24,000 nucleotides of DNA from Shewanella denitrificans OS217 (GCF_000013765.1 NC_007954.1:3540979-3564978); one strand, 5' to 3'; positions 1-24,000 are shown, counted from the stretch's first letter. A program made the numbers and translations. Notes: generated from the letters alone by a model not told the origin.

Positions 1-682
1 TGTAAGATTCCAATAGATCATCGTCCTGCTCAACAGCAGCTTCGATTAGCATTTCACGGTATTCTTCAACTAAGTCGACCATGTCTGCTGGTACGTCTTT
101 GATTTCGAAGTTTTCTGGTAAACCAGAGTCATCCCAAATGTGGGCTTTACGAGTAAGTAGGTCAACAACACCACAGAACTCGTCTTCGATACCGATTGGT
201 AGAACCATAACCAATGGGTTAGCAGCTAATACGTCTTTAGTTTGCTTAACAACACGTAAGAAGTCAGCACCCATACGGTCTAACTTGTTTACGAAGATGA
301 TACGGGCAACTTCTGAATCGTTAGCATAACGCCAGTTAGTTTCTGACTGAGGCTCAACACCACCAGAACCACAGAATACACCAACACCACCGTCAAGCAC
401 TTTAAGTGAACGGTATACTTCAACGGTGAAGTCAACGTGTCCGGGAGTGTCGATGACGTTAAAACGGTGGTCATTCCAGAAACAGCTTACTGCAGCTGAC
501 TGAATAGTAATACCGCGCTCAGCTTCCTGTACCATGAAGTCTGTCGTAGATTCACCATCGTGAACTTCACCGATCTTGTGGATCTTACCGGTTAGCTTAA
601 GGATACGCTCGGTGGTCGTGGTTTTACCCGCGTCAACGTGAGCGAAGATACCAATGTTTCTGTATTTGGATAATTCGGTCAT
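1..682 (-). CDS. fusB: Elongation factor G paralogue (EF-G 2 type), N-terminal GTPase domain; the 3' part of the gene lies beyond the window start
   Basis: Own translation of the minus strand from the ATG at 682: [65 protein letters not shown]...[22 protein letters not shown]...[17 protein letters not shown]. It carries the G1 (AHVDAGKT), G3 (DTPGH) and G4 (NKLD) motifs of EF-G. It is absent from the ORF track because it runs off the window. Confidence 0.9.
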
Positions 683-1840
683 GATTCAACTTTAATGATT
701 AGTTTAAGAAGTAGACGGAGCATGCGAAAAAGAACCGACACACCGCACATCAGGTTATTAAGGCGCATATTGTAAATTGGAACCTTGCTGGGCGCAAACT
801 GCTCTTGCAATATTTATCTATATTTAGTGAAAAAAAGGCCAAAATATGGCACATAATCATTTAAATTCAATAGAGTAAAAAATAACTGATTATTTTTCAC
901 TCTAAATGGCTTTGAGGATTTTTTTTCAGCTTTTGTAGCTATGATTTGTACATCAAGACTCAATTTGGTGATTAATCCAGCTCTAGGTTAAAAATCAACC
1001 GCTTTTGTATCGATGCAAGTTTGATTCCGGCCTCCATCTTTCGCTCGATAAAGCGCTTTATCGGCTCTGTCTAAGCACATCAAAATAGACTCGTTAGCTT
1101 CACGTTGTGCCACACCGAAGCTACAGGTGATTTTTACGCCGTCAGTGAATTGAGTTTGTTGAATTTGAATGGCTAATCTTTGACAGAGTTCACAGGCACT
1201 TTGGAGAGCTAACTTAGGGCACAATATGATAAATTCTTCACCGCCCCAGCGAGTAACAACGTCAGAGCCTCGTACTGTATTGATCAATAATTCGGCCAAC
1301 TTAGCTAGCACAATATCACCCGTGTTATGGCCAAAGTTATCATTGATAAGTTTAAAATAGTCCACATCCATAATGATCAAGCACATGGGTTCAACATTAT
1401 TTTCATCTTGCTTTTTGTCTATGTATTGGCTGTTGAAATAATGCCTGTTGTAGAGCTTAGTCAAAGGGTCGTGGGCTGACAGGAAGTCAAGCTGCTGATT
1501 TTTTCTCTCTAGGTTGCCCCTAAGTTCTTCGAGTTGTTTATTCTTTACTTCCAACGCTTGAGAATAAATTTTGATATTGTAATTTCGAAGCATAAGCACA
1601 AAAATTATTGCCGCTAAGATACCTAAAATTTGTATCGCGACTTGATAATCAATGTCTTCGACAACCGACACATTGTTCCATTTATTGTATATGGCTAATC
1701 GTTGCTGCTCACTAATACCTCTTAACGCATAATTTAGCCTAGGTATCAGGTGTTGTAGCTCTTGGGTTATCCCATACCTGAGCTCATCCGCAGGCCCGCC
1801 CCAACCGGCAATTTTAAGTTCGGTTAACCCTCGTTGTTTA

Positions 1841-1849
1841 ATGTAAGTG
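1841..1849. repeat. 9-bp target-site duplication, left copy (ATGTAAGTG)
   Basis: Identical to 3168-3176 and directly abutting the IS end. Confidence 0.9.
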
Positions 1850-1870
1850 CTGGCGGATCCCCTCATAATT
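1850..1870. repeat. IS terminal inverted repeat (transposase 3' end side)
   Basis: CTGGCGGATCCCCTCATAATT read directly from the sequence; it pairs with 3147-3167. Confidence 0.85.
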
Positions 1871-3065
1871 TAGGTCTGCCAGCGGTATGAACCAGTTTGA
1901 TATATTCGTTTAATGCCCAGTAAATTATCGATGCTTTTAGTGTGTATTTTGGCCTTCGCCGCACTTCTTTTCCTAATCTTACAACGGATAATACAGCGCG
2001 ATATTTGATGCTGTTAGCTTGGAAATCCTTCTGCCAGCCAAGATGCCTCGCGGCTATGCCTATACACCACAACAGTATTTCTGCCAGCATAGCGATAAGC
2101 AACAATACATCATATCGCTTTGGACACCGACTGCGACTTTGCCTCAATCCCATGCCATATTGTGGGCTTTTTAAATCCCGAAAGGTTTCTTCAATTTGCA
2201 TGCGTTTAGCATATAGCTCAACCACTTTTGCTGGATTGAAGTATTCAGGCGGTAAGTTGGTCGCCAGCAGCCACGGCTCCTTACTGCCTAAGCGATAACT
2301 CTTTTGTGCGGTGTGGTTTCGGCCCGTTTTTGAAGAGCGCTTATCTTTACGTAATTTGGACTTAGCCTTAAATAGATGTAAATGGCAGCTTAGCGGTGAT
2401 TTACGTGCAAGCTGAACATTACCTATGTATTTAGCGGTTGAGTTTGCTTTTGAGTAGAGTGATTTATTTGAATGCCAAGTGGTTTGCCCGTGGTGCATAA
2501 AGCTTACATCGCCTCGCACTCTGCCAAGCCAGAACCAGCCATAGCGCTCAACTTCCCTAAACCAGGTATTGCGATAGCCTGCATCGGTGACAATCAGAGG
2601 ACAACAACCTTGAGGTAAAACGTTGGCAAGTTCAGCGAGAAAAGCATTATGGCTGCGAGGTGCGTTGTAGTCCTCAAACAAGAAAGTCCGTTCATACAGA
2701 GTCACAGAGCGACCTTGAACGCTGATGGATGCGCGTAGCGTCATTATTCGAAGCTGTTCACGGACATCAGACCAATCGACGAGAATAATAGGCATAGGGT
2801 TTGCGCCACAAAGATAGCGAGCATGCCACTGATATATTGTTATTTTATCTTGAGCTAAGTGATAATTACCTAAGAGTCGGTCAATACGTTTAATGTTGTG
2901 TTTAGCTGCCACGGAGCCCGTAATATTACGACCAAGCTGAGTAAGTGATAGTTGATTACCATCGAGGAGTGACTCAGTGGCAACCATCAGAGAATTAAGT
3001 CGTTTTTGGTGTATTTGAGGGCATTGTTTTTTGATTAAATCGTGTAAGATATGGATATCACGCAT
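1863..3065 (-). CDS. IS10-like DDE transposase (400 aa)
   Basis: The ORF-track protein contains the blocks HNIKRIDRLLGN, ILVDWSD, VTDAGY, EPWLLATNLP and YAKRMQIEETFRDLKSPQYGMGLRQSR. These match the IS10 transposase (402 aa) and its DDE residues as I recall them. Confidence 0.92.
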   Translation of the reverse strand: MRDIHILHDLIKKQCPQIHQKRLNSLMVATESLLDGNQLSLTQLGRNITGSVAAKHNIKRIDRLLGNYHLAQDKITIYQWHARYLCGANPMPIILVDWSDVREQLRIMTLRASISVQGRSVTLYERTFLFEDYNAPRSHNAFLAELANVLPQGCCPLIVTDAGYRNTWFREVERYGWFWLGRVRGDVSFMHHGQTTWHSNKSLYSKANSTAKYIGNVQLARKSPLSCHLHLFKAKSKLRKDKRSSKTGRNHTAQKSYRLGSKEPWLLATNLPPEYFNPAKVVELYAKRMQIEETFRDLKSPQYGMGLRQSRSRCPKRYDVLLLIAMLAEILLWCIGIAARHLGWQKDFQANSIKYRAVLSVVRLGKEVRRRPKYTLKASIIYWALNEYIKLVHTAGRPKL

Positions 3066-3146
3066 GGTGTTAGATCTAGTAGGTTTTTGGCGAAATTGAT
3101 TAGATCAGATAGCACCATGCGTGTCTACTAAATTGAAAATAAAAGC

Positions 3147-3167
3147 AATTATCAGGGGATTCCCTAG
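3147..3167. repeat. IS terminal inverted repeat (transposase 5' end side)
   Basis: The reverse complement reads CTAGGGAATCCCCTGATAATT; it pairs with 1850-1870. Confidence 0.85.
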
Positions 3168-3176
3168 ATGTAAGTG
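3168..3176. repeat. 9-bp target-site duplication, right copy (ATGTAAGTG)
   Basis: Identical to 1841-1849 and directly abutting the IS end. It encodes the duplicated T-Y-I residues of the split gene. Confidence 0.9.
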
Positions 3177-3995
3177 TTAACTGACAGCATGGAACCTACA
3201 AAAACATCCACATCACCCTGAGCTACTCTCTCTAAGCCTTCTTTCTCATTATCAACAAGGATTAACTTAACCTGTGGGTAATGGCGCTGAACATATTCAA
3301 CTAATTGATACCCTGCTGGTATGGCTAAACTTCTATCACCGATATTCTCAAAACCTTGTAAAAAGGGCTGTGACTTTAGTGACACTAATACATTGGGAGC
3401 TTCAAAATAAATATCACTGAAGAGTAAGAATCGCTCCCTGTCTGACGTCTTATTAAGGAACGGGGTCATACCGCATTTACCTTGCTGTAAATAGGCCAAG
3501 GTTTGAGGCCAATCATCAGTGACAACCAGCTCAAATTTATAGCCAGTTTTATGTGCGACTAACTGTAAGTAATCAGCTGAGATACCAACATGTTTCCCAT
3601 TAATGATTGCTTCATAGGGAAGCCAATTTGGATCAATGCAATAGGGTATGACTACTGGGGTTGAGAGCTTGGGGGATGCAGGAATAGCAAGGGCTGCTGC
3701 GCTTATGAAGAGACCCAAAAGAGCCAAAGCACTAATAAAGTGATTAATGAAACCATGACCAGTATGGGAAATATTCACCTTACTCCTTACACAAGGATAA
3801 TCGCTGTTTCAAAAGAATATACTCTGTTGCGTCAATAGCAATGCTCTGTATTTATTTTGAACACCTTCCCCTTAATGATAGCTATCCAATGTTAACTGGG
3901 CCTTACCCACACATGAACTACTATAGGTGATATCAAAGCCGCTATTAGCCGGAATGCTGCCCGCGGTAATATGATGCTCAGCTTAAAAAGTAGTT

Positions 3996-4027
3996 AAAAA
4001 AATGCCCACCATAAGGCGGGCATTTTC
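3996..4027 (-). terminator. Rho-independent terminator downstream of the fused carboxylase gene
   Basis: The minus strand reads AAAATGCCCGCC-TTAT-GGTGGGCAT followed by TTTTTTT. This is a 9-bp GC-rich stem plus a U tract. A second small hairpin (GCAGTG-CTAAC-CACTGC, 4038-4054) lies just upstream of it. Confidence 0.7.
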
Positions 4028-4072
4028 TATTCTAAATGCAGTGCTAACCACTGCCCTGCACATAAGCTGGTT

Positions 4073-7000
4073 TTAGTTTTCTACCGGCGAAATAACAAAC
4101 AATAAATCGCCTTGTGAGACCTGCTGACCGTTACTATTGAGAATACGCTCAATACGGTACTTTTGATCTTCAGGGTAAAGTACCGCGCTCTGTCTGTTAA
4201 AGCCTGCTAAGTTCACCTGAGAGAACATCTTCATAGCTTCTGTTAACGCCAATGTCTGCTCTACTGTGACTATATCGCCTTCTTTAACGAAGTCCGCTTC
4301 ACCCGGTGCTGGAGAGGTGTAGAAAATGCCTGCACCTTGTGCCAATACTTTCAACTCATTACTCTCACCAACGCGTAAGGATTCAGTATCCACAGCTTCA
4401 GTGTCTGCTGCCGCTTCCATTTCGGCAATAAGAGCTGGGATATCCAGTTCAGCCATTAAGCGCGGTAAATAGTTAGTGTCATACACGCCTTCATTGAATG
4501 TGGCATCACTTAAGATCAGCTTCAATAATGGAATGTTGGTGGCAATACCACGAATAACAACACTATCTAAATAGTCATACATCTTCTTGACGACATCAGG
4601 CCTATCTTTGCCACGTATGATTATCTGTGCGATTAAGCTGTCATAATATGGCGAGACTTCTTTGCCAGAATCTGCGATAGAGATAATTTCCACATCATCA
4701 CGTTCTGGTAAAATACACTCAGAAATTTTACCAGGGTTGGGGATTAGCTGCAGTATGCCATGACTATCGAGGGCCGCTTTTTCAGCAGTCACTCGCACTT
4801 CCATCGCATAACCTTGCTCGACAGGTTCAAGCTTCTCAATTGAGCGACCCGCTGCAATGTCAAACTGAGCACTCACGATATCGATACCCGATGTCGCTTC
4901 TGTTACTGGATGCTCAACTTGCAAGCGAGTGTTCATTTCCATGAAGTACACTTCATTGGCATCTAAGTTATAGATAAACTCAACGGTACCAGCCCCCATG
5001 TAATCGGTGGCATCACCAAGAGCACGGGTATATTCGAGCACTTGCTGCTTAAGCGCTTCGGGCAGCATGGTAGAACCAGACTCTTCAATGACTTTCTGGT
5101 TATTTCGCTGCACAGAGCAATCACGAATACCCAGCACTTTAGTATTGCCAAACTTATCACGCAGTAACTGCACTTCGATATGACGAAGTGATGTCACGTA
5201 CTTTTCTAAGTACAAGTCGCCATTACCAAATGCGGCAGCCGCTTCGGTGGCCGTCTTTTGGAATAGGCCTATCATGTCTTCAGGACGCTTAACGACTTGA
5301 ATACCTTTACCGCCACCACCTTGCACCGCTTTAAGTAACACGGGGTAGCCGATTTCTGTTGCCACATTAACCGCTTGCTCAGCATTAGTTAAAATGCCAT
5401 GAGATCCTGGCACTACCGGCACATTTTGCTCTTGCGAGGTTTTAATCGCATTGGACTTGTTACCCATGGTCGTCATCGAGTGCACGCTTGGTCCAACGAA
5501 ATTCACACCATTATTGACGCATAACGCCGCAAATTGTGGGCTTTCTGATAAGAAACCAATACCTGGGTGAAGTGCATCAACCTCTTCATATTCGGCCACT
5601 TTGAGGACTGAATAAGCGTTTAGATAACTCTCGTCTGAGGTGTTACCTCCAAGACATACCAGCTTATCGCCTTCTTTAAGCATATCGGCTGGCACGGCTG
5701 TCATATCTGGATCTGAGGCCACCAATACCACATTGATACCGTTATCATGGGCCTTACGGATAAGTTTAACTGCTGTACAGCCACGGGCGTGGATCAACAC
5801 CTTTTTAATCGGCTTCATCAACTTGCGTGGGTCGCTTTGCACTATCTCATCAGTTTCTTCAACCACTTCAGCCGCTAAGCTAGATAAGGATTTAGCAATC
5901 ACATCCTCAACTTTAAGGTTAGAAATCGGCATTAATGGATCAATACCCGCGAGCAATGAATCTAAGTTATCGCTAAATGGATTCAGCACAAGACCCGCCA
6001 TGGCTCCCGGTACTTTAGACAAGTAGTTAGACAAGGTCGCCGTCGAAGGTAAATAGGCTGGCACTACCATTTGGCCGGCAAATGGCATATTTGTGCCTGA
6101 CAAATAATAGGTTTGCACTAATGGATGAGTAACAAAACTTGCCTGTGCACCACCGGTACAGTCACCAAAGCCAAACATCAACACGGGTAATTCATTATCA
6201 CGAATGAAACGGGTAATGCGATCATTCACTACAGCCATAGAGAATAACGCTGCGGCACCTTCTTTGGTCTGCATACCACCTGAGCTGATAAAACAAATCA
6301 CAGGAAGCCTGCGCTTAGCACATTCAATTAATAGCGCACTGAACTTCTCAGCGCTGGCCATATCGAACGCACCCGCCTGGAAGGCCGTATTAGACACTGC
6401 CAAGCCCACACGTAACTTGTTGCCTTCATGAGTAAAGTCAGCAAGTCCTGTGATAAGGCCACAAGGACGGATTTTCTTGTCTATTGCATCTTCAATTGAT
6501 AAACGGAAACCAGGGAAGTTCAGTAAATTAGCCGACATCTTATCGCCATCAATCTCATCGAAATGAGTAAAGAATTTGGCAATAATATTCTCCCAGCCCA
6601 TGGCGCCTTTTTTCTTCTCGTCACGCAACACCTTTTGGATCAACAAATCTTGATAACCCATGGTTAAACGGTTCCAGAAATCCTTACGACGACCAATACG
6701 TACTGGATTAATCGTGCCAGTGTACTTGTCGTGATCATCTTCGCTGTCAAAATACTCGGGTAATAAACGCTCAAAGAAATACGTTAACACGACGAATAAA
6801 CTATCGTTTAACTGTGGGAAACCCACGCTCTTCCACTGTTCAACACGGGTTAATAAATCGGCACGGTTCGACTGTGACATAAAATACTTAAGCCACTTGT
6901 AGAACTTGCTCTTATCTCCCGCCTGTTTGTGAGTGGATAATGCATTATCGATAGATTTGTGCAGCAGTTTATCAACCGAAGCACGGGACAGGCTTTTGGC

Positions 7001-8626
7001 CATCATGGCTTCTTTAGATATCGAGGCTAAATTAGCCACTACACCATCATATAATTCGTTGAAGATAAGGATATTGTGGCATTGCCAAATAAAGTCTTCA
7101 CGCAATTCATCATTCACAATCACATCAAGCACTGTGAGCTGATTCAGCTCAGGCCAAGGCGCTTTTGTTTTCTCGCTGGGTAATGACTCAAGATGCTTAA
7201 TCAGGCCTTTAAAGTTATTGCCTGCGTTGCTCTTCCATCTGTGATAAAGAGACCAACTCACATTAAATAACAGTGCTTTACGGGCTTTTTTATAATTCTC
7301 TTTAGGTTCACCTAAAATAAACCGAGTGATCACATTGCGCTCGGTAGAAATTTCACTTCGCTTGGCAGCAAAATGAACCCAAAGTTTATTTAATTCCTCG
7401 TCATAAACGAGTTTATCTGGATTTGAAAGCCATGCATGGAACACGCGTTCCTGCTCTTGCTTAATACGCTCAAGCAAATCACCTTCAGGCACACTTACCT
7501 TTGAAAGACGACCATACTGCTCTTGAGAAATAGAATGGATACGACTTCTTAGGGTTAAATAACGTAAATAACGGTAGGCGCTGCCGAATAAGTTATGGTG
7601 TGCAGTAGGGCTATCGGCAACCGCTAAACCAGAGTTACTCTCTAGATTTAATAATCCTTTAGAAGGATTTAAGAAGCGCTCTAAGCTGCGATCATAATGT
7701 TCACGTAAATCAGTAGACTCTCGAACAAAATTGACAGCTGCCTTTTCAACGGCTTCAATACCGCTGACAATGGCACGGCGCAGATTGTGCTGACGTTCAT
7801 CGCGATCAGATGGCGAGAAATCAACAATGCCGTCGATGCAACCTGAGTGGTAGAGTTCCTCTGGAGATACGCCTACAGATTTGGCGCATTCCTGCCAAGA
7901 CAGGTTGTATTTACGTGCGATGCTCTGTAATCCCTGAGGCTGGATGGTATTAAAAATACCGTCACGTAAAGACAATAGAATGTTTGCCGCCGCTAAAGGG
8001 ATGGCGCCACCAGAATAGCCAGCACCGATAACGATACCCACGGTTGGCACGTCGACGTTGGCAGATTCTGCGATCGCCTTAGAAATACTATGAGCCTGAT
8101 TTTGACTGTTCGCTATCTCACCCGCGTCCGCCCCTGGGGTATCAATAAGATACACTATAGGCATAGACAATTCTGCGAAGTGACGAATCGCTTTACAGCA
8201 GGCGATATGATGCTCTGGCATCCAGGCACCATTGGCAGTGGTACGCTCTTGAGCAATGAAGCCAACTCTGCGGGTACGAGAGCCGAAATTAAGCTCAACT
8301 TCAGCACGATAAAAAGGCCCTAGGTGGATTTCACTTATGAGCTTACCTTTTAAATCGGCAATGATACGTTTAGCGCCTGGTCGGCTCTTATCTTGTGTCG
8401 GTTGGATCACTTTATTGACATAACCGTCTACATCTAATGCAGCTAAACTTTTTAAGTTTACTTGAATAGCATCATCAGATAACAAACCTTTAATTTCTTC
8501 AGCCAAACTTTGTTTGCTGTGAGCAGGAAATAAAGAAAAATCTTTTGCCAGATGCTCAGCTTGTAAAAAAAGTGGATCTGGGCTTGGTACTTGAGTCATG
8601 TGTTTGGGCTGTTTTTTGCTGGTCAT
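4073..8626 (-). CDS. Multidomain biotin-dependent carboxylase on one 1517-aa chain: carboxyltransferase alpha-like, carboxyltransferase beta-like, biotin carboxylase (ATP-grasp) and BCCP (AccADC type)
   Basis: An AccA-like block lies at about aa 120-240 (PIVYLIDTPGADAG...VIGAGYSGGAIPLAAAN). An AccD-like block lies at about aa 690-850 (PVICFISSGGMQTKEGAAALFSMA...GDCTGGAQASF). The biotin carboxylase part has a glycine-rich loop (GYPVLLKAVQGGGGKGIQVV) and EMNTRLQVEHPVTE. The biotinylation motif EAMKM has its Lys codon at 4229-4231. A GAGGA Shine-Dalgarno lies 8 nt upstream of the ATG at 8626. Confidence 0.9.
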   Translation of the reverse strand: MTSKKQPKHMTQVPSPDPLFLQAEHLAKDFSLFPAHSKQSLAEEIKGLLSDDAIQVNLKSLAALDVDGYVNKVIQPTQDKSRPGAKRIIADLKGKLISEIHLGPFYRAEVELNFGSRTRRVGFIAQERTTANGAWMPEHHIACCKAIRHFAELSMPIVYLIDTPGADAGEIANSQNQAHSISKAIAESANVDVPTVGIVIGAGYSGGAIPLAAANILLSLRDGIFNTIQPQGLQSIARKYNLSWQECAKSVGVSPEELYHSGCIDGIVDFSPSDRDERQHNLRRAIVSGIEAVEKAAVNFVRESTDLREHYDRSLERFLNPSKGLLNLESNSGLAVADSPTAHHNLFGSAYRYLRYLTLRSRIHSISQEQYGRLSKVSVPEGDLLERIKQEQERVFHAWLSNPDKLVYDEELNKLWVHFAAKRSEISTERNVITRFILGEPKENYKKARKALLFNVSWSLYHRWKSNAGNNFKGLIKHLESLPSEKTKAPWPELNQLTVLDVIVNDELREDFIWQCHNILIFNELYDGVVANLASISKEAMMAKSLSRASVDKLLHKSIDNALSTHKQAGDKSKFYKWLKYFMSQSNRADLLTRVEQWKSVGFPQLNDSLFVVLTYFFERLLPEYFDSEDDHDKYTGTINPVRIGRRKDFWNRLTMGYQDLLIQKVLRDEKKKGAMGWENIIAKFFTHFDEIDGDKMSANLLNFPGFRLSIEDAIDKKIRPCGLITGLADFTHEGNKLRVGLAVSNTAFQAGAFDMASAEKFSALLIECAKRRLPVICFISSGGMQTKEGAAALFSMAVVNDRITRFIRDNELPVLMFGFGDCTGGAQASFVTHPLVQTYYLSGTNMPFAGQMVVPAYLPSTATLSNYLSKVPGAMAGLVLNPFSDNLDSLLAGIDPLMPISNLKVEDVIAKSLSSLAAEVVEETDEIVQSDPRKLMKPIKKVLIHARGCTAVKLIRKAHDNGINVVLVASDPDMTAVPADMLKEGDKLVCLGGNTSDESYLNAYSVLKVAEYEEVDALHPGIGFLSESPQFAALCVNNGVNFVGPSVHSMTTMGNKSNAIKTSQEQNVPVVPGSHGILTNAEQAVNVATEIGYPVLLKAVQGGGGKGIQVVKRPEDMIGLFQKTATEAAAAFGNGDLYLEKYVTSLRHIEVQLLRDKFGNTKVLGIRDCSVQRNNQKVIEESGSTMLPEALKQQVLEYTRALGDATDYMGAGTVEFIYNLDANEVYFMEMNTRLQVEHPVTEATSGIDIVSAQFDIAAGRSIEKLEPVEQGYAMEVRVTAEKAALDSHGILQLIPNPGKISECILPERDDVEIISIADSGKEVSPYYDSLIAQIIIRGKDRPDVVKKMYDYLDSVVIRGIATNIPLLKLILSDATFNEGVYDTNYLPRLMAELDIPALIAEMEAAADTEAVDTESLRVGESNELKVLAQGAGIFYTSPAPGEADFVKEGDIVTVEQTLALTEAMKMFSQVNLAGFNRQSAVLYPEDQKYRIERILNSNGQQVSQGDLLFVISPVEN

Positions 8627-8750
8627 CTGTTGATCCTCTGCGTCGATAGCCTCTGAAATTTTTAGTCGGTAAATATAACTTTGTTAATAGGCTAATTACC
8701 ATTAAACTAGCTTGGACGCTATGTTCCATAAATGAGACAATGAGGCGAGA

Positions 8751-9662
8751 ATGCCAGATTTGAACGGTATGATGCTGTTTGCAGCGGTAGTAAGGGCTAA
8801 GGGTTTCTCTCAAGCGGCTCGAGAGGTCGGACAACCTAAGTCGACCATTAGTCGAAAAGTTGCTCAACTTGAGGAGCAATTAGGGGTCCGATTACTGCAA
8901 AGAGACACTCGAAATATCAGCCTAACGCAAGTAGGTGCACTATTTTTTCAACATTGTGATTCAATCAGCCAAGAAATAGAAGCTGCAAAAGCCATTATAG
9001 AAAACACTCACAACGATATTTCAGGCGCACTCAGAGTCGCCATTCCAGTGTCATTTTCCCAAGATGTTATTGCCAGTCTGTGCAGCAACTTTATGCGACT
9101 TTATCCCAATATCGAGCTTGATATTCAGTTTACCGATAATGATGTCGGTTTAGTGGGTGAAGGTTATGATATCGCCATCAAGTACGGTCCACTGCAATCA
9201 TCGGACTTAGTCGCTAAGTTATTATTCGAGCGCCAACCCATTCTTGTGGCCAGCCCAAGTTACATTAAAAATCACGGTACTCCCGCGACACCCCAAGAGC
9301 TTGCACAACACAATGGCATTCTTTTAGGCACCACACTTTCAGCCCCCATTTGGCCACTGGGCAAAGGGGGGCGAAAAACCATGGCTACATTTAACCGCAA
9401 AGTCAGGGTGAATAGTGCCAGCATGGTAAAACGCTTAGCGATTGATGCCTATGGTATAGCCATGCTATCTAATACCAGTTGCAAGCAGGAACTCGCTTCA
9501 GGCGCCCTAGTGCCCATATTGCAGGAATGGCCGATGGAGCCGTTCAAAGTGTATGGGGTATATTCCAGTAGAAGGCAACTCGCTACTAACATCAGTGCAT
9601 TTTTAGAGTTTTTCGCTAAACGCTACGGTAGCCAAGAGTCATTACAATCTATGATGAGCTAA
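8751..9662 (+). CDS. LysR-family transcriptional regulator, divergent from the carboxylase gene
   Basis: The N-terminal wHTH is typical of LTTRs (LNGMMLFAAVVRAKGFSQAAREVGQPKSTISRKVAQLEEQLGVRLLQR). The size is 303 aa and a GAGG Shine-Dalgarno precedes the ATG. Confidence 0.9.
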   Translation: MPDLNGMMLFAAVVRAKGFSQAAREVGQPKSTISRKVAQLEEQLGVRLLQRDTRNISLTQVGALFFQHCDSISQEIEAAKAIIENTHNDISGALRVAIPVSFSQDVIASLCSNFMRLYPNIELDIQFTDNDVGLVGEGYDIAIKYGPLQSSDLVAKLLFERQPILVASPSYIKNHGTPATPQELAQHNGILLGTTLSAPIWPLGKGGRKTMATFNRKVRVNSASMVKRLAIDAYGIAMLSNTSCKQELASGALVPILQEWPMEPFKVYGVYSSRRQLATNISAFLEFFAKRYGSQESLQSMMS

Positions 9663-9696
9663 CAGAGCCCTCTGTAAATGGGCACAAGTGAATAAA

Positions 9697-9719
9697 AAAC
9701 CACTCATTAAGAGTGGTTT
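9697..9719. terminator. Hairpin between convergent genes (LysR regulator and the FapF-like gene), possible bidirectional terminator
   Basis: AAACCACTC-ATTAA-GAGTGGTTT, a 9-bp perfect stem flanked by an A run on one side and T/A-rich sequence on the other. Confidence 0.55.
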
Positions 9720-9726
9720 CAAAATA

Positions 9727-11077
9727 TTAAAAACGGTACGGAAAGCGCAAACTAATCTGATAATCAGGAGAGTCTTCGGTTAAGCCCGCACCAATAGATG
9801 TCACCATAGACAAGTTTTCAGACAAGGCTATCGTTGCACCTATGCCAAGACTTGCCGTATTAGTGTCTGTGCGGGGGATTTTCTCCCACGGCCCACCTAA
9901 TGGTTGTTGCTTAGTTTTAGTATAAAATCTTTGGTTAAAACTCATCGCAAGGCTCATTCTTTCTGATACCGCAAATGCGAGCCCTAAGCTGTAATCCAAA
10001 TAATCACCCAAATCAATTTTTCCCGGACTCAGACCTGGATTTCCCGATAAATCATCAAACTCCTCTTCTCGAGTCCAGCCATAGTTAAGATTAAAAAAGA
10101 CGATGGCAGGGTCGAATGTTTTTGCCAAGCTAAAACCAGTCGATGCACCCCAGACTCCAGAACCTGTAGCCACTTCTGTAGGATAAGTTAAATTACCAAA
10201 TTCAGAGGTTTCTAACGCGATACCAAAAGGATCTTTACCCGTTGGCGCTCTTAGGCGTAGATTCCATACCCAGTCAGGCCAATCGTTTGATTCTGCATTA
10301 ATCCGATAATAGACAGCTGCACTCACGTCGCCAATGCCGCCACCATCAACTTGGGCGGTTTCATATCGTTGGCTAGAATTTCCTTCACCAACGGAATCAT
10401 ATTGGGTCCAGCGAAACATGTAAGGCACACCGATTTCAAACTGCCAATCTTGATTCAAAGTATAGCGAGTGGTGAGATCGATCTGAGTAGTATTGGTTCT
10501 GACACGATCTAAATTTAAATTGCCTAAAAAAATAGCATCTAATGCTAAAAAGCCCCTTAAAATAAGATCCTTTCGGCTGTAATAACTGTAAGTAAAGGAA
10601 GGCTCTATGGTGAGTTTACGAGTGAAGACATTGTGTGTTTCTTGCAGTAAGTCATCCGTACTGCGAGCCCTATCGGGGGCTTTTTTGCGCCCTTCTTGAT
10701 TGGTTGTAACTTGTTGTTTTTTTTGAAACCTCCGAAGCAGGAACTGACGAGGGTCTCTCTATATTCTCATTTGAGGCGACAGCTGTCTCTCGAGTCTGCT
10801 GTGGTTTCGAACCAGATTGTAATTGCGCTTCTTGCTTTAGCACTTGCTGGGCCATCTGATTAATGGCCTGCTGCTGACTTTTTAACTGTTTATTTAATAT
10901 AATGAGTTTTTGCTTTAACGCATTGAGCTCTTGTTCTGAGATTTGGCTTTTTGCCTGTTGGCTAACTTGAGTTTCCGGCAATTGATTTTTTTGAGTAAGC
11001 GTTTCTGCGACTGCACTCTGGATAACTAACATACCAGGTAGTAGAACAACAGTCACAGAGGTCCATTTCATATTCAT
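9727..11077 (-). pseudogene. fapF: FapF-like outer-membrane amyloid secretion channel (signal peptide, coiled coil, linker, beta-barrel), interrupted by a 1-nt frameshift in the 10673-10758 interval
   Basis: The N-terminal frame runs from 11077 to the stop at 10670-10672. It encodes MNMKWTSVTVVLLPGMLVIQSAVA (signal peptide) and a heptad-like region, QELNALKQKLIILNKQLKSQQQAINQMAQQVLKQEAQLQ. The second frame is open from 10758 to 9727. It reads as alternating beta-strand sequence and ends ...ISLRFPYRF, the terminal Phe typical of outer-membrane proteins. It has no start codon or signal peptide of its own before the TTG at 10458. Deleting one nucleotide gives 1347 nt, a 449-codon ORF. Confidence 0.65.
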
Positions 11078-11096
11078 AAATACAGATCCTTGGTCA

Positions 11097-11810
11097 TTAA
11101 AATCCAATGGTTCGTAAATCACGGATTTGTCTGCCAAGTAAACTCGAACTTAAGGTCCCGACAGACATCCCATCGTACCTAATTGTAGACTGATTTATGA
11201 CACCGTGATTAATTCCTTCAATTGCAATGCTTTGTAATAATTGACCATTTCCTTGGCCATAATTCACGCCTTGAGTTGCTTGCCCCGACGCTAGGTTAAC
11301 TTGATAACCTAAAGAACCAGTATTAGCAGAGAACACGCTAGTGCCGTTGCTGCTAATCAGGCTAGTGCCTAATGACAGGGTAACGCCATTAGTCAGTGAG
11401 TCCAATCGACCTTGAGACAGGGTTAAATCGTTCACTGCTAAGTTAGTGTCTCCTGCAATCTGGATCCTTTGTTGAAGCCCAACTGACTGCCCAAGTGCAT
11501 CTAACTCAACCACTTGAGAATTATCAATCTGTCCAGCTTCACTGACATTAATAACAATGGAAGGCTGATTATTAATCCTAGTAAATTCGACTTGCATACT
11601 GACCTGATCTTGAATTCCATTATCTTGAATAAATTGAGTTTGCATTTGAAGGCCGAAATAATAGTCTTGACCATTATCTGTAAATTTCCCCTTCATAGCA
11701 TCAAGCTCGACATCATTAAGTATCTGGCTGCCTTGCAACACAGATAAAGACGGAAGGTCTGCGGCAACCGGAGTAGCAAGCCCAATGAGAAGTATCATAG
11801 TAAGTTTCAT
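11097..11810 (-). CDS. Secreted 237-aa protein in the FapE position of the operon (assignment by position, not by recognised sequence)
   Basis: The signal peptide is MKLTMILLIGLATPVAADL. A strong Shine-Dalgarno (TAGGAGGCAAATATG) overlaps the upstream stop codon. The sequence is Q/N/S/G-rich and contains one degenerate repeat-like stretch (GYQVNLASGQATQGVNYGQGNGQLLQSIAI). It ends in GF. Confidence 0.55.
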   Translation of the reverse strand: MKLTMILLIGLATPVAADLPSLSVLQGSQILNDVELDAMKGKFTDNGQDYYFGLQMQTQFIQDNGIQDQVSMQVEFTRINNQPSIVINVSEAGQIDNSQVVELDALGQSVGLQQRIQIAGDTNLAVNDLTLSQGRLDSLTNGVTLSLGTSLISSNGTSVFSANTGSLGYQVNLASGQATQGVNYGQGNGQLLQSIAIEGINHGVINQSTIRYDGMSVGTLSSSLLGRQIRDLRTIGF

Positions 11811-11819
11811 ATTTGCCTC

Positions 11820-12503
11820 CTAGAGCATATCCGAATATGAAAAACCGAATTCCAACAGCTCAGCATCAGTCATAGGGGCGAAGGGGGCCAAAGCGCGATA
11901 ACTTAACCTAGCTCTAGGGTGCAAGAGCGGATTTTCTCTTTGATAATCGTTACCTATCACCACAAACACCACACCATTCCATTTAGCCATAAAATCTTCC
12001 ATAGTGATTATCCTGTTTCCTAACGCTGGATCGCCTAAATATATTTCTCCAGCCTCATGACGACGAAACACCACAAAATGGCTGTAACCACCATCATCAA
12101 GTAAGACGATTGCAGGGATTTTGAGTAAAGCAATTTCAGCTTCACCTACTTTATAGCCCCGACCTCTATAACCACTTGCCTGCAGATAGCGCTTCATATT
12201 GAGAAGTGAGAAACCTTGCTCTTTAACTAAGTCAATATTGGCATGCTTAAGCATACCTATTAATACTTGCTGCTCTGTAATGTCACCTTGGCCATAACCG
12301 TATTTAAGAACACTTGCAAGGCTTGCTGCACCACAGGAAAAATCTGTTTTTTGCTCAATCACATGTTCAAACTTGCGTTCCCGTATGCTTTGTATTGATT
12401 TAGTGTAAGTCCCCATACCAGGCACCAAGCCTGTTAATGACACCTCGGCAGCTGTGGAATTCGAAGCAAATAAAAGAATGACTAAACATAAAAAAAGTCT
12501 CAT
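11820..12503 (-). CDS. fapD: Stand-alone periplasmic C39-family cysteine peptidase (FapD-like)
   Basis: The signal peptide is MRLFLCLVILLFASNSTAAE. The C39-type catalytic Cys context is QKTDFSCGAASLASVLKYGYG and the His context is GGYSHFVVF. There is no ABC-transporter domain. Confidence 0.75.
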   Translation of the reverse strand: MRLFLCLVILLFASNSTAAEVSLTGLVPGMGTYTKSIQSIRERKFEHVIEQKTDFSCGAASLASVLKYGYGQGDITEQQVLIGMLKHANIDLVKEQGFSLLNMKRYLQASGYRGRGYKVGEAEIALLKIPAIVLLDDGGYSHFVVFRRHEAGEIYLGDPALGNRIITMEDFMAKWNGVVFVVIGNDYQRENPLLHPRARLSYRALAPFAPMTDAELLEFGFSYSDML

Positions 12504-12513
12504 ACAATGAAAT

Positions 12514-12531
12514 CAGGGGGTTGCCCCCCTG
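12514..12531 (-). terminator. GC-rich hairpin in the 53-bp gap between the FapC-like and FapD-like genes (candidate intra-operon attenuator)
   Basis: The minus strand reads CAGGGGG-GCAA-CCCCCTG, followed by ATTTCATTGT and then the ATG of the next gene. The stem is 7 bp, almost entirely G:C. Confidence 0.45.
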
Positions 12532-12556
12532 CCTTATTTCATGAAGGGTTTAAAGA

Positions 12557-13624
12557 TTAAGGTTCAATAACATCAGATGCTGCGGTAATACTTGTCAGTG
12601 CTAGATTGTTAGACTGTAAGTTACCTGTACCACTTGCCATATTCACCCCAATATTACCCGCTGAGTTTTGGAAAGCTGTACCCGCAAGCAAGGTTGAATT
12701 GTTGGTTTTTTGAGCCACTGTTTGAATAAAGAATGGCAATGCGCCACTGACGGTACCCGCTAAATCCAGCTCACCTTCTTCATTAAAGGTCATAACTGAG
12801 CTACCCGTTGGATTTTCAGTATCAAAATCGATATGACCCTGAACTGTGCCATCACCTGAATTATGACCGCCGTCACCTTCTAAAATGACTTGTGGATAGT
12901 AAGGTTCAGCTAAGCCTGAGCTACCGTCATAGCTACCATCGGCATTCAGCGCTAAATTAATATTAATAAATTCAACCGAATCTTCTACTACACTCATGTT
13001 CATAGTGCCGTTATGACCCGTTTGCTGTACGTTTGATACGCTAGCTTCACCCAAGGCGCCACTGTAAGCTGATGCAGCCATGTTATTGGCTTGTAAATTG
13101 TTGTTGCCTGCCGCGATATTCACACCAATGTTACCCGTGGCATTCATGAAGGAAGCGCCATCGATTGTCGCAGTATTCGTTGACGCTTCATTCCAGACAC
13201 CATTAAAGCCGCCTACTTGTGTGCTGAAAATTTCCGCATCACCTGAACCAAATGCAAAATTGGCGTCAATAGAAGCTAAGGCTGCCGAGTTAGTTTGGGC
13301 ATTAAAGTCACCAGAAGCTTGGTTCACACCAATATTACCGCTGGCATTTTCGAAGGCATTATCCGTAATGTGTGCATCATTATCATGATAATAATTACCC
13401 ACTTCATTCATGCTCGATTCCTGCACGTTCTCAACCACGGCCATACCTAAACCGCTGACATTAATGTTGCCGTTAATTGTTACTGTACCTTCATAGTCCA
13501 GTGTTTTAGTGACTTTCACTTTTTTATCTAAATCGACACTGCTGTCTGATTCTGTCATTCCATCTGCATAGGCTGAACTACTCATAATTGCTGCAATACT
13601 AAGTGCTAGAGTGAGTTTTTTCAT
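12557..13624 (-). CDS. fapC: FapC-like secreted repeat protein (candidate major amyloid subunit), three GNIGVN-type repeats
   Basis: The start was chosen at MKKLTLALSIAAIMSSSAYA (signal peptide), with a GGAGG Shine-Dalgarno 8 nt upstream. The track ORF extends 5 codons further, to 13639. The three repeats are ASGNIGVNQASGDFNAQTNSAALAS, ATGNIGVNIAAGNNNLQANNMAASA and SAGNIGVNMASGTGNLQSNNLALTS. They match the FapC repeat core as I recall it from Pseudomonas (SGNIGVNVAAGAGNQQSN). Confidence 0.75.
   Translation of the reverse strand: MKKLTLALSIAAIMSSSAYADGMTESDSSVDLDKKVKVTKTLDYEGTVTINGNINVSGLGMAVVENVQESSMNEVGNYYHDNDAHITDNAFENASGNIGVNQASGDFNAQTNSAALASIDANFAFGSGDAEIFSTQVGGFNGVWNEASTNTATIDGASFMNATGNIGVNIAAGNNNLQANNMAASAYSGALGEASVSNVQQTGHNGTMNMSVVEDSVEFININLALNADGSYDGSSGLAEPYYPQVILEGDGGHNSGDGTVQGHIDFDTENPTGSSVMTFNEEGELDLAGTVSGALPFFIQTVAQKTNNSTLLAGTAFQNSAGNIGVNMASGTGNLQSNNLALTSITAASDVIEP
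12590..12682 (-). repeat. FapC-like repeat R3 (coding, aa 320-350)
   Basis: GTAFQNSAGNIGVNMASGTGNLQSNNLALTS. The coordinates were checked against the DNA: GGTACAGCTTTCCAAAACTCAGCGGGTAATATTGGGGTGAAT on the minus strand, starting at 12682. Confidence 0.8.
13067..13159 (-). repeat. FapC-like repeat R2 (coding, aa 161-191)
   Basis: GASFMNATGNIGVNIAAGNNNLQANNMAASA. Confidence 0.8.
13271..13363 (-). repeat. FapC-like repeat R1 (coding, aa 93-123 of the track ORF)
   Basis: DNAFENASGNIGVNQASGDFNAQTNSAALAS. Confidence 0.8.
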
Positions 13625-13650
13625 CTTCCATTCCTCCATTCGGATGATTA

Positions 13651-14283
13651 TTAATTCCCGCTGGGAAGTTGTAGCGAGAATTGGTTTACGGCGATGTTTC
13701 CATCCCCAGAAATCTGATTAACTTGCATCACGCCCTGTGCATCCAAAAAACTGTCTGGTGCTATGTCGGCATGATATTGAGATGTTTGAAACGAGGGCAC
13801 TGACTGACTCGATACTTGGGTTAAGGCATCATCACTAAGGCCTAAACCAGCTATAGAAGCTAAGGCTATACTGCCTAAGTTGGTTTGGATGTTATTCTGA
13901 CCACTAACTTGATTGATACTTGCTAAACCTTGGAAGTTTGCAAAGGCTTGGCTGTCGATAAATGACACGTGTAATTCGTCATCATCTAGCATGGCCTGAA
14001 ATTCCACAGCATTAGAAAATGCCGCTAAGGGATGTAGATCATTTTTTTGAATTGATTCGATTGAAGTGCTTTGACCAAATACATGGCTATTAGATTGAAT
14101 ATTATGATCGCCAGAAGCCTGGTTAACTGCGGCTCGACCTGCGCCTTGCATAACTTTAGAACTTATAACGCTGGTCTGATCCGCACTAAGCGTCATGGGA
14201 GCAACCAAAAGGCTCAGCATAAAGGCACGCAATACCGGCGCTGAGCCAAGCCTTAATCTAAACATCCTAGTTACCATATTCAT
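13651..14283 (-). CDS. fapB: FapB-like secreted repeat protein (candidate nucleator/minor amyloid subunit)
   Basis: It has three shorter repeats of the same family: AAVNQASGDHNIQSNS, LASINQVSGQNNIQTNLGSIALAS and VMQVNQISGDGNIAVNQ. The signal-like N-terminus is MFRLRLGSAPVLRAFMLSLLVAPMTLSA. The track start at 14322 overlaps the sigma-54 promoter, so an internal ATG (14283, 14277 or 14265) is more likely. Confidence 0.65.
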   Translation of the reverse strand: MNMVTRMFRLRLGSAPVLRAFMLSLLVAPMTLSADQTSVISSKVMQGAGRAAVNQASGDHNIQSNSHVFGQSTSIESIQKNDLHPLAAFSNAVEFQAMLDDDELHVSFIDSQAFANFQGLASINQVSGQNNIQTNLGSIALASIAGLGLSDDALTQVSSQSVPSFQTSQYHADIAPDSFLDAQGVMQVNQISGDGNIAVNQFSLQLPSGN

Positions 14284-14318
14284 AACACAATCCATTCTGT
14301 AAATGACACTAGGTATTA

Positions 14319-14333
14319 GCAACCCTTATGCCA
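14319..14333 (-). promoter_or_regulatory. Sigma-54 (RpoN) -24/-12 promoter upstream of the fapB-like gene
   Basis: The minus strand reads TGGCAT-AAGGG-TTGC (then T). The GG-to-GC spacing is exact relative to the consensus TGGCAC-N5-TTGCW. It lies about 35 nt upstream of the first plausible ATG, next to a gene for a GAFTGA-containing activator. Confidence 0.7.
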
Positions 14334-14520
14334 AGAATGAAAAGTCTATGTCTTCAACTAGATAGATAAATACAAGCTTTTTTTTGTCTTACATTTGAGA
14401 TAGATACAGCATAAGAACATGAATATATAGATTATTATTATTTACCCTACATTCTTATTTTTAAGACGCTATTCAAAATAATCAATGTTGCCAACGAAAA
14501 ATGCCAAGGGATAGAAAGAT

Positions 14521-15837
14521 TCAAAGTTGCAAACCGTGTTTATCCATCAGTCGGTATAAGGTCGCTCTTGAAATTTGTAATTGACACGCCACAACATCGG
14601 CCTGGCCACCAGAAATAAGAATAGCCGACTGAAGCGCCTGTTTTTCTGCGTCATCTTTAAGGCATTTTAACGACATAAAATCTTGTGTCTCCTCACGTTT
14701 ATCGGCGAGTTCTAAATTAAAGGCGTTAATCTTATCCCCATCACTTAACACCACTGCACGACGGACCCTATTTATCAGCTCGCGGACATTCCCCGGCCAA
14801 GAATAATTCAATAAGGATTGTTTAGCGTCTGGGGTTAATTGTTTACTGGTGAGGTCGTATTCCGATAAGTAAGATTGAATAAAATATTTTGCTAAGGGTA
14901 AGATATCATCTCGCCTTTCTCTTAGCGGCGGTGTTTCTAAGGTGATACCATTTAAACGATAATAAAGATCTAACCTAAATTGTCCTTCATCAATGGCCTG
15001 TTCTAGATCGACATGAGTCGCAGCAATAATGCGTACATCCGATGAAATAGCGCCATTCCCCCCCAGAGTATCAAACACCCCTTCTTGTAAGAAACGCAAT
15101 AAATTAACTTGCAACTCTAAGGGTAAATCACCGATTTCGTCCAAGAATAAACTGCCACCATCGGCGAGGGCTATTTTACCTTTTCGGGCACTGGACGCCC
15201 CAGTAAATGCTCCTTTTTCATGACCAAACAACTCTGATTGAACTAAGCCTGCAGCCATTGCCCCACAGTTAACTGCAATAAATGGCCCTTGGCTACGACT
15301 GGATAATTGATGCAGCTTCTTCGCCGCAAGCTCTTTTCCCGTGCCGCTTTCTCCACGAATTAACACTGGGATATCCGTGGGTGCTACCCGAGCAATTTGT
15401 TTAAACAATTGTTGCATGACAAGAGAAGAATGGGTGCTTTCGTCATCGGAGTGAGGGATCACCTCTTTCAGCACACATTGACGCTTAAGTCTCGCTAGAC
15501 CTATTCCGTGACCTAAACATTTTTCGAGCCTTTCGGGGTGAATGGGACTGGTGCAATAATCCCAAGCAAACTGCGCAATAAATGTGGTGATTTCTGTCGA
15601 ATTCAATTGTGACTTGTTGATGAGAACTATCACATGCACACAGGAATCTAGCTCTCGGACCAAGTAATTCGCTTCAGCCATAAAGCTTTCATCTCTAAGA
15701 TCAACTAGGCACAAATGACAGTTAAAAGGCATTGCTTGATAATCGTTATTTTTAATGTAAAAGGCTTGGTATCCTTGGCGAGAAAGCACTTCATTGAGTT
15801 CATCACACTGAAAACCAGCCATCAATAATGGTTCCAT
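14521..15837 (-). CDS. Sigma-54-dependent transcriptional activator (bEBP) with an atypical VpsR/FleQ-like receiver domain, AAA+ domain and Fis-type HTH
   Basis: It has Walker A (GESGTGKE), GAFTGA (GHEKGAFTGASS), Walker B (GGSLFLDEIGDL) and a C-terminal HTH (QISRATLYRLMDKHGL). The N-terminal region (about 120 aa) resembles the VpsR receiver (LCLVDLRD...WDYCTSPI...LGHGIGL). The start was chosen at the ATG at 15837, which has an AAGGAT Shine-Dalgarno. The track ORF begins at a GTG at 15864. Confidence 0.85.
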   Translation of the reverse strand: MEPLLMAGFQCDELNEVLSRQGYQAFYIKNNDYQAMPFNCHLCLVDLRDESFMAEANYLVRELDSCVHVIVLINKSQLNSTEITTFIAQFAWDYCTSPIHPERLEKCLGHGIGLARLKRQCVLKEVIPHSDDESTHSSLVMQQLFKQIARVAPTDIPVLIRGESGTGKELAAKKLHQLSSRSQGPFIAVNCGAMAAGLVQSELFGHEKGAFTGASSARKGKIALADGGSLFLDEIGDLPLELQVNLLRFLQEGVFDTLGGNGAISSDVRIIAATHVDLEQAIDEGQFRLDLYYRLNGITLETPPLRERRDDILPLAKYFIQSYLSEYDLTSKQLTPDAKQSLLNYSWPGNVRELINRVRRAVVLSDGDKINAFNLELADKREETQDFMSLKCLKDDAEKQALQSAILISGGQADVVACQLQISRATLYRLMDKHGLQL

Positions 15838-16274
15838 GATCACATCCTTTCGCAGCATAGTCACGACACCATTGACCTATCTAATTTCAATGGCATTGCG
15901 TCATACTAAGCGATTTTTTGTATCTAGAAATTAATCACTATCATGTTAATAGCTTGATGCCTAAAAGACGTTAAAAATCAGATAGTCTTATTCTTCCCAT
16001 TAGATAAAAGGGGCATCATATCCTTGTCAAATTAATGTTAAGCTACACTGTTCAAGAACAAATGAACAACACTTGTCAAAACAGTTAAAAGAAGCCCTCA
16101 CTTCTTAACTTGATAGTATGGTCCATAACTCGGCTTACAAACATGAAAACGGCGAAAAAATTGACTTTTTATCCTCCCTTTCCGACTTCAATCCGTTATA
16201 ATTTTTTATAAATCAATTGTTTCTTGGTAGCTTTCATCGATTAAGTAGCAGATTTATACACTTAGAGGTCTAAC

Positions 16275-17474
16275 ATGTGCCAATATTTATCATTTAACTC
16301 ATCACTTAAAATATTTGCTTTGTTGCTACTCTGCTTACCCGTTTCGGCACACCCCATACAAACGCAATTAACACCTAATTATCAACAAAATGTTGAAGGT
16401 TTAAGGGCGAATAAAGCGCTACAAGCCATGCCTGATATAGTTCAGCGATACCAAGGGATATATCAGGGATTTAGCCAGCAATATCAACAGAGTCAAAATG
16501 AGTTGCAGCTCACAGCCTTAGCAGCATCGCACGGCACTCGGCTGTGGCAGCAGGCAGTCCGTGATGTTCAGTCAGGATTTGTTGATGATAGACCCTTGTA
16601 CTGGGGCCGTTTGATGATGCAAAACCAGCTAGGACAGCTAAGAGCGGGTTTCTCTGTTGCAAGTTGGCAAAAAGCCATCTTACAAAAAACCATCGAGAAG
16701 ACTTCACGTGGATTGAGCGATATTCAGTTCGACCCCGCCAATGACATTAATGTCTTATTGACTGGATTCGATCCTTTCTTTCTCGATAAAGACATAAGCC
16801 AAAGCAATCCTTCAGGCGTCGTCGCACTGGCTCTTGATGGCTATCGATTTACAGTCAATGGCAAAAAAGTACAAATAGAAACCGCCATGATCCCAGTGCG
16901 CTTTAACGATTTTGACATGGGTCTGATTGAGTCTTTATTAACTCCTTGGTATCGAAGCCGCCAAGTGCAAATGGTGCTGACCATCAGCATGGGCAGAGAA
17001 GGGTTTGACTTGGAAAGATTTCCGGGACTTAATCGCAGTGCAGAGGCGCCAGATAACCTAAACAGTGTAACTCATGCCAGCCCCTCATATCCTAAACCCC
17101 CGCTATTTAACGGCCGTCAACTCATGGGCCCGGAATTTGTCGAGTTCTCTCTTCCTGTGTCAGCGATGGCCGCAGTCAAAGGCCCGTGGAAAGTCACAGA
17201 TAACCGCCGAGTGACTAGCTTAGCTAAAGGCTCATTCGAGGCAAATTCATTAGCGGAACTGGCATCAGAAACCTCAGTTGAAGGTTCTGGAGGGGGATAT
17301 CTTTCCAATGAAATTTCCTACCGCAGCTTGTTACTGAAACAGCAATTGGGCTTAACTATCCCGGTGGGCCACATTCATACTCCTAGAGTCAGTGGCCATG
17401 ATGCACAAAATGAAGCTAAAATACTCGAGCAAGTTCGCGCCATGATTGAGGCTGCGGCAAGTACGATAAATTAA
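16275..17474 (+). CDS. Secreted peptidase C15 (pyroglutamyl-peptidase I)-fold protein with an N-terminal extension of about 150 aa; Ser at the nucleophile position
   Basis: The signal peptide is MCQYLSFNSSLKIFALLLLCLPVSAHP. NVLLTGFDPF matches the Pcp N-terminus (KVLLTGFDPF). LERFPGLN aligns with the catalytic Glu block, GGGYLSNEISY with AGTFVCNHLFY (Cys replaced by Ser), and VGHIHTP with GGFIHIP (His retained). Confidence 0.6.
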   Translation: MCQYLSFNSSLKIFALLLLCLPVSAHPIQTQLTPNYQQNVEGLRANKALQAMPDIVQRYQGIYQGFSQQYQQSQNELQLTALAASHGTRLWQQAVRDVQSGFVDDRPLYWGRLMMQNQLGQLRAGFSVASWQKAILQKTIEKTSRGLSDIQFDPANDINVLLTGFDPFFLDKDISQSNPSGVVALALDGYRFTVNGKKVQIETAMIPVRFNDFDMGLIESLLTPWYRSRQVQMVLTISMGREGFDLERFPGLNRSAEAPDNLNSVTHASPSYPKPPLFNGRQLMGPEFVEFSLPVSAMAAVKGPWKVTDNRRVTSLAKGSFEANSLAELASETSVEGSGGGYLSNEISYRSLLLKQQLGLTIPVGHIHTPRVSGHDAQNEAKILEQVRAMIEAAASTIN

Positions 17475-17498
17475 CCCGCTTATTAATAAACACTCGCT

Positions 17499-18164
17499 GT
17501 GCCAATGAAAATCATTCCATTGGCTTTTGCCTTAAGAGCTCAGATATATTTTATGTTTTCATCCTTGTTCAGTCGCCAGAGTAAGACTAAAAAACCGGCT
17601 AACCCATCAGCATGCACATCGGTACTCCAAAGAGCGACGATAAAACACAGTGCACAGTTAACCCCCTTACAAGCACAAATCATAGAACGCGTTGAACAAG
17701 ATTATTTGCAGGCAGAACAGTTCTTTAAACGCTCATTCTCTCGTCCAGAGCTGCTATTCACCTTAAGAGGAAAAAGTGCCGGTACGGCGCACCTGCAACT
17801 CAATAAAATCCGCTTAAACCCCATTTTATTGGCGGAAAACCCCGAAGCGTTCCTGACACAAGTGGTCAGCCATGAAATAGCACATTTACTCTGCTATCAA
17901 GTCTATGGCAAGGTCAAACCTCATGGGCAGGAGTGGCAAGGTATCATGGCACAAGTCTTTAACCTTCAGCCTCACACCACGCATCAACTCAATACCCAAT
18001 CTGTCACCGGCCAAGAGTTTGAGTATCTGTGCAACTGCGGCTCAATAAACTTATCCATACGGCGCCACAATCGCGTCCAGCGAGGGCAGAATCAGTATAG
18101 ATGCAAGGTCTGCATGCAAACCCTTAAACCTGCCACAGTTTCTCCCTCTAAAACCATAGCGTAA
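17499..18164 (+). CDS. sprT: SprT-family zinc metalloprotease-like protein
   Basis: RGKSAGTAHLQLNKIRLNPILL, the HEIAHL zinc motif, PHGQEWQ and the C-terminal zinc ribbon (CNCG...RRHNRV...YRCKVC) align with E. coli SprT. The start is uncertain: GTG 17499, ATG 17505 or ATG 17553. Confidence 0.85.
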   Translation: MPMKIIPLAFALRAQIYFMFSSLFSRQSKTKKPANPSACTSVLQRATIKHSAQLTPLQAQIIERVEQDYLQAEQFFKRSFSRPELLFTLRGKSAGTAHLQLNKIRLNPILLAENPEAFLTQVVSHEIAHLLCYQVYGKVKPHGQEWQGIMAQVFNLQPHTTHQLNTQSVTGQEFEYLCNCGSINLSIRRHNRVQRGQNQYRCKVCMQTLKPATVSPSKTIA

Positions 18165-18179
18165 AGTGCGTTTAAATCA

Positions 18180-18989
18180 TTGCCTCGTAAGCCAGATTCG
18201 CCTAGTATCCCCAGGCTTGTAATACTGATTATCATCTTAGATTTGGACATTCAATTGCCCCGTATTAAATTCAAATATTTTTCTCTATTTGTAGGTGTTT
18301 TCTGCGCCTTATTCAGCTCTGTCAGTCAAAGCACCGAGCATGCCAGTAGTTTTAGACAAGCCAAGAAAATGGCCCAAGGGATTTATAGCGACTTACCGCT
18401 GGCAAGTTTTTACTGTGGCTGCGATATCAAAATTGACGGAAAAAAATGGCAGCCACAATTTGAGTCCTGTGGTTTTAAAGTTCGCAAACAAGCCAAAAGA
18501 GCGCAACGAATTGAATGGGAGCACTTGGTCCCCGCGTGGGAATTTGGCCATCAAATGCAATGCTGGCAACAAGGTGGCCGTAAATTTTGCAGTAAAAACA
18601 GCCCAGAATTTAATAAAATGGAGGCTGACTTACATAACTTAGTGCCCGCCATTGGTGAAGTGAACGGCGATCGCAGTAACTACCGATTCAGTGAATGGAA
18701 CGGTAAAGCTAATCAGTATGGTCGTTGTGATATGTTAGTGAATTTTAAAGACCGAAAAGTGCAGCCTCCTGCAAGTTCCCGTGGTGCCATAGCTAGAGCT
18801 TATTTTTACATGCAACAACGTTATGGCTTGCGAATTTCCAGCAGCCAATCAAAGTTATTTTCGGCCTGGGACAAACAATATGCGGTCAATAGTATAGAAT
18901 GCAAACGTGATAGATTAATTGCCCAATCTCAGGGGAATCACAATGAATTTGTTCAGAAATCCTGCCTCAAACTCGGCTTAATAAACTAA
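18180..18989 (+). CDS. endA: Periplasmic endonuclease I
   Basis: [66 protein letters not shown] and QGNHNEFVQ align with E. coli EndA. The true start is probably the internal TTG at 18255, which gives the signal peptide [26 protein letters not shown]. No in-frame ATG precedes the signal peptide. Confidence 0.88.
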
Positions 18990-19002
18990 AGGTTAGACTG
19001 TT

Positions 19003-19737
19003 ATGAGAGTCCCACGCATTTACCAATCCATCGCCCAGCTTGAGATCGGCCAAGCCTATTCTCTCGATGAAGACGGCGCAGCTCATATCGGTAGAGTCCT
19101 TCGAATGAGTGAAGGCGAGCAAGTGATGCTTTTCAACGGCGATGGCAAAGATTACTTAGCCGATATCACCAGTGCCAGCAAAAAAAATATCACGATCACC
19201 ATCATTAGCATGGAAGATAATCGCAGTGAATCGGGTCTGAATTTACACTTAGGCCAAGTTATCTCCCGTGGTGACAGGATGGAGTTCACCATTCAAAAGT
19301 CGGTGGAATTAGGGGTGAATACCATTACCCCTTTATTCTCAGAACGTTGCGGTGTAAAACTAACCGGCGAGCGATTAGAAAAGAAAATCAATCAATGGCA
19401 AAAAATCGTCATCAGCGCCTGTGAACAATCCGGTCGCAGCCAAGTGCCCCTCATTCGTCCGGCCATGGATGTTGCCGCTTGGTGCCAAGAGCCTAGCCAA
19501 GCCTTAAAGCTTAATTTACACCCAAGAGCCAGCCATGGCATTAAGGGGTTAACGCTCGAAAATCCAAGAGTTCGATTACTCATAGGCCCTGAGGGTGGCT
19601 TGTCTAGTGAAGAAATTCTCATGACAGAGCAGTGTGACTTTACCGATGTCTTGCTTGGCCCTAGAGTGTTAAGGACTGAAACGGCTTCATTAACCGCTAT
19701 AACAGCGTTGCAGTTAACTTTTGGCGATCTCGGCTAA
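19003..19737 (+). CDS. rsmE: 16S rRNA (uracil1498-N3)-methyltransferase
   Basis: It is near-colinear with E. coli RsmE: MRVPRIYQ..., [54 protein letters not shown] and FGDLG. Confidence 0.93.
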
Positions 19738-19772
19738 GCCTCGCCCCCCATTTAGACTTACTAGGAGAGATC

Positions 19773-20732
19773 ATGCTTAAGCTAGGTATAGTGATGGACC
19801 CAATCAGTGCCATCAACATAAAAAAAGATTCAAGTTTTGCCATGCTATTGGCCGCTCAGGCTCGTGGTTACCAATTGTTCTATATGGAAATGCAAGATCT
19901 TGCCATGGTCAATGGTAAGGCGATGGCCAAGATGCGCGCCCTAAAGGTTAAGCAAGATCCGGCCCAGTGGTATGAGCTAGCTGAGAGCATAGATACGCCG
20001 CTATCTGAGCTTGATGTGGTACTGATGCGCAAAGATCCTCCCTTCGATACCGAGTATATTTACGCCACTTATATGTTGGAGCGCGCCGAAGAAGAAGGGG
20101 TGTTAATCGTCAACAAGCCCCAAAGTCTGCGCGATGCCAATGAAAAACTGTTCACGGCCTGGTTTAGCGAATTCACACCAGAAACCATAGTGACAAGAGA
20201 TGCGGCGCGCATCCGTGAGTTTCATAAACAAAAACAAGACATTATATTAAAACCTTTAGATGGCATGGGCGGCACATCTATTTTTCGCGTTAAAAAGGAC
20301 GACCCTAACGTCGGAGTTATCATAGAAACCTTAACCAGCTATGGTCAACAGTACGCCATGGCCCAAGCCTTTATCCCTGAAATCACCCAAGGTGATAAAC
20401 GCATCTTGGTTGTCGATGGAGAGCCTGTGCCTTATTCGTTAGCACGGGTGCCCATGAAAGGTGAAACTCGTGGCAACCTAGCTGCAGGTGGCAGCGGTGT
20501 ACCGCAAGCGTTATCAGAAAGCGATTGGCACATTGCTCGTTCAATCGGACCAGAGCTGAAAAAGCGCGGCTTAATATTTGTAGGACTCGATGTCATCGGC
20601 GACAAACTCACCGAAATCAACGTCACCAGTCCCACCTGTATTCGCGAAATTGAAGCCGCGTTCGATGTGGATATTACCGGCATGCTGATGGACGCTATCG
20701 AGCGCCGCGTTAAACAAAAAACTCAAGGATAA
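19773..20732 (+). CDS. gshB: Glutathione synthetase
   Basis: MLKLGIVMDPI, KKDSSFAMLL, MRKDPPFDTEYIYATYMLERAE, ILKPLDGMGG, VVDGEPVPY, GETRGNLAAGG and LTEINVTSPTCIREIE align with E. coli GshB. Confidence 0.95.
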   Translation: MLKLGIVMDPISAINIKKDSSFAMLLAAQARGYQLFYMEMQDLAMVNGKAMAKMRALKVKQDPAQWYELAESIDTPLSELDVVLMRKDPPFDTEYIYATYMLERAEEEGVLIVNKPQSLRDANEKLFTAWFSEFTPETIVTRDAARIREFHKQKQDIILKPLDGMGGTSIFRVKKDDPNVGVIIETLTSYGQQYAMAQAFIPEITQGDKRILVVDGEPVPYSLARVPMKGETRGNLAAGGSGVPQALSESDWHIARSIGPELKKRGLIFVGLDVIGDKLTEINVTSPTCIREIEAAFDVDITGMLMDAIERRVKQKTQG

Positions 20733-20734
20733 TT

Positions 20735-22120
20735 ATGCGCCTTACATCACTACTTAGCCTGCTGACCGGCGTTGCAATTGCCATCACAGCTGTGGCTGCC
20801 GTTCCCGCCAATGCTTTAGAAGTATTTACCGCCTCAGAGTCCAATGTGCCAAATGCAGGCCCTGCAAGGCCAAAAAATATCATCATTATGATTGGCGATG
20901 GCATGGGCCCAGCCTACCCCACAGCTTATCGGTATTTTAAGGATAATCCTGACACTCAAGAAATTGAGCAAACCGTGTTTGATCGTCTTTTAGTCGGCAT
21001 GGCCAGTACTTATCCAGAAAGAAGCAGCGGCTATGTCACAGATTCTGCAGCCGCGGCAACGGCATTGGCCACCGGCTTTAAAAGCTACAATGGTGCTATT
21101 TCAGTGGACATCAATAAGCAACCACTGACCACCCTAATGGAACACGCCAAATCACTCGGTATGGCGACGGGCATTGCTGTCACAAGCCAAGTGAACCACG
21201 CGACGCCAGCAGCCTTCTTAACCCATAACGAAAGTAGAAAAAACTATCTTGATATCGCGCAGTCCTACCTTGCAACAGGTACGGATGTTATTTTAGGTGG
21301 CGGACAAGATTATTTCTCCCAAGACTTATTGGCACAATTTGTCGCTAAAGGCTATGAATATGCCACGGATAAAAAAAGTTTAGCCAAGGCAAAAAGCCCT
21401 AAAGTCATCGGCTTATTTGCACCGGTTCAATTGCCTTGGGCCGTGAATAATAAAGAGGGTCTGCAACTGAGTCAGCTCACCAAGAAGGCGTTAAGCTTAC
21501 TGTCGCAGCAAGAACAAGGATTCGTATTATTAGTAGAAGGCAGCCTTATCGACTGGGCTGGACACAGTAATGATATCGTCTCTGCCATGGGTGAAATGCA
21601 AGAGTTTGCCGCCAGTATCGAAGTGGCCGAACAATTTGCCAGACAAAACAAAGACACCTTGGTTATCATCACTGCCGACCACAATACTGGCGGCCTCTCA
21701 ATTGGCGCTAACGGTGAGTATGCATGGCATCCTGAGGTCATAAAAAATGTCAAAGCGAGCCCTGATAGTATTGCTAAACAATTAATTGATACTGAGGCTT
21801 GGTTGAGCTCATTTACGCAACTTGTGGGCTTTGAGCCGCTAGACTCTGAATGGTCATTATTATTAAAAGCCAAAGAAAAGGGTTTAGATGATTTCACCTT
21901 GGCCATTAGCCGACTTATCGATAAACGCTCAGGGACGGGCTGGACTACCTTTGGCCACACAGCCTTAGATGTGCCCGTTTATGCCACGGGGCCTGGTGCT
22001 AAATTATTTTTCGGCTTTCAAGATAATACCGACATTGCCAATAAAATTTTTAGTCTTTTACCTAAGCCAGAAATGATCCAAGACACACCAGACAAGGGCG
22101 CACCAGTCAGTGAGCTCTAA
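20735..22120 (+). CDS. Secreted alkaline phosphatase (PhoA family)
   Basis: The signal peptide is MRLTSLLSLLTGVAIAITAVAAVPANA. The active-site serine motif is VTDSAAAATALATG. The metal-ligand blocks are IIMIGDGMG, DWAGHSND and TADHNTGG...GHT. Confidence 0.88.
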   Translation: MRLTSLLSLLTGVAIAITAVAAVPANALEVFTASESNVPNAGPARPKNIIIMIGDGMGPAYPTAYRYFKDNPDTQEIEQTVFDRLLVGMASTYPERSSGYVTDSAAAATALATGFKSYNGAISVDINKQPLTTLMEHAKSLGMATGIAVTSQVNHATPAAFLTHNESRKNYLDIAQSYLATGTDVILGGGQDYFSQDLLAQFVAKGYEYATDKKSLAKAKSPKVIGLFAPVQLPWAVNNKEGLQLSQLTKKALSLLSQQEQGFVLLVEGSLIDWAGHSNDIVSAMGEMQEFAASIEVAEQFARQNKDTLVIITADHNTGGLSIGANGEYAWHPEVIKNVKASPDSIAKQLIDTEAWLSSFTQLVGFEPLDSEWSLLLKAKEKGLDDFTLAISRLIDKRSGTGWTTFGHTALDVPVYATGPGAKLFFGFQDNTDIANKIFSLLPKPEMIQDTPDKGAPVSEL

Positions 22121-22148
22121 TTGCTTGGTGAACTTATTTTAGAGAGAG

Positions 22149-22181
22149 AAATTTAGGGAGCTTAAGCTCCCTAAATTTTTA
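22149..22181 (+). terminator. Rho-independent terminator after the alkaline phosphatase gene
   Basis: The perfect palindrome ATTTAGGGAGCTT/AAGCTCCCTAAAT (22151-22176) is followed by TTTTT. Confidence 0.75.
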
Positions 22182-22206
22182 CTGTAGGTCACTAAATCGT
22201 TATAAT
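22178..22206 (+). promoter_or_regulatory. Candidate sigma-70 promoter for rsmC
   Basis: The -35 is TTTACT (22178-22183), the spacer is 17 bp and the -10 is TATAAT (22201-22206), about 20 nt upstream of the first possible start codon. Confidence 0.4.
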
Positions 22207-22224
22207 CGAACCACTCACCTTTAA

Positions 22225-23274
22225 TTGGCCAGCACAGTGCTTAGTAATTCATCTCAAGTTATTCTTCGTAATAGTGATTATTTTCAACACCAAGATGTGC
22301 TAATCCTCAATTATGAGGCCGACACCTTGGGATTAAGCCTATTAGCCCATGCCAAGTCAGTTACTGCACTAGCGCTTGATTTTAATCATTATTTACAGCT
22401 AGCAGCAAAGGAGCAGCCGCAGCTTGCTTGTTTTTTTGGCCACACCTTACCAAGCTCTTTCGCGGGAAAAACCTTCGATAGCGTGATAGTTTTCTTTCCA
22501 AAGGCCAAATCCTTAGCCCCATACTTATTTGAACTTGCAGCGAATCATCTCAATATTGACGGTCAGTTGATGATAGTCGGCGACAATAAAGGCGGTATAA
22601 AGTCGGTAGCTAAGCTCATTCCAGACTGTTTTAGCGCGCCGGTAAAAAGAGACAATGCCAGACATTGCTTGCTTTACACCTGCCAGCTAGAACGGCAAGG
22701 CAGAGACTTCAAACTAGAGAATTGGCTAAGCCAATACAGCCTGAGCACGCCTCAGGGTGAAATCATCATTTGTAATCTGGTGGGGGTATTTAGTGAGAAA
22801 CACTTAGATCTCGGCACTGAATTACTGCTCTCTCACTTGCCGAAGCTTGAAGGTCGTGTGCTTGACTTTGGTTGTGGTGCAGGGGTGATCACTGTCGCCC
22901 TACTTAAGGCCATGCCTAAACTTGAACTTGAATGCATAGACATCAATGCTATGGCATTAGCCTCTTGCGAATTAACCTTACAAGCCAATAAGTTACAAGC
23001 CAAAGTTTATCCTTCAGATGGATTAACCCAAGTCACAGGCGCGTTCGATGCCATTATTTCCAACCCGCCCTTTCATGATGGTCTCACCAGCACCACAGAT
23101 ATCGCCACCCAATTTGTGGCCATGAGCGAGAAGCAGCTTAAATCGAAGGGGATTTGGCAAATTGTCGCCAATCGCCACTTACCCTATGCAAGCACCATAG
23201 CGCAAGTGTTTGGCAACTTTGACGTGCCCGCTGAAAACAATAAATTTAAACTCTACGCCTGCCGTAAAAAATAA
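22225..23274 (+). CDS. rsmC: 16S rRNA (guanine1207-N2)-methyltransferase
   Basis: VILRNSDYF, the SAM-binding motif [10 protein letters not shown], the NPPFH catalytic motif and IVANRHLPY are colinear with E. coli RsmC. The start is uncertain: TTG 22225 or GTG 22237. Confidence 0.9.
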
Positions 23275-23561
23275 ACCTTCTGCCAGAAAGACTCGATTTT
23301 AATAATTTCCATATTAGACCAGCCAAGTAGCCTTGAGCTGGCCTAGATCACAAGCATCAGGGTTATTTGTCAATTAGGCTGGAGTTAGTCAATAAATTCA
23401 GTTAGATTCTTAAGGTCTGTTGAGCTTTTAAGAGATTAAAATAAAGCACAAACACGTTTATCAACAACAACTCAATAAAACAAAAGATAAACAAACGCTT
23501 CTGCTGTAAGCGTTAAACGTCAGACGATACACTTGGAATAATAATAAAACAAAGGGATCCT

Positions 23562-24000
23562 ATGTTGGAGTCAAGCTTAGCGTCATTTAGCGCTGATAAG
23601 AATCAAGTCGAATTACGTATTGTTCCAAGTACTCACGGTCCTGTGAGTGAAGATGATATTAAGCAACTATTGACCCAAAAAGACTTTGCTATGTTATGTC
23701 CAATGCTGGCTAATATCGAAAAAGCCTGCAAAGAAGTTAATGCGCTCTGCAATCAAGATGCGGGGAAACATGAACTTTTTTTTATTATTGGTGAACGCCG
23801 TGATGGCAAAGCCGAGGTGACTGTCAGCGCCGATAAAATGGTTGCAAGTATGAAAATAACAGCCGCGTGGGGCGGCAAGGAAATCAGCTTAACGGATGTG
23901 CTCAATTGCCTTAAGAGCAACAAAATAAAAATGGGCTTAAGCAAGCCAAAAATTCAAGCCCTTCTCAGTCAATTAAACTTCCTTCCACCCGGCGAAAGTA
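23562..24000 (+). CDS. DUF342 (flagellar-assembly FapA-named family) protein, N-terminal part; continues beyond the window end
   Basis: Own translation from the ATG at 23562, with an AAGGGA Shine-Dalgarno 6 nt upstream: MLESSLASFSADKNQVELRIVP...GKAEVTVSADKMVASMKITAAWGGKEISLTDVLNCLKSNKIKMGLSKPKIQALL. The frame is open to the window end. The pattern V-VS-D-M-A-x-hydrophobic...G-x-x-ls...gI-x-G is typical of DUF342 N-termini, from memory. Confidence 0.5.
   Translation, partial: MLESSLASFSADKNQVELRIVPSTHGPVSEDDIKQLLTQKDFAMLCPMLANIEKACKEVNALCNQDAGKHELFFIIGERRDGKAEVTVSADKMVASMKITAAWGGKEISLTDVLNCLKSNKIKMGLSKPKIQALLSQLNFLPPGES

Follow-up and report, generated by a model that had tools for sequence, protein, structure and literature searches.

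A FapA-less fapBCDEF operon with a frameshifted fapF in Shewanella denitrificans OS217

Introduction

Five closely spaced minus-strand genes on the chromosome of Shewanella denitrificans OS217 raise the questions of whether they encode a functional-amyloid (Fap) system, whether that system is intact, how it may be regulated and how much of it was already known. A sequence-only reading had proposed an uncharacterised Fap operon with the order B-C-D-E-F and a regulation different from that of pseudomonads. The analysis presented here covered a window of 24,000 nucleotides, and all coordinates are counted from its first letter. Altogether, the evidence makes it very probable that these genes are the chromosomal fapBCDEF functional-amyloid operon of this strain, in the form that lacks FapA; this judgement applies to the explanation as a whole, comprising identity, proposed mechanism and frameshifted state.

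The OS217 fap operon is real but not new, because a 2013 survey already lists the locus. Table S1 of Dueholm et al. 2013 (PLoS One, PMC3792158) gives FapB-F of OS217 as YP_563970..YP_563965 with FapA absent, adds the remark 'Insertion between fapE and fapF' for this strain, and likewise catalogues fapBCDEF of S. woodyi. In addition, a GTDB-wide screen of fap operons published in 2025 (PMC12822426) found Shewanella to be a frequent Fap carrier and amongst the genera that most often have both curli and Fap. With the genes tabulated in 2013 and the genus named in 2025, the locus could not be called undescribed. Experimental Fap work had been said to be confined to pseudomonads, which agrees with the searchable papers, and no experiments on any Shewanella Fap protein were found in the searchable literature. 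What the present analysis adds to the 2013 listing is an explanation of the fapF frameshift, the sigma-54-type regulation and a conserved hairpin after fapC.

Results and discussion

Identity and layout of the operon

Five co-directional minus-strand ORFs are present in the window, and the gaps from fapB through fapF measured 26, 53, 9 and 19 nt, as expected from the 9-53 bp stated by the sequence-only reading. Start codons were set from signal peptides and from gene calls on identical contigs. Exact protein matches were found for FapC (ABE56246.1) and for the two fapF fragments (ABE56243.1, i.e., Sden_2965, and ABE56242.1). When the five proteins were searched against Fap profiles, the best NCBIfam matches were FapB, FapC, FapD, FapE and FapF, so that the Fap assignment was borne out for every gene by these profiles, by matches of FapF and FapC to sequences of known structures and by the FapF fold. 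Given the homology statistics of these matches, chance can be set aside. None of the five proteins reaches its NCBIfam equivalog cutoff (bits/cutoff: FapB 46/190, FapC 158.5/195, FapD 251.5/330, FapE 43/250 and, scored on the barrel fragment only, FapF 257/700); judged by these scores, they are homologues that have diverged from the Pseudomonas-centred models.

No ORF of at least 60 aa that could represent fapA was found between the enhancer-binding protein (EBP) gene and fapB, the largest there being 25 aa. Operons lacking fapA are a known variant, occurring in 6 of 16 genera including Shewanella, and thus the missing gene does not exclude membership of the Fap family. Comparison with related genomes showed the same gene order between the same neighbours in 8 Shewanella species. 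Identities across them are 81-97% for the LysR and carboxylase genes on the flanks, versus 37-90% for the Fap proteins; the shared order and flanks support vertical inheritance of the locus. Beyond the 3' end of fapF, a stem-loop followed by a T-run is likely an intrinsic terminator common to fapF and a convergent LysR-family gene; it was not reported by the terminator scan, which is GC-biased. The features of the locus are listed in Table 1.

Table 1. Features of the OS217 fap locus, with positions in the window.
Feature	Position	Strand	Basis
Stem-loop AACCACTC-TTAAT-GAGTGGTT plus T-run, likely terminator	9691..9718	-	read directly from sequence
fapF, predicted outer-membrane amyloid secretion channel, +1A-frameshifted	9727..11077	-	5O65 match, fold match
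A8 homopolymer (T8 on + strand) in the disordered FapF linker, frameshift site	10717..10724	-	allele comparison, A7 vs A8
fapE, 237-aa secreted Q/G/S/N-rich accessory protein	11097..11810	-	NCBIfam FapE
fapD, predicted 227-aa Sec-exported stand-alone C39 cysteine peptidase	11820..12503	-	Pfam Peptidase_C39, NCBIfam C39_FapD
GC-rich stem-loop CAGGGGGG-CAAC-CCCCCTG in the fapC-fapD gap	12514..12531	-	terminator scan
fapC, predicted 355-aa secreted major amyloid subunit	12557..13624	-	NCBIfam FapC, PDB FapC match, repeats
fapB, 210-aa secreted amyloid subunit with three degenerate repeats, putative minor/nucleator role	13651..14283	-	NCBIfam FapB
sigma-54 (-24/-12) promoter TGGCATAAGGGTTGCT, ~35 nt upstream of fapB start codon	14318..14333	-	pattern match, conservation
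Proximal palindrome TCTCAAATGTAAGA, putative EBP site UAS 2, ~68 nt upstream of -24	14387..14400	-	conservation
Distal palindrome TCTTAAAAATAAGA, putative EBP site UAS 1, ~134 nt upstream of -24	14453..14466	-	conservation
Gene for sigma-54-dependent EBP	14521..15864	-	Pfam domains, adjacency to fapB

Predicted amyloid subunits FapB and FapC

The sequence-only reading had placed one repeat core in both secreted repeat proteins. In FapC, a regular-expression search with the strict core GNIGVN.A[AS]G..N.Q.N gave three exact matches (residues 96, 164 and 323), with linkers 1 and 2 of approximately 33 and 120 aa. FapB also has three repeats (AVNQASGDHNIQSN, SINQVSGQNNIQTN and QVNQISGDGNIAVN), but none of the three matches the GNIGVN core, and the claim is therefore true of FapC only.

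The best NCBIfam match of FapC (E=3.1e-46) spans model positions 9-316 of 321, and the protein also matched the sequences of the cryo-EM FapC structures 9NQD/9U4U (E=4e-9). Homologues of FapC numbered 598, with PF27129 (FapBC) on all 120 among the matches listed; the same family is precomputed for both FapB and FapC on identical proteins from other contigs. Across 36 homologues, neither the three-repeat architecture nor the N/Q/G ladder residues vary. The AF2 monomer of FapC is of low confidence (pLDDT 62) and matched the FapC fibril poorly (TM 0.24); despite this, FapC was the only PDB match with E<0.001 for the model. FapB is weakly similar to the Pseudomonas models (E=3.4e-12), and an alignment shows its ATG and RBS to be conserved. 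A 223-aa fapB ORF starting from a TTG at 14322 was rejected since it overlaps the promoter.

Peptidase FapD, FapE and predicted channel FapF

The stand-alone C39 peptidase of the sequence-only reading was recovered by Pfam (Peptidase_C39, E=6.8e-18) and by NCBIfam C39_FapD (E=5.4e-75). In FapD, Cys57 lies in FSCGAAS and His142 in YSHFVVF, and the signal peptide was read from the sequence. The fourth gene encodes, as anticipated, a secreted Q/N/S-rich protein of 237 aa (11% Q, 10% S and 7% N, and also 11% G), whose similarity to FapE is weak (E=2.4e-11) and extends over model positions 27-247 of 247. Its place between fapD and fapF is kept in all loci compared.

FapF matched its NCBIfam model with E=3.7e-76. 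Repaired to 449 aa (see below), the protein matched the sequence of the FapF crystal structure 5O65 with E=4e-78 and is approximately 36% identical to Pseudomonas FapF. An AF2 model of the repaired protein, compared by Foldseek, superimposed on 5O65/5O67 with TM 0.95 and rmsd 1.7-1.9 A. In the repaired protein, the signal peptide is followed by a helix (43-88), a linker modelled with low confidence, a plug helix (138-147) and a beta-barrel whose last residue is Phe. Alignment to 5O65 pairs E146/R444 with E98/K401, E158/R204 with E111/R157 and F151 with F103. In Pseudomonas, the FapF plug, the coiled coil and the FapD Cys are all needed for FapC secretion (Rouse 2017, PMC5557850).

Frameshift of fapF at a poly-A tract

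The sequence-only reading had described the fifth gene as an outer-membrane protein with signal peptide, coiled coil, linker and Phe-ending barrel and, by calling the 449-aa protein 'repaired', had already recognised the break. These parts were all found once the frame was repaired, but no intact fapF frame exists in the window, where the gene is split into two ORFs (10670..11137 and 9727..10458). The N-terminal frame ends at 10670, giving the 135-aa product Sden_2965, and the barrel frame continues to 9727; deletion of one A from the A8 run fuses the two ORFs into the 449-aa protein. That reading was thus confirmed in part: the layout, the FapC repeats and the C39 peptidase stood, the FapB core did not, and the fifth gene is broken as it stands. 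By its sequence, the 'insertion' recorded in 2013 is the FapF signal peptide, coiled coil and linker, i.e., Sden_2965.

Both lengths of the tract occur in public data. Sister assemblies carry an A7 allele with an intact 449-aa gene. One is the S. denitrificans assembly GCA_965139545.1, in which a single SNP over 19.4 kb is the only other difference from the window; another comes from the strain of SRR28403165, which is 99.5% identical. The window shares its A8 with the Logan contig of SRR9438243, and no long run was found at this position in other species. With the change from A7 to A8, fapF therefore encodes only the 135-aa periplasmic coiled-coil fragment and a barrel that has neither start codon nor signal peptide. 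Export in the A8 strain would be expected to be lost, or cut to the level that transcriptional or ribosomal slippage allows, and fibre formation would therefore be lost or reduced as well.

One alternative is that the frameshift is a sequencing or assembly error, and that living OS217 has an intact fapF and a fully functional operon. The difference does sit in an 8-base homopolymer, and the near-identical A7 assembly encodes the complete protein; however, the complete OS217 genome, with its two fragment proteins, and the Logan assembly of SRR9438243, 100% identical over 9.4 kb, are separate data sets that both show A8, and the remaining 13 homopolymers of at least 7 bases in the compared 19.4 kb agree between the assemblies, so we consider an error unlikely. 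The tract could also act as a switch, either through slipped-strand phase variation between A7 and A8 or through a low, set expression of A8 by transcriptional or +1 ribosomal slippage on AAA-AAA-A. RNA polymerase and ribosomes are prone to slip on poly-A runs of at least 8. If tRNA-Lys slipped by +1 here, the product would read SKKQQV, exactly as in intact FapF, and the tract, with its two alleles, is the one site at which two nearly identical genomes differ by an indel. Against this, the run has been found only in S. denitrificans-like sequences (SKNQQV or an unrelated linker stands in its place in the closest relatives), no more than two states occur among a handful of assemblies, and 7-8 bases are short for an efficient contingency locus; a switch is accordingly very unlikely in our estimation.

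A broader doubt concerns the product, as the locus might be a secreted repeat adhesin or pilus-like system of Fap ancestry that forms no amyloid. UniProt calls FapC homologues 'Adhesin', every NCBIfam score lies under its equivalog cutoff, and pilus-system models also match, with FilB on FapD (E=3e-32) and FilC on FapF (E=7e-14). The Fap models nevertheless score far higher than the Fil models (FapD 251 vs 112 bits, FilB being the next best; FapF 257 vs 52 bits), and the invariant repeats and ladder residues, the retained secretion-critical FapF residues and the canonical fapBCDEF order all argue against this reading, which is the least probable of the three. A Fap amyloid operon with a probably genuine frameshift in fapF is the explanation adopted here.

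Promoter, likely activator and hairpin

A gene for an EBP lies directly upstream of fapB, and the same holds for 8 Shewanella species and for one Moritella MAG; in Vibrio sinaloensis and Halopseudomonas formosensis a 47-50% identical sigma-54 EBP adjoins fap. On the identical contig, the gene caller placed its start at 15837 (438 aa). The protein combines an N-terminal VpsR domain (E=3.6e-10), an AAA+ domain for sigma-54 interaction whose GAFTGA motif is intact (Sigma54_activat, E=3.7e-68; also AAA_lid_14) and a C-terminal HTH (HTH_8). From its domains and position, it is likely the activator of the fap promoter.

The promoter candidate of Table 1 is the sole match to the pattern in the window, with 0.09 expected by chance. 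Every Shewanella and Moritella locus keeps the GG-N10-GC element ahead of fapB, with variable spacer bases, and the element is also found upstream of fapB in Vibrio sinaloensis and of fapA in Halopseudomonas; altogether, 13 loci from 4 genera retain this sigma-54 promoter, and none of the loci compared lacks it. Within the window, the palindrome pattern TCTYA-N4-TRAGA has no matches besides the two UAS sites. Loci L003, L004, L005, L009, L010 and L011 have both palindromes at matching offsets (-134 and -68), whereas L006 and L008 have the proximal one only. These palindromes are putative EBP binding sites.

In the fapC-fapD gap, a strong hairpin stands at the same place in three genera, namely in Vibrio, Halopseudomonas and 8 loci of Shewanella, although its stem is built from different sequences. 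The element is probably a partial terminator or an mRNA stabiliser, and would then favour the fapBC over the fapDEF transcript.

Proposed mechanism

These observations suggest a pathway in which the VpsR-domain EBP would bind the two upstream palindromes and activate the sigma-54 promoter before fapB, with the hairpin after fapC probably raising the ratio of subunit to machinery mRNA. FapB-F, in all of which Sec signal peptides can be read, would cross the inner membrane. By homology to Pseudomonas, where these steps have been shown, the periplasmic C39 peptidase FapD would make the cleavage needed for secretion, and FapF, as a trimeric, helix-plugged 12-stranded barrel, would export unfolded FapC, FapB and FapE. 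Once outside the cell, FapC would form the amyloid core by stacking of its three imperfect N/Q/G/A-rich repeats, and FapB would likely act as nucleator or minor subunit.

Comparison with known systems

The closest known system is the fapABCDEF of Pseudomonas (Pseudomonas sp. UK4, P. aeruginosa and P. fluorescens; Dueholm 2010/2013; Rouse 2017, PMC5557850), with which OS217 shares the B-C-D-E-F order, three imperfect N/Q/G/A repeats in each of FapC and FapB, and a Sec-exported C39 peptidase with Cys and His. The predicted OS217 FapF has the same N-terminal coiled coil, disordered linker, plug helix and 12-stranded barrel, and keeps F151 as the turn Phe as well as both salt bridges, E146/R444 at the plug and E158/R204 in the lumen; F102 of Pseudomonas FapF is replaced by Val, and the second 'PTG' motif by ATG. 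Unlike Pseudomonas, OS217 lacks fapA and has a frameshifted fapF, and linker 2 of FapC is approximately 120 aa compared with approximately 22 aa in UK4.

Control of fap by RpoN/BrfA was shown experimentally in P. fluorescens PF07 (PMC9207406; PMC13101488; Guo 2024, Microbiol Res, on RpoN/BrfA-fap, as cited in these papers). OS217 has the same combination of a -24/-12 promoter before the first fap gene and a sigma-54 EBP encoded beside the cluster, so that, instead of the different regulation first proposed, its arrangement resembles that of P. fluorescens; the Halopseudomonas locus (L012) has the layout that the brfA paper describes. The OS217 EBP gene is upstream of fapB and co-directional, whereas brfA in PF07 is downstream and reversed. 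The OS217 protein has a recognisable VpsR N-terminal domain; it is likened to BrfA by arrangement, with c-di-GMP sensing assumed.

Curli (csgBAC/csgDEFG; PMC12822426 and general knowledge) follow a shared logic: a nucleator accompanies a Sec-exported repeat subunit, the outer membrane has a channel dedicated to the system, and amyloid assembles outside the cell in a nucleation-dependent manner. The proteins themselves are unrelated, as no homology to CsgA, CsgB or CsgG appeared in any search of the OS217 Fap proteins. The curli channel is the nonameric CsgG, and Fap uses a trimeric plugged barrel together with a required protease.

Gene content and prior record of the fap locus

Five genes follow one another on the minus strand between positions 9727 and 14333 in the order fapB, fapC, fapD, fapE and fapF, with gaps of 26, 53, 9 and 19 nt, and a preceding sequence-only reading had described this locus largely correctly. 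Start codons were chosen from signal peptides, conserved ribosome-binding sites with ATG, and gene calls on identical public contigs. The 223-aa ORF first proposed for the leading gene is too long, because its TTG start falls inside the promoter. The core motif GNIGVN.A[AS]G..N.Q.N, reported three times in each of the first two proteins, was confirmed for FapC (three exact matches), whereas FapB has no match and carries three degenerate repeats of the form [AS][AIV]NQ.SG..NI..N.

Features of the fap locus, with E values of the best-matching NCBIfam model (in each case the Fap model of the same name)
Feature	Window position	Strand	Size or location	E value
Palindrome TCTYA-N4-TRAGA	14453-14466		14 bp, ~-134 from promoter	
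Palindrome TCTYA-N4-TRAGA	14387-14400		14 bp, ~-68 from promoter	
fapB	14283..13651	minus	210 aa	3.4e-12
fapC	13624..12557	minus	355 aa	3.1e-46
FapC linker 2	12680-13040		residues ~196-315	
GC-rich hairpin	12514-12531		after fapC stop codon	
fapD	12503..11820	minus	227 aa	5.4e-75
fapE	11810..11097	minus	237 aa	2.4e-11
fapF	11077..9727	minus	split; 449 aa if repaired	3.7e-76
Stem-loop with T-run	9691-9718		operon end	

The locus had also been put forward as an uncharacterized system, which did not hold as a claim of novelty, because it was already catalogued in the 2013 survey of Fap systems beyond Pseudomonas by Dueholm et al. (PMC3792158). Table S1 of that survey lists strain OS217 with FapA absent, FapB-F as YP_563970..YP_563965 and the remark 'Insertion between fapE and fapF'; this insertion is the N-terminal 135 residues of FapF and not an extra gene. 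The two fapF fragments match ABE56243.1 (Sden_2965) and ABE56242.1 exactly, and FapC is ABE56246.1 of S. denitrificans OS217. Shewanella was named among the genera departing from fapABCDEF, the commonest departure being loss of fapA (PMC3792158). A 2025 review put the number of fap clusters in GTDB at 1602, over 90% of them with fapABCDEF or fapBCDEF synteny, and placed Shewanella as one of the two genera most often carrying both curli and Fap (PMC12822426). Experimental work on any Shewanella Fap system was not found in the literature searched.

The system is thus of a known kind, published at this very locus, and existing knowledge of how Fap works is unchanged by the present results. The contributions are modest: a correction to how the frameshifted fapF of the type strain is read, a conserved architecture of sigma-54 promoter, enhancer-binding protein (EBP) gene and palindromes, and a conserved hairpin after fapC.

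Identity of the encoded proteins

The interpretation of the genes as a Fap operon, for which the raw sequence alone had sufficed, was borne out by profile searches, in which the best NCBIfam match of each protein was the corresponding Fap model. All five proteins score below the NCBIfam equivalog cutoffs and are therefore diverged Fap homologues. FilB/FilC of the Fil pilus system were considered as an alternative identity and rejected on NCBIfam score. A local Pfam-A scan returned no family for FapB, FapC or FapE, the Pfam copy used being older than PF27129 (FapBC); in precomputed annotations, this newer family was present on all 120 listed FapC homologues, of 598. FapD belongs to the C39 peptidases; it has a signal peptide and the catalytic Cys and His residues. 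The FapC repeats match the sequences of the cryo-EM FapC structures 9NQD/9U4U (E=4e-9). The AF2 model of FapC is of low confidence (pLDDT 62), and in a Foldseek search 9U4U was its sole PDB match with E<0.001 (E=1.3e-4), at a TM-score of just 0.24.

Residues 128-449 of the repaired FapF align to the sequence of crystal structure 5O65 with E=4e-78. AF2 structure prediction of the 449-aa protein from 32 homologues (mean pLDDT 75, barrel mostly >85), followed by Foldseek, gave FapF structures 5O65/5O67/5O68 as the 18 best PDB matches (TM 0.93-0.96, rmsd 1.4-3.5 Å), the next fold being a COG4313 channel at TM 0.70. Mutagenesis of FapF has identified E98/K401, E111/R157 and F103 as critical for secretion (PMC5557850). 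In the 5O65 alignment, E146/R444 take the place of the plug salt bridge E98/K401, E158/R204 that of the lumen pair E111/R157, and F151 that of the turn Phe F103; with the exception of R444, these residues are invariant or nearly so in the 32 FapF homologues. As judged from this alignment, the secretion-critical residues are kept.

A frameshift in fapF

The fapF gene is divided between two frames, one with the signal peptide, coiled coil and linker that ends at 10670, and one with the barrel that runs to 9727. Deleting one A from a run of eight (A8, 10717-10724) in the linker fuses these into the 449-aa protein; repair by one extra A was rejected, as it gives the wrong frame. Two separate data sets show the A8 allele: the window itself and Logan assembly SRR9438243, which is 100% identical to it over 9.4 kb. 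Assembly GCA_965139545.1 is 99.99% identical over 19.4 kb, differing solely by one SNP and by a run of seven (A7), and encodes an intact 449-aa protein labelled 'transporter'. That SNP, at 18761 (C in the window, T in the other assembly, in minus-strand reading), lies inside an ORF at 18180-18989 that is of the Endonuclease_1 family by its position in the compared locus L001. A7 was also found in SRR28403165, a distinct strain 99.5% identical to the window, while the next relatives have SKNQQV or unrelated linker sequence at the tract. Because of this distribution of alleles, A7 is the ancestral state and A8 a derived one-base insertion.

Poly-A runs are prone to slippage, and slippage on the run may rescue the A8 fapF. 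Barring such a rescue, the A8 allele should, by analogy, block FapC export, because in Pseudomonas FapC secretion is abolished by deletion of fapF and depends critically on the coiled coil and plug of FapF (PMC5557850). The tract is the sole indel between two near-isogenic assemblies, and both alleles are represented. These observations raise the idea of a contingency locus, in which slipped-strand mutation would let S. denitrificans populations turn amyloid export on (A7) and off (A8), the off state being leaky through slippage during transcription or +1 slippage of the ribosome. No secretion channel for functional amyloid would have been phase-variable before this one, but we regard this reading as very improbable. 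Among the relatives compared, the tract is not conserved, and a conserved programmed recoding site was rejected given that the A-run is absent from other species. Since the reference fapF is frameshifted, OS217 is ill suited to tests of Shewanella Fap other than with an A7 stock.

A conserved element in FapC linker 2

The second linker of FapC comprises ~120 aa, compared to ~22 aa in Pseudomonas sp. UK4, and contains a conserved island, YP[EQ][IV]W ... GH[IL]DFD ... F.E.G...L.G. H254 is invariant in a set of 36 homologues drawn from Shewanella, Aeromonas, Metallibacterium, Stenotrophomonas and others, and conservation of H264, D266 and D268 reaches 90% or more. AF2 placed long strands in the linker (pLDDT 72-79). 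Fap linkers are highly variable according to published descriptions, so that the conserved His/Asp motif might indicate a surface element that is folded or binds metal.

Synteny and inheritance

Comparison of the locus across related genomes showed a Shewanella-wide order of a C15-like gene, the EBP gene, fapBCDEF, a LysR-family gene and a 1517-aa carboxylase gene. Because this order is conserved and the genes on either side have diverged much less than the Fap proteins, the data fit vertical inheritance combined with rapid evolution of the secreted subunits, a conclusion also reached by Dueholm et al. (PMC3792158). This evidence confirms that Fap amyloid operons are regularly present in Shewanella chromosomes and vertically inherited.

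The carboxylase (4073-8626, minus strand) is a single ORF joining carboxyltransferase (Carboxyl_trans, ACCA), biotin carboxylase (Biotin_carb_N, CPSase_L_D2, Biotin_carb_C) and biotinyl domains. It is unusually large for a single-chain bacterial biotin-dependent carboxylase and adjoins fap at 83-96% identity in all Shewanella species examined. The C15-like gene (16275-17474, plus strand), divergent from the EBP gene, encodes a 399-aa secreted protein that contains a PA0049_N domain and weakly matches pyroglutamyl-peptidase (C15). This gene was excluded as a Fap component because it is absent from the fap loci of Moritella, Vibrio and Halopseudomonas, and no link between it and Fap was found.

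Outside Shewanella, a Moritella sp. MAG (L007, 2688-9272) has the rearranged order EBP-fapD-fapB-fapC-fapE-fapF, with the sigma-54 promoter after fapD, directly upstream of fapB. In Vibrio sinaloensis the FapC homologue is 1277 aa long (L013, 3634-7467), in line with the many-repeat FapC that the 2013 survey noted for Vibrio (PMC3792158).

Transcript features and probable sigma-54 control

At the position of the hairpin after fapC, each of the Shewanella, Vibrio and Halopseudomonas loci checked has a strong hairpin of different stem sequence, often trailed by a T-run. The hairpin after fapC is probably a partial terminator or stabilizer that would enrich subunit mRNA over machinery mRNA. An Rfam scan yielded no family at gathering score, hence neither a c-di-GMP riboswitch nor another known RNA.

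The sigma-54 EBP gene lies directly upstream of fapB and is co-directional with it; its product has a VpsR domain at the N-terminus, retains an intact GAFTGA motif and carries an HTH at the C-terminus. The sole window match to TGGCAY-N5-TTGCW (14318-14333, with 0.09 expected by chance) is ~35 nt before the fapB ATG. The element GG-N10-GC, with varying spacer bases, is found upstream of fapB in 8/8 other Shewanella loci and the Moritella locus; Vibrio sinaloensis also has it ahead of fapB, and Halopseudomonas formosensis has it ahead of fapA. The window has only the two tabulated sites of TCTYA-N4-TRAGA, the offsets of which are kept in most Shewanella loci; a search with an N5 spacer gave no match, the real spacing being N4. 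Both palindromes are putative EBP binding sites.

Next to fap, Vibrio likewise encodes a sigma-54 EBP with a VpsR domain, and Halopseudomonas encodes a sigma-54 EBP downstream and in reverse orientation. A GGDEF diguanylate cyclase gene (L013, 11775-12869) directly follows the Vibrio sinaloensis EBP gene, which fits c-di-GMP control of that locus. A scan of a genome collection used a single-protein query and returned nine loci, Pseudomonas loci not being among them.

In P. fluorescens PF07, control of fap by RpoN and BrfA, which senses c-di-GMP, has been shown experimentally (PMC9207406; PMC13101488). The sigma-54 promoter and neighbouring EBP gene match that circuit, and the suggestion of different regulation in this lineage is therefore unsupported. 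Altogether, because promoter and EBP are conserved at fap in Shewanella, Moritella, Vibrio and Halopseudomonas, these observations suggest that control by an RpoN/BrfA circuit, as known from one P. fluorescens strain, is ancestral for Fap.
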